Origin: a virus
Reading direction: 5' to 3' (one strand)
Length of the DNA: 64,000 nucleotides
Virus record (IMG/VR): IMGVR_UViG_3300009709_000022
Coordinates: 32,525-96,524 of that record
Positions 1-64,000 of this stretch are shown here, one piece after another. Every line of letters starts with the position of its first letter. The first letter of the stretch is position 1. The notes under the pieces were generated by a model, which worked only from the letters and a program-made list of their open reading frames with translations, was not told the origin of the DNA and did not search any database. The position numbers were made by a program, and so were the translations under genes.

Positions 1-554
1 TGCCGCAACACTTCTACAGTGCAGTGGCATCCGTCATAGTACGTGGGACATCCATCTGGTCCTTCATGTGGGCGTGTATTACCCGCGCCAAGCCCCCTCC
101 GCGCCTCATCGCGTTCGGCCTGCACCTGGCGCAGTTGGAGACTTTCTTTCTCCAGCATCATGCGCAAACTCGCAGCATCATTGCGCTCCCGACACCATTC
201 GTTGTTGGCGGTGCGCCATCGTTCGCGCCATTGCTGAATAGTGAGGTTGGGCCAAGGTATGCCGTTCTCGTCTATATCTGATTCCGCCTGTGCCGCGCTG
301 GGATGTTCTACTGCCGGGGCAGGGCGCTTGGCGTCCTCCTTTGACCTAGGTAGCAGTCCTAACCCCTTGCATTCAACACAAGTGCCATAGCGCCCGCCGT
401 ATCCATTACATTTCCAGCACAGTCTTCCATTGCCATTCGGGACTGCGCGTCCCGGATCATCTGCATCACCCACAGGTTCGCATTCCTGAAGCTCATTGTT
501 GGCTGGGGTACCTAATACGATCTCTTCCGCCGTCTTCTCACTCTGCTTGCGCAT
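1..554 (-). CDS. Hypothetical protein with CxxCxGxG zinc-finger motifs (runs off left edge)
   Basis: Manually translated: MRKQSEKTAEE...CWKCNGYGG...CVECKGLG...; GGAG upstream of ATG at 554; open to position 1. Confidence 0.7.
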   Translation of the reverse strand, partial: MRKQSEKTAEEIVLGTPANNELQECEPVGDADDPGRAVPNGNGRLCWKCNGYGGRYGTCVECKGLGLLPRSKEDAKRPAPAVEHPSAAQAESDIDENGIPWPNLTIQQWRERWRTANNEWCRERNDAASLRMMLEKESLQLRQVQAERDEARRGLGAGNTRPHEGPDGCPTYYDGCHCTVEVLR

Positions 555-733
555 CTAGTCGTCTCCGTGGGCTTGTACTTAGGTTCATGCCAACCGTCTC
601 GCTTGCCGCAGTAGAAGGATCCTTCGGATGTGGCCCATCGGAACACTCTTCCATCTCCCAAGCCATCAGGAACGCGGGTTTTTATAATGACTTTTCCGCA
701 GTTCCCGCATGTCTCTGTCTGCTGCTTGCTCAT
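512..733 (-). CDS. Small hypothetical protein (CxxC)
   Basis: ORF track; start overlaps stop of 730..1194. Confidence 0.55.
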   Translation of the reverse strand: MSKQQTETCGNCGKVIIKTRVPDGLGDGRVFRWATSEGSFYCGKRDGWHEPKYKPTETTRCASRVRRRRKRSY

Positions 734-1194
734 CGCTGGGACTCCTTCAGTGCGCGGATGCGTGCTGCAATCTCATCTGCCGTTTCACACGCGTATTCCT
801 TGTAGTCCCGGCCATCGCGTTCGTACTTGTCGCAAAGCACCGCAGCTTCTTCCAGCCCCGCAAGGCGTCCAGCAGCATAAGCCAGAGGAGCGGCACGCGC
901 AACAGTTTTGAATTTCTCCAGGCTGGGCTTGCTCTGCTCCACCGGAGCGGCGACCTGTAGGCGTAATCGAACCAGATCTTCGCGGATTCGTTTGTTCGCC
1001 TCAGCGTCTATCCCATCGAGAAACACCCTCGAAACGCTGGCACCTTGTTTGTGTCCCCATTCCCTTGCAACCCGCTCGCGCATCTCGATGAATAGGAATA
1101 ACCCCATATCATCAATGTCCATCTCATCCATGCTCGGCTGCGGTTCATGCTGCTGTGTTGCGGTATCTTCACTAGCCATAAAATCCTCTTTCAC
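730..1194 (-). CDS. Hypothetical phage protein
   Basis: ORF track; coupled to neighbours. Confidence 0.65.
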   Translation of the reverse strand: MKEDFMASEDTATQQHEPQPSMDEMDIDDMGLFLFIEMRERVAREWGHKQGASVSRVFLDGIDAEANKRIREDLVRLRLQVAAPVEQSKPSLEKFKTVARAAPLAYAAGRLAGLEEAAVLCDKYERDGRDYKEYACETADEIAARIRALKESQR

Positions 1195-1538
1195 TGGTAG
1201 AGGTACGCCACACGGCGCGAACCTTTTTCGTTGTTGCAGCGGATGTGAGCTGCACCGTTCATCCTCTTGCCGTCAACCTCGATGCGATCGTCACGTTTCG
1301 CGCCTCCCATGCCTCGTCCTTGCGCGTGCTCAAACGTGGCATCCTTCTGCTCCATCGGAAGACCGCAAAGGCAACACCGGCCATTCTGACGCTGCCACAT
1401 GAGCTTTGTGCGCCGTTTGTATTCGGCTTTGCCGGCCGCCGTGTCGGCGCAGACCTCGCGCCCATCTTCATAGGTCTGCACCGCCGGCGCGGGCTCACGC
1501 TTCCGGTCTTTTGGCTTGGGAAAGCCTAGTGGTGACAT
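1191..1538 (-). CDS. HNH endonuclease-like protein
   Basis: RCCLCG...ATFEH...G...N...AHIRCNNEKG matches the HNH pattern. Confidence 0.75.
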   Translation of the reverse strand: MSPLGFPKPKDRKREPAPAVQTYEDGREVCADTAAGKAEYKRRTKLMWQRQNGRCCLCGLPMEQKDATFEHAQGRGMGGAKRDDRIEVDGKRMNGAAHIRCNNEKGSRRVAYLYQ

Positions 1539-1707
1539 ATCTCCTCACATGCGGCGATGATGTCTGCCTGGATGTCGTCCATGTCCGCGGCGATCAACGT
1601 GAGCATGACCAGCTTGCGCTCTGCTGGCGTTGTTGCCCCGGACTCTTTGGTCTCGGCAAACGCACGTCGAGCGATCATGCGCGCAATGTTTCCATTGAAT
1701 GATGTCT

Positions 1708-2406
1708 TCATTCGGATCCCCACGGAAGAGAGAGACGCGCCTGAGAGTTGGCTCGCGCGATGCGCTTGTGCAGTGGGGTGTCCACTTCCAAGCTGATAAC
1801 GAAGCCGTCCTGGAACACCAGATCATCTCCCTGCCGTTCTGCTGGCTGGCAGAGCCACACGATTTTCGTGTACGGACACATGCAGAACAACTGTTCATCG
1901 AAGCGGCCGAAGCCACACTGGCTGGAATAGACGACGGCATCTTCCCACCGCGCCGGGCCCACCTTGCGCTCAAGGTTTTTCGGTGCTAACAGAGCGTTGA
2001 GGAATCCGTCAGCAATTAACTCGTGCCACGCTTTACCAGACAGTGCGCGAATCTGCTTCTGCAGCGCCGCGCCCATCGTAACGGTGATGTCTGGATCGAT
2101 CAGCGCGGTGAGAGCCGTGCGTCGTGTCGATGTCTCCACCGGGCTCTGCATGGGCACCATGGCATTGACGAGATTATGCGTCTGCCCGTGCTGTACTTGG
2201 CGCAGCATCTCGATCGCTCCGTAGATAGCTGCGGGTGATGCCGCCCAAACAAAACGCGGCTTGGCGATGCCGAGATGCTCATATCGTTCCCGCAGCAGGT
2301 CTTGCACAGCCCATCGGTCCTCGATGAAGTGCTTCTTTTCCTCTCGCTTGGCGAGGGATTGCGTGGTCGAAACGACTATATCGTTGATTTCTTCGAAATC
2401 ACTCAT
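1708..2406 (-). CDS. Hypothetical protein, possibly DUF6745-like
   Basis: YEHLGIAKPRFVWAASP and C-terminal PYTKIVWLCQP...FQDGF resemble this phage family; family call tentative. Confidence 0.5.
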   Translation of the reverse strand: MSDFEEINDIVVSTTQSLAKREEKKHFIEDRWAVQDLLRERYEHLGIAKPRFVWAASPAAIYGAIEMLRQVQHGQTHNLVNAMVPMQSPVETSTRRTALTALIDPDITVTMGAALQKQIRALSGKAWHELIADGFLNALLAPKNLERKVGPARWEDAVVYSSQCGFGRFDEQLFCMCPYTKIVWLCQPAERQGDDLVFQDGFVISLEVDTPLHKRIARANSQARLSLPWGSE

Positions 2407-2999
2407 GCAAATTCACCGGCTTCTTTCCTTGCCTTGTAGGTCGCCCATACAGGCAATTCGATCTGTGCAATGTTTACGTGGTCGGGATCGTTGGCATCCC
2501 AGCGGCCACCGTGCTTGCCGCCAGGAAAATCAAAGATCACCGAATCGACCAGTGGGTAACCGTAACAACCTTTGATCGTGCAACCCGGATATCGCCGCGT
2601 AAACTCCTCACGCAGATTATTCTCGGCCTGCTTCCTCTCGGCGCGCTCGCGCATGTCGTTCTCGTAACAGGATTGCGAGCAGTACACGCTTCTATCGTTT
2701 GGAAACACCACTACCAACTCATTGCCGTCGTGATCCTCGTTGCCGTCAATGCCATGGAGTCGGATGTTGCAACCAAAACAATCCCAAAACCAACCGTCCT
2801 CCACCAGAGCCCTGATGGGAACCGGGCCGGGTGCATACATGTCGAACTGCGGAGCCCGGCGACACGATGCGACGCCTTCGAAGTCGCAATCAATCTCGTT
2901 GGCCCCCTCACGCCGCGCCACAACACCACTCGTGGCAAAGACAACGCAACCGTTTTCGTCGCCCTGCACGCTGTATGCCTGAAGTTTCTTCTTTTTCAT
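2403..2999 (-). CDS. Phage hypothetical protein (Cys-rich)
   Basis: ORF track; LQAYSV...VVFATSGVVARREGA...GWFWDCFGC. Confidence 0.7.
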   Translation of the reverse strand: MKKKKLQAYSVQGDENGCVVFATSGVVARREGANEIDCDFEGVASCRRAPQFDMYAPGPVPIRALVEDGWFWDCFGCNIRLHGIDGNEDHDGNELVVVFPNDRSVYCSQSCYENDMRERAERKQAENNLREEFTRRYPGCTIKGCYGYPLVDSVIFDFPGGKHGGRWDANDPDHVNIAQIELPVWATYKARKEAGEFA

Positions 3000-3214
3000 C
3001 GTAGCCCTCTTTGGTGTTCGTTTTCAGGGATTGGCTCACCGCAATCCCGAGCAAACCCAATACGTTTTGAACGTCTTGCGGTGATGGATACAGTTTGCCG
3101 GGTTCATCGTGTAGCCCTGCTTCCGCATCATCCAATCCGGGTGATACGGAAGCCGAGATGCAGCACTCGGCTTCCCGTCCACCGTCAATTCCATGTCGAT
3201 CGTGCGCGGAGCCA

Positions 3215-3658
3215 TTACCGCAGCCCCCGTGGCACCAATTGATCGGGAATCTCGACCGAGAAAAATCCCTGCTGCCCGCGATATGGGATTGGCTCGTCGA
3301 ACTTGTGGCGCACGCCCATCTCGAAGGCGAAACGGCCTGGACCGTAGTTGCCCCAGTAGAGTTGAGAATCCGTGCGGCGCGAGCGGATATCCTCCGTACG
3401 ATGGCACGCCGTGATGCGTACAACGCCCAGGATTGCGCCGTAAGGCATGGTCTGGTAGCTGAGGCCATACGGATTCAGTTCGTCTTCCCATATGTCCTCC
3501 ATGCCGACCTTTGTTTTGGCAGCGTGCAGGGCGACCAGGCCGCTTACGCGGGTCGGCCAGTGACGGGTCTCATCCACCTTGATTGGATGGCCTTCGCCAT
3601 CGTGTTCGAAGCAGATGCTGGCCCACGGTTGCCAGAGGGATAGGCAAGGTATCTTCAT
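3215..3658 (-). CDS. ASCH domain protein
   Basis: CLSLWQPWAS...K..ETRHWPT...LHAAK...GAILGVV...PIPYRGQQGFF; ATG at 3658 overlaps upstream stop. Confidence 0.85.
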   Translation of the reverse strand: MKIPCLSLWQPWASICFEHDGEGHPIKVDETRHWPTRVSGLVALHAAKTKVGMEDIWEDELNPYGLSYQTMPYGAILGVVRITACHRTEDIRSRRTDSQLYWGNYGPGRFAFEMGVRHKFDEPIPYRGQQGFFSVEIPDQLVPRGLR

Positions 3659-4263
3659 TTTTCCATCCATGAAATGAAAGTGGGGTTGTCGCGAACGAAC
3701 GAGCTGAGGAACTCTCCGAGATGCTTGATGCCGGGGTGATCGTCCCCTGTTGCGTCGGGACTCATCCAGAAGGCATCGCCTCCATAAGCACAACTGCCAG
3801 CATGCAGGACTTCGTGCATGAGATTGGTCTGGAGGTCTCTACGTGATTCGGCGTGGATGTATGTAATCTCCTTACGCTCGCAATCAGTTTGGGCGCCCAC
3901 CCCTTTGAACGATTTCTCATGAAGATGCTTCACCGTGTCTTCATAGGAAGCGACTTCTCGAATGGGCCAAATCTCTCCACGGATCATCACCATGCGTGGT
4001 GTTCCGTCCGCATAGGTAGCACTATTTTCGGCCCAGATCGGGCCTACGTAGCTGTAATTCGCACCTTTCCATGCAGGTTGCCAATCAGAGAAAAGGAATT
4101 CTCCCTTCTTGTGTTTGTAGTAGGCGTACCCATTGAAAGAACCGAGCACGAGATTAACTACCAAGGCGATGCCGATAATGAATTTCCAGTGAAGCATCTT
4201 CATTCTCGCGCGGTGTATCTGGCGGGACTGTTCTGCAAACGTAGCGCGCCCGGTGAGCTTCAT
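3655..4263 (-). CDS. Membrane-anchored protein with HExxH zincin-like motif
   Basis: TM segment FIIGIALVVNLVLGSF; NLMHEVLHA. Confidence 0.6.
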   Translation of the reverse strand: MKLTGRATFAEQSRQIHRARMKMLHWKFIIGIALVVNLVLGSFNGYAYYKHKKGEFLFSDWQPAWKGANYSYVGPIWAENSATYADGTPRMVMIRGEIWPIREVASYEDTVKHLHEKSFKGVGAQTDCERKEITYIHAESRRDLQTNLMHEVLHAGSCAYGGDAFWMSPDATGDDHPGIKHLGEFLSSFVRDNPTFISWMEK

Positions 4264-4832
4264 AGGTCCACCACCACCATGTATTCGCCGATCGGATAGT
4301 GTCGGCCATCGCTACGCCGTCCAAGCCAGCCAATGATGTTCGTTCCGTCGTAGCATGTGAGGTGAACATGGTCATACCCGTCCAGCGCATTAAGTGGTAC
4401 CTGTGCGACGGCCAAATGGTGAGTCCTCAACACATCCAGATACTCCCGCTGCCCATCGGTGCCAACGCTTCCCAAGCCGCGGATCTCATCATCTGTTGCG
4501 AGGCGCAATGACTTGCCAAGCACTACAAAACGGAGCTTCGCTTTTACCGCCTTAATGACGCGCGTGAGGTACTTGTCATGCGTCGCGCTCTTCTTCAGCC
4601 ATTGCGTGATGCCGAGCTTCGGCAGCAGGTAATCTGCTCCAGCTTGATTGACGAATTTCTGAATAGTATCGCCATACATGCCACCGAAGTAAGCCTTCCA
4701 CGCGCTGTCGTAGCAGGTGATGACGATTTCACCCTTGCCAGGTTCGTAGTTCAGGAAGAAGACGCGAATGGCATCCAGCCCTTGCAGGTACTCCGGTTCG
4801 TTGACTTCCATCGTGTCCAGTGTGGTTGCCAT
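4260..4832 (-). CDS. Hypothetical phage protein
   Basis: ORF track; GGAGG RBS. Confidence 0.7.
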   Translation of the reverse strand: MATTLDTMEVNEPEYLQGLDAIRVFFLNYEPGKGEIVITCYDSAWKAYFGGMYGDTIQKFVNQAGADYLLPKLGITQWLKKSATHDKYLTRVIKAVKAKLRFVVLGKSLRLATDDEIRGLGSVGTDGQREYLDVLRTHHLAVAQVPLNALDGYDHVHLTCYDGTNIIGWLGRRSDGRHYPIGEYMVVVDL

Positions 4833-4835
4833 GTG

Positions 4836-5219
4836 TTACTGCCTCCGCAGGGCTTCGTAGCCCGGTGTGTTGTGGTAGTGAGCTTGTTCGTGGATCGGCC
4901 AGCAGCTTGTGCAGAGACGCTTCTCGCATAGTCCGCAAAATGCGTAGCTTTTCCGAGGCATGTGCTCGCATTCGCGTCCAGGATCATAGGCTTGTGGCCC
5001 CGTCATTTGGCTGATAATATTCGCATCTTCACTCATTGTCTTTTCCTTCGGCTCTAGGCTTTTTATGTAAGCGATGCAGCGTTCCATGTGTGGAATCGTT
5101 TTCGTTTGGGATGTGACTCCTCTGCCTGCCATAATCCAGCAACGATTGTTGGGTCCAGAAGCACATTTAGGGCAGCGCACCGTCTCGACATCTTCGAATG
5201 TGTAGGAAGTTCTTCTCAT
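4836..5219 (-). CDS. Zinc-finger protein (CxxC...H plus B-box-like C-terminus)
   Basis: CPKC...C...H and CEH-x8-CGLC-x4-CTSC-x3-H-x3-H; start re-assigned to ATG 5219. Confidence 0.55.
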   Translation of the reverse strand: MRRTSYTFEDVETVRCPKCASGPNNRCWIMAGRGVTSQTKTIPHMERCIAYIKSLEPKEKTMSEDANIISQMTGPQAYDPGRECEHMPRKSYAFCGLCEKRLCTSCWPIHEQAHYHNTPGYEALRRQ

Positions 5220-5512
5220 TCGATAATCCTTCCCTTGCAGGCACACTGCACCGGCGTTTTGCCGCTGATGGCGACGAGATATTTGGCGCGTTCGCGGATG
5301 TTCTCGGGGAGAAAGTCCACGAGAACGGGGTAGGCGAGCTGACAACCACACTGCAATGCACCCTTCACAGGTGGCCCAACCCACACCCAATCAGGAGACG
5401 GAACGGGGCGTTCACGAGGAAGATTGTCGCGCCGATCAATGGGGCGATCGTGGTCGATTGCGAACTGCATGGATCCCATGGGCGGTATGGTGTGAATGTC
5501 GATACAGCTCAC
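5216..5512 (-). CDS. Hypothetical protein
   Basis: ORF track; coupled to neighbours. Confidence 0.5.
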   Translation of the reverse strand: MSCIDIHTIPPMGSMQFAIDHDRPIDRRDNLPRERPVPSPDWVWVGPPVKGALQCGCQLAYPVLVDFLPENIRERAKYLVAISGKTPVQCACKGRIIE

Positions 5513-5712
5513 AATGTTCCTTCCTGGCGCATCTGCTCAATGCGCTCCATCTGTTGTGAATTCAATCCAGCAATGGACACCACTTCGCGCTGCTGCCGCA
5601 AGTGCGTCGCGTACCAACGGTGCATCTTCCAATTGGTGCAGTTTTCGCAATAGTGCTTGCCGTCCGGAGCTACTCCTACAGCAGAGCGTGAGCATTTGCA
5701 GCAATCTGCCAT
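5509..5712 (-). CDS. Small Cys-rich hypothetical protein
   Basis: MADCCKC...YCENC; AAGGG RBS. Confidence 0.55.
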   Translation of the reverse strand: MADCCKCSRSAVGVAPDGKHYCENCTNWKMHRWYATHLRQQREVVSIAGLNSQQMERIEQMRQEGTL

Positions 5713-5728
5713 TTGATACCCTTTCTGC

Positions 5729-6190
5729 ATGCTTTCCCCGGCCGCCTATCACATCCTCGCCAATCAAAACCTGATCACCGATGGGCCGCGCCGGCTGTTG
5801 ATGGAATTACTCCGTGATTATGACCTGACTTCGTTCCGCATGCTGTCGGTCAAACGACTCTCTGAAATGTATAGCCGCGAGCCCAGAAGCATCGCCACAG
5901 ACTTGAATACGCTTTGTAAGGTGGCGTTGATGGAGCGGGGCCCGATGGCGAAGAGCCCACGCTCCAACAACCCCATTCCTACGTACCGGATTCGCCCTGG
6001 GTTTCTTCTGACTCCGCAGAACCTGCAAGACTACTTTCAGGAGCGTCGGAAACAAGAGGAGCGGGAGTCAATTCTGCCACCTCCGTCACATCGGAAGAAG
6101 AATCCGGGGGGGATTGTGGCGGCGCAGCAGCGGCGTGCCGAACTGCGAGCAGCCGGTCAATCTCAGCAACCAGAAGAGCTGCAGCTTTAG
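5729..6190 (+). CDS. Winged helix-turn-helix protein (antisense to surrounding block)
   Basis: RRLLMELL...LSVKRLSEMYSREPRSIATDLNTLCKVALMERG...TYRIRP fits a wHTH pattern. Confidence 0.6.
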   Translation: MLSPAAYHILANQNLITDGPRRLLMELLRDYDLTSFRMLSVKRLSEMYSREPRSIATDLNTLCKVALMERGPMAKSPRSNNPIPTYRIRPGFLLTPQNLQDYFQERRKQEERESILPPPSHRKKNPGGIVAAQQRRAELRAAGQSQQPEELQL

Positions 6191-6863
6191 CCAGATTGCG
6201 GATCGGATCGTCGGAAGGCTTCCACCAATCGGCATCCCACGGCCACATCTGTTCTCGGATTTCTGCCGTATCGATTTCGTCGTTGCTGACGATTTCGATA
6301 GCCTTGCACGTATAGCTGATGGCGGCTGCAGGCATTTCCCCCATGATGTGTTCGGCATCATGCTCTGCTGTCCAACCTTCGTGTTTGATTTGGCGGATGC
6401 GCTCGCTCAACACGATGCCGATACCGGTAGCGGACAGGTCCCCCTCCGGGTAGTGTCCATCGCCAATCGAACTCAAGCCGTCTTCGATGCCCATGAGGCG
6501 TGATGCCAGGCGAGCGCCAATGACGGCTTTCTCTGACTGAGTCAAAGCATCGTCGAGCATCTTCATGTTCGCGATCTGCATGCCCATCACTTCAGCATCG
6601 GTCTTGCTGTGGCACACCAAACAATCGCCATCGTTGTTGCTGTCTATGCCGAGACCACAGCGCGGGCAGTCGCCGAGCTTTTGAGCCTTGCGCTCGTAGA
6701 CCTCGATCAGGTGCAAGATACGCTCAGGGGAAGCGTAGTAGATGTACGGGATCATGTCGGTCAGATGCGGTTGTACTTCGACACTGACTTCGCAGTTGCC
6801 GAGCACAACGGCTTTCTGTGCCTTGCCCTTCAAGAGAGCAATCTGTGTGGGTGTTACGGTCAT
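5979..6863 (-). CDS. Phage protein with conserved ER.RQ...EGW...HD...WPW...WWKP...RNL.KAAAL helical domain
   Basis: Recognisable phage domain; GAGGAC RBS before ATG 6863. Confidence 0.75.
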   Translation of the reverse strand: MTVTPTQIALLKGKAQKAVVLGNCEVSVEVQPHLTDMIPYIYYASPERILHLIEVYERKAQKLGDCPRCGLGIDSNNDGDCLVCHSKTDAEVMGMQIANMKMLDDALTQSEKAVIGARLASRLMGIEDGLSSIGDGHYPEGDLSATGIGIVLSERIRQIKHEGWTAEHDAEHIMGEMPAAAISYTCKAIEIVSNDEIDTAEIREQMWPWDADWWKPSDDPIRNLAKAAALLVAEIDRLLAVRHAAAAPPQSPPDSSSDVTEVAELTPAPLVSDAPESSLAGSAESEETQGESGT

Positions 6864-6898
6864 GGTTTCGTCCTCGCGGTGAGAGTTGCGTTGTGGTT

Positions 6899-7153
6899 TT
6901 ACTTCGCCCAAAGGCTTGCGTTCAGGCATTCAACAATGCCGTCAATGATCTTGCCGAGGCCTTCCTGAAAGCTGGGCGGGTTGACAATAGTCTTGGATTC
7001 AACGGCGTGATCTGTCTTCACGGCGGCGTTAACGATTTCCATTGCAGCGGCTTTCTTCTGTTCGCCGGTCTTCGCACCGTATACGGATTCGATGCCCTGG
7101 ATGAGCGATGGAAGAACGGCGATGGTGCGCAGGAAGAGCTTGAGAAAGTTCAT
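6899..7153 (-). CDS. Small amphipathic protein (holin-like GEQKK motif)
   Basis: MNFLKLFLRTIAVLPSLIQGIESVYGAKTGEQKKAAA...KIIDGIVECLNASLWAK; AAAGG RBS. Confidence 0.6.
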   Translation of the reverse strand: MNFLKLFLRTIAVLPSLIQGIESVYGAKTGEQKKAAAMEIVNAAVKTDHAVESKTIVNPPSFQEGLGKIIDGIVECLNASLWAK

Positions 7154-7167
7154 GCTTGTGCCTTTCG

Positions 7168-7545
7168 TTACAGAGATAGATTGCGAAGAGTGATGCAACT
7201 CTTTGGGAAATCCACTTTACGCATCATCTTCATGTCCATGAAATACACGACGTGATCATCCCGCCAGTTCGCGGCGTTCTTGCGCCACTTCTTCCGAATC
7301 CGCTTCTTCTTGCTGCGAGGGAAACGGAACTGTACATGCTTTGTCTCAGGCAGGTACGGGCTGCAGATGGCGTCCACGCCCATAAACTCGAGCGCGTCGT
7401 CGATTGAGCGGCTGGCTGGAGGTGCCTGTATCTCTTCGAATGCGGCGCCGTTGGCGAGAGCCGCCGCTATCCGGCGATGCATCTCCGTCCCGGCAACCAG
7501 TGCTGTGTTTGCCGGTGAGAAACGGCCCATGTCAAAGATACTCAT
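7168..7545 (-). CDS. Hypothetical protein with basic FRFPRSKKKRIRKKW motif
   Basis: ORF track, start re-assigned; GGAG RBS. Confidence 0.65.
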   Translation of the reverse strand: MSIFDMGRFSPANTALVAGTEMHRRIAAALANGAAFEEIQAPPASRSIDDALEFMGVDAICSPYLPETKHVQFRFPRSKKKRIRKKWRKNAANWRDDHVVYFMDMKMMRKVDFPKSCITLRNLSL

Positions 7546-7895
7546 GGCCGCTCCTTCCATGGCTTGATGAATCCGCCACAATGCTCCCACGCGAGGAAGT
7601 CTGCGGATGTAAAGGTGGGAAGAGCGTAATTATCCGAACCGCCAGGATAATGCAGGCTAACATGCCAGTCATAAGGTGTGACCGTATGGTCTTCGGGACG
7701 CCAGTGCGAGACTGATGCACACACTGTTTCGGTGTCGTGGAACTTGTATTCCCAATGGTCATAGCCCACATTGCCGACAATGTCTACGCGGTAGCTGGGA
7801 GGCTTTGGCTTATCAAGTTCGTAATGAGTGGCTGTGAGGGCTATCCCGATAAGGACACCAATAACCAGACCCGGAGCTAATAAGGAATCTTTCAT
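7542..7895 (-). CDS. Membrane-anchored hypothetical protein
   Basis: N-terminal TM; GAGGAG RBS. Confidence 0.65.
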   Translation of the reverse strand: MKDSLLAPGLVIGVLIGIALTATHYELDKPKPPSYRVDIVGNVGYDHWEYKFHDTETVCASVSHWRPEDHTVTPYDWHVSLHYPGGSDNYALPTFTSADFLAWEHCGGFIKPWKERP

Positions 7896-8044
7896 GCTTG
7901 CATTCTCCTCTGGTTCGTTCGTTCAGTCGAGAAATCTTTGGTAACCACTTGCGGAGGACTTGCGCCAACTCCGGTTCTCAGGGACACTCAGGGTGTGCAG
8001 CCGCCGCGACTCGTCCTCGCCGCGTGGTTGCCTTGGGGCTGACT

Positions 8045-9511
8045 TCACGCAGGGGAGTCGGCCCCTTTCTCTTCTTCCATTCCCGCGAACAGCGGAGCGT
8101 ACTCAGCAACGTCGCCGCCGGCTTGCTTTGGTGGTTTCGTCCAGTAGTTCGCCAAGCGACGTTCGCTCATGGCGGCATATTCTGGATTCAATTCACAGCC
8201 TATGTACTGGCGACCGTGGCGCAGGGCCACGACTCCCGTTGTACCGCTGCCGCTGAATGGATCGAGCACGACGCACGGGGACACCTGGGCATCCTCGCAT
8301 GTGCAGGTCGGCTCCCATCCCTTTGTGACGTACTCTGCTGAATGCACACCGAACTCATCGCGTGCCCGGTTCTGCCCATTCACCCCGCGCACTTGCTGCA
8401 TGCCGCTCGTGAGATCCGCAGAGTGGTCATGGAAGCTCTTACCCAATGCTTTGGCGTATCGCTCGGACGGCTCAAGGATGCGTTTCCACGGTGCGCCACA
8501 TGCGCTGCAACATCCTTTCTCGCTGGTACCGGCAAGAATGCAGGGCTCCACCAACTTCGTTGGGAACGTGGCGAAGTGAGCTTCAGGGAACGCCTCGGTA
8601 CTGACCGTCCACACGCTGCGCTTGTTGCGCGTCGAAGGCATCACCGCCATCGCTTCGTCAAAGCTCTCGTTGTTCTTCGTGCCGCTGCCGGATGTGGCGA
8701 GCTTTCGTATGCCATTTCGCTGGCTAGTTGGCGCAGACTTGTGCCCCTCCGTCACTCGCGCCCGACGTTCATGCGTGTTATTGCTGGCTGTTTCCTTGAT
8801 AGCCTCTGCGTCGTAGAAGTAGCGCGCTGACTTGGTCAACAGAAACACGTATTCATGCGACGTGGTGGGCCGGTCCTGATAGCTCCCCGGCATGGGATTT
8901 GGTTTGTGCCAGATGATGTCTGAGCGCAGCCACCAGCCGTTTTCCTGAAGCGCGGATGCAAGCCTCCATGGCATGCCCATCAGGTCTTTGGGCTTGAGTC
9001 CGGAGGATGGAACGCGCCTACGGTTTTGGACAACGGCTGACATTGTTCCAGAACCAATGCGAGGGTTAGAAGATGTTCCACGCGATCCCGTGCTGTCGTA
9101 GCCACCAGCGTTGCTGGCATAAGAATCTCCAAGATTTACCCAGCAAGTTCCATCTGGACGAAGCACCCGCCGAACCTCGCGGAAGACCTGAACCAGCTTC
9201 TCGATGAACTCCTGCGGGGTCTCTTCGAGACCAATTTGCTCGTCCACGCGCGTTGCTCCGCATCGCCCGCATGTGCTCTTGTACGGGACACGCTGCGTGT
9301 GAGTACGATCGGCACGGTTACCGCTCTTTCCCTGGGTGCCACGGTTCTGCAAGTGGTCGCAACCCGGATCGTTACCGCCCACCCATTGACCCGTTTGATA
9401 GTCCCTAAGCTGGTAGTACGGTGGGCTGGTGACGACGCAATGCACGCTGCTGTCCGGCAACTCCTGTAGCCGCTTCAGCACGTTGCCAATGAGAATGACG
9501 CGACCCATCAC
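8045..9511 (-). CDS. Site-specific DNA methyltransferase (N4-C/N6-A, beta class)
   Basis: VVTSPPY catalytic motif near N-terminus; [13 protein letters not shown] motif and GCELNPEY near C-terminus. Confidence 0.93.
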
Positions 9512-9864
9512 TGTTCCTTCGCTGCCTGTTTGGCCTTATAGTCCTCGATCACACGCGCGGCGGTTTGCTCGTCATCATGCACGCCGAGATACACCTTGCC
9601 CACCTTCGCCTGGCAACGCCCGCTCTTCATGCGGTGAACGCCAGGGATGCCGGTGTTGGTCTTGCGTTCGCGGAACCGCTTCGCGTTGGATTCGCGCACG
9701 GCTTTCTGTGCTGGCGTGGTGCGTGCGGTGGCCGCGTGGCGTGCGCTCTCAGAGAAGTAACGGTCAACAATTCCTCTCATCGCGCCACGTATGGAACCAG
9801 TCGTAAATCCTCGCGCACTATCTGCGGCGGCCGTCAGAGCTTCGATTAGATCGTCTTTGGTCAT
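9508..9864 (-). CDS. AP2-like DNA-binding protein
   Basis: NTGIPGVH...[23 protein letters not shown]. Confidence 0.65.
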
Positions 9865-9978
9865 CGTGTCACCTGATGCCCGTGGCGTGCGTAGAGAAAA
9901 AACAGAAAGACTGCGAGCATCACAAGCGGCCCGGTAATCATCCCGAGGAATTGTGCGCGGTGGCGTGCGCGGTATGTT

Positions 9979-10173
9979 TCAGGCATTCAGTTCTCCAGTG
10001 CGATTCAGTTCCGGTGGTGGTGGAGCGCAGCGTCCGCGTCCTCCGCAGGTGCGGCAGGTGCGAGCTGATGACTCCTGCCGTCCAGGGATGTATGGTGAGA
10101 CCTCAAAGCCAACACCGCTACAGCGGGGGCATTTGATTCCCGACATAGACTGCTGTGGCTTGCGGCGCTTCAT
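9979..10173 (-). CDS. Small CxxCxGxG zinc-finger protein
   Basis: CPRCSGVG...CRTCGGRG. Confidence 0.55.
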   Translation of the reverse strand: MKRRKPQQSMSGIKCPRCSGVGFEVSPYIPGRQESSARTCRTCGGRGRCAPPPPELNRTGELNA

Positions 10174-10376
10174 TGGTGCAAGGTCTCCATGTGCCGCTGC
10201 AGCACCTTAACAGCGCACTCTTGGCTGCACAGGTGTTTGTCATCGCTCTCGTCATGTTCCGGCCACGGGCCAAAGCACAGCGTCTTGCGATCTTTGTTTT
10301 CGCGAAACGTGAGACGGTTGTCCTTGTCGCTGATGACCGCGTTGCAGGCGTCGCAGTGATAGACGGTGGACTTCAT
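10170..10376 (-). CDS. Small Cys-containing hypothetical protein
   Basis: CDAC...HLCSQEC; GGAGG RBS. Confidence 0.65.
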   Translation of the reverse strand: MKSTVYHCDACNAVISDKDNRLTFRENKDRKTLCFGPWPEHDESDDKHLCSQECAVKVLQRHMETLHQ

Positions 10377-10666
10377 GACGCTGCCTCCGGATTTTCGTGC
10401 GGTACCTGCATCAGCGGCTCAACAAATTCAAGCTGCTGGAGGACACCTTCCAAGGTCTTGCGGACGGTCTGGATCTCGCGCGGGCGGGCAGCATATGCAT
10501 TGATTCGTTCCCATCCCTTGCGGATGTCGAACGTGGTGCCGATGCGAATGGCATCGTTGTTGTAATAGCCGCCTTCGGTGAGTTGTTTGCCCGCAATCCT
10601 GTTGAGTTCGTCCGCGCTGGCCTCAACCAGATAGTGGCTACCACTTGTGGATGCAATGACCTTCAT
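10373..10666 (-). CDS. Hypothetical protein
   Basis: ORF track; AGGAG RBS. Confidence 0.65.
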   Translation of the reverse strand: MKVIASTSGSHYLVEASADELNRIAGKQLTEGGYYNNDAIRIGTTFDIRKGWERINAYAARPREIQTVRKTLEGVLQQLEFVEPLMQVPHENPEAAS

Positions 10667-11091
10667 GTCGTCTTTCTCCTTGGTAGATCGGGATACGCTC
10701 GTTCAATCACCCGGTAGAGCGCTTCGTCTTGCAACACGCCGCCAGGCAGATGCTTGAATGCTTCGGATTCGCGTAGATGGTGCGGCAATTCCTCAGCGGT
10801 GATGGTGAAGGATACGGGTGGCCGGTCGGTACGCTCTACGGTGGCTGTGACGCTGTAGAAGTCGCCATCAACACGCAAAGCGCGGAAGGTAGAGCGGCGC
10901 AACAGCATGCGCCGCAACCCTTCCAACGTAACCGGACGGGCCTTAGCCATTTTTCTTATTCCAAAACAGCCGCCACCCAAGCACTTCGCAAAGTGGCTTA
11001 TCGTGGCCTTCGCGCTCAGAGAAGTACGCACGCGCATTTGGAGACTTGAGACGGATAAACCATCGCCATAGACGAACAAAGAGAACGCCAT
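10663..11091 (-). CDS. Hypothetical protein (start uncertain)
   Basis: ORF track. Confidence 0.5.
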   Translation of the reverse strand: MAFSLFVYGDGLSVSSLQMRVRTSLSAKATISHFAKCLGGGCFGIRKMAKARPVTLEGLRRMLLRRSTFRALRVDGDFYSVTATVERTDRPPVSFTITAEELPHHLRESEAFKHLPGGVLQDEALYRVIERAYPDLPRRKTT

Positions 11092-11106
11092 CCACTATTT
11101 CCGCAG

Positions 11107-12933
11107 TCATGCAGATATCTCCGCAGGGCGCACACTCAGCGCCACTGCAACAGGGCTAACCCAGATGGGCATAGCAGACAGGGAGAAGGTCTCCCCGGAC
11201 CACGCCAGCAACAGCGTGTGGGCCATTACGTCGCCGATGGCGGTAGCAGCACGCGGTGGCACGGCGTTGCCGATGCGCTCACGCTTTGCCCCGTCTCCAT
11301 CGCCGTCCAAGTCGAAGATGTCGTCAGGATCAATCAGAGATTGCAGCGCGGCCAGCTCCAGCGTTGTGAAAGGCCGGTGCCACGTACCGTCCATGGAGCG
11401 GATGATGGCGACCAGCTTGTCATTCGCAGCCGGTAGCGCGTCTATGCGTGGATCGGCGACGTTCCAGCGGCCATTGTCGGTGCTGGCCGCAGCCGATACC
11501 GCCCCGCATGTCTCATTGAATCCCACCACGCCATAGTGCCCATTGGTGAGGTACGCATCGCCGCGTTTCTTCTGCCCGCCTGGGCGAGGGTCGGCAACGG
11601 AGAGCCACCCGCCCTGCACGCCCTTGCCGCCAGCGATGACGGTGCCGCAGGGCTTGTCATAGTCGCACACTGCGAGGTTTCCGTATCGGTTTTCCCACGC
11701 TGGACGGGGATCGGCAATTCCGAGGCCACCGGCAGATGGACCGGTGCCGCCACTGATGGCTTGGCTTGCTTCGTCCCAGCGCTGAATGCGGTAGACGTTG
11801 TTGTAGCGCCCTTCGGCTAGGAGGCGTGGGTCTGCAATCGAAATCGGGCCTTGCCCCGGCGCTCCTTGCCCGGTGACAACACCAGACGTATCACTCCACG
11901 ACTGCACGCCGTACTGCGAGTAGTGGTTCTGCCCACCTTCAAACCGAGGATCGGCAACCGCGAAAGCGCCGCGCGTCGGTGCTGCCATGCCGGTGATGGT
12001 GCCGCTGGTATCTTCCCACCGCTGCACACCCAACGTGTCGCCGTACCAGTTACCCGGTACCAGTACGAAGTCTTGCAGGTGGCCGTCTGCCACGCGCAGT
12101 TTGTTGAGGGAGCGCCAGTCGCTGCCAGCTTCCACGAATGCCAGCCGCACCCATGTCTTCCATTGCAAGTTGGGCAACAGGTGCATCGGGCCACCGCGCG
12201 GATCTCCTGGCATTGGAAAGCGGCTCAGGACGTCGCCCACGGCCCGCAGCGTGCGCTTGGGTGGCTCATACAGGAACGGCGGAACCTTTTCCGTGTGCCG
12301 TGCCACCATAAGAAAACGCTTGCGTGATTGCGCCAGTTCGCCAAGCTCCCCGCAGTCGTGGAATGTCTCGGCCACGGCGTAGCCATACGCGCGAAGCATT
12401 GATCCAATCTGATCGAGCAGGTTGCGGCCACGGGTGGCGATGCGCGGGACGTTCTCAAAGATGATGAGTTCGGGCAAGCTGTCGCGGAACGCCTCCAGCA
12501 TGAGCCACACACCGCGCAGGGTGAGGCGGTTCAGTGCCTGATACTTGCCGGTCTTGCTGCGCGTCTCAGAGAGCAGCCCGCTAAATCCTTTGCACGGTGC
12601 CGACAGGAAAACGATGTTCGGAAACTCGCCGCCCGCAGCTCGCCGAATGTCGTCGGGTGTGGCCTCTACCCAATCGCTCGGCGGCTCGCATTCGTGGAAT
12701 TCCTTGTATTGTTCGCGGTCGAACATGTCCAGGACGGTGCCGCGTGAATCTGAGAGCTTGTCGAAGTCACGGATGGCGGCTGGCGACACGTCGACGCCAC
12801 CGATGCAGCGCATACGTGCGCGTAACCCGTTCACTGTTGCCGTGCTGCGGTTGAAGCCCTTGGCACCACCACCAAGGCCGCAAAAGAGATGGAAGTGGCG
12901 GACATCTACGTCCTGAATGTGACCGATTTGCAT
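11107..12933 (-). CDS. DNA (cytosine-5)-methyltransferase with repeated variable region
   Basis: Motif I LFCGLGG, IV SAPCKGFS, VI FENV, VIII QSRKR, X IGNAVPP; five ADPR-ending repeats. Confidence 0.93.
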   Translation of the reverse strand: MQIGHIQDVDVRHFHLFCGLGGGAKGFNRSTATVNGLRARMRCIGGVDVSPAAIRDFDKLSDSRGTVLDMFDREQYKEFHECEPPSDWVEATPDDIRRAAGGEFPNIVFLSAPCKGFSGLLSETRSKTGKYQALNRLTLRGVWLMLEAFRDSLPELIIFENVPRIATRGRNLLDQIGSMLRAYGYAVAETFHDCGELGELAQSRKRFLMVARHTEKVPPFLYEPPKRTLRAVGDVLSRFPMPGDPRGGPMHLLPNLQWKTWVRLAFVEAGSDWRSLNKLRVADGHLQDFVLVPGNWYGDTLGVQRWEDTSGTITGMAAPTRGAFAVADPRFEGGQNHYSQYGVQSWSDTSGVVTGQGAPGQGPISIADPRLLAEGRYNNVYRIQRWDEASQAISGGTGPSAGGLGIADPRPAWENRYGNLAVCDYDKPCGTVIAGGKGVQGGWLSVADPRPGGQKKRGDAYLTNGHYGVVGFNETCGAVSAAASTDNGRWNVADPRIDALPAANDKLVAIIRSMDGTWHRPFTTLELAALQSLIDPDDIFDLDGDGDGAKRERIGNAVPPRAATAIGDVMAHTLLLAWSGETFSLSAMPIWVSPVAVALSVRPAEISA

Positions 12934-12957
12934 GAAAGTATCGTCCTCGCGCGGGGT

Positions 12958-12984
12958 AAAAAGGGTGGGGGCGCGAACGCCCCC
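12958..12984 (-). terminator. Possible intrinsic terminator
   Basis: Minus strand GGGGGCG-TTCG-CGCCCCC then ACCCTTTTT, just after stop of 12994..13701. Confidence 0.5.
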
Positions 12985-12993
12985 GGTAATGGT

Positions 12994-13701
12994 TTAGCTG
13001 TCGAAGTCCATGACCAAGCGAACGTTATCGTGGCCGTGCAGGGTGCCCAGCTTCAACATCGTAGGAAGGATGCGAGTCCACAACTGCGTGGCAGCTTTGG
13101 GATATCCAGTTTCCCATTCAACATGGGAATACGTGCGTGCGTAGCGGGTATTGAATACTTCCACTGCCTCGCGGTATTCAAGCCCACGTTTATCCTTCAC
13201 AGCTTCATCGAAATTGCGTTGCATTTCGACCTGTGACACATGATCAATGCCCGTACCGCTGATCCCTCCGCAGTAATTGCGCGGCTCTGCTTTTCTTCCC
13301 TGCCATGAAGCAAACTCTTCGCCGTTGATCCAGCCGCGAGACTTTGTGGTGCGTGTCCAGTCATACGCGAGGATTTCAGAGAGCGTTACCCATGTCGCGC
13401 TGTGTTCATCACTTAGCGCGGATCGTGCTTCATCGCTGATGTCTTCAGGGACGCCGCGACCGTCAGACATCGGAATGAACCCGTCTCCCATGTCGCAGCC
13501 CGCAAATCCGCGTCCGTTGCGTACGTTGCCAAGGATGGCGAACAGGTCATAATCGCGGTCAATATCGAGTGCGGAACGGGTTTCCGGTTCGTCTTCGTAC
13601 TTACCAAAATAGGGGTTCGGTACCGTTACGGCGATCCATGCAGAAACGCCTTCAGGGGTGTTGGTGCGGTATTCAATAGCGGGGTGGATGTCGCAGCCCA
13701 T
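12994..13701 (-). CDS. Conserved phage protein (MGCDIH family)
   Basis: MGCDIH...RDYDLFAILGNVRN...RGVPED...HSATWVTLSEI...RLVMDFDS. Confidence 0.8.
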   Translation of the reverse strand: MGCDIHPAIEYRTNTPEGVSAWIAVTVPNPYFGKYEDEPETRSALDIDRDYDLFAILGNVRNGRGFAGCDMGDGFIPMSDGRGVPEDISDEARSALSDEHSATWVTLSEILAYDWTRTTKSRGWINGEEFASWQGRKAEPRNYCGGISGTGIDHVSQVEMQRNFDEAVKDKRGLEYREAVEVFNTRYARTYSHVEWETGYPKAATQLWTRILPTMLKLGTLHGHDNVRLVMDFDS

Positions 13702-14095
13702 TTTGTTTGTCCTCGTCTTTCGGTGTGGTTAGAACAGCGTTTGATGTGGGTTGGCGGTGGTGTCACGGAACAGCGGCGAACGGCTTTCAATCTCGCCAGC
13801 CAGAGACTCAATGCTGCCAGCCGGCGAGAGCAAGCGTGCGGTAAGTTGCCGGCCCTCCTCCTCGGCGCGTGCCTGGGCGCGTTCCGCGTCGCAGTTGTCC
13901 ATGCCGGGAAGCGTGTGGGTGTCTTCGGGCCGCATAGCTACCTCCACGAGGCGGCGCAGCTTGGGCACCAGTGGAACCCGATGTTCCATTCGTGCGGTTC
14001 ATTGTCGAGCGTCCACCGGCGGCAGAAGCACGTCATGCAAGAGACGCCATCCCACCCGCGTTCCTTCCACATTTGTTGTGTCTTCTCCAGGTCGG

Positions 14096-14650
14096 TCATG
14101 CGCTCACCTTAAAGGTGCCGTTCACGATTGCCACCACGTCATCGCGGTAAAACTCTTCGTCGCAGGAATTGCAACGGATGCCGTCACCGTCGCCGTTGTA
14201 GTTCAGGTCTGAGTTATCCGCTAGTAGAACCTCAACACCCTGGGGTTTCGTCTCATATCCCACTACGGCACGGTTCTCGGTCATGTCAGAGTAGGAGTGC
14301 AATTCGCCATCGTCACACAGTGGGCACTTAATCGCGGGCGGATCAATGACGCGCAGCCCTGGCAATTCGCTGCTGAACTGCTGCAAGCCTTCGCTTGCGG
14401 TTTCTTCGGCGTAGTGGTCAGCGGCTCCGCGCAGCGCATCGGCGAAATGAATCTCTTCGCGGTCGCAGTAGTGGGCCAGGTCGCAGAGCAGGTCTTGCAG
14501 ATTCTGCGCGCGCAGGTCGAAGCCCTCGCCGCGTAGCTTACCGCTCACGAGTTCGCCCATGGGTGAGGCCGCGAATTTGTTGAGCGCAGCGGCTGCAGCG
14601 GTGGCCCGCTTGCCGTTCATCTTGTCGGGGTTCGGTGTCTTGTATGCCAT
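14096..14650 (-). CDS. Hypothetical protein
   Basis: DLLCDLAHYCD motif, C-terminal CxxC pairs; GAGGAACCCGTCACC before ATG 14650. Confidence 0.7.
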   Translation of the reverse strand: MAYKTPNPDKMNGKRATAAAAALNKFAASPMGELVSGKLRGEGFDLRAQNLQDLLCDLAHYCDREEIHFADALRGAADHYAEETASEGLQQFSSELPGLRVIDPPAIKCPLCDDGELHSYSDMTENRAVVGYETKPQGVEVLLADNSDLNYNGDGDGIRCNSCDEEFYRDDVVAIVNGTFKVSA

Positions 14651-14710
14651 GGTGACGGGTTCCTCTTGGTGCGATAGCCGGGATACGCTCCCGGCGGGCG
14701 GCAATGTGGA

Positions 14711-14977
14711 TTACAGGGGCAGGTCGTCGACAGAGTTGGGAAGGGGAAGCGGATCGGGAAGGACTTCGTCTTCCAACGGCTCCGGCTCCGCGCTCTTCCG
14801 CTTGGTCAGTTCATAGTGGCGAATGACATACGCCGCTGCTGCCCGGGCCTCGTCGGGGGTTAGATAGATCCGGCCAGAGGTGTTTACTTTGACATGGAAT
14901 TCTTCCGCGAATTCCCTCTCTGTGTCGCTGATCGGATCTCCTTCGATCAACTTGCCGTCTTTGTCGATGATGTACAT
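14711..14977 (-). CDS. Hypothetical protein
   Basis: ORF track; GAGGAC RBS. Confidence 0.6.
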   Translation of the reverse strand: MYIIDKDGKLIEGDPISDTEREFAEEFHVKVNTSGRIYLTPDEARAAAAYVIRHYELTKRKSAEPEPLEDEVLPDPLPLPNSVDDLPL

Positions 14978-15093
14978 ACGGTGTCCTCGCTGTTGGTGTG
15001 GTGGTACGGGTGAAGTGTTGGGCGGTGGCTCTTGTCCGGGGAGTGCGGGGAGCCACCGCGCGGCGCGGGCTGTTGTTGTCTTATGTGCCCGCG

Positions 15094-16941
15094 CTATGCC
15101 TCAATCGTGAGTAGAACGGTGTTGACGTTCGTGCCTGATTCCTTGAAGGTGCCAGCGGGTAGCGGTTCCCATATACCGCCCGACGCCTCCACCAGCGGCA
15201 ACAGTTCGCGCTCTTGACGCGGACCACCGGCGCATATGGCCACCAGTCGACCGCCGGGCTTGAGGAAGTGAATCGCGTGCTTGATGTGGGCAATGTCCTG
15301 CGCGTTGGAAAATGGCGGGTTCATGAGTACGCGGTCAAACTTGCCCAGGTTGCCATTCTGTTGCAGGAAGTCACCGCATACGATTTCGTCGGCGTGTGAC
15401 TCCAGTTTGTAAACGAGGCTTGAGCTGATCTCTACCGCGACCACCTGCCCATTGGGGCGCACAGGTGGCAATGCGGCGAGGATGTTGCCGGTTCCTGCAC
15501 TCGGCTCCAGCACGCGATGGCCGGGCCGAATATCGGCTTCGTCCACCATACGGGCGGCGAGTTCGGGCGGCGTGGGGAAGAGCTGCGGCGCGACGACCAC
15601 CTGCACGCCAGCCTTTGCGCTCTTCTCCATGTTGTGCAGGTCAGAGTACGACGGAATGCGAGGATCGCACGGCACGGCGGCGCGTGCTTCGGCGTATACG
15701 TTGCGGGTCTGCACAAGCTCGCTCACGCTCTGGGCCTTCACCTCTTCCGTGTCGTGGCGAGGCTGGAAGCGTGGAACCGGAACCGCTGACGGAGGCGGGG
15801 CGTCCGTTGTCAGCTTCGGCACAAACTTCTCTTTTTCGTCGCTGATAAAGACGCGGCGGAGTTCGCTACGTCCATCCTTGAAAATCATCGCTACGCGGTA
15901 GCGGTATGCGCCATAGTCACCGCTGGCTTTCTCTTCGCGCGTGCCTTTGTAATCGGTGTGGATTTTCTTCCACTCTGCGGATGTCATCGCATGGCATCCC
16001 GCGCAGTTGACGTTAGTAAGCGGTGGCAGTGCGCGTTTTTTCTTCTCGGGAGCCTTGAAGTCGCCCAGCATGGCACGCTCATAGCTCAGGCGATTCTCGT
16101 AATGCTCAATCCAGCGCGTTTGGTGAGCAATGCTGAGCGGGTATGCTTCGCGTGCGGCCTCAAAAATCTCATCCAGCGTACGGGGAACAAAGAACCGCGA
16201 AGGCTCCTCGCGTAGCACATCGTATGGCGTGCAACGAGACGTCCATGTCGGGTCGTCGCCTTCCTTGCGTCGCAGGGTCAGACCGCAGCGGCCACCGGCG
16301 ATGATACGCGCCATCTTTAGCTGCTTCTCGCTGTCTTCGATCTGGCTGCACTTCTCCCAAGCGGCGAGATAATCCTCTGCCTCCTTAACGTTGCGCTGGT
16401 GCTTCCGCATGTCCGCCTCTAGCCCTTTGATACGGCGCATGCGAACGCCTGGCAGTTCCTTGTACTTCGCGTGCGCCAATGCGCCGGTGGCGCGTTCCGT
16501 CCAATAGCTTGCCGTCTTCCACATCTGGACGGTCTTCCGGATGCCGTTCTGGATGCGCTGCGCGTCCTTGCGTGCGTGGCGCTCGGAGTGATGGCCTACA
16601 AGAATCGGCTGACCGAACGGGATGTGTTCGGTAATGGCTTCAACGGCTGCGCTCGCACGCACTGCATCATCTGCGCGTTTGCTGCTGTACTCACTGAAAC
16701 GTTCGGCGCGTTGCTCCGCACGCTCCACTAGCGACGTGTCTTCGTCGCCAATCTCGCCGCACATCTCAATCAGCAAATCTTCGCGGCTGGGTGTCCACAT
16801 CGGAGCCACGAAAAGCTCTTGTTTTGGTGCCCACTTGAAGCCGTTGGCCTTCATGCGGTTGTAGTCCTCGGTAGAAAGGCGGCACGCGGGATAGAGACGC
16901 AGCTTGTTGTCTTCGGGCGAGTAGGTGGCTGTATGCTGCAT
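15094..16941 (-). CDS. DUF3560-domain protein fused to N6-adenine-type methyltransferase
   Basis: ATYSPEDNKLRLY, IPFGQPILVGHHSERHAR (DUF3560); LFPTP, VLEPSAGTG, VLMNPPF (SAM MTase). Confidence 0.88.
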   Translation of the reverse strand: MQHTATYSPEDNKLRLYPACRLSTEDYNRMKANGFKWAPKQELFVAPMWTPSREDLLIEMCGEIGDEDTSLVERAEQRAERFSEYSSKRADDAVRASAAVEAITEHIPFGQPILVGHHSERHARKDAQRIQNGIRKTVQMWKTASYWTERATGALAHAKYKELPGVRMRRIKGLEADMRKHQRNVKEAEDYLAAWEKCSQIEDSEKQLKMARIIAGGRCGLTLRRKEGDDPTWTSRCTPYDVLREEPSRFFVPRTLDEIFEAAREAYPLSIAHQTRWIEHYENRLSYERAMLGDFKAPEKKKRALPPLTNVNCAGCHAMTSAEWKKIHTDYKGTREEKASGDYGAYRYRVAMIFKDGRSELRRVFISDEKEKFVPKLTTDAPPPSAVPVPRFQPRHDTEEVKAQSVSELVQTRNVYAEARAAVPCDPRIPSYSDLHNMEKSAKAGVQVVVAPQLFPTPPELAARMVDEADIRPGHRVLEPSAGTGNILAALPPVRPNGQVVAVEISSSLVYKLESHADEIVCGDFLQQNGNLGKFDRVLMNPPFSNAQDIAHIKHAIHFLKPGGRLVAICAGGPRQERELLPLVEASGGIWEPLPAGTFKESGTNVNTVLLTIEA

Positions 16942-16944
16942 GGC

Positions 16945-17003
16945 GACGGGTTCTCCTTAGTAATGCTTGCACTACTATGATGCATTGCGGCGCGGTGTGT
17001 CAA
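16945..17003 (-). promoter_or_regulatory. Leftward promoter/RBS cassette
   Basis: TTGACA...GCGCCGCAATGCATCATAGT...AAGGAGAACCCGTC; near copy at 20169-20224. Confidence 0.55.
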
Positions 17004-17356
17004 CTAGAAACTTGAGTCTCGGCGTAGATTTTTTGGGCAAGCTCCGTACCCTCGAACCATGGGCGCAGCGGCAGGGAGATTGCGTCGGGTTGTGCGGGGT
17101 ATCCGTGTTGCCTACGCCATTCGTTACTGGCGGCTTGCTCCTGCTTCAAATGGTGTTGCAGTGTGGCGATGTGGTTCGGGCGCTCGGCTCCGCTGAATAC
17201 GATCCCGTTGTTGTCCACGCTCATCAATTGGCCGTTGACTTCGTAGAGGCTGATGCCGCCCGTGTTGGTGTGGACAAAAACCACGGATTGGGTGGCGTGG
17301 ATACGGTCAGACTTGCGGCGGGCGAAGCGGCTAACGAGTTCGGCAATCTTTCCCAT
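17000..17356 (-). CDS. Hypothetical protein
   Basis: ORF track; AAAGGAC RBS. Confidence 0.65.
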   Translation of the reverse strand: MGKIAELVSRFARRKSDRIHATQSVVFVHTNTGGISLYEVNGQLMSVDNNGIVFSGAERPNHIATLQHHLKQEQAASNEWRRQHGYPAQPDAISLPLRPWFEGTELAQKIYAETQVSS

Positions 17357-17722
17357 GGTGTCCTTTCGTGGTTAGAGGCAGGTCAGGCCCACAATCAACA
17401 GGGCGGCGGCAGTGGCGGCGATAAAGCGGATCTCTAAGCGGTGCATGGCGCTCCCTGTACGGCTGGCGGGGTGTTGGGTTGGGGGTGTACCGCTGCGGCT
17501 TTTTTCTGAACTGCTGCAGCGGCCTGGATGAGATAGCCAAAGTTGGCGGCGAAGTGCATTTGACGGGTTCCTTAACGCTTGATGGTTGCGGGTTTGGGCG
17601 GTTTTCCCCCGCCCTTGCATCCCGGATCGTGTTTGTACAAGCTGGGGCCGTGTGTAGCGACAACCCCCGCAGAAGTGAGCGCGTAGCGTTCTCCGCACTG
17701 GCAGCACTTACCGGTCATGAGC

Positions 17723-18571
17723 TTATCCTTCGAATGCGGCGATGCGTTCCAGCATTGAGGCGATGCGTGCCTCGGTGTGCGGCACGCCACCGGGAAAGTC
17801 TTTCGCGGGTACGGCGTCGAGTGCATCATCGCTGGCGTACTGCAACACAAGCAAGGCGCGGCGCAGGATCACGGCTTCGCTCATGCTGAACACGGCATAG
17901 GGAATGCCCTTGTCGAAGGTCTTCGCGTCCCATTTGCGGATGCTCTTTCCGGTGTCGCTGTACTGAATCCAGATGTTGCCGGGAGCTCCGGGGGGATGGG
18001 CTCCGGTCGTCTCTGCCTGAACCTCGGCAGTTTCGCGAATGTCTTCGAGCAAGCGCACGGGGCAATGGACGCTGTGGAGGTATCCGGCAGGCGCGGCACA
18101 GGTGCATTTTGTCTCTGCTCTGGTTTCTCTATGCATCGGACATTGCGGATGCATCGGGCCATCAAAAGGCTGGCACCAACACGCATCGGAGGGAGAGAAT
18201 GGAACGCCCGCAGCTTCCTGTTCTTCGGTTGGCTCTGGCTCCTGCTTCAGCCCGTAATGCTTGCGTGCCTCGGCCTTGATGCGCTCCACGGCTTCAGAGT
18301 CGAACGCCTTCGCGTGCTGCGCGTCGATGTTCTTCTGTGTGGCCCGTTCGCCAAATGCCTGGAACGTCGTTTCACTGTAATCGGCTTGCATCATGAACGT
18401 CTCTAAGCCATCGCCAACGAAAACGATACGGGCCATAGAGCGCAGGTGCTTCTCTGGGATGGTTGCTTGCATGGTGGTCAGCTTCAGAATGGCGCGTTTC
18501 TTGTCGCCCCGGATGTAGTCGGGTAGGTTTAATTCGGGCATTTCAATGCGGGTAACTGCTTCGGTTGCCAT
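17723..18571 (-). CDS. Hypothetical protein
   Basis: ORF track; GAGGAC RBS before ATG 18571. Confidence 0.7.
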   Translation of the reverse strand: MATEAVTRIEMPELNLPDYIRGDKKRAILKLTTMQATIPEKHLRSMARIVFVGDGLETFMMQADYSETTFQAFGERATQKNIDAQHAKAFDSEAVERIKAEARKHYGLKQEPEPTEEQEAAGVPFSPSDACWCQPFDGPMHPQCPMHRETRAETKCTCAAPAGYLHSVHCPVRLLEDIRETAEVQAETTGAHPPGAPGNIWIQYSDTGKSIRKWDAKTFDKGIPYAVFSMSEAVILRRALLVLQYASDDALDAVPAKDFPGGVPHTEARIASMLERIAAFEG

Positions 18572-18646
18572 GTGGTTTCGTCCTCGCTTGTCTATGTCTG
18601 GATTTTGCCGGGATTCGCCGCCCGGCGCGGTCAATCGGTTGGTGGT

Positions 18647-19840
18647 CTAGTCAACGTCCATCTCATGATCGTGCATGGAGGTGTCAAGGCCCGGCGTGTC
18701 GTCGCGGTCGGCGTTGTCCTTCGCCATGGCTTCCTTGGCGTGCTTCTGGCAGACCGGGCGACCGGCGCTGTCCTCGCAGACCTTCGGCAGCTCGCAGCGG
18801 TAGCACTCTTCCGCCTCGTACTCCTCGCCGTCTTCGTCCTCGTCGCCGTCCTCATTCGGGATCGTGCCGTCAGCGTTCCGCGTGACAAACTCGCTTCCGT
18901 CGGTGTCCCATTCCGGCGCGGCCATGACTCCGGCACGGAAACCGGCCTGCTCTTCCGCGCTGGCATGCGTGTAGATGGAGACAGGCCCCTGCGAGTCACC
19001 GGCGTCGCCCCATCGGATCAGGGTTTCGAAGACTGGCGCAGGATTAGCGGCTGATTCCTGGCCTTCAACGTACGGTTGAGGGCCGAACGTCCACGGGTGA
19101 GAATGCTCCTCAATCGCGTAGCTGTCGCCGGTGCCTTCAAGTTCTTCCGCCCAATACTGTTCCCACCATGCGGAAGCTCCCGCAATGTCGCCCGCATGAA
19201 TCAGGGCCATCAGTTCGGTGCGGTGCTTTCGGTCTTGCTCAATCCATTCGTTGTACTCGTCGTCTACCGGTTCGCCGGTGACCTTCAACGCTTCATCCCA
19301 ACGCGGAAAAGCGTTGTCGGCGAGACCTTCCCACGCCTGCCACTCCGTGAGGTAAAGGCGCGTCGTCAGCCCCTCGTCGTTGTTGCTGGTCATGCTCCAC
19401 ACCCTGAACGGCCCCGGCGTCTCGGCATGGATTTGCGCCGCATTCCCGGCCCGGAGCGGTTCCCCAAGGCATCCGGCAGCCTCACACACCATCCTCGCCA
19501 CCTCTCGCTCTTTCCGCTCTCCCAACCCATCCAGCCCAAGCCGACGCCGCCCGGCGTCGTCCAACCCATGCATAAACCGCAACGCACCACCGTCACCCGT
19601 TCGGGTGGCTGTCACAAACCACTGACGACGACCCGACACCTCGTTCGCCACGTACGCAAACGCCTCCCCCTTGCCATCCAGAAGCAGCACCCCGTTCGTG
19701 TACCGCTTCCAAAACCCATCGCACGTCACCGGCCCCGCAAACAAGCTCGCCACCATATCGCCTGTGTTCTCCGCGTACTTCCGACCCTGTATCTCAATCA
19801 CCATCGCCTCAACCCCTCTCATTTCGTCTTCCAGTTGCAC
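18647..19840 (-). CDS. Multi-segment hypothetical protein (start uncertain)
   Basis: ORF track; acidic C-terminus with CxxC motif. Confidence 0.65.
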   Translation of the reverse strand: MQLEDEMRGVEAMVIEIQGRKYAENTGDMVASLFAGPVTCDGFWKRYTNGVLLLDGKGEAFAYVANEVSGRRQWFVTATRTGDGGALRFMHGLDDAGRRRLGLDGLGERKEREVARMVCEAAGCLGEPLRAGNAAQIHAETPGPFRVWSMTSNNDEGLTTRLYLTEWQAWEGLADNAFPRWDEALKVTGEPVDDEYNEWIEQDRKHRTELMALIHAGDIAGASAWWEQYWAEELEGTGDSYAIEEHSHPWTFGPQPYVEGQESAANPAPVFETLIRWGDAGDSQGPVSIYTHASAEEQAGFRAGVMAAPEWDTDGSEFVTRNADGTIPNEDGDEDEDGEEYEAEECYRCELPKVCEDSAGRPVCQKHAKEAMAKDNADRDDTPGLDTSMHDHEMDVD

Positions 19841-20014
19841 TTCTCACGCAGCCAAAACACGCCACGCCATATTAGGAACGCACACAACCCGCTGAACCCA
19901 CGCCCATTACACGATTCGTCTCCGCAAGCACCGCACGCAGCCGACACGTCAAACACTCGCCCAACAACCACTCCACGCGACACACGACGCAGCACATTGG
20001 CCGCATCGTCGCGC

Positions 20015-20167
20015 TCACTTCTTCACCGCCAGCGTGTAGAGCAGACCGAGGCCAGCGATGCAGAGGCACGCGGTGTAGATGCCTGTTGGTGTTTGGCTGA
20101 TGACGCCCACGATTGCAGCAGTGCCCACGATGGGAAAGCTGATGAGGAAGACTGCGACTCGAAGCAT
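20015..20167 (-). CDS. Small two-TM membrane protein
   Basis: MLRVAVFLISFPIVG...LGLLYTLAVKK; AGGAG RBS. Confidence 0.55.
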   Translation of the reverse strand: MLRVAVFLISFPIVGTAAIVGVISQTPTGIYTACLCIAGLGLLYTLAVKK

Positions 20168-20168
20168 T

Positions 20169-20224
20169 GACGGGTTCTCCTGTGTGACATCTCTACAGTG
20201 ATGCATAGCGGCGCATCGCGTCAA
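20169..20224 (-). promoter_or_regulatory. Leftward promoter/RBS cassette (second copy)
   Basis: TTGACG...GCGCCGCTATGCATCACTGT...AGGAGAACCCGTC. Confidence 0.55.
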
Positions 20225-20303
20225 GGAATCTTTAGTAACCACCTGCGGTTACTGCGCACGGTTATCCCGCGTGTACACTCGGAGTGTAGTTAGGGGCGAC
20301 AGA

Positions 20304-20678
20304 ATGGCGAAGACGAACATCATGGGCTGGCGGTGTGAGTTCGACTCGTGCGGCCATGTGTGGATGGCATCCAGCGAGCAGGCTCCCGCGCGGTGCCCGA
20401 AGTGCAAGCGGGCGAATTGGCACGAGCGGACGACACGGAAGACCCGCAAGGCGATACCGCTGGAAAGCTGGGGGCAGCAGCTACAGCCCGGCGATGCTCT
20501 ACTCATCCCCAAGCCCTCAGCCGTGGGTAAGACGGAACCCATTGACCTCAAAGCCGTCCGCGTCCTGCGCGATGCTGCCGCCACCGGCAAGCTCATGCCA
20601 GCGTCCCAACTCCCAGCACGACCAGCCCACGCCCCCGGTTGCCGCTGCATGATGTGTTCCAGCCCCCGACCGTCCTGA
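20304..20678 (+). CDS. Zinc-ribbon protein, possible regulator
   Basis: C-x4-CGHVW...PARCPKCKRANW; ATG 20304. Confidence 0.65.
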   Translation: MAKTNIMGWRCEFDSCGHVWMASSEQAPARCPKCKRANWHERTTRKTRKAIPLESWGQQLQPGDALLIPKPSAVGKTEPIDLKAVRVLRDAAATGKLMPASQLPARPAHAPGCRCMMCSSPRPS

Positions 20679-20904
20679 CCGCTGCCGCTCCTCCCCCTCC
20701 CACCCGCTCCAAGTTCTGCCCCGACCTCCCCCCACCCGGGCCATGCCACCCCATGCCGCCCACCAGCCGGCGCACACCCTCCAGGCACACCAGCCCCACC
20801 ACCCCCGGCAAGCCCGCCGACAAGGGGTATACCCCCCCTGCACCCCGCGTCGCGTCGCGACTGACCCCAGCCCCACGTTTTTCAAGTGACGGGATTCTAG
20901 CCAG

Positions 20905-20947
20905 TACACAAATTTGTGTAGACTTGATACACAAGAGTGTGTATTCT
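20905..20947 (+). promoter_or_regulatory. Rightward promoter with tandem TACACA-N4-TGTGTA operators
   Basis: Palindromes at 20905-20920 and 20928-20943; TG-extended -10 TATTCT at 20942-20947. Confidence 0.65.
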
Positions 20948-20963
20948 GTGTTTGGGGGTGGGT

Positions 20964-21134
20964 ATGGATCTGCTGATTGGCATTGGGTGTTTTTTGGTGG
21001 TTGCGGCTTTGGTGTTCGTGAAGTGGTCAAAGGTGGGGCTGTGCTCACGTTGTGGTGTGAATCCTCAGTCTGTGGGGTGCGATATTTGCGACGAGTGCAT
21101 GTCGTACACGGGGATGTGGAGGGGTTTGCGATGA
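20964..21134 (+). CDS. Small membrane protein with Cys cluster
   Basis: N-terminal TM; CSRC...CDICDEC. Confidence 0.5.
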   Translation: MDLLIGIGCFLVVAALVFVKWSKVGLCSRCGVNPQSVGCDICDECMSYTGMWRGLR

Positions 21135-21319
21135 CGTTGAGTGCGATTGATTTGCTGGATATGGCCTGTGGTGTGGCTATTGTTTCGGCGTTCTGTTCGG
21201 GGTTTGCGTATCAGCGCGGGCACCGTGAGGGGATGCGGAACGGGATAGCTGTGGGTCGGATGGCGCATGCTGTGGACGACGCGGTGAAGCTGGACGAAGT
21301 GTTTGGGAAGCGAGGGTAG
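21131..21319 (+). CDS. Small membrane protein
   Basis: MTLSAIDLLD...; ATGA overlap; GGAGG RBS. Confidence 0.55.
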   Translation: MTLSAIDLLDMACGVAIVSAFCSGFAYQRGHREGMRNGIAVGRMAHAVDDAVKLDEVFGKRG

Positions 21320-21611
21320 GGGGTATGGAGCCTCAAAAAAATGCGGCGGACGCTTCGCGTCATGTAGAGGCTTACGGGGAGACCCCGGCGTGTCCCCAGG
21401 ATGCTCCGCCGCGCAGGGTTCGGAAATACGGGCGAATCCTGCGTTGGCTCCAGCGGCATCACTGGGTCCACTCGTGGTCGCGGTGGGAAGATGTCGAAGG
21501 AAAGACCTTCCAATCACACCCCGTCACTGGCAAGATCATCACCATGCCCCAGAATTTTCAAACCCGCGTGTGCTTGTACTGCCTGCTGCGGCAAACAAGG
21601 AAGGTCTCGTC

Positions 21612-21830
21612 ATGGCGATAAGGTTTCCGGCGAACTGCATCATCGTCGCCGCGATTGCTTGCCTCAAGCCTGGCAATCGAATGCACTGGGCACGCAATCA
21701 AAGCGGGCGCTGGCATTGCTACTGGACACGCCGCGATGGGCGAAGTTTTCGATTCTACAAGCCGCGCTCGGGCAACAGGACGTACCTGCAGAACACGATG
21801 TACATTGGCGAAATCAAAGAGGTCAAGTAG
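21612..21830 (+). CDS. Hypothetical protein
   Basis: MAIRFPANC...; within ORF 21303..21830. Confidence 0.5.
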   Translation: MAIRFPANCIIVAAIACLKPGNRMHWARNQSGRWHCYWTRRDGRSFRFYKPRSGNRTYLQNTMYIGEIKEVK

Positions 21831-21832
21831 GC

Positions 21833-22084
21833 ATGGCGATAAGAGTCAGCATCAACGACAGCGCAGCTCTCAAGCTCAACGACAAGGGCAAAGAGTTACT
21901 CGAACAACACCTCAAGCTGTTCTTGCGCGTCGAGAAGCCCGAAGAGTACATACACCGCAACACACGATGGGATGGCCGAGTGGTGCTGCCACTCTTCGAG
22001 GTCATGAACATCTTCGGACCAGGCCTCGTCCATGGCATGGATTGCCCGTTTGACATCGACATCGAATTGATCCCCAACAACTAA
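21833..22084 (+). CDS. Hypothetical protein
   Basis: MAIRVSINDSAALKLNDKGKE...LFEVMNIFG. Confidence 0.65.
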   Translation: MAIRVSINDSAALKLNDKGKELLEQHLKLFLRVEKPEEYIHRNTRWDGRVVLPLFEVMNIFGPGLVHGMDCPFDIDIELIPNN

Positions 22085-22097
22085 GCGAGGCGCGTCC

Positions 22098-22451
22098 ATG
22101 ATGCAACGCCACATGAATCACTGCACCGAGAAGATGCTTCCCGACTTCGACATTCAGACCGTTCCGGCTTTGGGAACACCATGGTTCACTGGATGGAGAC
22201 ACGTTCAGCCCAACGATCCCAGCAGCGGTGTCGTTGGCCAGATTGTGTACATCCTTCCGAACGATGAGCGCCGGCGATTCATCTACGTGAACCTGCCCGG
22301 CCTTGAGACAGGCACCGCCTTCGAAGGCGAAGTCATGGACATCGGAACCAAACGCATGCGCGAAGATAGCGACATCGAAGAGATGCGGAATATCATGCGC
22401 GCCGGGCTGGATAAACTGCACGAAGAGATTGAGGAGTTCTCGAAGTCATAG
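22098..22451 (+). CDS. Hypothetical protein
   Basis: ORF track; GAGG RBS. Confidence 0.65.
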   Translation: MMQRHMNHCTEKMLPDFDIQTVPALGTPWFTGWRHVQPNDPSSGVVGQIVYILPNDERRRFIYVNLPGLETGTAFEGEVMDIGTKRMREDSDIEEMRNIMRAGLDKLHEEIEEFSKS

Positions 22452-23216
22452 ATGGCGAACTGGACACACCTCTTTGCGAAACACCGCTGCGATCGAAAGA
22501 AGGCGTACCCCAGCCAAGGGTTCGCCCGCAAGGTCGCGTGGAACGCATCGCTCAGAGCCAAGAAGCCAATCGTCGATTACAAATGCCCTGATTGTTCCGC
22601 CTGGCATGTTGGGCGAGCTTCCGCGGAAATGGCAAAGGAGTTGCAGCCAGAGCTGGACGAAGCCATCCTCAAACTGCGAAAGGTTCAGGAGGATCGAGCA
22701 GCACGAATCGCTCGCACCGTCATCACCGATCTGGTGGTGCCAGACAAGCCGAGAACAACACCAGCAATTGAGAAGACCGGTCACCGCGTCGAGCCCATGC
22801 TGGCAGAACGGCCACACCACGTTGCAGTGGTGCATGTCGATCGCAACGTTCCCATCAAGATGGCAAAGCCGAAGCAGTCAAAGAAAGACTCATGCCCTGG
22901 ACCCGCACGAACCGAATCGCCATACAAGGTGTATCCAGGGATGGTGCATGGCTATATGACGGCAATCGACCCGGCAGGACCAGGTCACTGGTTTTGTGTG
23001 TGCGTGTGCGGTACGCAGGAAACACGGCGCAACAAAACAATGCAAAAAGAAAATACGCTTGATTGCTGCCGGGAATGCAACAAGGTGGCAGGATGGCTAC
23101 GCAACGGATCCGGTGACAAAGCAGACACAGAGTTGTTCGTCGACGACGCCGTGAGATTTACGCTTGAGGCCATACACGAAAGGAATTCAGTACGTGAACA
23201 AAACACCAACTCCTAA
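22452..23216 (+). CDS. Zinc-binding hypothetical protein
   Basis: YKCPDCSAWHVG; WFCVCVCG...CCREC. Confidence 0.65.
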   Translation: MANWTHLFAKHRCDRKKAYPSQGFARKVAWNASLRAKKPIVDYKCPDCSAWHVGRASAEMAKELQPELDEAILKLRKVQEDRAARIARTVITDLVVPDKPRTTPAIEKTGHRVEPMLAERPHHVAVVHVDRNVPIKMAKPKQSKKDSCPGPARTESPYKVYPGMVHGYMTAIDPAGPGHWFCVCVCGTQETRRNKTMQKENTLDCCRECNKVAGWLRNGSGDKADTELFVDDAVRFTLEAIHERNSVREQNTNS

Positions 23217-23487
23217 GTTCGAGATCGTCGACATCGACACCGTCGTCAACAAGGCAGTGCGTAGAGGCTACGCCGCCGAGCTGTACAACTATCTGGTCAC
23301 ACTGCACAAAGAGCGGCCCGACAAGAAGATGGTGATTCAGTTCACGTCATGGTCTTCCGCGCGCCAGTGCCGCATTCGCATGGCGAAGTACGCACAGGAA
23401 GATGGCTACACGCTTATGTACGAACCCGTGAAGAACGGTGGTGGTAACACTGCAATGTGGGTTGTAAAGAGCGAGGAAGAGCAATGA
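23194..23487 (+). CDS. Hypothetical protein
   Basis: GTG start after AAAGGAA. Confidence 0.55.
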   Translation: MNKTPTPKFEIVDIDTVVNKAVRRGYAAELYNYLVTLHKERPDKKMVIQFTSWSSARQCRIRMAKYAQEDGYTLMYEPVKNGGGNTAMWVVKSEEEQ

Positions 23488-23894
23488 ACAAGGAAATTGC
23501 AGCCAAAATAAAACGCTTGAAACAGGACAACAAAGGCTACCCTGCACACCTTGTCGACGTTCCGAAAGAGTTCTGGCCACTCACCTGGAAGGCGGACCCC
23601 CGTCTCGAATACGTGCGCGTGCTGCGCTCTTCAAAATTCCTCGTGCAGATCATCGTCGAGCATCCATCCGAGAACGTCCGCATGTCCGTGTCAAGAACAA
23701 TGATTGACCATCAGGGCAACTGGAAGGCCGACATCTCGTGGGAAGAGCTGCAGCAGGTGAAGTATGAGGCTGGCTGGGGCGAGTTCATCTGTGTCGAGAT
23801 TTACCCGGCAAACGCGAACGTGGTCAATGTCGCCAACATGCGGCACCTGTGGTTGCTGCCGGAAGGCACGCAGATGGGCTGGGTGAAGGCGTGA
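23484..23894 (+). CDS. Conserved phage protein (DUF7694-like)
   Basis: ISWEELQQVK...VEIYP...VVNVANMRHLW. Confidence 0.7.
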   Translation: MNKEIAAKIKRLKQDNKGYPAHLVDVPKEFWPLTWKADPRLEYVRVLRSSKFLVQIIVEHPSENVRMSVSRTMIDHQGNWKADISWEELQQVKYEAGWGEFICVEIYPANANVVNVANMRHLWLLPEGTQMGWVKA

Positions 23895-24418
23895 GCGACA
23901 CGCCAAAATTCGAGCTGATTCGCACCGGGGACAAGCCGAAGTCGAAGCCGAAGCAGCGCACCAAAATCGTTGGCAGTCCTGCGGCTCCGCCGAAACAGGA
24001 TAAGCGGCCCTGGCTGCTTGGAACAGATGAGATTCCACCACCGATCGATGTTCCATACCAGATGTGGAGCAAGTCATCGAACCCGTACGAGCAAGGCATG
24101 TTGCAGTTTGAATTCGTTCCACAAGGGGTGAAGGTTGGGTGGTGGTTCGAGCCCAAGCAAACAATCGAATGGCACGAGCTTGCGTTGTTCATCGGGTGCC
24201 TGCCGCGAGACTTTCAGGATGATATGCAATGCATCCGTGAGCAGACCTACACTGATGCGTTAAGGGAAGGATTCGCGTACGGTACGGCCAAAGCCATGGA
24301 CTTCTGGAAAGAGAAAGCATTGCAGTGGCCGCAGTCGGAAGAGGCAGTGAAGCTGATTCAAGAGGCGATTCGCGTGCTGGAGTTTTACTGCAAGGTTGAA
24401 GAAGCGAGGACGAAGTGA
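23891..24418 (+). CDS. Hypothetical protein
   Basis: GTGA overlap with upstream gene. Confidence 0.6.
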   Translation: MSDTPKFELIRTGDKPKSKPKQRTKIVGSPAAPPKQDKRPWLLGTDEIPPPIDVPYQMWSKSSNPYEQGMLQFEFVPQGVKVGWWFEPKQTIEWHELALFIGCLPRDFQDDMQCIREQTYTDALREGFAYGTAKAMDFWKEKALQWPQSEEAVKLIQEAIRVLEFYCKVEEARTK

Positions 24419-25209
24419 AAGAACGACCAATCATGATGCAGCCAGAGAACGTGCTGGCGATTCTCGAAGGCCGTAAGACGCAGACGCGGCGAGTGGTGAA
24501 GCACAAAGGGATACAGCCGCCCGATTGGGCTACGCACTGCAATGCAGTGAAGATGCTCAACGCAAAGCAGGAATGGGTTCCTGCCAACCTCTTCAAGTGG
24601 TCTGAAGAGCAACCATCCCTTGATCCTCACGGTAAACTGCGCCGCTGGCCAATCGGACTCACAGATGACGACGTATCAGGTGACAATTATGCGATCCCAT
24701 GCCCGTACGGCAAGCCGGGGGATCGTCTGTGGGTGCGCGAGACGTTCTACGCCTATGGCTACTGGACAAAGCATTTCAGCGGCGAGTTGGGGCGTGACGT
24801 CAGACATTTCAACGACAAGACTCCCTTTGGTGATTACCGCTTTGAGCGTACGAAAGAGATGGAAGGGCCACACGACGGCAACTGCGTATGGTGGAGGCGT
24901 CCAGCAATCTTTATGCCCCGCGCAGCCTCACGTATCACGCTTGAGATCACCGATGTGCGCGTGGAGCGGCTGCAGGACATCAGCCACACAGACTGCATGG
25001 AAGAAGGTATTGCGGAGTGCCCAATACCAGCCGATGACGAAGGCCCCAACCGGATCGGATACATGATCGGTCCAGACGATGGGAAGAGCGGACTGGATGT
25101 GGAGCCGCAGGAAAGCTATTGCAAGCTTTGGGACTCCATCAATGGCGAAGGCGCATGGGACAAGAACCCATGGGTCTGGGCTCTTACGTTCAAGAGGGTT
25201 GAAGCGTGA
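24415..25209 (+). CDS. ASCH/PUA-like phage protein
   Basis: AILEGRKTQTRR...CPYGKPGDRLWVRET...FMPRAASRITLEITDVRVERLQDIS...NPWVW. Confidence 0.85.
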   Translation: MKERPIMMQPENVLAILEGRKTQTRRVVKHKGIQPPDWATHCNAVKMLNAKQEWVPANLFKWSEEQPSLDPHGKLRRWPIGLTDDDVSGDNYAIPCPYGKPGDRLWVRETFYAYGYWTKHFSGELGRDVRHFNDKTPFGDYRFERTKEMEGPHDGNCVWWRRPAIFMPRAASRITLEITDVRVERLQDISHTDCMEEGIAECPIPADDEGPNRIGYMIGPDDGKSGLDVEPQESYCKLWDSINGEGAWDKNPWVWALTFKRVEA

Positions 25210-25451
25210 CCGGACCTCAAGCCATTCCGCCATACGACGTGGCCTGCCCAGAATGCGCGCAGCAACCGGGCGAATGGTGCGCTAACTGGGTTGACCTCCG
25301 CGGCATGGTGGAAGACACCGAGTACGTACACGGCGGCCGCATCATTGCGAGTGCTGAATTTCGTGGAGATACATTGCCGATCGCACCAGAGCCGATGGTG
25401 CATCGCGTGATTGCAAAGACTGTGCTGGACAAGTTGTTTGGAGGCGTGTAA
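25206..25451 (+). CDS. Small zinc-finger protein
   Basis: VACPECAQQPGEWC...VHGGR. Confidence 0.6.
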   Translation: MTGPQAIPPYDVACPECAQQPGEWCANWVDLRGMVEDTEYVHGGRIIASAEFRGDTLPIAPEPMVHRVIAKTVLDKLFGGV

Positions 25452-25822
25452 TGGGACCAATTCATATTTGCCGTTTTGATAGCACCGGCGACATCTCTAA
25501 TCGGAAGCTGACTTACAGCCTCGTGAAGTCCATTGTGCTTGAAGCGGGCCGATACTCCATTTTCGAGGCCACAGATACACCGAAGCGGGCGAAGCTCTTC
25601 ACAATGCTTGGTGAAGACGAGGAGATAGTGGAAGACCGCACGCGGGACTATCCATGGATCTATGTCCGAGCTGCGACTGCGGAGGAAATCGAAAAGCGGC
25701 GATCTGAACGTAAGCGCATTGCTGAATTGGAAGCAGACATGGTCCTCATCGGCAAGAACACATACGCTCCGCGCAAGATGGTTGAAGACTTCAAAATCAA
25801 AATGAGGACGAGCAATGGCTGA
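25451..25822 (+). CDS. Hypothetical protein
   Basis: ORF track; coupled. Confidence 0.6.
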   Translation: MGPIHICRFDSTGDISNRKLTYSLVKSIVLEAGRYSIFEATDTPKRAKLFTMLGEDEEIVEDRTRDYPWIYVRAATAEEIEKRRSERKRIAELEADMVLIGKNTYAPRKMVEDFKIKMRTSNG

Positions 25823-26864
25823 CAAAACTGGTATCGAGTGGACTGACTCAACCTGGAATCCTATTCGTGGCTGCACTCGCGTAAGCGAGGGTTGCCGTAA
25901 CTGCTACGCGGAGGGCGTGGCAAGGCGATTCAGTGGCAAAGGGATGGCTTACGAGGGTCTGATCAACGTCACTACCGGCGCATGGAACGGCAACATCAAG
26001 TTCGTCGAGTCGCACCTGCTGGATCCACTGAAGTGGAAGAAGCCGCGCCGAATCTTCGTGAACAGCATGAGCGATCTGTTCCACGAGAACGTCACGGACG
26101 AGATGCGCGACCGCATCTTCGCGGTGATGGCGCTCTGCCCGCAGCACACGTTCCAGGCGCTTACCAAGCGCGCGCAACGCATGCTTGCCTACCTCAAAGC
26201 ACCAGGCGTATGGGACCGCATCAAGGATGTGTGCAGTGACATTCTGGCCGAGCGAGCAGACAAAGACATCCGCGCCCTGAGCTGGGACTTGCCGGCGTGG
26301 CCGCTGCCCAACGTCTGGCTAGGCGTCAGCGTGGAGAACCAGAAGGCCGCGGACGAGCGCATTCCGTTTCTGCTACAGACGCCTGCGGCGGTGCGTTTCT
26401 TGTCATGTGAGCCGCTGCTAGGCCAGGTAAGTATTCGGTGGTTCGGTGGTCAAGCTCCGCATCCACGCCGCATAAAACAAATGCCGGACGTTGAGCGTAA
26501 TGGAAAGTTACTTGCTGGCTCCTGCGACGAGTACGACGGATTGCGAATGCTTGACTGGGTTATTGCCGGTGGCGAGAGCGGACCAGGTGCTCGCCCGATG
26601 CATCCGGATTGGGCGAGAAAACTACGCGATGAATGCAAGATTTCTGGCGTGCCGTTCTTCTTTAAGCAGTGGGGCGCGTGGGCACCGGGAAGCAAGGGTG
26701 GCAGCGACTGCATGTTCGGATCGGAAGGCCACATCCTAAAGTTCCCATTCAATGGTTCGCAGGTGATCAATGACACATACGAGCGCATGTCGCGTGTCGG
26801 CAAGAAATCCGCAGGCCATCTACTTGACGGCGTAGAACACCACGTCTTCCCGGAGGCACGCTGA
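25815..26864 (+). CDS. Phage Gp37/Gp68 family (DUF5131) protein
   Basis: TGIEWTDSTWNPIRGCTRVSEGCRNCYA, FVNSMSDLFH, RFLSCEPLLG, WVIAGGESG, FFFKQWG. Confidence 0.92.
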   Translation: MADKTGIEWTDSTWNPIRGCTRVSEGCRNCYAEGVARRFSGKGMAYEGLINVTTGAWNGNIKFVESHLLDPLKWKKPRRIFVNSMSDLFHENVTDEMRDRIFAVMALCPQHTFQALTKRAQRMLAYLKAPGVWDRIKDVCSDILAERADKDIRALSWDLPAWPLPNVWLGVSVENQKAADERIPFLLQTPAAVRFLSCEPLLGQVSIRWFGGQAPHPRRIKQMPDVERNGKLLAGSCDEYDGLRMLDWVIAGGESGPGARPMHPDWARKLRDECKISGVPFFFKQWGAWAPGSKGGSDCMFGSEGHILKFPFNGSQVINDTYERMSRVGKKSAGHLLDGVEHHVFPEAR

Positions 26865-27181
26865 TGCTGCTTACTTTCAAACAACGACTATTGCTGCTGA
26901 GATGGATATTTATTGTCCAGTGTTCGTTCACTTGGATGTGCGGCTATCTCATTATCCGAACACCATGGTTCGCCATAAATTTTGGGTGGTTTGATTATGA
27001 CTGCACAAAACTCTGCCGGTGGACTGGTGTACGTGTTTACTACGGTCTTGAGGACTTTGAAAATATCTGGTACGGAAACTATCCCATCTTCCGCAAAGTG
27101 GACGAATTTTGCGTGATGGAATATCACACAGGAACGTATATGGGGTGGGAAGGATTCGAAACCCTCAAGGGGACAAAATAA
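26864..27181 (+). CDS. Hypothetical membrane-associated protein
   Basis: ORF track; hydrophobic N-terminus; locally AT-richer. Confidence 0.5.
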   Translation: MLLTFKQRLLLLRWIFIVQCSFTWMCGYLIIRTPWFAINFGWFDYDCTKLCRWTGVRVYYGLEDFENIWYGNYPIFRKVDEFCVMEYHTGTYMGWEGFETLKGTK

Positions 27182-28060
27182 ATGCTGGACCGCAACAAGA
27201 CGCAGCTCACACACGATGTCACCAACGCCACATCAGCATGGATGGATGAGAAGGGATTCAAGCCGGTAGAGACTGAGGTTACCGTCGCACCGGGTTGGTG
27301 CGCGGATCTCGCAGGCGTACTTGAGCCCACGGAAACCGAACTGATTGGGCTCAAATTCCTCAAGCGTCAGCCATCCTGGGATGACAAGAGACGTGGTGCT
27401 GGATGGACAAAGGAGCGGTATCTCGAACAGCAATCTATCAAGCGAAGGCTGTCCAGAATCATGACCTGCTTAGTGGAAGTGAAAACCAGTCGGTCGGACT
27501 TTTGCGGTGATCGTAAGTGGACGTTGGCCGTGCCCACGGACCTCGCGTACGTGGTGTTTCCAAAAGGGATGGTTCGTCAGGATGAATGGCCCGCAGGGTG
27601 GGGCATCCTGGAGTACAGCACGGTTGGCATACGATGCGTTCGGACGCCGACGCCGCAGTTTATGCCAGCCGACCAGCAACGCGACGTCATTATGAGTATT
27701 GCAGTGCGCCGGGACCATCACACGCGCTACGCACGCTGGAGAGAAATACAGAAGCTGCGGCGCGCGGAAGAAGCCGCAGCGCGTCCCATTGAGCGCGTAA
27801 GCGACGTGGTGCGGGCATTGTTCGATGTCATCCGTGGATACCGCCCAACACTCGAAGAAACGTTGCGCTACCACCGCCTCGCAGACAATCTCCCGCGGCA
27901 CGTAATGGAACGCCTGCGGGAACTGTATGCATTGAAGCCTGATCTTGGCGAGGATCCAGATGCAATCGCGTTGCGAAAGAAACGCCGCCAAGAGATGGAA
28001 GCCAGGGTGTTGAGCAGGTTCGATGAAGGCAAACTTGAATCGGTACACAAAACTGTGTAG
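27182..28060 (+). CDS. PD-(D/E)xK nuclease, MmcB-like
   Basis: ADLAGV...LVEVKTSRSDF..DRKW...P.GWGIL. Confidence 0.7.
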   Translation: MLDRNKTQLTHDVTNATSAWMDEKGFKPVETEVTVAPGWCADLAGVLEPTETELIGLKFLKRQPSWDDKRRGAGWTKERYLEQQSIKRRLSRIMTCLVEVKTSRSDFCGDRKWTLAVPTDLAYVVFPKGMVRQDEWPAGWGILEYSTVGIRCVRTPTPQFMPADQQRDVIMSIAVRRDHHTRYARWREIQKLRRAEEAAARPIERVSDVVRALFDVIRGYRPTLEETLRYHRLADNLPRHVMERLRELYALKPDLGEDPDAIALRKKRRQEMEARVLSRFDEGKLESVHKTV

Positions 28061-28071
28061 AGTGCAAGCAT
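28035..28071 (+). promoter_or_regulatory. Promoter with operator, leaderless start
   Basis: TTGAAT-17-TAGAGT-6nt-ATG(28070); TACACA-AAAC-TGTGTA at 28044-28059. Confidence 0.7.
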
Positions 28072-28279
28072 GACAGCGATGGAACTGTTGATGGAAGTCG
28101 CGGACGATTTTCGTGAACACGGAGAGGGGAGAGACATCCTCATCGTTTACACGAATGAAGCGGGAGACGTGTGCGTGAAAGCAAACGGAAGTAAGACGCA
28201 GACATTGGGTTTGACGCGATACGCGGAAGAGGTCGCGATACAGGAATTGATGGCTGCGCGTCCCGGTGATCGCACATGA
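28070..28279 (+). CDS. Hypothetical protein
   Basis: ORF track; directly at predicted TSS. Confidence 0.65.
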   Translation: MTAMELLMEVADDFREHGEGRDILIVYTNEAGDVCVKANGSKTQTLGLTRYAEEVAIQELMAARPGDRT

Positions 28280-28506
28280 GCCTGTGCCCTCAATGCGGTT
28301 ATGACCTCACACGGAAGACAAAGCTGAAGCGTATCTGTGCGCATTGCAAGCAGCCAGTTGGAAACCACGACAAGTGGGCTTTTAACGATGATGGCCGCAT
28401 TCAGCACAGAACCTGCACAAACCCCACGTTTTATTCGGACGAGCAGGCGGCTGCAGCTCGAGCACCGAAACCAACTCCGCTGTTCGATCAAATCGAAGCG
28501 GCATGA
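28276..28506 (+). CDS. Small zinc-finger protein
   Basis: CPQCG...CAHC...HRTC. Confidence 0.6.
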   Translation: MSLCPQCGYDLTRKTKLKRICAHCKQPVGNHDKWAFNDDGRIQHRTCTNPTFYSDEQAAAARAPKPTPLFDQIEAA

Positions 28507-28766
28507 GAGCGAGGAAGCAATTGGCAAAAAAGAACGCAGAGGAGTACGTCCCCGCCTCCAGGATCATCGAAATGATGAAGCAGCAGCAAGGCGGCAAGGA
28601 CCAAAAAGAATTCGCCACGGAGATTGGTATTTCCGAGCAGATGTTGAGCTCAATCTATTCCGGGACTCGGCGGCCAGGCCAACCTGTGCTCGAATTTCTC
28701 GGCAAGAAAGTGAAGTGCAAAATTGAAAAAGCGGAAGGAATCTTCCGCATGGAGGCAAGGGCATGA
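28503..28766 (+). CDS. XRE/Cro-like HTH regulator
   Basis: DQKEFATEIGISEQMLSSIYSGTRRPG. Confidence 0.85.
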   Translation: MRARKQLAKKNAEEYVPASRIIEMMKQQQGGKDQKEFATEIGISEQMLSSIYSGTRRPGQPVLEFLGKKVKCKIEKAEGIFRMEARA

Positions 28767-29170
28767 TGAAACTGAGCGACGCTGCAGTTCTCGGATCCTG
28801 CACGACCGAGATGGCCGGCCACGATTGGGATAACTGCTTCCTCGGAGCTGCAGCCAATGCTATCGGCCTGCCACGTATATCCACCACGATCATCGATGGA
28901 ATCCACACGGTTGACGTCCAGGCCCGTATTGATGCCATCCTCGAATACTGGCCGTGGTTGAATGAGCACGAAGGCCGCAGACTCACGGACATCACTTCGA
29001 TGTACGATAGCGGGCGCTACACGTTTGAAGAAATGGTCGAGTATGTCCGCTCTGTCGAGCCGCCGTGCGCATGTGCTGTGCGCGATTGCTGCTGCGATCG
29101 TTCTGCATATCTATTCGGACAGTTTCCCGAAAGCGACGTGGAGCAGGCCAACGCAATGAGCCGTAGGTAG
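28763..29170 (+). CDS. Hypothetical protein
   Basis: ORF track; GGAGG RBS. Confidence 0.65.
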   Translation: MMKLSDAAVLGSCTTEMAGHDWDNCFLGAAANAIGLPRISTTIIDGIHTVDVQARIDAILEYWPWLNEHEGRRLTDITSMYDSGRYTFEEMVEYVRSVEPPCACAVRDCCCDRSAYLFGQFPESDVEQANAMSRR

Positions 29171-29692
29171 GTTCCTCCAGAGTCGAGGGGTTCCATCCTT
29201 TCGTGCCATTATGATCAGGATGCCTTCGGCTTCGTCAGCCTCTGCCATGCAATTGGCAAGCATTTCTTCCGTGGATCCCCGCTGCGGAAAAATCTGCTTA
29301 ATACTGGGAGCCACATTGTTCTCTGTGGGTTGTGGGCATTTGGCATCAGGTTCTTCTTGTTCCACCAGCTCCATATCGACCCGATTCTTGCTACCCAGGG
29401 AATCCTCCAGCCAGTTCGGATCATGCATTTGGTGCTGCATACGCACGCAAATCCCTTCCTCCGGGACATGATCATTCGCGAACACAGGCAAACCACAAAG
29501 CACGATGGTTTCCTTACGTCGCCCACGCAAGCGTCTCTTTAGTTTCTCCCATGGGGAAGCTGTGTTGGCAAGGGAGTCAGCCGTCTGGAGAATGTGGTGG
29601 TAGTTTCCTGGGTTGATATGCAGCTCTGCGGGAACCATTCCAGTTCTCCGGATCTCACCCAGTGCCTGCGCGATTGCGGTCAGCGGAATCAT
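29111..29692 (-). CDS. Hypothetical protein (antisense, apparently leaderless)
   Basis: TATGAT-6nt-ATG on minus strand; MIPLTAIAQAL... Confidence 0.6.
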   Translation of the reverse strand: MIPLTAIAQALGEIRRTGMVPAELHINPGNYHHILQTADSLANTASPWEKLKRRLRGRRKETIVLCGLPVFANDHVPEEGICVRMQHQMHDPNWLEDSLGSKNRVDMELVEQEEPDAKCPQPTENNVAPSIKQIFPQRGSTEEMLANCMAEADEAEGILIIMARKDGTPRLWRNLPTAHCVGLLHVAFGKLSE

Positions 29693-29715
29693 GCAAGCAT
29701 CATAACGCCAAGAGA

Positions 29716-29748
29716 ACAAAAAAGGGCCCCACTTTTTAAGGCGGGGCT
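29716..29748 (-). terminator. Possible intrinsic terminator
   Basis: Minus strand GCCCCGC-loop-GTGGGGC CC TTTTTT. Confidence 0.5.
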
Positions 29749-29873
29749 TCTCCCAGTCGGTACAAAATTTGGTGGGAAGCCCTCAGATTGCTCTGCCGGA
29801 AAAGTCAGCGCTGGACACGCTTCAGGGCTACCACACACAAAAACTCTATCACGTCAATCATTTCGATTTGCAC

Positions 29874-29914
29874 ATTTCCACAGGAGTTGTCCTTTTTCCA
29901 CAGACAGTGGATAA
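29874..29914. promoter_or_regulatory. Cluster of three DnaA-box-like 9-mers
   Basis: ATTTCCACA 29874, TTTTCCACA 29894, reverse TTATCCACT 29906-29914 versus consensus TTWTNCACA. Confidence 0.5.
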
Positions 29915-29931
29915 CGTACTCTTCGACTCAT

Positions 29932-30278
29932 CGCAGACAAAGCGATTCTCGGCAGAGATGCTGGGCGCTAGGACAAGAAGTACATCCGCGGAATCACGCG
30001 GAGCACCTCCAAACACACAGCTCCAAACCGGAAAAGGGAGCGAGTGAGTCGTACGAGATAAAGGCGATCTGGACGTCTGCCAATGGCAGGAGTTCGCCTG
30101 AAGGCTGACATGGATAGGTGTGGGATACTTTGCCGGATAGCGTGACCCGTTCCAACCCTCGCCGCGTAAGCGGACGGGCCTATGACGGTAGACCGGCAGC
30201 ACCCTGGACGAAGCTGATGGAAGCGATCGACTGATGCATGCTTTCAACACTCGGAGGCCTGGACAAGGCCTCTCTGCG
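29932..30278 (+). ncRNA. Candidate ~350-nt structured non-coding RNA
   Basis: Closing helix CGCAGA/TCTGCG; several internal hairpins, two with GNRA loops (GAGA, GTAA); no credible ORF. Confidence 0.55.
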
Positions 30279-30312
30279 TCTGGTCGCTCTCTCCTTCTGC
30301 ATTAACGAATGC

Positions 30313-30350
30313 TTGCATGAAGCGCTTATCACCTGTAGATTTGCCTCATG
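30313..30350 (+). promoter_or_regulatory. Promoter at start of virion module, leaderless start
   Basis: TTGCAT-17-TAGATT-6nt-ATG(30348). Confidence 0.65.
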
Positions 30351-30977
30351 AATAGCGCTGCACTGGTCGCTCTCTCCCTCATCGCTGGCGTATTCCTGGT
30401 CATCCTGATAGCGGCCATGGCCTTGATCATCGTCTTGATGATTCGTCTTCAAAGGATGACAGAAAGATTCGCTCAAGTTGTTCAAAACACAGAACTTGAA
30501 CATGAGAAGCGATTGGATGCGTTCCTGGTTCAGTTTAATTCTTCGTGTGACGATTTTGCCGCCGAACAATATGCTTTCGACGAAGAACGTGGCAGGGTGA
30601 TCAGTGGTCTGCAGTCCAGCATGGCTCAATTCCGCAACGAGACAAGAGAGACATTGAAGAGCCATCGCGAGACAATGGACGATAAGCTCGCGGCACTGAA
30701 CGCTCCCGCTCTGCTTTCGGCATCGTCGCAGATTACTGCGGCAGCGAAACAACTTGCACAAACCGCCGCTGCGGTGCAGTCTTTGCTCCTCGTTCAAGAG
30801 GATCGGGATAACAGCGAATCCGGAATCCAGGACGAATCGTATGCCCCAGACCAAAGCTCTTACTACTCTCAAGGCGCCACCGCTTACTCGGATGACCGGG
30901 CGGAGCGAGAAGGTGATCAAGCCGAACAGGAAGGACCGGCTACGCAGCTACCTTCGGAGGAAAGGCTATTCGCTTGA
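30348..30977 (+). CDS. Membrane-anchored coiled-coil protein
   Basis: Long N-terminal hydrophobic helix followed by helical region and acidic tail. Confidence 0.7.
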   Translation: MNSAALVALSLIAGVFLVILIAAMALIIVLMIRLQRMTERFAQVVQNTELEHEKRLDAFLVQFNSSCDDFAAEQYAFDEERGRVISGLQSSMAQFRNETRETLKSHRETMDDKLAALNAPALLSASSQITAAAKQLAQTAAAVQSLLLVQEDRDNSESGIQDESYAPDQSSYYSQGATAYSDDRAEREGDQAEQEGPATQLPSEERLFA

Positions 30978-31527
30978 CGAGATAGCGACGCAGACCGGTG
31001 GGACCACGATTGAGGTTCAAGAGAGCTTTTTCCGGTTCGATGCGTACGCTTCAGCGGTTTCCACTGAAGAGGTGGACCTGGCAGTCAACGACATGCTCAT
31101 TGGTTCTGTCGGAGATGTCGGCAAGGCCTTGAAGGCCGCTCTCTCCGCAACGGTCAAGCACGCTGTCCCGAACGGGAGAAAGAAGAACGGCGAGACACGC
31201 TACAAGACCGTCACTCGACCAGACCATGAGACACGTCTTACGGCAATTTCACGTTTCGAAACCCTGACTGGAGCGTCTCGTCCAAAGGCTTCTGGTGTGG
31301 CTGTGAATGTGAACACGCAAGTCAACAACCCAACCAACCCTGGATATGTAATCCCGGGCGGGAGTTTTGAGCAACGTGTGCGCGCTCTCAAGGCGGCGCG
31401 TGGCGAAGAGGTTGAAGAGGGCGTGGTGGATGCGGAGGAGTTGGAAGCGCAAAGTGTCCAGGACGAATTACGCGACATCGGCATCGACCTTGACGAAGAG
31501 GATGATGACGGAGACGACGAAGAGTAG
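30841..31527 (+). CDS. Probable terminase small subunit
   Basis: HTH-like YLRRKGYSLDEIA, acidic tail, directly upstream of TerL; ATG 30841 after AGGA. Confidence 0.65.
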   Translation: MPQTKALTTLKAPPLTRMTGRSEKVIKPNRKDRLRSYLRRKGYSLDEIATQTGGTTIEVQESFFRFDAYASAVSTEEVDLAVNDMLIGSVGDVGKALKAALSATVKHAVPNGRKKNGETRYKTVTRPDHETRLTAISRFETLTGASRPKASGVAVNVNTQVNNPTNPGYVIPGGSFEQRVRALKAARGEEVEEGVVDAEELEAQSVQDELRDIGIDLDEEDDDGDDEE

Positions 31528-31530
31528 CCC

Positions 31531-33663
31531 ATGGCCGTAATTCGAAAACTTCGCGAACTGAACGACGTCATTGAACAATTGAACGTTCCGTTTCAGCGTG
31601 CAGGAAACGACACGCGCGAAGCCTTTGAACTGTTGACCACAGAAGAGATGAATTTTGTCTTGGCAGAGACAGACCGTTGCCTCGACCTGCGCTACTACCT
31701 GGAAAACTACCACTGTATCCGAGACGAAAACGGTAACTTTCGGACTCTATTTCCTTGGTGGGACCATCAGGAAATTGTGTACGAAGCGATGGTGGAAGAG
31801 TTCGAAGATAACGGCGAATGCCGAATGATCGTTCTCAAGCCGCGCCAGACGGGACTCACAACCTGGACGTCAGCCGCCATGTTCCACCGGACCATCTTCA
31901 ACCCTCACACATATACCATGCTGGTAGCGCAGGATCCAGAGCGTTCCGCAAACATGTTCAATATGTGCAAGAACGCCTATGACGCATTGCCATGGTGGCT
32001 GCGCCCCGAATCGCAGTACCAGACCAAAGGCGATGCGATCGTGTTCCAGCGTAAGGATGAAATGCAGCGCCTCGTTGACCCCGGCTTAGGATCAACCATT
32101 CAGTGCTCGCACGCTCAGAAGAGTTCTGGTGTCGCCATCGGTCGAACAATTAAGAACGCCCACTTTTCGGAAGTCTCGCGCTGGCCAAGTGCGGATGTGT
32201 TTCACGCCGACATTAATCCATCGATGAACGCGAGAGATACATTCGCCATCATGGAGTCTACAGGATACGGCCGCAATGGCCTGATGTACGAATGGTGGCA
32301 GGGATCAGTGGAAGGTGATACTGGTTGGCGCGCGCTCTTCATTCCTGTGTACAAGGTCAAGAAATACTATCTGCCGTTGAAGGGCAAGCTCACGCTTACG
32401 GATGAGGAAGAGAAGTTTACGGCGCGCGTCAGGAAAGAAGAGAAATTTGAAATTCCGGATGGTTTCTGGGCTTTCCGCCGGCGCGGTGTCAAGCAGGCCC
32501 GCCGCGGCAACGGTAAGGCTGGATACCTGGAGTCCTACCCTATCACCGCTATGGAGGCCTTCCAGTCATCTGGTCTGTGCGCGTTTGACCGTGACCGCCT
32601 CGAGCATCAGTCCATCGCAAACGTGTGCAAGCCGCTGTGGGCGGGAGATATTACTCTTGCTTCTGATAACGTCACGCCGCAGCCAAACCTGCACGAAGTG
32701 GCGGACGACGAGGTATTGCCGAAGCGTAAAGGGGCCACCCCGGGAGACCGGCTGCATGTGTGGAAAATGCCAGAGCCTGGCCAAATCTACTACGTTGCTG
32801 TCGACTCTGCGCTTGGTGTTCCAGATGGTGATTACAGCGTGTGCCAAGTACTTCGTGTTGGCATGGCAAACGAACCCGACGAGCAGGTGGCGGAATGGTG
32901 GGGGCATCGTGCTCCCGGCCAGTACGCGCGCGTCTGTGCAGCTCTCGGGTTTTGGTACAACGGTGCGGAAATTTCTGTGGAATATCAGCAGCAGGGAATC
33001 ACTGTTGGCGACAAGCTGAAGGACGACATCGACTATCCAGCCCTATATCGTCCACAGCACAAAGACCGCATCGGTAGCACCATGGGTGTCCATCTTCACT
33101 GGTTGACTACGGTTAAAACCCGTGACGGAATTATTGGCACACTTAACGAAGGACTGATCGAAGACAGCATCATTATTCGCAGCCAAGACCTGATTGATGA
33201 ATGTATCGACTTTGCTTCGATGAATGGTGGCGGGCGATTCGAAGGCCAGGACAATCATGACGACGGCGTCATGGCATTCATGATCGCGCTCTACTGCGCA
33301 CGCGAGACGCAGCAGTTTCTCAAGGCGTCACCAGCAACGACGCAGGTGCGCGCCAAGGGTGACATAAACCACTACGGCGTATTCGATGAGTACGGGCGCC
33401 AGCGAGGCATGTACGACACAAAGGCCCAAGCCGAAAAGGTCGCAGCCCCGTTTAAAGGATGGCGAGTGGAGCCAATTCTTGTATGCAAAGCAAACACTCT
33501 GTACAGCCCGATTTTCGATGGCAACGGTGCAGAGAGTGAGCTACGATTCAAACACAGCATGCCATCTACTGCGATCGTCCCTGATGTGGTCATGCCTTAC
33601 CGAAATTCAATTCAAGCCGCGCAACAGGGGCTCTCTGTTGGTGGCGACCCCGACTGGGGATAA
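31531..33663 (+). CDS. terL: Terminase large subunit
   Basis: Walker A LKPRQTGLTT, Walker B variant HFSEV, MESTG coupling motif, nuclease VAVDSALG..GDYS and HDDGVMA. Confidence 0.93.
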   Translation: MAVIRKLRELNDVIEQLNVPFQRAGNDTREAFELLTTEEMNFVLAETDRCLDLRYYLENYHCIRDENGNFRTLFPWWDHQEIVYEAMVEEFEDNGECRMIVLKPRQTGLTTWTSAAMFHRTIFNPHTYTMLVAQDPERSANMFNMCKNAYDALPWWLRPESQYQTKGDAIVFQRKDEMQRLVDPGLGSTIQCSHAQKSSGVAIGRTIKNAHFSEVSRWPSADVFHADINPSMNARDTFAIMESTGYGRNGLMYEWWQGSVEGDTGWRALFIPVYKVKKYYLPLKGKLTLTDEEEKFTARVRKEEKFEIPDGFWAFRRRGVKQARRGNGKAGYLESYPITAMEAFQSSGLCAFDRDRLEHQSIANVCKPLWAGDITLASDNVTPQPNLHEVADDEVLPKRKGATPGDRLHVWKMPEPGQIYYVAVDSALGVPDGDYSVCQVLRVGMANEPDEQVAEWWGHRAPGQYARVCAALGFWYNGAEISVEYQQQGITVGDKLKDDIDYPALYRPQHKDRIGSTMGVHLHWLTTVKTRDGIIGTLNEGLIEDSIIIRSQDLIDECIDFASMNGGGRFEGQDNHDDGVMAFMIALYCARETQQFLKASPATTQVRAKGDINHYGVFDEYGRQRGMYDTKAQAEKVAAPFKGWRVEPILVCKANTLYSPIFDGNGAESELRFKHSMPSTAIVPDVVMPYRNSIQAAQQGLSVGGDPDWG

Positions 33664-33675
33664 AGCGAGGACTCT

Positions 33676-34164
33676 ATGGCCGAACGCGCCTTTATGTACT
33701 GCCCTACCTGCCGCATGAGCGGAGTTCCTCACAACGAGGTGTTTCGCATCGACAACACCAAATTGCAATGCACCATCGGGCATGTATTTTCTTACGACAC
33801 GCTTATGGCTGCCAAGCCGGAGATGATTCGTAAGGAAGTTTTGGAACAAGCTGGTCCCGGAGATGTCACGCAGAAGGTGTTCATCAACGGGGAAGTTCTC
33901 CGCCAGTTTAATGAAAAATACCCTGGACGGCTGAGTGCGACCGTGACGCAGATTCTTCGCAATCACCTGGACGATGACATGGTGATCGTCGATGGCATGC
34001 AGGCACGCGAACTGCACAGCCTGAAGGTAAAAACGGGCGCAGAAATCGTGGCTGCAGTGAAGCAGAACATGACGCTGGTAGATGAAAACGAAGACCTCCG
34101 GAAGAAACTCTCTTTTATCGAAGGCATGTTCACCCGCAACGGCGTCGCGATGCCGGAATTCTAG
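33676..34164 (+). CDS. Hypothetical zinc-binding protein
   Basis: YCPTC...CTIGH; GAGGAC RBS. Confidence 0.7.
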   Translation: MAERAFMYCPTCRMSGVPHNEVFRIDNTKLQCTIGHVFSYDTLMAAKPEMIRKEVLEQAGPGDVTQKVFINGEVLRQFNEKYPGRLSATVTQILRNHLDDDMVIVDGMQARELHSLKVKTGAEIVAAVKQNMTLVDENEDLRKKLSFIEGMFTRNGVAMPEF

Positions 34165-34203
34165 TCGTGGATAATCTGGTGCTTGCATGGTAGGTTCAAA
34201 CGC

Positions 34204-35991
34204 ATGAGCGCGGTCGCCGAAGAACGTCCCGAGATTCGTCTCGAACATGAAGTGGTCGAATGGTGCGACGCAGTGTATGCCGAGGCTGAGGATGAGCTAT
34301 CATCCACCCCCGAGTACAAGCTGACGTCCAAGCTGATCGACTATATCCACGGGAAGCAGTGGTCGGCGGCATCCCGCTTTGGCCGCTCTCGCCCGGTAAA
34401 GAACCGCGTTTTCCGGCAGTTCATTGAGACGGTTGGCCTGCTTACGGACATCCAGCCAGAATTCCAGGTCGACATCCACGAAAAAGTGAATGGCTACTCT
34501 GAGTTGCAAGAGTTGCTCAACAAGATGATTACTTCGTGGTCGATCATGAACGACTTCGAAGGTGAGTTGAGCCAGGTCGTAGCGTATGGATTGCTTCACA
34601 CCGGGTACGCAAAATTGCAGTGGAATTCAGACTTATTGGGCGGCATCGGCGACAACGAGTTTCAGGCTTGGTCCCCGCTAAACGTCATGCGTGTGGGGAG
34701 CCAGCGAGGCATTCAGGATGCGGAAGTGGTGATCGGTCGCAAACCGGTAACGATCGCATGGTTGAAGCGGAAGTATGGCGACGTAGCGGCGAATATCCGG
34801 CCCGACCTGAGCATGTTCGAATCCCCCGGTGCAGCAATGCGGCCGGCATCAGTGTCTGCAGCATCGTGGTCTCGCCTAAGTCCTGCCATGCGTCGGCTGC
34901 TTGGTGAAAAGCAAAAGGGTGTAGTTTCCAAGTATCCGCAGGTCATGCTGAAGGAGTTTTGGTTTAAGGACGACTCGGTTTGGCGAGGTAGCAAAAGCAT
35001 CACGGTAGGACGTAAGGGAACGAATTGGTGCTATGTCGTTGAGCCGGGTGAGAAGCTATTTCCGCGCGGGCGACTTATAGTGATGGCTGGCGGACGCATC
35101 ATGGAAGACCAGTGCAACCCATACTGGCATAGCAAAATCCCGTACGGGATTTACCGTCCGTTTCGTGTTCCGTGGCAGTTCGAAGGCTTGTCCATGATGG
35201 AGCCCATCGCCGCGATGCAGAACGTGCTTAACCGCATCTATGGCGGCGTGATGGACACGATCCAGCAGGCTATTGAACCCGCTCTGATTGGTCCCAAAGG
35301 CGCATTGAGTCAGTCGGGATGGGACAACCTTGACCCTGGGGCTCCAGGAGCAAAGATCGCGTACAACAACAACGCGCCGCGCCCTCCGGAATGGCGCAAG
35401 CCTCCAGAACTGGCGAGCTATGTTTTGCCTGTGGCGCAGAGTTTTGAGCAGGAGCAAGATCTCACATCCGGCGCTGCGGTCATGAACCAGCTCGCGCAGA
35501 AGAAGCAGGTTCCTGGCGGCGACTCTCTCGATCAGATCATGAACAGCCGATCCACCAACATTCGCCTTGCTGGTCGTGGTTTGCAGGCCTTCCTCACGGA
35601 GATGGGCCAGATGGCTGTATCGAACTACCTTCAGTTCGCCGACTCTCGCCATCGCATCGCACGCTTCGGATCCGCGGGCATTACCACGAACGATTTCGAG
35701 CCACTTTACGGTAACGCCATACCCGGTGGCATAAAGGGCGAATCGTTCGTAAACAAGGTGCAATTCAGCATTCAAAAGGGAAGCCTTCTTGCAATTGAGC
35801 AGCAGGACAAGTTGCCGATTGCATTCAATCTTCGCAAGATGGGTGACCTGTCACGCCGTGGTCTGTACCGCTTCCTGAAACAGAACCTGGACGTCGGACA
35901 GATCGAAGACGAGTTGAAGGAAGAGATGGCGCAGAAGGCTGCTATTGCTGCGGCTGCAGGTGCATTGAATCCAAAAGGTGGGCACCACTAG
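34204..35991 (+). CDS. Portal protein
   Basis: ~595 aa after TerL; NRVFRQFIET, HTGYAKLQW, PY..Y.P...F.GLS..EPI...Q..LN pattern of P22-like portals. Confidence 0.85.
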   Translation: MSAVAEERPEIRLEHEVVEWCDAVYAEAEDELSSTPEYKLTSKLIDYIHGKQWSAASRFGRSRPVKNRVFRQFIETVGLLTDIQPEFQVDIHEKVNGYSELQELLNKMITSWSIMNDFEGELSQVVAYGLLHTGYAKLQWNSDLLGGIGDNEFQAWSPLNVMRVGSQRGIQDAEVVIGRKPVTIAWLKRKYGDVAANIRPDLSMFESPGAAMRPASVSAASWSRLSPAMRRLLGEKQKGVVSKYPQVMLKEFWFKDDSVWRGSKSITVGRKGTNWCYVVEPGEKLFPRGRLIVMAGGRIMEDQCNPYWHSKIPYGIYRPFRVPWQFEGLSMMEPIAAMQNVLNRIYGGVMDTIQQAIEPALIGPKGALSQSGWDNLDPGAPGAKIAYNNNAPRPPEWRKPPELASYVLPVAQSFEQEQDLTSGAAVMNQLAQKKQVPGGDSLDQIMNSRSTNIRLAGRGLQAFLTEMGQMAVSNYLQFADSRHRIARFGSAGITTNDFEPLYGNAIPGGIKGESFVNKVQFSIQKGSLLAIEQQDKLPIAFNLRKMGDLSRRGLYRFLKQNLDVGQIEDELKEEMAQKAAIAAAAGALNPKGGHH

Positions 35992-36125
35992 ACCTATGTA
36001 AAAAAAATATGTGCGAAGGTGTTGATTTCATTTCGCTCATGCTAGACAGTCATCTTCAAGGCCGAGGTAACTCGTCTGACCCCGGTGAAGGCCGGGTCAC
36101 CAAACCGATCCGAAAGGAGTACACC

Positions 36126-36191
36126 ATGCGCCATAAAGGACGTGGTAAGGGCAAGCGCGGTCACAAGCGCGGCTCCAAGCGCAGCAAGTAA
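36126..36191 (+). CDS. 21-aa highly basic peptide
   Basis: MRHKGRGKGKRGHKRGSKRSK; AAAGGAG RBS. Confidence 0.65.
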   Translation: MRHKGRGKGKRGHKRGSKRSK

Positions 36192-36279
36192 TTGCTGCTA
36201 GTCAGGCGGGGTAAAAGCCGCTAGTTTTCAACCCATTCAGGGGGCCGGCGAAAGTCGGCTCCCTAAGTGAAAGGTAATC

Positions 36280-36441
36280 ATGGCAGACGTGAAAGAGCAG
36301 AGCTTCGGACGAGTGCAGTCCAACCCCCGTCTCAGCAAGGGAACCATTGAAGTGATGGGAAACCTGGCCAACGACGCTGTTATTCCGGACCGCGGCACGA
36401 GCGTGAACGTCAAGACCGGCTACCCGGTAAAGAAGTCCTAA
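36280..36441 (+). CDS. Small hypothetical protein (53 aa)
   Basis: Manually translated MADVKEQSFGRVQSNPRLSKG...; AAAGG RBS. Confidence 0.65.
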   Translation: MADVKEQSFGRVQSNPRLSKGTIEVMGNLANDAVIPDRGTSVNVKTGYPVKKS

Positions 36442-36444
36442 CCC

Positions 36445-36813
36445 ATGGCCGGCACACCTCCAAGCATTTACGAGAACATGGCCGCGATGGGCGGCGGTAA
36501 TCCTACCGCTTCCGCTGGCGGCGGTCAGCAGCCCGGTGCCCCTGGTGCTGCCGGTGCCGATGGTGAGATCGTCACCGCCGTCGCGAAGATTTTCTCCGTC
36601 ATGAACAAGATGGCGAAAATGAAGCCAGACGCTGCGCCATACATTCAGCGCGCGATGGACCCCCTCAAGGAAATGGTCGTTGATGTCTTGAAGAAAGACC
36701 CCAAGGATCTGGACAGCGCCGCAAGCGGAGATTCTCCTGCACCGGCCGCTGGCGAACCCACCACCCCACCCGCTGCTTCGGCACCTGCCGCTGGTGCAGC
36801 CGTACCTGCGTAA
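36445..36813 (+). CDS. Head-module hypothetical protein (Ala/Pro/Gly-rich)
   Basis: ORF track; position. Confidence 0.7.
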   Translation: MAGTPPSIYENMAAMGGGNPTASAGGGQQPGAPGAAGADGEIVTAVAKIFSVMNKMAKMKPDAAPYIQRAMDPLKEMVVDVLKKDPKDLDSAASGDSPAPAAGEPTTPPAASAPAAGAAVPA

Positions 36814-36828
36814 CGGAAGAGGACGAAC

Positions 36829-37548
36829 ATGGCATTGGTTGACGATCTTGAAGGAATTCTCGGAGCAGAAGCAATCGCGAAGCTGCCTGCCGATGTGCGG
36901 TCACGTATCCAGTTTGGCGACGAACTCACGGATTACTACAACGGCGCTGTCTCCGAGGAGCCGAAGCCTCCGGTGGTGCAACAACATCCGCGTGCGGCAG
37001 TGGCTCCGCCAGCACAGCAGTCAAACAATCTCGGTGCGGGACTCGATGACATCGGCAAGTTGCTTGATTCGCGTATCAGTGGGCTGAAAGATGAAATCGC
37101 CAAGACGGTCAACGAGACCATCGAGAAGCGCGGCGGCGAGCTGACAGGCACGGCGATTGCGGTTTCACTTCGCAATACACGCGACCTGCTTCGCATCGAA
37201 AACCGCTACGAAAAAGACTTCGGCGAGACGTTTGATGACAACAAACTCAATGAGTTTGTGAATCAGCAGGCTGAGAAGGGCGTGAAGTACGCGAGCATTA
37301 CGGATGCGTATGAGGCCTGGACAGCACCGCGGTACACGGAAAAGAAGATCGAGGAAGGCGTCCGCGAAGGCTTGAAGCAGCAGCAGTCCGGACAGCATTT
37401 GCCGGGAGTTTCGCCGCAAGCGAGCCGTGGCCCCGTAGCAATTCTGCAGTCACGTCGCGCAAATGATGGCGGCGGTGGCGGCGAAACAGCAGTATCTCGC
37501 GCCGGGCGCGCTCTTCAAGAGCGTCTGAACGCGACGCAAAACGCATAG
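36829..37548 (+). CDS. Probable capsid scaffolding protein
   Basis: Helical charged protein immediately before MCP. Confidence 0.65.
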   Translation: MALVDDLEGILGAEAIAKLPADVRSRIQFGDELTDYYNGAVSEEPKPPVVQQHPRAAVAPPAQQSNNLGAGLDDIGKLLDSRISGLKDEIAKTVNETIEKRGGELTGTAIAVSLRNTRDLLRIENRYEKDFGETFDDNKLNEFVNQQAEKGVKYASITDAYEAWTAPRYTEKKIEEGVREGLKQQQSGQHLPGVSPQASRGPVAILQSRRANDGGGGGETAVSRAGRALQERLNATQNA

Positions 37549-37575
37549 AAGTAATTTTCAGGGAGGCAACACATC

Positions 37576-38544
37576 ATGCCATTGCCGTACAACGACATCA
37601 GCGCGGTGACACACGCTTACATCGTGGATGACATCGTCGACCAGTATTACAAGGTGTCCCCGGTCTTCGCGCTGGCGTTCAAGGGCGAGACGACGCGGAC
37701 CTTCCCCGGCGGCACGCAGATCCAGCAGCCGATTCAGTACGCTCCGTTGAAGGCTGGTCCATTCGCAGCCGGCGGTACGTTCGACATCAGCTACGTCCAG
37801 ACGGACACGGCCATGGTGTTCAACCCGAAGTTCTACTATGCCAACGTGACTCTGCAGGGTACGCAGATGGTCTACAACCGCGGCATGGAAGCAGTCATGT
37901 CCTTCGTCGAAGAGAAGATGGTGAACGGTTCGCAGGCTCTGGCCGCGTCCCTAGCCACCGAAATCTATGGCGACGGTCAGGGTTCGGTGACGTCGCAGAT
38001 TTCACTGGACGGACTCCTGGCCGGCTACGATGACGGCACGAACTACCCGACCTATGGTGGCATCCAGCGTTCGGCAATCGGCTCTGGAGCCAACACCGGC
38101 ATCAACGGCTACTACCAGAACATCGGTGGCCCGCTGTCGATCACGGCTCTCCAGAAGGCTCAGGGGCAGGCAACGTTCGGCAACCGCAACCCGAACCTGC
38201 TTGCCACAACGCAGGCCATCTACAACTCGATCTACAACAAGCTCGTCCCTGCGCAGCGCGTAACGGACACCACGAGCGACCTGTACTCGATTGGCTTCCG
38301 CGCCATTCGCTTCAACAACGAGCGTCTGGTGGTCGACCAGTACGTTCCTGCCGGATACATTTTCGGCATGAACACCGACTTCCTCCAGATTTACATTTCC
38401 GACCAGGAACTGTTTGGCTTCGGATTCACCGGATTTAAGGAGCTGCCGAACTCGGTTGACGCTGCCGGTCAGCTTTGCTTCGGCGGCAACATGGTGGTTT
38501 CGGCTCCACGCCTCGGATTCATCCTGGCAGGTATCACCGCTTAA
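37576..38544 (+). CDS. Major capsid protein
   Basis: 322 aa; GG.QIQQPIQY, EIYGDG, LDGL, YGGI.R motifs; strong codon bias; GGAGG RBS. Confidence 0.88.
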   Translation: MPLPYNDISAVTHAYIVDDIVDQYYKVSPVFALAFKGETTRTFPGGTQIQQPIQYAPLKAGPFAAGGTFDISYVQTDTAMVFNPKFYYANVTLQGTQMVYNRGMEAVMSFVEEKMVNGSQALAASLATEIYGDGQGSVTSQISLDGLLAGYDDGTNYPTYGGIQRSAIGSGANTGINGYYQNIGGPLSITALQKAQGQATFGNRNPNLLATTQAIYNSIYNKLVPAQRVTDTTSDLYSIGFRAIRFNNERLVVDQYVPAGYIFGMNTDFLQIYISDQELFGFGFTGFKELPNSVDAAGQLCFGGNMVVSAPRLGFILAGITA

Positions 38545-38572
38545 TCGCGGACTTCTCAGAGGGAGAAAGACC

Positions 38573-39181
38573 ATGAGCTTTGGTATCGACTATCCGGTAC
38601 TTACGACTGGGAGTGCGTACACGTCTATCGATCTGTACGGATCCAGCCTCAACGCGCAGAACGTCGGAGCAAATCCGGCGAACGGTGCCTACAACACGCC
38701 CGGTGCGATTTATTCCGTGCAGCCATCCGTTGGGTCTCTATCGACGAATGGCATCGGTTCGCAGCGCTTTGTTAAGTATGTGCGCTACAACCCCACCGCA
38801 AGCGTAGCTATGGTGGCTGGGCCCGCACCGGTGTATTGGAAGGACTCCACCTACACCGTGGTTACGCCGACACTGTCCGAGGCCCTTGGGGCCAACGCGA
38901 ACTCTTTCGCCGGATGGCTTCTGCCAAATACCACTTCATTTGCCGGGCTCACAGCCGCGCAATTGAACGGAAACTTCTGCTTCATTCATGTCGGTGGGTT
39001 CTTGCCGGCGTGCATTGCTCCAGCGGGCACCGCCATTGGTGATGCCATCATTGGAGCGGCAGGATCGTTTACCGGTGCGCGCGTTGCGGCTGGTACAGCG
39101 CCAACAAACCTCGTGGCTGGCTGGGCTCGCAGCGCGATTGCAGGCGGCTTGGCGGACATTTACACTCCGCTGTTGACGTAA
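38573..39181 (+). CDS. Probable capsid decoration / minor head protein
   Basis: Follows MCP; small-residue rich; KYVRY, NFCFIHVGG. Confidence 0.6.
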   Translation: MSFGIDYPVLTTGSAYTSIDLYGSSLNAQNVGANPANGAYNTPGAIYSVQPSVGSLSTNGIGSQRFVKYVRYNPTASVAMVAGPAPVYWKDSTYTVVTPTLSEALGANANSFAGWLLPNTTSFAGLTAAQLNGNFCFIHVGGFLPACIAPAGTAIGDAIIGAAGSFTGARVAAGTAPTNLVAGWARSAIAGGLADIYTPLLT

Positions 39182-39192
39182 GGAGATCCGCG

Positions 39193-39534
39193 ATGGCGCT
39201 TACCACGACACGCACAGATGACAAGTTCAACCTGTTTGGCACGGTTCCGGTCGTGCTCGATACGTTGCAGTTCGACAACAACTACCCGGCTGGTGGCTAT
39301 TCGGTCACCGGCCAGCTATTCGGCCTCGCATCCAGTGGTTCTGGTCCCACGAACAACGGTATCCGTGCCATGAGCTTCGTTGGAACCAATACCGCTGCAG
39401 TCCTGTTTGCGCCGAAGTACAACTCGCAGACAGGCAAGGTCCAACTCATCACGGCTGCTGGCGCGGAAGTGGCTGGCGGTACTGACGTGAGTGCATTGGC
39501 TGTGGATGTGATCGTTTACGCCGCAGGCGAATAA
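39193..39534 (+). CDS. Virion structural protein
   Basis: YPAGGY...EVAGGTDVS pattern; position. Confidence 0.6.
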   Translation: MALTTTRTDDKFNLFGTVPVVLDTLQFDNNYPAGGYSVTGQLFGLASSGSGPTNNGIRAMSFVGTNTAAVLFAPKYNSQTGKVQLITAAGAEVAGGTDVSALAVDVIVYAAGE

Positions 39535-39561
39535 CCCCGAGCGGGGGTCTGGAGGAACGTT

Positions 39562-40566
39562 TTGCCGCTAATCCCTCAGACCCCTGTATCTATACCCAAT
39601 CAGGTATTGCCAAATGGTTCACAGCCCTATGTGAACCAGATGAACTTCTCGCAAGCAATCGGTAGAGTCCAGAGCTGGAATCCTGATGCTACGGCGATGG
39701 CGGGTCAGTGGATCAACGACGCTGTCCGCAAAATCTACGATCGCAAGACGTGGTACAGCCTGATGGTCAAAGGCCAAGTTGTTTGCCCAAAGGCGGTGAA
39801 CAGCGGCAAGGCCACCGTGACTCTCGGATCTCCAACCGTGGTCGGCACGGGCACGACGTGGACCGTTGACCTCATCGGTCGGCAATTCCGCTTCGGCTTT
39901 CAGAACCCCATCTACACGATCGTTGATGTCGATGAGGTCGGGCAGGCTTTAACTCTGGAGATGCCGTGGGGCGGGGATACCAGAAGCGCTGGCTACTTCA
40001 TCGTTGGCTACTACTACAATCTCGGGCCGAACATCAAGTACCTCAAGAGCATGACCAACGTGATTCAAGGTTGGCGCATGTGGACCGATCGCACCCAGGA
40101 ATACCTGGACAACATTGATCCATGGAGGCAGGCTGGCGGAGTGTTTCCGTGGTGCGTGGCACCTATGCCGACTGACTCGGCGGGCAATTACCTGGTGGAG
40201 ATCTACGCTGTGCCTTGGGTGCAGCAGGTTCTGCCTTTCCGCGCTTACATCCAGCCACCCAACCTGGTGAATGACGACGACCAGTTCCCGCCCTACATTC
40301 GAGCGGACGTTGTCGTTAAGGATGCCATCGCGAAGGCGCTTGTATGGCGTGGTCCGAAGCTCAACAAGTATTACGACGCGCAGCAGTCCGCAGTGTTTAC
40401 ATCTGAATTCGAAAATGAATTGTTGCACATGGCTGACGCGGATGAGAACCTCTATAGAACGCAGGTCCAAGACCCATCTGAGATGTCAATGAACATGGCT
40501 CCTGGTGGTTCGATGTGGGATGCTACCCACGCAGTGATGGCCGGCGGTGGATGGGGGAATTTATAG
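39562..40566 (+). CDS. Head-tail adaptor-like protein
   Basis: WINDAVRKIY N-terminal helix; position; GGAGG RBS. Confidence 0.6.
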   Translation: MPLIPQTPVSIPNQVLPNGSQPYVNQMNFSQAIGRVQSWNPDATAMAGQWINDAVRKIYDRKTWYSLMVKGQVVCPKAVNSGKATVTLGSPTVVGTGTTWTVDLIGRQFRFGFQNPIYTIVDVDEVGQALTLEMPWGGDTRSAGYFIVGYYYNLGPNIKYLKSMTNVIQGWRMWTDRTQEYLDNIDPWRQAGGVFPWCVAPMPTDSAGNYLVEIYAVPWVQQVLPFRAYIQPPNLVNDDDQFPPYIRADVVVKDAIAKALVWRGPKLNKYYDAQQSAVFTSEFENELLHMADADENLYRTQVQDPSEMSMNMAPGGSMWDATHAVMAGGGWGNL

Positions 40567-40568
40567 CG

Positions 40569-40897
40569 TGGCGAGTACCTGCGACAAGTGCGGCAACCGA
40601 GTCGGAAAGATTCGTCTTGTAGGTGGTAGATGGCTGGGACACGAATGCGGATGCGTGATTGAGGTCACGATGTCTTCAACAGTGAATCCTTATAGCGACC
40701 TTACCCTGCAGCATGTTCATGACGAATTCGGAAAGCCAGTACGGGTTTCAAGTGTCCGCCAGTTGCGAGAGGCGGAGAAGCGATTGAACTTCTGCAGCGT
40801 TGTGGCAAACAGCGAGGAGAGGAACTTCAACTCTCCGCCTCCAGCTCCAAAGCAACACATCGACCAGCACTACAAGCGCAAGTTCTCAAAGGGCTGA
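40569..40897 (+). CDS. Zinc-ribbon hypothetical protein
   Basis: CDKCG...CGC; start approximate. Confidence 0.55.
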
Positions 40898-40898
40898 C

Positions 40899-41276
40899 AT
40901 GGCACACGATCCCAACAATATCGGAAGAGACACGTTTCGCAAGGCGAAGTTTGGGGACATTGAGATACCGGTTAATTCGCGTGCAGCGACATCCGACCGC
41001 TATGTTGATCGGAACCGATTGCGCGTGCATCACGGCGGCGAAGAGTACGTCCCGGGCGAGCCCGGCAAGAATGGGCTCTCGAAGCCTGGCCAATGGAAGC
41101 CGCTTCCTCCGCGTACTGCTTCCATTATGGACAATGCCCGTGAGGCGGCAGGTGCCCTGGGAGCACGCTCCTCGTTCGCCAACGACGAGGACTTTGACGG
41201 CCGCCGCGGCGGCATGAACAGCGACCACCTGGGCGGCAACAATCCGCTCCGGAAGCAGCGGGGTGATGAACAGTGA
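40899..41276 (+). CDS. Hypothetical protein
   Basis: MAHDPNN... within ORF 40800..41276. Confidence 0.6.
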   Translation: MAHDPNNIGRDTFRKAKFGDIEIPVNSRAATSDRYVDRNRLRVHHGGEEYVPGEPGKNGLSKPGQWKPLPPRTASIMDNAREAAGALGARSSFANDEDFDGRRGGMNSDHLGGNNPLRKQRGDEQ

Positions 41277-41821
41277 TTCGCAACTTCGTAGGTATTCAGA
41301 CGCTTGGTGCTACCTCCATGCCAGCATTCGGAACAACGCTGGTGGGGCCATCTTCTCTTGCAACCGATCGGCACACTCGGAATACGCAACCGAGCAGTCA
41401 GGATTCGTTGTCTCTGATTCCTGTGACCAGCGCGGCGGGCTTCCGCATCGGCGATCGCGTTCTTGTGGCTCCGAAAGCCAATTACAAATTCGGAGGCCAG
41501 CAGGATCAGGGGTTCATTCAGCAGATTGATTTTGTCAACAACATTGTGACCGTGCAAGGCCTTCTGCGTGCTCATGCGAACGCGGAGTATCTGGTGCTGA
41601 ATGAAGACGCGATACAGGTGATCATCTCTACGCTGTCGGCGGCGAACCCTCTTTACGTAGGAAACCAGTCAACTGTGGCGGCTGGAGATGGTTCTGTGTT
41701 TGACGTACTCAATCAGCCATCCGGAAACAAACACCAGTCTGGACCTGGCGCAAAAACCGGAGAGTATTGGATTGCAGGTACCGCCGCGGACCAGTTTGTC
41801 TCTTACTTCATTTGCTTGTAA
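41273..41821 (+). CDS. Virion structural protein (beta-rich)
   Basis: ORF track; position. Confidence 0.65.
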   Translation: MIRNFVGIQTLGATSMPAFGTTLVGPSSLATDRHTRNTQPSSQDSLSLIPVTSAAGFRIGDRVLVAPKANYKFGGQQDQGFIQQIDFVNNIVTVQGLLRAHANAEYLVLNEDAIQVIISTLSAANPLYVGNQSTVAAGDGSVFDVLNQPSGNKHQSGPGAKTGEYWIAGTAADQFVSYFICL

Positions 41822-41835
41822 ACCGGTGATGACCA

Positions 41836-42522
41836 GTGGCGGCGATCGACGACATCCTCGATAGGGTCCAAGACCGCCTTGAAGAAGAGGTGGGTACCGC
41901 TGGTCGTTTCTGGTTGCGCTCGCTTGAACTTCGCAGTGGTGCAATTGAAGCGCTGAACGAGATGTTGCTTCTTGTCGGCCGTCCGACGATGATTGCGAGC
42001 CAGCCTTTCACAATCCAGGCCGGTACTCCTTGGCAAACCATTCCGAAAGGGATGCTCTGCATAACAAACATCCAAGGTGTTTCCTCTGAGGTGTGGAAGT
42101 ATACCCTTCAGGATTTGGATTACCTGCAGGCATCGTGGGGCCCGGACTGGGAACAGGACGTTGGTGACGCCGTGGCGCACTGGGCTCCTATCGGCTTCAA
42201 CATGTTCGCGGTCCACCCATCCGTTTCATTTCCACAGGACGTGCTTATCAGTGGCATAGCGTACCCTGCCACCGGAGCGTGGCCAAACGCGAACATCACG
42301 ATTCCATTTACCGATGAGTTTTTCGCAGCACTCGACATGTACACGGCTCACTACGCGCGATTTAAAGAGATGGGCAACGAGTTCTCGGAGAGCTTTAAGA
42401 TGTTGGAAAGCTTTATGCAACTTGCTGGAAGTATGACGACTCTGCAGGATCGTCGCGACCCGTACATCTTCAATCGCGCTGTAGGCGCCCAACTTCAGAC
42501 GAACCCAATTTCCAGACGATAG
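41836..42522 (+). CDS. Phage adaptor-like protein
   Basis: DILDRVQDRLEE...FW...EL...EALNE N-terminus typical of podovirus adaptors. Confidence 0.6.
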   Translation: MAAIDDILDRVQDRLEEEVGTAGRFWLRSLELRSGAIEALNEMLLLVGRPTMIASQPFTIQAGTPWQTIPKGMLCITNIQGVSSEVWKYTLQDLDYLQASWGPDWEQDVGDAVAHWAPIGFNMFAVHPSVSFPQDVLISGIAYPATGAWPNANITIPFTDEFFAALDMYTAHYARFKEMGNEFSESFKMLESFMQLAGSMTTLQDRRDPYIFNRAVGAQLQTNPISRR

Positions 42523-42531
42523 AGGACGACA

Positions 42532-43035
42532 ATGCCACTTAGCGATTTTTTTGGAATTCCGCGCCGTTGTGATGGATGCAAAAACGGCAACCAGTTCTGC
42601 GGCCTGTGCCTCTGCCGAGGTTTCGTAGCCCCATGCTTGGCGTGCAGCGGAACAGGCTCTATCAAAGCTCCGGTGTATGGATCAGGCGGCGACATGAAGT
42701 CGACGTGTGATAAGTGCGGTGGCAAGGGAATCTTTCCGGTCAATGAGCCAGAAGGTTGGACAGACAAACCGGAAGAAATTCTTGATGAGAACGATCAGCA
42801 GATCAGCAAAGAACAAAGCGGAGGCGACGGTTCAAACCAGAATGATGTTGAGGAAGACGACGACGACGACCAGGACGAAGACGACGACGACGATGACGAT
42901 GATGACGACTCTACTCAGGGTTCAATGCCTGATGCTCCACTCATCCGTCCCAAAGGATTCCAAAAAAAGAAGTGGAATGCGATGACGCCTGAACAGCGTC
43001 AGGAGGTTATCAATGCGCAAGCTGCTACGGTGTAG
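42532..43035 (+). CDS. DnaJ-type zinc-finger protein with poly-Asp tract
   Basis: Four CxxC motifs (CLACSGTG, CDKCGGKG); EEDDDDDQDEDDDDDDDDDD. Confidence 0.7.
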   Translation: MPLSDFFGIPRRCDGCKNGNQFCGLCLCRGFVAPCLACSGTGSIKAPVYGSGGDMKSTCDKCGGKGIFPVNEPEGWTDKPEEILDENDQQISKEQSGGDGSNQNDVEEDDDDDQDEDDDDDDDDDDSTQGSMPDAPLIRPKGFQKKKWNAMTPEQRQEVINAQAATV

Positions 43036-44023
43036 CATCCTTTTGGCGTTAGCTTGCATGGCGACTGTGGCAGGAGCGCAGTCGCCATGCACCACTGTTC
43101 CGAACACCGGAGCACCGCTTTCGCTGAATCTTCCCAATACCCACTGCACGGGGTGGGACGTTCCGTTAAATCAGAACTTCACACTGATCAATCAATTCGC
43201 GTCACAGGTGCCATTACTTTCCCCGACTGTGTCGCAGACAATTACGCAGCCATCCGGTACGTATTTCAACATCAACGGGCTTCAGGTATTTGCCTCGCGT
43301 CCGTATATTGCCTTTGGTGTATCACCATCCACACCGACAGGATTTCTGACAGAAGTCTCCGCTGGAAATTTCACGCTAGACGCCTCCGTTTTTGGCGCTG
43401 CAGGCGGGAGCCTCCAATTGAATTCATTGAACATGAATTCGTTTGCGTTGGGCGGGGCAGCTCCTTTAAACCATCTCCTAGTTGGCGACGGATCCTTTTA
43501 TCGCGATTCTTCTTCTATCCCGGCATCGGCTGTTTCTGGGCTCCCAACGTACACATTCAGTAGCAGCTTTTCGACATCGGTCTCTGGTTCGAATACCACT
43601 GTGTCTCTGGCCAGCACTGGAGTCACTCCAGGAACCTACACATCCGTCACAGTGAACGGTAACGGACAGGTGACGTCGGGATCATCTGGTGGAAGCCGTA
43701 TATGCAACTCCAATGGATGCTACGTAAGGAGCGCTGATGGCACGATTGTCGCTTGGGGAGTTGTCGTTGGGACATTTCCCAGTGCAACCGTTTTGAATGT
43801 GGCGATCAATTACCCCATCAACTTCTCCACCGCGGTAAGCCCTGTAGTTACCGGAGGTGGACAGCCGGACGGTACCGACGACGTTTACACGGTGTATTTA
43901 AAGAACCCCAGTCTCTCTGGAGCCACTATAGTCGCTCGCTGCGCAGTCAACATCGGCGGTAGCGGATGTCCTGGAAGCTTATCAAATTCAGTGCCGTTCT
44001 ATTGGCAAGCAACCGGTTATTGA
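43013..44023 (+). CDS. Tail-fibre-like protein with apparent signal peptide and gp53-like C-terminal domain
   Basis: LNLP...WDVPLNQNF anchor; TGVTPGTYTSVTVNGNGQVT fibre repeat; YVRSADGTIVAWG...YPINFS. Confidence 0.65.
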   Translation: MRKLLRCSILLALACMATVAGAQSPCTTVPNTGAPLSLNLPNTHCTGWDVPLNQNFTLINQFASQVPLLSPTVSQTITQPSGTYFNINGLQVFASRPYIAFGVSPSTPTGFLTEVSAGNFTLDASVFGAAGGSLQLNSLNMNSFALGGAAPLNHLLVGDGSFYRDSSSIPASAVSGLPTYTFSSSFSTSVSGSNTTVSLASTGVTPGTYTSVTVNGNGQVTSGSSGGSRICNSNGCYVRSADGTIVAWGVVVGTFPSATVLNVAINYPINFSTAVSPVVTGGGQPDGTDDVYTVYLKNPSLSGATIVARCAVNIGGSGCPGSLSNSVPFYWQATGY

Positions 44024-44033
44024 AAGGGAAACA

Positions 44034-45188
44034 TTGGCCGTAGTTGGGATTGGATACAGAACGGTAATCGACGTCTTGCTTGAGATGTCGCTCCGCTTGG
44101 CGGAGCCGATCTTTATGCGCCCCATCAAAACCATAGGAGACGCGGGTTACGGGGATGGCGGCTACGGAGATGGCGGTTATGGAGATCCACCGGAAGGCAC
44201 TGGATACAAACTGGTAGGGTTCGACTCAACAGAGTTTCTGTATGTCGGGGCCACTATAGTTTTTGGATTCGGGGCGGACTCGGCGGAAGTGACTACGGTG
44301 ACTGAACTAAACGAGGACAACACAATTGTTGTCGCGCTGGCAAACGATCACGCTGTAGGAGAAACAGTAGCTGGAGCGACATTTCCCACGCAGCAAACGA
44401 CGGACCCCATCTTTGTCCAGGAAGAGATGATTGGGTATCTGTCGCGTGCCCAGAATGAATTTTTAGCAGAGGTGCCCTACTCCTACCGCCTCGCCACGCA
44501 AGGCGCAATCTATGGAAGTATTTTCCAAACTCTGCCAGGTGATGCGATCGAAGTAGACCGTGTCGCAGTGTCACTGCTCAGTGTAAACATCGCGTCGATG
44601 TCCCGCTCTGAAAACGTGGTCACGGTAACAACCGTGAATCCACATGGTCTCAGATCCGGCAGCACGCCAAAAATTCGAAACGCTCAGGACGCCACTTTCA
44701 ATTGCGTGGCCATTGTTACCGACGTTCCTTCCGATACAACCTTCACATTCTCTCAGGAAGGCGCCGATGCCGCTCCTGTGGATGCAGGAGCCTCTCTGGT
44801 CTATTGGCAGCGCCTGTACGAAGCTACACAGGCAGAAATGACCATGCAGAACAGGAACTGGCGGAACGATTACAACCAATTCCCCACAGCGTTCTTTGAA
44901 GACCGGGCCAGCGTGTATGGCTGGGGTCTCAATGGGAAACCGACATCAAATTTTTCTCTGGAATTGTTGATTGCAACACGTGACGCGGACGCACTTGGAT
45001 GGCTTGACGGCTTCCTTGTACCCGATATGTGCATGCATTACGTGATCTACAAAGCCTTGGAATACCTATTCACAAAGGACGGTGTGCGTCAGAGCCCGTC
45101 CATGTCTGGATACTGCAAGAAGCGTTACGAGAGAGGTGTCCAAGTGACAAATCGGTTTATTGACGGAATGGAATTGAACCTGGGATAG
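44034..45188 (+). CDS. Tail/adaptor structural protein
   Basis: GYGDG repeats; VTVTTVNPHGLRSG beta module; position. Confidence 0.65.
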   Translation: MAVVGIGYRTVIDVLLEMSLRLAEPIFMRPIKTIGDAGYGDGGYGDGGYGDPPEGTGYKLVGFDSTEFLYVGATIVFGFGADSAEVTTVTELNEDNTIVVALANDHAVGETVAGATFPTQQTTDPIFVQEEMIGYLSRAQNEFLAEVPYSYRLATQGAIYGSIFQTLPGDAIEVDRVAVSLLSVNIASMSRSENVVTVTTVNPHGLRSGSTPKIRNAQDATFNCVAIVTDVPSDTTFTFSQEGADAAPVDAGASLVYWQRLYEATQAEMTMQNRNWRNDYNQFPTAFFEDRASVYGWGLNGKPTSNFSLELLIATRDADALGWLDGFLVPDMCMHYVIYKALEYLFTKDGVRQSPSMSGYCKKRYERGVQVTNRFIDGMELNLG

Positions 45189-45190
45189 AC

Positions 45191-48100
45191 ATGGCAGAAG
45201 ACACTCGGTACCGTCCAGTAACAGTGAAATTCGCAAGCCGTGGGCTAGTCGCTCGCTATGCTACCGATGCGGCCCCCGAAGGAACCTACCTCGATCTCCT
45301 CAACTGCGAAGAGCGTGAGGAAGGGGCTATGTCTACGCGCTATGGATCTCGCATTGTCACGCGCGATGCGGATGATACGCCGAATGGCGTTAACTACTTC
45401 TTGCAAGACCCCATTCATAGTTTGACCAGACTCAAGTATGGATACTCGTTCTGGCGTTACGCCGGGTCTGGATCAAAGTTGTACCGCCGCACTGGAGGTG
45501 GGCAAGGTCCGTACTCCCTCATCTACTCAGGTCTTTCTGGAAGCCCGTTCGGGGCGATCGACAATAGCACGGCGCAGAGCGCAATCAATTACCTGTTCAT
45601 CGCAGACCTCGCAGGGCTCATTAAAGACAACGGATCGGGCAATCCTACGCGTTGGGGTATTCTGCCACCAAATCCAACGGCGAACACCACCCCATATGCT
45701 CCAAAGGTCTTGCTTGTTGATGCCTTTGATGGGACGAACTCGTACGACACATCGAATGTTGCTGGTTGGTCTGCAGACGCAATTGGAACCGTAAATCTAG
45801 GCGATGGGGTAGCGGTGAATGACTTCTTCAACTACCCCATTACCGATGGATTCCTCTACGCTTTTCCCGGTGTCCTCGGTTCATCTGGAGCAACCACAGC
45901 AGCACTCTTCAGCTTGGTGGGGAACCCCGACATCGAGCAGGTAGCGGCTGCAGGTGTAAGCGGCCCACAACTGAGTGGAGCGGAGCCATCGTTCACATTG
46001 AACGCTTACTCAGGTTCCGTGGCCTCTGACACGGTAGGCACAATCACTCGGACAGTGAATCTCGACCTAGACCAAAGCCGGCAAGTCACAGACGACGATC
46101 TCATTGCCATTGCAATGAAATTGTCCGACCCATCGGCGGTCATCGGCATCAAGCTTAAATTTGATGTCAATGGTTCTGGCTATACCAGTTCGTATTACTA
46201 CAAGAGCATCAGCCCCGCGTCATATCAAGCAGGTATTGATGGCACCTCGGAAGCGACAACGGCGGCCGCCGATCAGTTGCTGGCAAACACGTTAGGCTTG
46301 TACACCGGATCAACCGCCGATTCAAATTCAAACGATGTTCTCTCGCAGCTCCAGTCCGCCACGGCGAACACCGGACAAGATGCTTGGTCAACGATCTACA
46401 ACCGGAGAGGAGACTTTCTTGCCGTTGGCAACGCAGGCCAGCCAGGGCAAGACTGGGCATCAATTACCGGCTGGCAAATTGAAATCACCACGACCTCGGA
46501 TGCTTCGGTTGAGGTCTCGGCTAACGGGATCTATTTGCAATGGGGAGCTGGTCCGAGCAGTTTTGGCGGTGTTGGCTATGACTACCGCTACACGTATGAG
46601 AATTCGGATACGGGTACGGAAAGCAATGGAAGCCCTATCCAATCATTCGATGTCCAATACGGATATGTGGCATCACGTACTCCGCTGATTGTCTTGCGGC
46701 AGGCCATTGGTGTTGCAGGGGTCTACTCCAGTGACTCGCAGGTGAAGTACGTCAACATTTATCGCCGCGGTGGTTTCATGAACCAGCAATGGTTCTATGT
46801 GGATCGCATTCCCAACATCGCGGGTGGCGGTGCTTTCCTTTACAAGGATGTGATTTCAGATAGTGCCATCGCCGGAAGCACTGGTCTCCAACTGGATAAC
46901 GACCCGCCGATTACAAGTTCTCTGCAGACGCCAATCAATACGACTCTTACGGCGGCAACTGTTTCACCTGGTGACAGCCAATATGCAGCATTTTCTCCGC
47001 AGCAAGTCACCGTAGCGGATGCAACAGCCAACTTCGTTGTTGGGCAGATTGTTGATGTGGGTACGCCAGAAAATCTTGAACAGGTGCGTGTGACCGAAGC
47101 GGGAGTTGGCAAGTTCAAAGCGGTGTTCCGGCTCACTCACGCTGCGGGAGATGAGGTTTCGGTCTACTCAACCCCGGCGGCCCCTTGTGATCTCTGCGAG
47201 TTCGCCTATAACAGAAACTGGCTGGCTGGCGATCAGAACAATCCCAACTTCTTGTACTACTCCAAGAGTGGCATGCCCGAAAGTTTTGGTCCTCAAAACT
47301 ACATCCGAGTGGGAACCCCAAACAGCATTATCACCGCGATCATCAATTATCGCGGGACTCTCTACGTTTCCACGGACACGAGCTGGTATCAGATCATCGA
47401 TGGATCTCCTCCGTACGCACAGCCCACGGGTTCGGCCCACGGAAACGTGTCGAAGCGAGGCTGGACCCTATCAGAAGGTTCCATTTGGTATACAGCTATC
47501 GACGGCATCCGCGAGTTTCGAGGTGGCGACGGAGCATACCGCACACTGGCCGTGGAATGGATATTTCAAGAGCCTGACGTTACGCATACGACTCCCCTGG
47601 TTTTGGTGGATCGCACGCAGCTTTCGCAGACCCGCATGGGATTCAAAAACAACCAGGTGTTCTTCGCATACATGGGGGTAGACGGAGCAGTTCATCGGAT
47701 CTCGTTCAACCTGAACTACAACGGGCGCATCCGTAACGACGACGTTCCGGCCACGGCTATGTACCTCGAAAAAGACACCAACACACTGCTATTCGCGCGC
47801 GCTTTCAACGGTGCATATGGCGTTGTCGAGGATCGTATTGGATCGACTGATGACATGGGATGGAGTGCAGCTCATGCCCCCGTTAATAATCCCATCACCA
47901 TGCGTTGCCAAACTCCATTTCAGGACGACGGAAAGCCTCACAATCCGAAGAACTGGAACATGCTCGAAGTGGATGTAAATACGAACGGGCAAGATATGAA
48001 TGTGTCTTTGTCGTTCCAGAATCCGGACAAGGTGCTTGATCTGGGAACCTTCAATACAAAATCTCGCCAGAAGGTTTCCATCGTAATAGAAGAGGGGCAG

Positions 48101-48556
48101 GGTTTCGAAGCATACCGGATGAGCGCAATCTTTAGTGGAACGTTTGCTATCCCTCCGGTGCTGTATCAGGCAAACATGCACATGGCTCCGCTGGCGGAGT
48201 TCCGCACGAGTTGGGACACCTACTGGATTAAGTTCAACGTCGACGACTCGAAGTTGGTGAAGCAGGCCTACTTCGATTACACTTCCGCGGACGCCATCAA
48301 CGTTTATCTGTTCGCTGATGGAAATGATGATCTTCCTTTTTTTTCTTTTTCTCTCCCACCGCTGAGCACGCGATCTGTTGTCCGAGTCCGTTTTGGAATG
48401 GATGACCCAAACAATTCAGCACGGACTCTCAGATCGTTTCGCATGGTAGCTCTCACGAGTAGCGGTAAGCCTTTCCAGTTCTGGGTGGCCCCGAAAGTGG
48501 AGTACAAAGGCGTCACGGAAGGTTCGAGTTATGCGATAGGAGAGTTGAACACATGA
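45191..48556 (+). CDS. Tail nozzle / tubular-protein-like structural protein
   Basis: 1121 aa beta-rich; LLNCE...MSTRYG N-terminus; NRNWLAG...LYYSK..PESF. Confidence 0.7.
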   Translation: MAEDTRYRPVTVKFASRGLVARYATDAAPEGTYLDLLNCEEREEGAMSTRYGSRIVTRDADDTPNGVNYFLQDPIHSLTRLKYGYSFWRYAGSGSKLYRRTGGGQGPYSLIYSGLSGSPFGAIDNSTAQSAINYLFIADLAGLIKDNGSGNPTRWGILPPNPTANTTPYAPKVLLVDAFDGTNSYDTSNVAGWSADAIGTVNLGDGVAVNDFFNYPITDGFLYAFPGVLGSSGATTAALFSLVGNPDIEQVAAAGVSGPQLSGAEPSFTLNAYSGSVASDTVGTITRTVNLDLDQSRQVTDDDLIAIAMKLSDPSAVIGIKLKFDVNGSGYTSSYYYKSISPASYQAGIDGTSEATTAAADQLLANTLGLYTGSTADSNSNDVLSQLQSATANTGQDAWSTIYNRRGDFLAVGNAGQPGQDWASITGWQIEITTTSDASVEVSANGIYLQWGAGPSSFGGVGYDYRYTYENSDTGTESNGSPIQSFDVQYGYVASRTPLIVLRQAIGVAGVYSSDSQVKYVNIYRRGGFMNQQWFYVDRIPNIAGGGAFLYKDVISDSAIAGSTGLQLDNDPPITSSLQTPINTTLTAATVSPGDSQYAAFSPQQVTVADATANFVVGQIVDVGTPENLEQVRVTEAGVGKFKAVFRLTHAAGDEVSVYSTPAAPCDLCEFAYNRNWLAGDQNNPNFLYYSKSGMPESFGPQNYIRVGTPNSIITAIINYRGTLYVSTDTSWYQIIDGSPPYAQPTGSAHGNVSKRGWTLSEGSIWYTAIDGIREFRGGDGAYRTLAVEWIFQEPDVTHTTPLVLVDRTQLSQTRMGFKNNQVFFAYMGVDGAVHRISFNLNYNGRIRNDDVPATAMYLEKDTNTLLFARAFNGAYGVVEDRIGSTDDMGWSAAHAPVNNPITMRCQTPFQDDGKPHNPKNWNMLEVDVNTNGQDMNVSLSFQNPDKVLDLGTFNTKSRQKVSIVIEEGQGFEAYRMSAIFSGTFAIPPVLYQANMHMAPLAEFRTSWDTYWIKFNVDDSKLVKQAYFDYTSADAINVYLFADGNDDLPFFSFSLPPLSTRSVVRVRFGMDDPNNSARTLRSFRMVALTSSGKPFQFWVAPKVEYKGVTEGSSYAIGELNT

Positions 48557-48873
48557 GTCATGTATGCGTATGCCAAGGCACAACCTGCCAACGCTATCTG
48601 AACAGAAGGACACCAGGAAAAGTGGTGTGGCTCGTTGATCGTGTTCCTTACTGCGCCGCCTGCTTTGAACAATGGTCCGACACTCATGATGTCCACAACC
48701 ATCGTATCCGCAGGCTTTCAGAAAACGAGGACGACTTCAATACGATGGGGAAGATGAGGGGATATGAGCGCCGAGACAGTAGTACCAATCCAACATATTC
48801 CGCTGCAAAAGCAGGATCTCGAACAAGGAGACCTCGAATCATTCAACCAAGGGCTACAGCACCTCACGGATGA
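48553..48873 (+). CDS. Small Cys-rich hypothetical protein
   Basis: ATGA overlap; YCAACF. Confidence 0.5.
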   Translation: MSHVCVCQGTTCQRYLNRRTPGKVVWLVDRVPYCAACFEQWSDTHDVHNHRIRRLSENEDDFNTMGKMRGYERRDSSTNPTYSAAKAGSRTRRPRIIQPRATAPHG

Positions 48874-49747
48874 AGTGAATCGTCTTCGTGGCCACGGCGG
48901 ACCCGTGAGCCTCCCGAGCGGAATTGATTTGGGTGGATCCACCATAAAAAATTCAGGCAAAGCGAAAGGTGCCGGCGACCTGGTATCGCAGGCTTTCGCT
49001 AGTTCGCAGTATGGTGCGAGTAATATCGCAAAGCAACTGGAGTCTGGAGGATCTCACAGCCTGAAGTCTGTCCGGCGAATAGGCGATAAGAACCAGCGCG
49101 AGACCAACTCTACATTCCTCAATGCTCTGATGAGCACGTCGCCGACAGTGAACGACGCCACAGTAAGTTTCGGTGCGGCCGGTGGCGGCTCGGTGACGAT
49201 CTACGTCAGTGGCGGAGCTCATCAGTACGTTGACAACCAAACGGTAGTCTCTTTTTCTTCACGCTATGACACCGTATCTCTCCCCGCGACGGTGGCCATC
49301 ACGTCTGTGACGCTGGCAAGCGGTGTGGTGACGATGGTGACAGGAGCTCCTCACGGAAAGGTTCCAGGGCAAACTATCAACGTAGACGGCGTAACGCCGA
49401 ACGTTGGCACAACCACAGATTTCAATGGTTCTTTTGTGGTGCTTACTACGCCCAACGCAAACACTTTGACTTATCGTCAGGTGGCTCCTGCAGGATCTGG
49501 AACGGGTGGTTCTATTGGTGCCTCGGGCGTGTACTACTACTACCTCCGGAACAACAGCAACACGCTCAGCATGGCAGGCCCATTCACGGACGATACGCAG
49601 AGAAACCGTCTTTCTGTAAACGTGGATGGCCAGGTACTCATCGCGGTTGCAGTCGTTACGCCAGCGGGTGGGGACGTATCCCAATCATCCGGAGGCGCAA
49701 CATCTCCTACACAGACCAACGGCAACCGAGTCATCAATCGTGTCTGA
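48764..49747 (+). CDS. Tail structural protein
   Basis: Ser/Gly/Thr-rich; GAPHG..PGQ.I...FNGSFVV module; GAGGGG RBS. Confidence 0.7.
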   Translation: MSAETVVPIQHIPLQKQDLEQGDLESFNQGLQHLTDEVNRLRGHGGPVSLPSGIDLGGSTIKNSGKAKGAGDLVSQAFASSQYGASNIAKQLESGGSHSLKSVRRIGDKNQRETNSTFLNALMSTSPTVNDATVSFGAAGGGSVTIYVSGGAHQYVDNQTVVSFSSRYDTVSLPATVAITSVTLASGVVTMVTGAPHGKVPGQTINVDGVTPNVGTTTDFNGSFVVLTTPNANTLTYRQVAPAGSGTGGSIGASGVYYYYLRNNSNTLSMAGPFTDDTQRNRLSVNVDGQVLIAVAVVTPAGGDVSQSSGGATSPTQTNGNRVINRV

Positions 49748-49754
49748 TTCATGC

Positions 49755-49792
49755 TTGCATGGATAAGGCACTGGCGGTAGAGTACGCACATG
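49755..49792 (+). promoter_or_regulatory. Internal promoter, leaderless start
   Basis: TTGCAT-17-TAGAGT-6nt-ATG(49790). Confidence 0.65.
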
Positions 49793-50104
49793 GGACTGAA
49801 GATCGAGAATTCCGAACAGAACGGCAACAATGGGCATATCACAATTCATTGCCGTGTTGTGACGAAGGACGGGAACAACACGATCGAAGGCGCGCGCGAG
49901 TCCCACGGTATCGACCCAGTGTCACTGGAAAACCTTTACGGAGGCGATATTGACACGTTTCTCCGAGCCACCCACGATGGCATGAAGGCGCGGCATGAAT
50001 GCCGTCAGTCAACTCTCGGAAAAATACAATCCCTTCGTGGGAAGGTTATCGAATTTGAAAGCGAGGACGAAAATGCTGAACAAGCAGGAAATCAAGCTGA
50101 ATGA
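49790..50104 (+). CDS. Hypothetical protein
   Basis: ORF track. Confidence 0.65.
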   Translation: MGLKIENSEQNGNNGHITIHCRVVTKDGNNTIEGARESHGIDPVSLENLYGGDIDTFLRATHDGMKARHECRQSTLGKIQSLRGKVIEFESEDENAEQAGNQAE

Positions 50105-50354
50105 AGTGGTTTTCAACCGGGAGCCAACTCCATCACAGGTGGCGAATGTGTTGCGCGACCAACACGTGTTTCTAAAGTCATGCGTGGGCCTCATGCTTGC
50201 CAACAACTCTTTAGAGGTTGCCGATCCCCGCATGCAGCAACTCTTAAATACGGTCGGGCAATTGGAGATTGCGCAGAGGTTTATGGATGGATCCGCCATG
50301 CAGCCGCAGCAACCGCAGATGGCCGGCCGTCCAGTGATGGTGCCGCGTGGGTAG
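50073..50354 (+). CDS. Hypothetical protein
   Basis: GAGGAC RBS before ATG 50073. Confidence 0.6.
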   Translation: MLNKQEIKLNEVVFNREPTPSQVANVLRDQHVFLKSCVGLMLANNSLEVADPRMQQLLNTVGQLEIAQRFMDGSAMQPQQPQMAGRPVMVPRG

Positions 50355-50793
50355 CGCGGCAGTCCTGGCCGACTTGATTCTCCCTTTTCTTCTGTTCGCG
50401 GCCATACGGATACAGACTAAATCTGTGAATGTAGAGTTGGACTTCGACATCTCGCACGGGACGTTTTACGCTTTCCTGTCCGCATACTCCAAGTTCTTCT
50501 ACTTCCTCGCTGCTTCGGGATCAATCGTGGCATACCGGCTTGCGGCGTACAGTAGAGATGGGGCGGTGACGCTGATCGTGTCATCTCTGCTATCACTTCT
50601 TTTTGTCGCGTGGATCACCTTCAGATACGAGATGTATATGCATGCGCGCTATCCCCGCAACGGAATGATTGGTGGGAGCAACTACACGCCAAATGCTTAT
50701 GCTGTGACTTTGGCGTTGGGTTTGTCATCGCTGTTTCTGTTTTGTGATGGCCTCGTTGTTGTGGGATTGGCTTACATCGGAGGAGCACATTGA
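50347..50793 (+). CDS. Multi-pass membrane protein (~4 TM)
   Basis: Four hydrophobic segments. Confidence 0.6.
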   Translation: MGSAAVLADLILPFLLFAAIRIQTKSVNVELDFDISHGTFYAFLSAYSKFFYFLAASGSIVAYRLAAYSRDGAVTLIVSSLLSLLFVAWITFRYEMYMHARYPRNGMIGGSNYTPNAYAVTLALGLSSLFLFCDGLVVVGLAYIGGAH

Positions 50794-51473
50794 GCATTCT
50801 CCAGGCCTTCAAGGACGATAACTACCGAGTCGGTGATGCCCAAGTCATCGACTTCAAGATGAACCGTGGCTTGTTTCCAGAAAACTACCTGGGGACCGTG
50901 TACGAGCGTTTCAAAGGGGACATGTATTCCAAGCGCCCCTCAACCAGCCTCTCCATCCTGGAATCACTTTTTTGTGGCATGCCGAACCTGTCGTATGAGG
51001 CGATCGTCTCGTACCTAAACTCTATGCCTTTGGGCATCATGGGAATATGGGAGGGAGACCGGTTTCACGATTTGGGAATCCTGTTCCCGACCACTGTGAG
51101 TGTTGGCATCCCCGGATCGGGACGCATGTGCATGGCTGGATACGGGTTCTTCCCACAGTTTTGGGGCAAGGAAGAAATTGTCGGCTTGGCAATGCTCGGA
51201 ATTACCTTCCTTTTTTGTGAGCTAGGAGTGGAAGTCATTCACGGAATGCGCTACCGTCAAAATGACTTCACCCGTCGTTTCATGGAGCCATTCGGCTTCA
51301 AGGACGTGGGCGTCCATCCACGATGGATGCTGCGACGCGGAAAGCTGGTTGACGGCGTCTCCTCCTACCTGTTGCGGTCTGACTTTGAGGAGTACGTCAG
51401 TCAACAACTGTTGGAGGCATACGGAAGTGGGCAAGGGGAGCAGCGGAGTCTCAGATTCGGTTCAGCAGGGTGA
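50790..51473 (+). CDS. GNAT (RimJ/RimL-like) acetyltransferase
   Basis: YGFFPQFWGK...FLFCELGVEVIHG...N..TRRFMEPFGFKDVG; position before ejection genes. Confidence 0.7.
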   Translation: MSILQAFKDDNYRVGDAQVIDFKMNRGLFPENYLGTVYERFKGDMYSKRPSTSLSILESLFCGMPNLSYEAIVSYLNSMPLGIMGIWEGDRFHDLGILFPTTVSVGIPGSGRMCMAGYGFFPQFWGKEEIVGLAMLGITFLFCELGVEVIHGMRYRQNDFTRRFMEPFGFKDVGVHPRWMLRRGKLVDGVSSYLLRSDFEEYVSQQLLEAYGSGQGEQRSLRFGSAG

Positions 51474-52017
51474 GCTTGCAAACGCCACCGCGCTGACGAA
51501 AATCGCGCAGCAACAGGCCAACAACGCACAGCAGTTGTATGGCGCCTCGTTTCCTGGCTTCCAAAAAGCTGAGGATTTTTACTCAGCTCTTTCTTCGGGA
51601 GATCCGTATGCTATTTCTCGCGCCATAGCTCCTGCGGCACAACAGATCGACAAAGCATCCGACCAAGCCAAAGCCAATATCATGCGGACGGGACCGTCCG
51701 GCGGTGAAAAGAATCTGGCGCTGGAACAGGTTGAAGCTAACCGCGGCGCGCAGATCGGGTCAACTGCTTCCAGCGGATATACCGGATCATTCAACGCACT
51801 CGCACAACTTGCAGGTCAAGGTGTTGGTGAGTCTATCTCGTCTGCCGGAACTGGAATTTCTGGTTATAACGCCTCAACGAGCACGTTCGGTCAGATTGGC
51901 CAGCAGCAGATTCAGGCGCAGCAACTCCAGCAAGAGCAGAAAGGCAACACCTTGGGAGCATTCTCTTCACTGGGAAGCGCTGGACTCGGAGCTTGGGGTA
52001 TGGCCCTCGGGGCGTAG
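51427..52017 (+). CDS. Probable DNA ejection (pilot) protein
   Basis: GTG start MGKGSSG after GGAGG; Gln/Ala/Gly-rich; C-terminal Gly-rich hydrophobic helix. Confidence 0.65.
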   Translation: MGKGSSGVSDSVQQGELANATALTKIAQQQANNAQQLYGASFPGFQKAEDFYSALSSGDPYAISRAIAPAAQQIDKASDQAKANIMRTGPSGGEKNLALEQVEANRGAQIGSTASSGYTGSFNALAQLAGQGVGESISSAGTGISGYNASTSTFGQIGQQQIQAQQLQQEQKGNTLGAFSSLGSAGLGAWGMALGA

Positions 52018-52026
52018 AGGAGGACC

Positions 52027-53598
52027 ATGGCATCACAGCAGCAGTACGACCCAACCTCGGCAACACCGTATGTCGCGCCGCAGCTTCCAGACGTAACACC
52101 AACTCCCGCCCCCAGTCCCACAGAGGGGCAGCCGGGTTTTCAGTTCCAAGGGCACGGAAACATATCGCAAGGTGGCGCTGTGGCAGGCGTCGCCGATAAC
52201 CTGTTGCGCGGGTTTATGCAAGGTAAGGCCCAGGGTGAGGCGTTGAAGGCTATTCGCCTGAAGAAAGAATCGGACAACTACCAGACCGTGTACAACATGG
52301 CCGCGTCCAATCTGCAAAAACTACATGAGTCTGGAGTAGATCAAAACAGCGAAGAATACAAGAAGGCCAAAGCCGCTGTGGATGGTTCATGGCAAGGCTT
52401 AATGACGTTCTATGGTCAGCACGTGGGCGATCAGGGCAAGCCAAAAGGTAAGAAAGCCCAAGCAGCCGCACAGGATCCTATGGCGGCCCTCGCCAGCAAT
52501 GACCCGAACGAAAAGGCGGGAGCCATCTATCGCGTTCTACAACAGGCCGGACCCCCGGTGTACCACCAACTCGCGGCATGGAATTCTCCGCAGGCGCAGC
52601 AGCAACGCCAGACCGCCACAACAATGCAGCAAGCTGGCGGGGTGAACGCGCAGAACACCCTCACGCACGAGCAGGCGCAGCAAACGTACGACAAGTACGC
52701 AGGCTATACGCCAGAAGAAATGGGCAAGCTGCCGGCGGCGGAGCAACAGTCCTTCCGCAACGCACAGGCCATCTTACGTCCAGAGAGTCGTGGCAACACG
52801 GCCAAGGCAAACGTGCAGTGGCTGACTGATGCCTCTGGCAAACAGCACGCATTCGAAGTTGTGAACGGGCAATTTGTTCCGGTTGAGGGCGCTGAGGGGA
52901 TGCAGCCGCCAGCAAAGGCTTCGACGGCGAAGCCGGTCCGTGCATTCGTCAATCGTGGCGGAAAGATCACCTCGGTGCTTCTGGATCCTGCGACCAACCA
53001 GGTCGTCCCAAATAGTGAGAATCCGGAGATTCAACCACCATCGTCCATGTCTGGACGTGTAACAACTGGGTTCTTTCATTACACCGACAACGATGGAAAC
53101 GTCCACGCTGTTCCAGAGACGCATACGTCGTCGCCTGTTCTCGGAAATCGCGGCCCCGCTTCCTCTATTCCGGCTACCGAAGATCAGCAGACCGGGCGGC
53201 GAGCTGCGCGTGCCCCACATATTCAGAACGCGCCATCGCCACCACCCAACAGCACGCCCCCAGGCGATCGCGTTTACGGCAACAAGCTACCGAAGCACGG
53301 AACCCCGGCGCAATTCTCTCAGGTGACAAAGGATACGCAAGGAGCTTACGGCAAGGCCCATGCTGACTACGAGAAGAAGCTAACCGACATTGCTAGTGCT
53401 CAGGGTACCGAGCAGCAAAAAATGGATGCGCGGAAGCGTGCGTATGAGGAATTGGAACAAGAGAATCATCGCATCGCCGGAGAAAACTCGCAGCGCATGC
53501 GCGACCTCGGTGGTATACCTGCGGGAGACGGTCAGAGTAACGGCTTTACGCCTCACGCGGGCGGTAAGCCGGGAGACCGCCTCGGACTCTTTAACTGA
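52027..53598 (+). CDS. Probable internal virion / ejection protein
   Basis: 523 aa Gln/Ala/Pro-rich; position. Confidence 0.65.
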   Translation: MASQQQYDPTSATPYVAPQLPDVTPTPAPSPTEGQPGFQFQGHGNISQGGAVAGVADNLLRGFMQGKAQGEALKAIRLKKESDNYQTVYNMAASNLQKLHESGVDQNSEEYKKAKAAVDGSWQGLMTFYGQHVGDQGKPKGKKAQAAAQDPMAALASNDPNEKAGAIYRVLQQAGPPVYHQLAAWNSPQAQQQRQTATTMQQAGGVNAQNTLTHEQAQQTYDKYAGYTPEEMGKLPAAEQQSFRNAQAILRPESRGNTAKANVQWLTDASGKQHAFEVVNGQFVPVEGAEGMQPPAKASTAKPVRAFVNRGGKITSVLLDPATNQVVPNSENPEIQPPSSMSGRVTTGFFHYTDNDGNVHAVPETHTSSPVLGNRGPASSIPATEDQQTGRRAARAPHIQNAPSPPPNSTPPGDRVYGNKLPKHGTPAQFSQVTKDTQGAYGKAHADYEKKLTDIASAQGTEQQKMDARKRAYEELEQENHRIAGENSQRMRDLGGIPAGDGQSNGFTPHAGGKPGDRLGLFN

Positions 53599-56500
53599 TG
53601 CCAAAGAATGACCAGTTCGCTACGCCAGATGCCCTCGCCTCCGCCGTTCAGGAAAAGTACCCGGAGTACGCCAAGGTTCCAAAGATAGACCTGGCAAAGA
53701 AGGTTCTGGAAAAGTACCCCGAATACTGGGGCCACGTCGACAAGACGACGTTCAACGCCGCGGGAATCGCGCAAAGCGCCACGTCTGCGAACGGTCAAAC
53801 AGGGCAACAGCACGAGCAGCCGAAGCCTGCGTACAACTATGGCAGCGCGAAGGCGTATGACCCATCGTGGTGGGAGAGGACAAAGAATGTGTTTCGCGCG
53901 GGCGCCGGCGAGGGTGCGGAAGACGCCGCGCAGGCGGGTTCTGGCGGAAGCAAACTTGAGCAGTTACGTGCCTTCGCCAACCACCCTCTGGCAGCTTTTG
54001 AGCAGATGTTCTCGCCCAATCCTGATACTGCTATGGGGCGGTATGCCCGCGGTGCGGCAAAGGCTGCTTCGGGGATGACCTCTCCATTCCAGCTCGCAAC
54101 GATGGCAGTGCCAGCGACGAAGCTGAAGACTGTTGGTGAAGTCATGCATGCCGTTGGTTCGGCGATGCTCCCCACTGTTCTGACGGGAACGGCCGACAGC
54201 ATCAAGCAGATCAAAGCCGCGAAAGAATCTGGAGACGTTCAGGCCGAAGACCAAGCGTGGGGCGAGATGGCTGGAAACCTTGCCATGATCGTGGTACCAC
54301 ACGGAATCGGTATGGCTACGGAGCGCATCGGCCACTCCGAGCTCAATGTGGAATCACAAGACCGCTACAAGCAGCCGTTCCGTAAGCTGACGGATGAGCA
54401 GAAGACGAACGTGCTTTACTCCGCGGCGGAAAAGGCCAACCCGAAGCTGGCAGAGCGTGTGGAGAAAGAGTTCCAGCGGATCAACTCGAAGAAGGTTCCT
54501 GGCGAAGGTGGGCGCACGGTCGCAGAGGTACGACAGGCAAACGCCGATGATGCCGTGAAGGAATCTCAAGAGCAGGCCGCGCGCCGTGAAGCCTTCAACG
54601 CCATTATCTCGCAAGAGCTTCAGCGTGCCCGGCAGGCAGAGGCGCACAAGCAGAATCAGCTCAAGACGGAACAAAACATTCGCTCGCAGCGCGAAGCGCA
54701 ACTCTCCGCACAGCGGGAAGCTGTAGCTGCGAAAGCTCGAGCTGATGCCGAGCGCGCCCGCGTGGAAGGCAAGTCAGTAGCAGAGCAGCGTGGTTTCACG
54801 GTAGACGATCAGCGACACACGCAGCTTGGACTGCAGCGCGAGAACGACCTTGCAGCGCGCGCAGCGGCTCCGTCCGCTCCTCCTCCGGATACCGCTGAGG
54901 GAAAAATTGCACCAGAACGGGTGCAAGAAAAATTGGACGCCTATCGTGAGCGCAACCCGGGCGCGCAGATCGACGCGCCACCCACAGCGCCAGCCGATCG
55001 TACTCCGGTCAGAGTGCAACGTGCTTCAGAACTGGAGCGTCCGGTGCAGGAATTCGCTGAAAAGCAGCATGGTGCTTCGTTCAGCAGCCTGCCGCTGGCG
55101 CAGCAGGAAGAAGTAGCAAGCCACTTCATGCGGAACGAACCGGAGAAGTGGGACGCATTTAAAGGCACACAGGCGTTTGACGCCTACCGCAGGCATGCCG
55201 ATGCTGTGGACAATGCGACCCCAGCAATGACGCGGTGGGCCCAGCGCGGAAACGCAACTGGTGACGAATTGTCACCAGATGCCGACGTCATGAGCGGTGT
55301 GGCCCGGGTGGTCTCCGCACGCACTGATGTCGACGCAACACTGAAATCCAAGCCTGAAACCTATCAGGCTATCAATCAGTACGCGGAACATACCTACGGA
55401 AAGTCCTATGACTCCCTGGACCCCGAACAAAAGCCCACCGCTTTGGCTGGATTCCTCCGCACCAACCCCGATCAAGTGGGGAATTTTGTCACGCCAGAGA
55501 TTGCCGGGGCGATTCAGGATGGCCAGCACATCGACCTGGCCAACATGGAAGCAAATCTGGCTGACCGCCAGCAAGTGCAGATGCTTATGGCCCACCGTGA
55601 AGCAACTCGTGCGGCGATGGACCACGAGATTTCCGGTGTCGCGGTAGATGAGGCACGGGCCAACCTGCGAGAGCAGACGCGCCGCATTGTGCGTTTGTCT
55701 CCGTCGATGGAGACGGAGGCGGGTAATCGCATTGCGGAGGCTGCAAGCGGCATCACACGTCTCGCGGACAGGATCACCATTGACGGTGTGAAGGCTTCCG
55801 GCGATTTGTTCCACGTGGAACGGGCTATCCGGCAGATTCCCGAACGGGACAGATCATCGGACATGGGAGAATTCCTGCGCCAGATGCGCAACATGCGTCT
55901 TGAAGCTGAAGGGCAGGCTCTGCGGGAGTACCGCGAAGAGCTTGTCCGCCAATTGCGTTCGGACGCTCCTGCAGCTCGAGAGCGCGCCGCACGCGAAGTC
56001 GTGAATTTTGAGGACCAGCGCCACGTCATGAACCGTATGGCAGATGCCATGGACGGGGAATTCTCGACTCCCGAGCAGAAAGCGGATGCCGCAGAACTGC
56101 GCGAAACCTCGGACTTCCTCCATCGGCAGGAGGATGCCGTGGTGGCGGCTGTGGAAGAACAGCGTAGCGGCCGTCCGGCGCGCGAAGTCAACTCAAAGAT
56201 GCCCGTATCGCTTGGCCGTGAAACCCGAGTCAAGCTGAATTCAGGTGAAGAGGTTCCGGTCCACTATGCCGTAGTGTCTGCGGATGACCTGATCACATCG
56301 CACCAATCAACGAACAACTATCAGGTAGACCAGCGTTTCCCGCAGTCCGCGCAGCCACGCGATTACCTGAATGAACCCGAGCTGCAGACTGCCGTAGAGC
56401 AGCGTGCCAACAACCTGGACGCAGGCGACCTGTTGGCTGAGAACGTTCGCCCAATCGAAGGACCTCCGGTGGTTCTTCCGGACGGAGTCGTGCTTTCCGG

Positions 56501-59500
56501 CAATGGACGTACGCAGAGCATTAAGCTCGCGCAGAAGCGCGGGGTATACGACCGCGTGTACGCGGCGTTGGTGCAACGTGCGGAGCAATTCGGCATCGAC
56601 AAGACGGCAGTAGTCGGCGTGAAGAATCCCGTGCTGGTGCGATTGATGGACCGCAACGTGACGGATACTTCGGATCTCGTTCGCTATGGATTGGAGATGA
56701 ATCGCGACTCTTCGCAGGGTATGAGTTCCGCCGAGCAGTCAGCGGCTCTGTCGCGTCTACTCACCCCATCAGTCGTAGAACGCATGGCCGGTATCTTCTC
56801 GTCTGTTTCCGGGGATGCATCCCTCCGTTCAGCGATGCGCTTGCGCGCGCGCGATATCGGCGATGTCCTGCGCGATGCCGGCATTGTTGACGAGACGAAG
56901 CGCGCAGCCTATTTCACTGAGGACGGTGATCTAACCGAGCGAGCAAAGGAGTTGGTGGAGGATGCGCTTGCAGGCCTCACGGTCACAAACCCGAACACGA
57001 TCCGCCGTGCCTCGAATTCCGTGAAGGACAAGCTCGGCCGCGTTGGCATGGACTTCGTGAAGATGCGTTCCGCAGGTGAAGAGTGGAATCTGGCGAGCTA
57101 CAACACGGACGCCGCGGAACTGCTGCACCGCGCAGAAGAGCAATCGACGTATCTGCGGCGCATGGAAGGCCGCGACGTCACTGGCGACGCCGGGCATGGC
57201 AGCGAATCGCTCATTGAGCGCATGTTGCATCCAGAGCGGTACCGGCTTTCCAATTTGGAGATCGGATTTGATGGGCAGTCGACGCACGCTCCAGTTCATC
57301 CCGCAGTAGAAGCCATGGCGATGCTCATGGAAGAGAGTCCACGGCAGTATGCCGGTGGTGTTGGTGATTACGCGGATGCCGCCATCCAGGGTGGTGCCAC
57401 GATGTTTGGCGCGATGCATCCAGCCGACGTGTTCACTGACAAAATTGCCAGCAGGTACGGGCTGCGGGTGATTCCAGAAGAGTGGGGTATGGTGGGTGGC
57501 CTGCCTGATTCCGTCAAGGCGGAGATTGAAGAATCACGCGGCCCCATGCCAGTGGAACCATCTGTCCATGCCGAGAATGTGGTGGCGGATGTGCAGCCAG
57601 ACCCAGCACCCGCAGTTGACGCGATGAAGACGCGAGATGTTCGCAATGTGTCTGAGCTTCGCCGTAAACTGGCCAACATGCCGAACATCACCGAAGAACA
57701 GGCCCAAGCTCTTTCTGACTTTGCGGAGCACGTTTTGCCGCGAGCGATGGGAGAATCCCTCAATGATCTTTTGGGGAACTATCGTCTGCGCTTCATGTTC
57801 GGCGGGAAGGAGGGTGGCGCGCGAGGCTACACCGAGTTCGTGAATGACTCTCAGGCGGTCATCCGTCTCATGGACTCCGCCGACCCATCCACGTTCTTGC
57901 ACGAGACGGCGCACTTCCTGCGGAAGATGCTGTCTTCTTCGGACCAAGAGGTCGTGAACGAGTTCGTTGGAGCTCGGCACGGAGAAGAGTGGTCAACCGA
58001 ACAGGAAGAGAAGTTCGCGCAGGCCTTCGAGCGGTACCACTGGGACGGCGGGCGCCGGCGCGGTAAGTTGGATAAGGTGTTCGCCGTGCTGCACAAGGCT
58101 ATGCAGAGCGTTTACGACATGGCGCGCGGCATGGGACTAGCGAAGGGCACGGACAAGCTCAATGCCATGTTTGACAATTGGTACGACTGGACTCGCAAGG
58201 AGCGCCAGCCGATCACTGAGCGCAATGATCTGGCTAAGATTGAAGAGGCCACTAAAGGCGGTACGGTCACAATTCCAGAAGATGCGGAGATGATCGACGG
58301 AACGCCGCGGTTGGAGCGCGGTGCGCGCGCGTTCGTGTTTTCTAATGAACGCGAGGCGAACGATTTCATCGATCGCAACTCCAAAGTTATTCGTACATAC
58401 CAGATCTATAAGGCTCCTGGTAGTGATGCCACATACGTTAAGGCAAACGCTGTAGGCAAGCGCTTGTACCAAGCAGCAGTTGGTAGTGTAAGTGAGCTGG
58501 CTCGGCAGGCACGCGACATTGAAGAACGACTGAAGAGTGTGACGGATCCGCGAGAAGAAGCAGCTCTACGTGCCAAATTGAACGGTATTGACAACAAGTT
58601 GGGCACGTCTACGTTCGTGTTTGGACGACAGCCGCTGGGCGGAGAACGCTCCACGGTTGACTTAGCATACGGCATTAGCGAAATGCCGCACCTCTCCGAA
58701 CCGACGACGCCAGCGCAGGCGGCGATGGTGCGGCAGGTGTACGCTGACCCGTCAGAGTTTGAAGTTGGAGGACGCAATGGCCGCACGGAGCCAGAACTAC
58801 GAAACGTACCTGATGAAACTGCTCGGGAAGCCGAATCTGACCGAGTTGCGGAACTTCCTGAACCAACCGGAGCGTCCGACGGGCGGGACGAGGCCACCGG
58901 ACGGGTGGTACAGGGACGTGGAGGCACTCGTCGAGGAGGAGCGGAAGCTCTTGCAAGACCAGAATCCAACCCCCTAGCCAAGATGCCGGCCGCTACGCTG
59001 AAAATGCCGTCGCGGCCGCGCGGCACTCCGGTCGTTGACGCGGATGCGTGGAGAGGATACGCGGACGCCCTGGGATTGCCGCAGGGCACGCCACCACCCA
59101 CAGTGCGACTGCCTGAAGACCTGCGCGAAATGATGATCTATCCCGGCCAGCCGGAAGCGATCGAAGTAGCGTTGTCTGGTCTGCAGCAGTACGACGCTGT
59201 TGTTGTGGCGGCACCGACCGGCAGCGGCAAGACATACATGTCTCTGGCGATTGCAGACCAGCTTCTTGGCACGGAAGGCAACAAGGTTGGCCTGATTATC
59301 ACGCGCGCACGCAACCTCATCTCCGATTCGGATGGCTACATCGACGTGGGCAATCGTCTCGGTGTGACCGTTGAACATCTTCCGAATGACCTGAGCGATA
59401 TTCAAGGCGGTGGCGTGTATGCGGACACCTACGCTGGCACGCGCGGAGACAAGGACATCCTGGGCATCCCGTGGGATTTTGTCATCTTTGACGAATCGGC

Positions 59501-62500
59501 TGAGGGTCGGAACTGGATGGATTCCGAGCAAGGTAAGAGTGTGGTCGCGCTCGGTCATGCAGCGAAGAAAGCCGTGTATGTCAGCGCGACTCCGTTCCAT
59601 ACTGCCGTCGAAACAGGCTACATGCACAAGCTGGGACTGTGGCCGGAAGGTGGATTCTTCGAATGGGCCCGTCAGTTTGGTGTGGTTGAGACGGGACCGA
59701 ATTCTTACACCGGAGGCTATGCTCCCAAGAAGCTGATGAAGCTCCGTCAGCAGCTTATCGAGCGCGGCCAGTGGGTATCGTTGGACCGCGATCTGGATGG
59801 CGTATCCGCGCACGTCGGCATGGTGCCGCAGACGGAAGAGGTAAAGAACAACATCAAGAAGATTCGCGAAGTGTTCTCCATGGCTTCGCGCATCTTCAAG
59901 GAACAGGGCAAGTCGTCGATGGCACGCGCAGCTCAGGCTCAGGAAGTCATCTACCTGAAGCGTTACATCGAAAGCGCGCGTCTATCGCACGCTTTGGACC
60001 TTGCAGAGCAATCTGTGAAGGAGGGGTGGAACCCCATCATTTACAGCGAATATCGCTCTGGCAGCGATGAGGGCATGAAGTTCTTCAAGAACCTTCCAGC
60101 GGGCATGGACACCCATCTGAATGCGATGTTGCCGCCATTGCCTGATGTTGTGGCTGCAGTTCGCGAGCGTTTAGGCGAGAACGTATCCATCTTTGCTGGA
60201 CAGGCAAACGAGCTTCGCAGTGAAGAGCGTGAACAGTTCATGCGTGGCCAGAAGCGTGCGGCGTACGCCACCTATGCGGCAGGTGGTGTCGGCGTCAGCT
60301 TTCATGACAAGTTCGGCGACCGTCCACGCCGCGGAATTTACCTGGGTCTTCCTTGGTCTGGAATCATGTTTGAGCAGTCTCTTGGACGCACCTGGCGGTA
60401 TGGCGTGCGCTCGGACGTTTCGAACGTCTTCCTTACGTCGGATACGTTGCCTGAAATGAAGGTGCTGGCGACAAAGATTCTCCCGCGCATGCGCGCGTTG
60501 AACGCAGCCGTTTACGGCGAGGTCAACGAAACAGCCCTTGCAAAGCAACTCCGCGAGTCGGTTGGTCTGGCGGAAGAGGCGATCGATTACGAGATGGGCA
60601 ACGAAGCGGCTCCAGAGGCGGCACAGTTTGAACACACGCCGACGGATCATGGATTCACACGCCTTGAGGATTTGGACTTGCCGAAGGCTTCGGCGGCCAA
60701 AAATCGTGGCATGAAATATCGCGAGCAGCCGCGCCGGCTCTATCAAGGACCGGCGGACGATCTGTTCAGCCGGGACGCACAGCCGATTGCAGAAGGCGTA
60801 TTCAAAGATTTGCCAACGTTTGCGCAGCGACCGTTCCGCAGCTCCTTCGCGCAGATTCACGCAGACATTGTGAATGAGGGGAAGCAGGCATTTATGGCTG
60901 GCGAGCCTGTTAAGCCGGCAATGGAGCGTGCCGCGCGGGATGCCAAGATCGGTCTAAACCTTGCATTGCAAGAGCGCGCGCTCATCGCGCTGCACGGCGC
61001 CAAGAAGAACATGGAAGCCGTGAAGAACTTTGCCAAAGAATGGGTCTATCTGCGGCACACGGCTGGCGAGCAGACTATCCGCAAGATGATGGCCGATGCT
61101 GGCTATGCGAACGAGGGGCGGGAAGTACAGCGTCGTCTGATCGAGCGTAGCCATTTGAAGGCGAACTTCCAGGGTGATTTACTCGCGCGCGTCGCGGATG
61201 TCCTTGGCACTATCAAAGACCCGCGGCAGCATGAGCAGGTAGTTCGTGTTGTGGAAGGTAAAGCGCAGAGCAGTGACCCAGCTATCAACGAAGCCGCGCA
61301 GAAGTACCGCGACTTCTTCGCCCATGTTCGCCGCACACTGGCGGATGCCGGCGCCAGCATGAAGTTCTATGGCGAAGATGGCAAAGAAGTGGTTCTGCCG
61401 TACAGCAAGATTCAGGACGACCCGAATTACTGGCCGCACGTCTATGACTGGAATAAGCCATTGTTGCTAAATGGTGAAGTCACCACGCTCGGCGAGTTGC
61501 ACGACATGCCATCAACGGATGAGCGTCGCGCATCGCTCATCAAAGCGTATGCGAACAAGCGCGGCATCAGTGTTCTGGACGCGGACCGCTTCTTCTCGAA
61601 GAATCGCCGCGGCGTGCGTCTTGCTGGAAACCTTGAGAAGGGACGCCGTGCCAACATCCCTGATTACGATACGACACAGCGTGCATTGAGTGTGTACGTC
61701 AACCAAGTGTCGGACATGTTGGCCAACCTGCACTCCATCGGGCAAGAGCGAGAGAAGATCAACCCGCTCATCTACCAACTCCCTCTGGACACGCAACGTG
61801 TGGTCAACAGCGTTGTGACGGCGGATCTCAACCCGCAGAGTATCGGCGAAGGAAACAAGCGCGCTCTGCGCCTTGCTTCGCAGTGGACCGTGCTGTCGAA
61901 GATGGGTCTATCTGCACTGAAGCTCCCATTCCACATGGCAAAGTCCTCACTGGTGACCAACACCCGCTCACTAGTGGGTGGATTGCTCGGATTGGCGACC
62001 TCTCCGAAAGAGATGGTGGGCATGGCACGCGATGCCGGCGTGCTCACAGACTACGTCCGTGAAGCCATGATGATGGAGTACGGTCTGCATAGCGGCGGCC
62101 TTGACCAGAAGATGCTCACAGCTACAGGGTTCACGCTTGGCGTGTACCTGTCGCGCGTCACCGCCGCTGCATCGGGGCGTGTGTTCCTTGAGCGGTACGC
62201 TGTACCAGAGCTGCAGAAGAATCCAGAGGACCAGGCATTGCGTCGCAAACTGAAGGATCTCTACGCGTTCTCTGATGATGACCTTTCGCGCATGGCCCAA
62301 AAAGGCTACAACGTTGATGATGTGAAGCGTGCGATGGTGGCCGCGGCCGACTGGACGACTGGAAGCGGTCGCCCATCCGAATTGCCTCCCGTTGTTCGCT
62401 ATGTTGAAGACCACCCCATCAGCAAGCACTTCAATTCTCTGATGCGCTTGACTTGGCAGTTGAAGACGTTCGAGTTTAAGACGGCAAATCTGGTCAACCG

Positions 62501-63128
62501 CACCGTGTTCGAAGGCTTGAAAGAGGGTGGCATTAAGGGTTGGAGCAACAAGGAATACAAGGCAGTAGGCCGCTGGCTGGTGAGCTTCGGAGCCGCTGGT
62601 CTAGGTCTTCGCATGATGCAGGTTGGCGTTCAGTCGATCGCAAATCCGGAAGCGGCAGAAGAAGAAAAGCGGAGACTGCGCGATTCACTGCATGATCCCA
62701 AGTCAGCTCTCTTCATGGAGCTTGGCAATGTCTCTTACGGCATGGGCATCTACCCGCTCAAGGTGCTCTTTGACCGCTTGGGCACGAACGATCCGAAAGA
62801 CTTGAAGAAGATGCAGCAGCAGCACCGCCTGCAGAACGCTGTGGAACGTTCTACGGGTGGAATTCTGGCTGAAGACTTTGACCATGCCGTGCGTGGCTTG
62901 ATTGATTGGGTTGAGACGTTCGGCGACGATGGCGTGAAGCACCAGAAGAGCGGAAGCGAACGCCGCAGCGACATCATCAAGAGAGTGATGCAGCAAGAGT
63001 TCGCACCATTGAGATTGCTGAAGGGGGCTGCGAATGCGGTATCGGGTAGTGATAAGCCGGTGGGCGGTACCGACGGACTCGTGCTAAAGCGGCGGGCACG
63101 CAAACCAAGGCAGACAGTCTTGCGGTAG
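53598..63128 (+). CDS. Giant polyvalent virion protein (ddrB-like ParB domain, HExxH peptidase-like domain, Strawberry-notch-like SF2 helicase)
   Basis: HYAVVSADDLITSH...GPPVV...VLSGNGR (~56.2-56.7 kb); STFLHETAH (57900); APTGSGKT, IFDESA, VSATP, GVSFHD, LPWS...QSLGRTWR (~59.2-60.4 kb). Confidence 0.85.
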   Translation: MPKNDQFATPDALASAVQEKYPEYAKVPKIDLAKKVLEKYPEYWGHVDKTTFNAAGIAQSATSANGQTGQQHEQPKPAYNYGSAKAYDPSWWERTKNVFRAGAGEGAEDAAQAGSGGSKLEQLRAFANHPLAAFEQMFSPNPDTAMGRYARGAAKAASGMTSPFQLATMAVPATKLKTVGEVMHAVGSAMLPTVLTGTADSIKQIKAAKESGDVQAEDQAWGEMAGNLAMIVVPHGIGMATERIGHSELNVESQDRYKQPFRKLTDEQKTNVLYSAAEKANPKLAERVEKEFQRINSKKVPGEGGRTVAEVRQANADDAVKESQEQAARREAFNAIISQELQRARQAEAHKQNQLKTEQNIRSQREAQLSAQREAVAAKARADAERARVEGKSVAEQRGFTVDDQRHTQLGLQRENDLAARAAAPSAPPPDTAEGKIAPERVQEKLDAYRERNPGAQIDAPPTAPADRTPVRVQRASELERPVQEFAEKQHGASFSSLPLAQQEEVASHFMRNEPEKWDAFKGTQAFDAYRRHADAVDNATPAMTRWAQRGNATGDELSPDADVMSGVARVVSARTDVDATLKSKPETYQAINQYAEHTYGKSYDSLDPEQKPTALAGFLRTNPDQVGNFVTPEIAGAIQDGQHIDLANMEANLADRQQVQMLMAHREATRAAMDHEISGVAVDEARANLREQTRRIVRLSPSMETEAGNRIAEAASGITRLADRITIDGVKASGDLFHVERAIRQIPERDRSSDMGEFLRQMRNMRLEAEGQALREYREELVRQLRSDAPAARERAAREVVNFEDQRHVMNRMADAMDGEFSTPEQKADAAELRETSDFLHRQEDAVVAAVEEQRSGRPAREVNSKMPVSLGRETRVKLNSGEEVPVHYAVVSADDLITSHQSTNNYQVDQRFPQSAQPRDYLNEPELQTAVEQRANNLDAGDLLAENVRPIEGPPVVLPDGVVLSGNGRTQSIKLAQKRGVYDRVYAALVQRAEQFGIDKTAVVGVKNPVLVRLMDRNVTDTSDLVRYGLEMNRDSSQGMSSAEQSAALSRLLTPSVVERMAGIFSSVSGDASLRSAMRLRARDIGDVLRDAGIVDETKRAAYFTEDGDLTERAKELVEDALAGLTVTNPNTIRRASNSVKDKLGRVGMDFVKMRSAGEEWNLASYNTDAAELLHRAEEQSTYLRRMEGRDVTGDAGHGSESLIERMLHPERYRLSNLEIGFDGQSTHAPVHPAVEAMAMLMEESPRQYAGGVGDYADAAIQGGATMFGAMHPADVFTDKIASRYGLRVIPEEWGMVGGLPDSVKAEIEESRGPMPVEPSVHAENVVADVQPDPAPAVDAMKTRDVRNVSELRRKLANMPNITEEQAQALSDFAEHVLPRAMGESLNDLLGNYRLRFMFGGKEGGARGYTEFVNDSQAVIRLMDSADPSTFLHETAHFLRKMLSSSDQEVVNEFVGARHGEEWSTEQEEKFAQAFERYHWDGGRRRGKLDKVFAVLHKAMQSVYDMARGMGLAKGTDKLNAMFDNWYDWTRKERQPITERNDLAKIEEATKGGTVTIPEDAEMIDGTPRLERGARAFVFSNEREANDFIDRNSKVIRTYQIYKAPGSDATYVKANAVGKRLYQAAVGSVSELARQARDIEERLKSVTDPREEAALRAKLNGIDNKLGTSTFVFGRQPLGGERSTVDLAYGISEMPHLSEPTTPAQAAMVRQVYADPSEFEVGGRNGRTEPELRNVPDETAREAESDRVAELPEPTGASDGRDEATGRVVQGRGGTRRGGAEALARPESNPLAKMPAATLKMPSRPRGTPVVDADAWRGYADALGLPQGTPPPTVRLPEDLREMMIYPGQPEAIEVALSGLQQYDAVVVAAPTGSGKTYMSLAIADQLLGTEGNKVGLIITRARNLISDSDGYIDVGNRLGVTVEHLPNDLSDIQGGGVYADTYAGTRGDKDILGIPWDFVIFDESAEGRNWMDSEQGKSVVALGHAAKKAVYVSATPFHTAVETGYMHKLGLWPEGGFFEWARQFGVVETGPNSYTGGYAPKKLMKLRQQLIERGQWVSLDRDLDGVSAHVGMVPQTEEVKNNIKKIREVFSMASRIFKEQGKSSMARAAQAQEVIYLKRYIESARLSHALDLAEQSVKEGWNPIIYSEYRSGSDEGMKFFKNLPAGMDTHLNAMLPPLPDVVAAVRERLGENVSIFAGQANELRSEEREQFMRGQKRAAYATYAAGGVGVSFHDKFGDRPRRGIYLGLPWSGIMFEQSLGRTWRYGVRSDVSNVFLTSDTLPEMKVLATKILPRMRALNAAVYGEVNETALAKQLRESVGLAEEAIDYEMGNEAAPEAAQFEHTPTDHGFTRLEDLDLPKASAAKNRGMKYREQPRRLYQGPADDLFSRDAQPIAEGVFKDLPTFAQRPFRSSFAQIHADIVNEGKQAFMAGEPVKPAMERAARDAKIGLNLALQERALIALHGAKKNMEAVKNFAKEWVYLRHTAGEQTIRKMMADAGYANEGREVQRRLIERSHLKANFQGDLLARVADVLGTIKDPRQHEQVVRVVEGKAQSSDPAINEAAQKYRDFFAHVRRTLADAGASMKFYGEDGKEVVLPYSKIQDDPNYWPHVYDWNKPLLLNGEVTTLGELHDMPSTDERRASLIKAYANKRGISVLDADRFFSKNRRGVRLAGNLEKGRRANIPDYDTTQRALSVYVNQVSDMLANLHSIGQEREKINPLIYQLPLDTQRVVNSVVTADLNPQSIGEGNKRALRLASQWTVLSKMGLSALKLPFHMAKSSLVTNTRSLVGGLLGLATSPKEMVGMARDAGVLTDYVREAMMMEYGLHSGGLDQKMLTATGFTLGVYLSRVTAAASGRVFLERYAVPELQKNPEDQALRRKLKDLYAFSDDDLSRMAQKGYNVDDVKRAMVAAADWTTGSGRPSELPPVVRYVEDHPISKHFNSLMRLTWQLKTFEFKTANLVNRTVFEGLKEGGIKGWSNKEYKAVGRWLVSFGAAGLGLRMMQVGVQSIANPEAAEEEKRRLRDSLHDPKSALFMELGNVSYGMGIYPLKVLFDRLGTNDPKDLKKMQQQHRLQNAVERSTGGILAEDFDHAVRGLIDWVETFGDDGVKHQKSGSERRSDIIKRVMQQEFAPLRLLKGAANAVSGSDKPVGGTDGLVLKRRARKPRQTVLR
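58777..58977 (+). CDS. Candidate nested +1-frame small gene (66 aa) inside the giant ORF
   Basis: GGAGG-5nt-ATG; MAARSQNYETYLMKLLGKPNLTELRNFLNQ...WYRDVEALVEEERKLL. Confidence 0.55.
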   Translation: MAARSQNYETYLMKLLGKPNLTELRNFLNQPERPTGGTRPPDGWYRDVEALVEEERKLLQDQNPTP

Positions 63129-63137
63129 GAGGGGGAT

Positions 63138-63308
63138 ATGCCATTCAAGAGCGAGGCGCAAAGGCGCTTCATGTACGCCGCAGAGAAGCGGGGAGACGTG
63201 AAGAAAGGCACCGCGAAGCGATGGCAGCGGCATACCCCAAAGGGACGCAAACTTCCCAAACGTGTGAAGCGGCGCAAGGGCGGCCGCAGCACAAATCGTA
63301 AGCGGTAG
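63138..63308 (+). CDS. Small basic phage protein (MPFKSEAQRR family)
   Basis: Manually translated 56 aa; GGAGG RBS. Confidence 0.75.
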   Translation: MPFKSEAQRRFMYAAEKRGDVKKGTAKRWQRHTPKGRKLPKRVKRRKGGRSTNRKR

Positions 63309-63338
63309 AACGCATCACAATTCACAGCGAGGTCTCAC

Positions 63339-63497
63339 ATGCTCATCGTCGTCATTCTCATTCTGTTGCTTTTTGGTGGTGGTCCAGCGTGGTACGGCAA
63401 TCGTGCCGGCTGGGGATATGGTGCCAGCTTTGGTCCGATTGGCTTCCTACTCCTTTTACTGCTGGTGCTGTATATTTTCGGCGGTCTTCGTTTTTAG
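63339..63497 (+). CDS. DUF3309-like small membrane protein
   Basis: MLIVVILILLLFGGGPAW...WGYG...GFLLLLLLVLYIFG. Confidence 0.7.
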   Translation: MLIVVILILLLFGGGPAWYGNRAGWGYGASFGPIGFLLLLLLVLYIFGGLRF

Positions 63498-63498
63498 C

Positions 63499-63528
63499 TT
63501 GACGCCAACTCTGGTCTGGAGATAGATT
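63499..63528 (+). promoter_or_regulatory. sigma70-like promoter of tRNA array
   Basis: TTGACG-18-TAGATT; predicted +1 at 63535. Confidence 0.7.
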
Positions 63529-63534
63529 CATCAC

Positions 63535-63609
63535 ATGAAGTTGTTACTCAGTTCGTCACTCTATCTGTCCTCGTATAGCGGGGCGTGGGATCGTGCGCGA
63601 CTGAGTTAG
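63535..63609 (+). CDS. Attenuator leader peptide MKLLLSSSLYLSSYSGAWDRARLS
   Basis: ATG at predicted TSS; codons 3-15 encode only Leu/Ser/Tyr; overlaps antiterminator arm. Confidence 0.75.
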   Translation: MKLLLSSSLYLSSYSGAWDRARLS

Positions 63610-63633
63610 CTCTTGACCAGTGACAGCGGTACG

Positions 63634-63667
63634 AAACCCTCGCCTAACCGGCGGGGGTTTTTGCTTT
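63634..63667 (+). terminator. Intrinsic terminator (attenuator) directly before first tRNA
   Basis: AAACCCTCGCC-TAACC-GGCGGGGGTTT then TTGCTTT. Confidence 0.85.
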
Positions 63668-63744
63668 GCGGCTGTAGGCAAATTGGCAAAGCCGCTTCCC
63701 TTAAAGCGAAGTGTGTGTGGGTTCGACGCCCACCGGCCGCACCA
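63668..63744 (+). tRNA. tRNA-Leu(UAA), short variable loop
   Basis: Acceptor GCGGCTG/CGGCCGC, anticodon TAA 63702-63704, TTCGA loop, A73-CCA; 5-nt variable region. Confidence 0.85.
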
Positions 63745-63766
63745 GTTCTTTGAATGTTTGATATGT

Positions 63767-63849
63767 GGGGGCGTGGTGAAATGGCAGACACGCTTGTCTT
63801 AGGAACAAGTGCCTTGTGCGTGAGAGTTCGAGTCTCTCCGCCCCCACCA
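63767..63849 (+). tRNA. tRNA-Leu(UAG)
   Basis: GGGGGCG/CGCCCCC, anticodon TAG 63800-63802, extended variable arm, ACCA. Confidence 0.95.
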
Positions 63850-63856
63850 AAGTTTA

Positions 63857-63942
63857 GCCGGCCTGGCGGAATCAGGCAGACGCGCTGCATTCAAAACGCA
63901 GTGTCCTCGGACGTGCGGGTTCGATCCCCGCGGCCGGCACCA
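63857..63942 (+). tRNA. tRNA-Leu(CAA)
   Basis: GCCGGCC/GGCCGGC, anticodon CAA 63892-63894, long variable arm, ACCA. Confidence 0.95.
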
Positions 63943-63946
63943 AGAT

Positions 63947-64000
63947 AGTGAGTTGGGGGAGATGGATTAACCCAGCGTCCTGCTAAGACGCCATGCCTGC
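63947..64000 (+). tRNA. tRNA-Ser(GCU), truncated by window end
   Basis: D-arm GGG/CCC, anticodon stem GCGTC/GACGC around CT-GCT-AA. Confidence 0.8.

Follow-up and report, generated by a model that had tools for sequence, protein, structure and literature searches.

A leader-peptide unit at the end of the 64,000-nt window analysed here (positions 32,525 to 96,524 of IMG/VR virus record IMGVR_UViG_3300009709_000022) is probably a ribosome-mediated transcription attenuator controlling the first block of phage tRNA genes. We refer to it as unit A and put the probability of this reading at about 0.8. Its leader, which consists very largely of Leu, Ser and Tyr codons, and a switchable stop stand directly before tRNA genes; therefore the tRNAs are probably made only when those codons are read slowly. 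The feature is real and conserved, its codon content and helices covary between phages, and to judge from its anatomy and alternative folds it very probably works as an attenuator.

Phage tRNA genes are usually seen either as constitutive helpers in codon usage or as decoys against defences that cut tRNAs, and to our knowledge little is known about their regulation. If the reading proposed here is true, unit A would be the first known case of tRNA genes governed by a leader-peptide attenuator, with direct feedback on tRNA supply.

Structure of unit A and of the first tRNA block

Unit A and the tRNA genes behind it consisted of the following elements, all on the plus strand of the window:

63499..63504, +, -35 box TTGACG (promoter scan; the full pattern with TAGATT is confined to units A and B in the genome)
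63523..63528, +, -10 box TAGATT, with an 18-nt spacer to the -35 box; also the -10 box of the paralogous unit B and of the homolog in phage Tunturi 5
63535..63609, +, leader ORF of 24 codons plus stop, MKLLLSSSLYLSSYSGAWDRARLS, directly 3' of the promoter; homologous ORFs in relatives
63539..63559, +, region 1, containing CTCAGTTCG; pairs with region 2b
63541..63579, +, regulatory run of 13 consecutive Leu/Ser/Tyr codons (codons 3-15): TTG TTA CTC AGT TCG TCA CTC TAT CTG TCC TCG TAT AGC
63581..63598, +, region 2a, G-rich 5' strand of the antiterminator (codons 16-21); forms a duplex with region 3
63592..63611, +, region 2b, partner of region 1 near the stop codon (1:2 protector, by folding)
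63626..63645, +, region 3, 3' strand of the antiterminator, including the 5' arm of the terminator (by folding)
63633..63667, +, intrinsic terminator with a 12-bp stem, a UAACC loop and the tail UUUUUGCUUUG (by folding); abuts the first tRNA
63668..63744, +, tRNA-Leu(UAA), 77 nt, short variable arm (tRNA and Rfam searches)
63767..63849, +, tRNA-Leu(UAG) (tRNA and Rfam searches)
63857..63942, +, tRNA-Leu(CAA) (tRNA and Rfam searches)
63947..64000, +, 5' part of tRNA-Ser(GCU), cut by the window end and continuing over the circular junction

The promoter TTGACG-18-TAGATT (63499-63528), of the sigma-70 type, was the sole promoter-like site within 62000-64000, and the pattern TTGAC[AG]-N16-18-TA[GTA]A[TA]T had two matches in 96 kb, at units A and B, where 0.14 were expected. 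The leader ATG at 63535 lies 6 nt past the -10 box. Because this is the predicted +1, the mRNA of unit A would be leaderless; the start lacks a Shine-Dalgarno sequence, and the reading presupposes that the presumed Acidobacteria host translates leaderless mRNA. An earlier note on this DNA had pointed out the promoter, the ATG at the predicted +1 and the restriction of codons 3-15 to Leu, Ser and Tyr, and the sequence bears out all three. The whole genome contains 785 ATG-ORFs of 18-40 codons, and this leader alone among them has 13 Leu/Ser/Tyr/Met residues in a row. Upstream, a 52-aa ORF of strongly hydrophobic, membrane-like character (window 63339-63497) ends at the -35 box, and before it lies the gene of a 3176-aa helicase/ParB-domain protein.

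The four tRNAs that the earlier note placed behind the terminator (Leu-UAA, Leu-UAG, Leu-CAA and Ser-GCU) were all confirmed. The end of the window is also the end of the 96.5-kb contig, whose ends overlap by 123 bp, and the genome is therefore circular. Past the junction follow the rest of tRNA-Ser(GCU), then Tyr(GUA) and Met(CAU), so that the check whether Ser and Tyr tRNAs follow beyond position 64000 came out positive. The block thus reads Leu-Leu-Leu-Ser-Tyr-Met, and the array as a whole comprises about 30 tRNAs in three blocks. For each of the five elongator tRNAs of the first block the leader run contains a cognate codon. Under strict wobble rules, 6 of the 13 run codons (TCG, TCA, TCC, TCG and CTC twice) are unread by the phage's own tRNAs, and Tunturi 5 has Ser and Leu isoacceptors matching those six. 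Leader and array correspond here in amino acids more closely than in anticodons. A short-arm tRNA-Leu(UAA) of 77-78 nt, as at 63668-63744 of the window, was also present in Tunturi 5 (L014:1196-1273) and in the IMG/VR homolog L015 (L015:6762-6839), and short 'Leu' tRNAs occurred in L016 and in the AT-rich jumbo phage described below.

The terminator is a GC-rich 12-bp hairpin (63633-63661) followed by a U-tract. Its folding energy was -20.4 kcal/mol (z -4.8, with none of 200 shuffled sequences as good) and it ends 7 nt before the start of tRNA-Leu(UAA) at 63668. The earlier note had described an 11-bp terminator with a U-tract; it is present and abuts the tRNA as claimed, with a stem of 12 bp. 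The 63633-63667 hairpin was missed by an automated terminator scan, though folding shows it clearly. Inspection of the sequence found no room for a promoter between the terminator and the first tRNA, which disposes of an independent tRNA promoter downstream of the terminator, the arrangement named beforehand as speaking against attenuation.

Both alternative helices that had been claimed do fold. The 2:3 antiterminator (63581-63598 with 63626-63645) reached -28.7 kcal/mol and shares the 5' arm with the terminator, so that the two are mutually exclusive; the 1:2 protector (63539-63559 with 63592-63611) reached -26.8 kcal/mol. For region 2a the duplex energy was -20.9 kcal/mol (shuffle p 0.002), its own partner ranking first of 12. 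As had been suggested, we folded the RNA under a ribosome constraint. With the ribosome placed in the run the antiterminator was present in silico and 9 of 12 bases of the terminator arm were paired. With the ribosome at the stop codon the antiterminator was lost; 4 of 12 arm bases were then paired, in a weak local pairing of -2.1 kcal/mol.

Paralogous units on the same genome

The genome contains three leader units, A, B and C, each before its own tRNA block. Unit B has the promoter TTGACA-17-TAGATT, the ORF MKMSMTHTFTNRAAAQPRQGIRM with its stop codon and a hairpin, and precedes the block Asn-Gln-Gln-Gly-Thr-Thr-Thr-His-Ala-Phe-Pro-Arg. Unit C has the ORF MRQITKNVVTIQIRGKRMWEGART, likewise closed by a stop codon, and a hairpin before Trp-Met-Lys-Lys-Arg-Glu-Arg-Arg-Val-Ile-Gly. 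Each leader mirrors the block behind it. The fraction of leader residues found in the own block compared with the other two was 0.65 versus 0.22 and 0.22 for A, 0.73 versus 0.18 and 0.41 for B, and 0.70 versus 0.04 and 0.57 for C. The longest runs drawn from the own set were 13, 15 and 9 codons, respectively, and in run length, fraction and coverage score the three leaders were essentially unequalled by other short ORFs of the genome. The own leader has a cognate codon for 5/6 tRNAs of block A, 12/12 of B and 10/11 of C, while the leaders of other blocks provided one for only 1 to 7 tRNAs.

Several other features of this region deserve mention. In unit C (L001:5171-5176) and in units C (L095:5812-5817) and B (L014:8534-8539) of Tunturi 5, the three units with a long spacer after the terminator, the first tRNA is preceded at a distance of exactly 20 nt by a TTGAC[AG] box, which is too near to be a normal -35 box of the tRNA. 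An ORF resembling acyl carrier protein (L001:854-1246) is situated between tRNA blocks 1 and 2, and one resembling peptide deformylase (L001:2567-3082) ends within the promoter of unit B. Block 2 contains an HNH ORF (L001:3674-4186), and a 56-60% identical protein was encoded on very many soil metagenome contigs without tRNAs. A metagenome scan with the HNH alignment gave 80 bacterial homologs, none with tRNAs, and to judge from these sequences the HNH ORF appears to be of bacterial origin.

Homologous units in other phages

The HNH gene of block 2 led to Tunturiibacter phage Tunturi 5, a cultured 309-kb phage of Acidobacteria with syntenic tRNA blocks. The contig itself comes from a moss metagenome, and the link to Tunturi 5 points to an Acidobacteria host. 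Tunturi 5 has leader units at all three of its tRNA blocks. Its unit A leader, MKTLCLSSYCLSSSLSLSDGWDLRTGRDADMI followed by a stop codon, precedes Leu-Cys-Leu-Leu-Tyr-Leu-Ser-Ser-Ser; its unit B leader is rich in Gln, His, Thr, Phe, Ala, Pro, Gly and Asn and stands before a block running from Asn to Phe; its unit C leader is rich in Asp, Ile, Arg, Gly, Lys, Val, Trp, Glu and Met and stands before Trp-Asp-Met...Gly. Further homologs were found in IMG/VR, namely L015 (units A and B) and L016, and, by DNA pattern, L187, L192 and L206.

In L192 (IMGVR_UViG_3300028536_000036, reverse strand, 3148-3650) Leu, Ser, Ser and Tyr tRNAs lie behind a unit A leader, and these four long-arm tRNAs are the only ones in a 14-kb locus of the 22-kb contig. 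The Leu/Ser/Tyr module is conserved, and in this locus of L192 it stands alone. An unrelated AT-rich jumbo phage of 322 kb has two codon-matched short ORFs (L043:11233-11304 and L179, reverse complement, 1626-1670), MLTQTNQTCNNANLIIQGWTGII before Gln-Ile-Trp-Thr-Gly-Asn and MLKSKQKILSKKSL before Lys-Lys-Ser. The first is preceded by a consensus promoter and showed no clear U-tract terminator; these ORFs may have a different read-out. Phage T5 and roseophage DSS3_MAL1, scanned in the same way, had no block-matched ORFs, and a zinc-ribbon-like ORF before the tRNA-Cys of T5 (T5.070) was judged a coincidental candidate.

Other searches for relatives were less productive. The closest by the 3176-aa protein (P0002-P0004, from ENA/Logan) shared 67-75% identity, and the IMG/VR relatives found through this protein (L002-L012) had no tRNA arrays downstream. 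Single-protein scans with its C-terminus and with the deformylase gave no matches, and blastn against INPHARED gave scattered tRNA similarity only. The pattern CTCAGTTCG...TTTTGYTTTG had at least 120 chance matches in genome contigs, with no tRNA after any among the matches listed; the tRNA sequences are too diverged for exact-pattern scans.

The earlier note had proposed looking in related phages for leader codons that co-vary with array content. This is what we observed: composition tracks array content, and 108 of the 116 tRNAs behind the 14 units examined have a cognate codon in their own leader. Cys codons were present in five leaders with a tRNA-Cys in the block and absent from the phage under study, which has no tRNA-Cys; a counter-example is the 14-kb locus of L192, which has one Cys codon but lacks a tRNA-Cys. 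Where the unit A block of a relative includes Cys or Trp tRNAs, its leader has Cys or Trp codons. Asp behaves in the same way in unit C, since the Tunturi 5 leader has six Asp codons and its block a tRNA-Asp, and the unit C studied here has neither.

It might be thought that the small ORF simply encodes a functional hydrophobic micro-protein. It adjoins the 52-aa membrane-like ORF, and the unit C leader of Tunturi 5 has been deposited as hypothetical protein gp308 (L095:5574-5723; PP885688.1 251573-251722). However, peptide composition is conserved between homologs while the order of residues is not, and those leader nucleotides that are conserved coincide with the helices, so that we regard a micro-protein as highly improbable.

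A different possibility is that the codon tract acts without being translated, by pairing of the RNA with tRNA anticodons in a manner resembling a T-box or a sponge, which would shift the balance between terminator and antiterminator. The tract does consist of codons complementary to the downstream anticodons, and the start without a Shine-Dalgarno sequence would fit. Against this, all 14 units examined are ORFs, opened by ATG in 13 cases and by GTG in L192, and each has an in-frame stop, placed where a terminating ribosome would mask region 2. Moreover 7 of the 14 begin with MK, and no match to a T-box or any other Rfam family was found. Control by an untranslated tract is for these reasons very unlikely.

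A real attenuator could also serve as a general gauge of translational health, responding to starvation, host shut-off or inhibiting antibiotics and toxins, so that any slowing would open all blocks. The leaders are indeed long lists of many amino acids, six run codons of unit A are unserved by the phage's own tRNAs, and a tRNA array of Anabaena is inducible by translation inhibitors (PMC8421152, PMC10272220). A general gauge would, however, need neither block-specific leaders nor Cys and Asp codons that follow tRNA content across phages, and we think it unlikely.

Conservation and covariation of the helices

Pairing between the G-rich codons at the end of the ORF and the C-rich 5' arm of the terminator was seen in 11 units, and in folds of their nascent RNA the antiterminator formed in silico with a ribosome in the run and vanished with a ribosome at the stop codon. 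Among homologs the antiterminator strands are completely different in sequence and yet complementarity is kept. Pairs of antiterminator strand and terminator arm from the same unit were better than permuted partners in 12 units (p <= 1e-5), and for seven unit A homologs the observed assignment of strands to arms was the best of 5040 permutations. For some units, single duplexes did only modestly well in shuffle tests. Region 1 is conserved at the nucleotide level as CTCAGTTCG (Leu-Ser-Ser), which pairs with the stop-codon region, in 6 of 7 homologs, the AT-rich L016 being the exception. In L192, the nearest homolog, the terminator stem is maintained by a compensatory change from G-C to A-U. 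All three helices are therefore conserved, with the covariation between homologs that had been sought. Folds of the nascent RNA in which no ribosome was placed also favoured 2:3 in several units, and because of this termination by default relies on an assumed order of co-transcriptional folding.

These data also bear on a more mundane explanation, in which the hairpin is the ordinary terminator of the upstream late operon, the ORF has arisen by chance and the tRNAs come from leaky read-through or processing. The genes upstream have the same orientation, and their transcripts would end at the hairpin. Yet there is a dedicated promoter, the 13-codon run is without equal in the genome, and the design occurs three times in this genome and is conserved with covariation in seven other phage records. 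An operon terminator combined with a chance ORF is thus most improbable.

Proposed mechanism and significance

How might the attenuator operate? Host RNA polymerase would start at the strong promoter of the sigma-70 type, the transcript beginning at or next to the leader ATG. If Leu, Ser and Tyr codons are decoded fast, the ribosome would arrive at the stop codon and cover region 2; the C-rich region 3 would then pair with region 4, and transcription would terminate at the U-tract 7 nt before tRNA-Leu. A ribosome that is slow in the 13-codon run would cover region 1, and the G-rich region 2 would pair with region 3. With 2:3 formed there would be no terminator, and the polymerase would read into Leu-Leu-Leu-Ser-Tyr-Met. 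In RNA that is not translated, such as transcripts running in from the late genes upstream, 1:2 and 3:4 would form and transcription would stop, so that the terminator would also end untranslated read-through from those genes. Units B and C may act likewise on the other two blocks.

The consequence would be negative feedback: a shortage in the pool reading those codons, and nothing else, would lead to the tRNA block being made. Because the tRNA product relieves the stall, this would amount to a feedback loop on tRNA supply. We deduce from the sequence where transcription starts, that the leader is translated, that ribosomes stall on it and that read-through is conditional; the physiological trigger is likewise deduced, and candidates for it are codon demand, host shut-off, starvation or defence tRNases.

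The earlier note proposed two things: that the unit is a stalling attenuator with codons matching the array that it gates, and that it senses class II tRNAs (those for Leu, Ser and Tyr) as part of an inducible counter-defence. The first is supported by the anatomy, the content of the array, the homologs and the covariation. The sensing of class II tRNAs as such did not hold up. The leader lists the content of its own block: in relatives Cys or Trp join the list, and the leaders of units B and C name other amino acids. The class II theme is a property of the content of the unit A block and not what the switch would sense. Plain feedback of supply and demand accounts for the data equally well as an inducible counter-defence. 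A wider idea is that codon-matched attenuators are a widespread form of tRNA-pool surveillance in phages, that the blocks are inducible spares for cases in which precisely the host tRNAs reading those codons are lost to destruction or competition, and that the Leu/Ser/Tyr module answers an Acidobacteria defence which cuts long-variable-arm (class II) tRNAs. Taken together, these three propositions are speculative and we consider them rather doubtful.

With the attenuator reading, regulation becomes readable from sequence: the phage appears to gauge the decoding speed of a block's codons and to transcribe the block on demand. The leaders would then predict which tRNAs a phage expects to lack. 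Tunturi 5 and Tunturiibacter psychrotolerans provide a cultured phage-host pair for testing this, and such compact units could serve synthetic biology as codon-specific sensors of translation.

Comparison with known systems

The trn operon of Anabaena PCC 7120 resembles the phage blocks in that an accessory array of 26 tRNAs is kept silent and turned on under translational stress. In that array a repressor of the RHH type, TrcR, acts at the promoter (PMC10272220), and a word search of the same paper found no mention of leader, attenuation or terminator. For the phage units the attenuator design would suffice without a repressor of this kind. The published description of the Tunturi genomes (PMC11924767) describes no leader-peptide control of tRNA genes. 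The earlier note knew of no such attenuator on a phage tRNA array; in agreement with this we found no description of leader-peptide control of tRNA genes in the literature searched, that outside subscription journals.

T-boxes share with the phage units the sensing of the tRNA pool, a switch between terminator and antiterminator and a codon-like specifier. Unlike the phage units they are translation-free, have one specifier per element and contain a conserved Stem I and T-box sequence, and they regulate synthetases and transporters rather than tRNA genes. An Rfam search at E <= 10 returned tRNAs and sub-threshold noise only, with no T-box, leader or riboswitch family. In the antibiotic-responsive attenuators of cat, erm and ABCF resistance genes a ribosome stalled on the leader likewise remodels the downstream RNA and turns the genes on, but there the stall is caused by the drug and the nascent peptide and not by scarcity of tRNAs for the listed codons.

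A further close parallel lies in the leader-peptide attenuators of enterobacterial amino-acid operons, some of them multivalent (thr, for Thr and Ile; ilvGMEDA, for Ile, Leu and Val; trp, his, leu and pheA; and pheST, encoding an aminoacyl-tRNA synthetase). Common to these and the phage units are a short leader rich in the sensed codons, the 1:2/2:3/3:4 layout, a terminator directly before the regulated genes and the masking of region 2 by a ribosome at the stop codon. In contrast to the enterobacterial systems, the phage units regulate tRNAs and not enzymes, start leaderless, and name between 3 and about a dozen amino acids, which mirror the block behind. They are also phage-borne and present in three parallel copies, and their output would feed straight back on the quantity that is sensed. 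The mechanism, attenuation in the style of trp and his, is thus a known one; what differs is the tRNA genes as its apparent target and the scale of the codon list.

What the first reader, a model, noticed from the sequence alone, without database searches (positions are those of the whole stretch)
63668..63744. tRNA-Leu(UAA) lacking the long variable arm, a possible nuclease-escape variant
Seen: a 77-nt tRNA with a Leu-type D-arm (3-bp stem, large loop), A73 and anticodon UAA, but only a 5-nt variable region (TGTGT) and a C-C mismatch at 31-39. Established: bacterial tRNA-Leu normally has a long variable arm, and some tRNases (e.g. human SLFN11) select type II tRNAs. Inference: as first gene behind a class II-sensing leader, it may be a functional Leu tRNA that evades a nuclease or toxin recognising the long arm.
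Basis: partly seen in the sequence, partly recalled or inferred. Interest (0 to 1): 0.75.

Follow-up and report, generated by a model that had tools for sequence, protein, structure and literature searches.

The report
Short-armed leucine tRNA in a phage
This phage gene is a real leucine tRNA built without the usual long extra arm, but that design is a known natural type that is standard in actinomycete bacteria and common in their phages, so it is not evidence of an anti-nuclease trick.

Summary
Window 63668-63744 (+) is a 77-nt tRNA with anticodon UAA, a Leu-type D-arm, a 5-nt variable loop, A73-CCA and a C31-C39 mismatch. It is the first of about 30 tRNA genes in a complete 96.5-kb phage from a moss metagenome.

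It is not a one-off deletion variant. It belongs to a conserved family of "type I" (short-loop) tRNA-Leu. In 65 distinct members, 98.7% of pair cells are paired and 19 of 21 pairs show compensatory changes. The family carries Leu anticodons only, all six of them.

The kind is already published. Streptomyces coelicolor has a type I tRNA-Leu(CAA) that its LeuRS charges and E. coli LeuRS does not (PMC6614811). I also find type I tRNA-Leu(CAA) and (UAA) as ordinary chromosomal genes across Actinomycetes, in 94 of 121 sampled genomes and 16 of 16 Mycobacterium. They also occur in more than 60 GenBank phages and in tRNA arrays of other phyla.

The best reading is a working UUA/UUG decoder supplying the phage's rarest Leu codon. 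Nuclease escape has no direct support, though it is not excluded. Charging depends on the unknown host's LeuRS.

Earlier scan notes on other DNA describe short UAA tRNAs that proved to be Arg-derived orphans. This one is different.

The parts
63668..63744 (+). Type I (short variable loop) tRNA-Leu(UAA), 74 nt plus encoded CCA
   Evidence: ARAGORN. Rfam RF00005 gives 50.9 bits. The family covariance model R1 gives 83.2 bits, against 60.0 and 48.7 for the two long-armed Leu neighbours.
63677..63693 (+). D-arm: 3-bp stem GGC/GCC and 11-nt loop AAAUUGGCAAA (A13.A22, A14, A15, G18G19, C20, A20a)
   Evidence: Read. The 17 nt are identical to the D-arm of mycobacteriophage LeBron tRNA-Leu(CAA). The geometry matches that of long-armed bacterial tRNA-Leu. 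This D-arm lies in a Leu-anticodon tRNA in 53 of 54 ARAGORN tRNA calls among 57 public stretches that hold it.
63702..63704 (+). Anticodon UAA in loop C32 U33 U34 A35 A36 A37 G38. The flanking C31 (63699) and C39 (63707) are mismatched.
   Evidence: In alignment A1 this is the only C.C at 31-39 and one of 4 members with C32/G38.
63712..63716 (+). Five-nucleotide variable loop UGUGU. U48 can form the A15-U48 Levitt pair.
   Evidence: In the family, 57 of 65 members have a 5-nt loop and 64 of 65 have A15-U48. Five nucleotides including nt 48 is the published minimum for efficient charging by S. coelicolor LeuRS (PMC6614811).
63499..63667 (+). Context: promoter-like site (63499-63528), leader ORF (63535-63609, MKLLLSSSLYLSSYS..., with one UUA codon), and terminator hairpin with U-tract (63633-63667) abutting the tRNA
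   Evidence: fold z-score -3.7. An earlier scan note, e1-6075739, reads it as an attenuator.
63767..63942 (+). Context: two long-armed (type II) tRNA-Leu genes, UAG (63767-63849) and CAA (63857-63942). The array continues across the contig junction with Ser(GCU) and Tyr(GUA).

Best explanation
The gene encodes a genuine type I tRNA-Leu(UAA). It has a leucine tRNA's acceptor end, D-arm and elbow, and a 5-nt variable loop in place of the long arm. It most likely works as an ordinary elongator. It would be transcribed as the first tRNA of the attenuator-gated Leu/Ser/Tyr block, processed, charged with leucine by the host's LeuRS, and used to read UUA (and probably UUG), the phage's rarest Leu codon.

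The short arm is inherited from a widespread natural family that occurs in actinomycete chromosomes, in phages and in mobile tRNA arrays. It did not arise by deletion in this phage.

Shown here: the gene, its structure, its family membership, the family's covariation, the family's exclusive link to Leu anticodons, and the family's role as the only UUR-reading tRNAs found in some bacteria. Taken from the literature: a type I tRNA-Leu is leucylated by an actinomycete LeuRS. Inferred: that this particular tRNA is expressed, charged and used.
For: 1. Two detectors agree on the gene.
2. The family model R1 scores it 83.2 bits.
3. In alignment A1 of 65 distinct short-loop Leu tRNAs, 98.7% of cells are paired against 68% in shuffles. 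Nineteen of 21 pairs have compensatory changes. A15-U48 occurs in 64 of 65 and A73 in 64 of 65.
4. The exact D-arm motif lies in a Leu-anticodon tRNA in 53 of 54 tRNA calls across IMG/VR and GTDB, with anticodons CAA, UAG, CAG, GAG and AAG. UAA versions exist elsewhere.
5. It carries every E. coli leucine determinant listed in PMC9976931 and PMC6614811 except the arm, which those sources say is not a determinant: A73, U8-A14, A15-U48, G18G19, A20a, U54-A58 and G19-C56.
6. In Jiangella endophytica and Haloactinopolyspora alba every tRNA hit of 80 nt or more is Leu(UAG/GAG/CAG), Ser or Tyr. The CAA and UAA Leu tRNAs found are short-looped.
7. The CAA gene sits next to a conserved ANTAR response-regulator gene across genera.
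8. Of 121 genomes sampled from that class, 94 have hits of 70 bits or more, and 20 of 20 fetched hits are type I Leu. In Mycobacterium the figure is 16 of 16.
9. S. coelicolor LeuRS charges its type I tRNA-Leu(CAA) with kcat/Km 6.25, against 14.2 for type II (PMC6614811).
10. UUA makes up 3.6% of Leu codons, 78 codons in 45 of 101 ORFs. The leader ORF contains one UUA among Leu, Ser and Tyr codons.
Against: - There is no expression or charging data. Only the source metagenome holds the sequence.
- No close relative of this phage with a tRNA region was found, so selection on this copy cannot be measured.
- The C31-C39 mismatch and the possible C32-G38 pair are atypical for the family and could weaken the anticodon arm.
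- E. coli LeuRS cannot charge the Streptomyces type I tRNA-Leu (PMC6614811). Function therefore depends on the host's LeuRS.
- The host is unknown. The nearest cultured phages by capsid protein are only 25% identical, and among those listed only the TM7 (Saccharibacteria) phage has a host outside the Gram-negative groups; none infects an actinomycete.
- The phage encodes no class Ia synthetase.
Confidence: 0.7

Rival explanations
1. Defence-escape variant. The short loop is kept in phages because it removes the handle or cut site used by host toxins and defence nucleases that act on long-armed tRNAs. The phage would then keep translating UUA/UUG when the host's tRNA-Leu is attacked.
For: [quoted passage not shown]
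- MenT3 needs the long loop of tRNA-Ser, and deleting the loop abolishes modification (PMC11541572).
- AbiEii appears to prefer class II tRNAs (bioRxiv 10.64898/2026.01.19.700257).
- Phages and mobile arrays put the type I body on CUN anticodons (UAG, CAG, GAG, AAG), for which the actinomycete hosts examined use type II tRNAs.
Against: - The type I body is a normal chromosomal tRNA in Actinomycetes, so no defence pressure is needed to explain it.
- In this phage only one of three Leu tRNAs is type I, and Ser and Tyr keep long arms.
- I found no known toxin shown to select tRNA-Leu through its arm. MenT3 discriminates against tRNA-Leu.
- No defence or host context is available for this phage.
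Confidence: 0.15
2. Poorly functional or decaying copy. The gene was acquired from the mobile type I pool but is not efficiently charged or used in this host.
For: - It has the only C.C at 31-39 among 65 family members, together with the uncommon C32/G38.
- E. coli-type LeuRS does not charge type I tRNA-Leu.
- The phage's structural proteins point away from actinophages.
- Degenerate family copies exist elsewhere: L051 has a 6-nt anticodon loop, and L009/L019 hold a 5' half only.
Against: - All four stems, the tertiary-pair positions and the encoded CCA are otherwise intact.
- It holds the first position directly behind a leader that contains its codon.
- Type I Leu tRNAs also occur in arrays of 45-50% GC contigs and in Acinetobacter phages, so use outside actinomycetes is plausible.
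Confidence: 0.12
3. A tRNA of another identity carrying a Leu anticodon. It would be charged with a different amino acid or paired with a private enzyme, like the Arg-derived UAA tRNAs noted earlier in this scan.
For: - One GenBank record annotates a family member as tRNA-Gln(caa) (Knocker).
- Earlier scan notes (e1-3924097, e1-3090367, e1-5275562) describe short-loop UAA tRNAs of non-Leu descent.
Against: - The D-arm is of Leu type and was not found in any other isotype among 463 tRNAs compared.
- The body pairs only with Leu anticodons from two unrelated codon boxes.
- There is no G3.U70.
- No synthetase-like gene lies beside it. The neighbours are 56-aa and 52-aa ORFs and tRNAs, and the phage has no PF00133 match.
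Confidence: 0.03

Closest known systems
Type I tRNA-Leu(CAA) of Streptomyces coelicolor (Fan et al. 2019, NAR, PMC6614811)
   Same: Both are bacterial-type tRNA-Leu with a 5-nt variable loop, U8-A14, A9, an A14-A15 / G18G19 / C20-A20a D-loop, A73-CCA and a 7/5 acceptor/T architecture. Streptomyces copies fetched here show the same layout.
   Different: The anticodon is UAA, not CAA. In S. coelicolor the UAA tRNA (bldA) is type II. The D-arm sequence is the GGC-AAAYUGGCAAA-GCC subtype rather than the GCCC-AAYUGGCAG subtype. This copy has a C31-C39 mismatch, is phage-borne, and has an unknown host LeuRS.
Short tRNA-Leu genes annotated in actinobacteriophages (LeBron, Wildcat, Alice, EpicPhail, GodonK) and Acinetobacter Saclayvirus phages
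   Same: They share the family. LeBron tRNA-Leu(CAA) has an identical 17-nt D-arm and is 86% identical over 65 nt. They also sit in phage tRNA arrays.
   Different: Those carry CAA, UAG, CAG or GAG anticodons and mostly lack an encoded CCA. None of the records examined has the UAA anticodon on this D-arm subtype. A metagenome pattern scan for that combination found none.
Chromosomal type I tRNA-Leu(UAA) and (CAA) of Actinomycetes
   Same: Same short-loop architecture, same A15-U48 and A73, and the same UAA anticodon in many.
   Different: Most chromosomal UAA copies use the other D-arm subtype. They are single vertically inherited genes, not part of a phage array.
Phage T5 tRNA-Tyr that resists retron-Eco7/Septu cleavage through its variable loop (PMC13096335, citing PMC11555353)
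   Same: It is a phage copy of a class II isoacceptor whose variable region differs from the host's.
   Different: There the host nuclease, the cut site and the rescue were shown by experiment. Here no nuclease, no host and no rescue are known, and the arm is absent rather than altered.
Animal mitochondrial tRNA-Leu(UUR)
   Same: It is a type I tRNA-Leu that reads UUR, with A73 and A14 as determinants and a weak anticodon stem (PMC9976931).
   Different: The lineage is unrelated, with reduced mitochondrial features. S. coelicolor LeuRS does not charge it.

Membership tests
Bacterial type I tRNA-Leu (as in S. coelicolor, PMC6614811) | Leucine anticodon | tested here: met
   UAA at 63702-63704.
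Bacterial type I tRNA-Leu (as in S. coelicolor, PMC6614811) | Short variable loop of about 5 nt that retains nucleotide 48 | tested here: met
   UGUGU at 63712-63716. In the family, 57 of 65 members have 5 nt.
Bacterial type I tRNA-Leu (as in S. coelicolor, PMC6614811) | Leu-type core: U8-A14, A15-U48, G18G19, A20a, U54-A58, A73-CCA | tested here: met
   All are read directly. They are conserved in the family.
Bacterial type I tRNA-Leu (as in S. coelicolor, PMC6614811) | Sequence and structure similarity to other members | tested here: met
   R1 gives 83.2 bits. All 45 fetched genome hits of 70 bits or more were type I Leu. A Lys tRNA scores 65.7 bits.
Bacterial type I tRNA-Leu (as in S. coelicolor, PMC6614811) | Leucylated by a LeuRS and used in translation | not testable with these tools
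   Only indirect evidence exists: relatives are the only UUR-reading tRNAs found in Jiangella and Haloactinopolyspora, and published kinetics exist for the Streptomyces tRNA.
Canonical bacterial type II tRNA-Leu | Variable arm of more than 10 nt forming a stem-loop | tested here: not met
   The loop is 5 nt. The two neighbouring Leu genes meet this feature.
Defence-evading phage tRNAs (T5 tRNA-Tyr type) | A host defence that inactivates the host isoacceptor, and resistance of the phage copy | not testable with these tools
   The host and its defences are unknown. Only the structural difference is shown.
Orphan Arg-derived tRNA(UAA) with a private synthetase-like enzyme (earlier scan notes) | Non-Leu body and an adjacent synthetase-like gene | tested here: not met
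   The D-arm is of Leu type. The neighbours are small ORFs and tRNAs. There is no PF00133 match in the phage. ArgRS family PF00750 was not searched.

The most novel reading that the evidence does not exclude
Phages and mobile tRNA arrays rebuild leucine isoacceptors, all six anticodons, on the armless type I body. They would do so because it is invisible to host toxins and defence enzymes that grip or cut the long arm of class II tRNAs. In this phage, the type I UAA tRNA at the head of an attenuator-gated Leu/Ser/Tyr block would be the defence-proof member of that block.
Probability: 0.15. Interest if true: 0.7.

Novelty: new member of a known kind. Interest (0 to 1): 0.35.

Why it matters
For this gene the result is mostly a correction. 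A missing long arm in a phage tRNA-Leu is not in itself a sign of counter-defence or of a pseudogene, and annotators can call such genes tRNA-Leu.

Two side results may interest tRNA specialists.

1. Type I tRNA-Leu is far more widespread than the single Streptomyces study implied. It serves the UUR codons across Actinomycetes, including Mycobacterium. This contradicts the statement in a 2023 identity review that tRNA-Leu is long-armed everywhere except in animal mitochondria (PMC9976931).

2. Mobile elements carry the type I body with all six Leu anticodons, also outside actinomycete contexts. Since E. coli LeuRS rejects type I tRNA-Leu, such phage tRNAs could inform host prediction and could serve as natural, partly orthogonal LeuRS/tRNA material. 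The reason mobile elements favour this body is an open, testable question.

Tried and rejected
- **Close relatives of the phage.**
  - The C-terminal 499 aa of the 3176-aa protein found no relative in IMG/VR.
  - Capsid-protein relatives (76-86% identity) are fragments without any tRNA.
  - One fragment holds the big-protein homologue at 37% identity but no tRNA.
  - Conservation of this copy, and of its C.C mismatch, therefore could not be tested.
- **Metagenome scan** for this D-arm with a UAA anticodon: 0 matches. A second scan anchored on the loop, variable loop and T-arm found other type I Leu(UAA) genes but no relative of this phage.
- **Sequencing runs.** Only the source moss metagenome is listed and there is no RNA holder, so nothing can be said about expression. 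Laying its contigs only re-confirmed the sequence.
- **Single-sequence folding** gives a non-cloverleaf minimum-energy structure with z -1.2. This is uninformative for a tRNA, so I used covariation instead.
- **Exact-pattern search** for the published Streptomyces variable loop (ACAGC) in 13 Streptomyces genomes: no match. The gene was found with the covariance model instead, with loop ACAGU.
- **Host inference** from cultured phages gives only 25% identity. The host is left undetermined.
- **Rejected readings:** pseudo-tRNA by deletion of the arm, because the family trait is conserved and covaries; T-box or other Rfam leader, because nothing but tRNAs reached gathering scores.
- **Literature searches** for a description of short-armed phage tRNA-Leu found none.

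Full report
**1. What is there**

The window is the last 64 kb of a 96,524-bp contig with direct terminal repeats. IMG/VR rates it complete. The contig carries 30 ARAGORN-called tRNA genes in blocks that run across the contig junction.

ARAGORN calls tRNA-Leu(taa) at 63668-63744 (+). Rfam RF00005 scores it 50.9 bits against a gathering score of 29.

- a 7-bp acceptor stem, then U8 A9;
- a 3-bp D-stem GGC/GCC with an 11-nt loop AAAUUGGCAAA;
- an anticodon arm whose innermost pair is a C31-C39 mismatch, and anticodon UAA;
- a five-base variable loop UGUGU;
- a standard T-arm, A73 and an encoded CCA.

The next two genes, Leu(UAG) and Leu(CAA), have long arms. Ser(GCU) and Tyr(GUA) follow.

Upstream lie a promoter-like site, a 24-codon ORF (MKLLLSSSLYLSSYS...) that contains one UUA codon, and a 12-bp terminator hairpin with a U-tract that ends one base before the tRNA.

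**2. It is a member of a family, not a private deletion**

- *GenBank phages.* blastn of the 77 nt against GenBank phages finds 63 records: Mycobacterium 46, Acinetobacter 12, Gordonia 4, Rhodobacter 1. All hits listed lie on genes annotated tRNA-Leu, apart from one annotated tRNA-Gln(caa) and one unannotated; those I examined are 73-77 nt long. LeBron tRNA-Leu(CAA) has the identical 17-nt D-arm.
- *Motif scan.* The D-arm motif TAGGCAAAYTGGCAAAGCCGC occurs in 18 IMG/VR contigs and 39 GTDB genome stretches. ARAGORN places it inside a tRNA in 54 of these 57 stretches. Fifty-three of those tRNAs have a Leu anticodon (CAA, UAG, CAG, GAG or AAG), and one has a damaged loop. All of these Leu tRNAs are short: 74-78 nt after setting aside an encoded CCA, apart from one of 79 nt with a 9-nt variable region.
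- *Argument for leucine identity.* A single body type that pairs only with anticodons of the CUN and UUR boxes is hard to explain except by leucine identity, because those two boxes share nothing but their amino acid.
- *Covariation.* An alignment of 65 distinct short Leu tRNAs (A1) fits the class I cloverleaf. In it, 98.7% of cells are paired against 68% in shuffles and 35-49% when partners are slid. Nineteen of 21 pairs show compensatory changes. A15-U48 occurs in 64 of 65 and A73 in 64 of 65.
- *Comparison with other isotypes.* The D-arm geometry equals that of long-armed bacterial tRNA-Leu. The motif was not seen in any other isotype among 463 tRNAs compared.

**3. The kind is already known, and it is a cellular tRNA**

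Fan et al. 2019 (PMC6614811) reported the following.
- S. coelicolor has one type I tRNA-Leu(CAA) with a 5-nt variable loop beside four type II Leu tRNAs.
- Its single LeuRS charges both types, with kcat/Km 6.25 and 14.2 s-1 uM-1.
- Five nucleotides including nt 48 is the minimum loop.
- U8-A14 is a determinant shared by both types.
- E. coli LeuRS cannot charge the type I tRNA.
- The leucine-specific domain of LeuRS decides whether type I is accepted.

Independently of that paper, I found that the type is much more widespread.
- *Jiangella endophytica and Haloactinopolyspora alba.* All RF00005 hits of 80 nt or more are Leu(UAG, GAG, CAG), four Ser and Tyr. Their CAA and UAA Leu tRNAs are short-looped. 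The CAA gene lies next to a conserved ANTAR response-regulator gene, 82-96% identical across genera.
- *Class level.* I built covariance model R1 from A1. It finds hits of 70 bits or more in 94 of 121 genomes drawn evenly from that class. Twenty of 20 fetched hits are type I Leu: 9 CAA, 10 UAA and 1 CAG.
- *Mycobacterium.* In the genus of a Mycobacterium MAG, 16 of 16 genomes have such hits. The fetched ones are CAA and UAA. This agrees with a remark in PMC11541572 that only tRNA-Leu-2, 3 and 5 of M. tuberculosis have long loops.
- *Phylum level.* Across the whole phylum sample only 21 of 101 genomes have a hit.
- *Unpublished genomes.* The tallies include nine unpublished genomes (G029, G051; G074, G081, G090, G098, G109; G185, G229). 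No sequence was taken from them. Leaving them out changes the counts by at most those numbers.

**4. What it most likely does here**

- *Determinants.* The tRNA has every listed E. coli-type leucine determinant except the arm, which those sources say is not a determinant in bacteria.
- *Codon demand.* UUA is the phage's rarest Leu codon: 3.6% of Leu codons, 78 codons in 45 of 101 ORFs.
- *Dependence on the host.* The phage has no class Ia synthetase, so it must rely on the host LeuRS.
- *Conclusion.* The most economical reading is an ordinary rare-codon supply tRNA of the type I family, placed first in the Leu/Ser/Tyr block.

Two caveats keep confidence near 0.7.
- This copy alone among 65 has C.C at 31-39, and it has C32/G38.
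- Charging depends on a type I-competent LeuRS, and the host is unknown. The closest cultured phages by capsid protein are 25% identical Brucella, Tunturiibacter, Myxococcus, Microcystis and TM7 phages.

Type I Leu tRNAs do occur in Acinetobacter phages. They also occur in tRNA arrays of Planctomycetota, Armatimonadota and a Clostridium MAG and in 45-50% GC metagenome contigs. Use outside actinomycetes is therefore plausible.

**5. The escape hypothesis**

Published precedents exist. [quoted passage not shown] MenT3 needs the long loop of tRNA-Ser. AbiEii seems to prefer class II tRNAs. Phages do place the type I body on CUN anticodons, for which the hosts examined use type II.

But the type I body is a normal host architecture in the main host group. 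This phage keeps long arms on two Leu tRNAs, on Ser and on Tyr. No toxin is known to pick tRNA-Leu by its arm. I rate escape at about 0.15.

**6. Verdict**

It is a new member of a known kind. The wider distribution of type I tRNA-Leu, and its spread on mobile elements with all six anticodons, is the more interesting by-product.

Noticed in passing
Loci L115-L161 (GTDB genomes G001, G002, G013-G181, G283, G287): Type I (74-77 nt) tRNA-Leu(UAA) and tRNA-Leu(CAA) are ordinary chromosomal genes across the class that holds Jiangella, Mycobacterium and Streptomyces. Hits appear in 94 of 121 sampled genomes. CUN-reading Leu tRNAs stay long-armed in the genomes checked. This is wider than the single Streptomyces case in print, and it contradicts a 2023 review statement.
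   Followed up: partly
G000:C1:5353-5438 (same phage genome, outside the window): ARAGORN calls an 86-nt tRNA-Lys(CUU) with a variable region of about 15 nt. This is the reverse oddity, a long-armed tRNA of a normally short-looped isotype, in the same phage.
   Followed up: no
L009:157-270 and L019 (match at 547-567, minus strand): Two large IMG/VR contigs (158 kb and 139 kb) share an identical stretch. A type I Leu acceptor 5' strand and D-arm are followed by unrelated sequence, and ARAGORN calls no tRNA there. It could be a truncated copy or a split or intron-bearing gene.
   Followed up: no
L051:1766-1786 (Mycobacterium MAG, 11-tRNA array): A family member with an intact type I Leu body has a 6-nt anticodon loop, and ARAGORN reports 'tRNA-???'. 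It is a degenerate or frameshift-type copy inside a tRNA array.
   Followed up: no
L007:295-369 (Mycobacterium phage Knocker, MZ150786.2): A family member with anticodon CAA is annotated in GenBank as tRNA-Gln(caa). This is probably an annotation error caused by the unexpected short loop.
   Followed up: no
Alignment A1, columns 2 and 78: G1.U72 wobble is the commonest first acceptor pair in the family (39 of 65). The window's tRNA has G1-C72. I do not know what the wobble means for LeuRS or RNase P.
   Followed up: no
window 63339-63497 (+): The 52-aa ORF just upstream of the leader matches Pfam DUF3309 (E 6e-8), a small membrane protein family of unknown function.
   Followed up: no
window 63763-63857, contigs of run X1: Several short contigs from the same moss sample match only the phage's long-armed tRNA-Leu(UAG) at 90-95% identity, and one has a depth of 71.5. 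They are probably tRNA-Leu genes of abundant bacteria in the sample and are a possible lead to the host.
   Followed up: no
L169:7400-9500 (JAESFO010000050.1, 70% GC, 421-kb contig): A 16-tRNA array mixes type I Leu(UAA) and Leu(CAG) with a type II Leu(GAG). It also holds a 69-nt tRNA-Met call with an odd D-arm.
   Followed up: no
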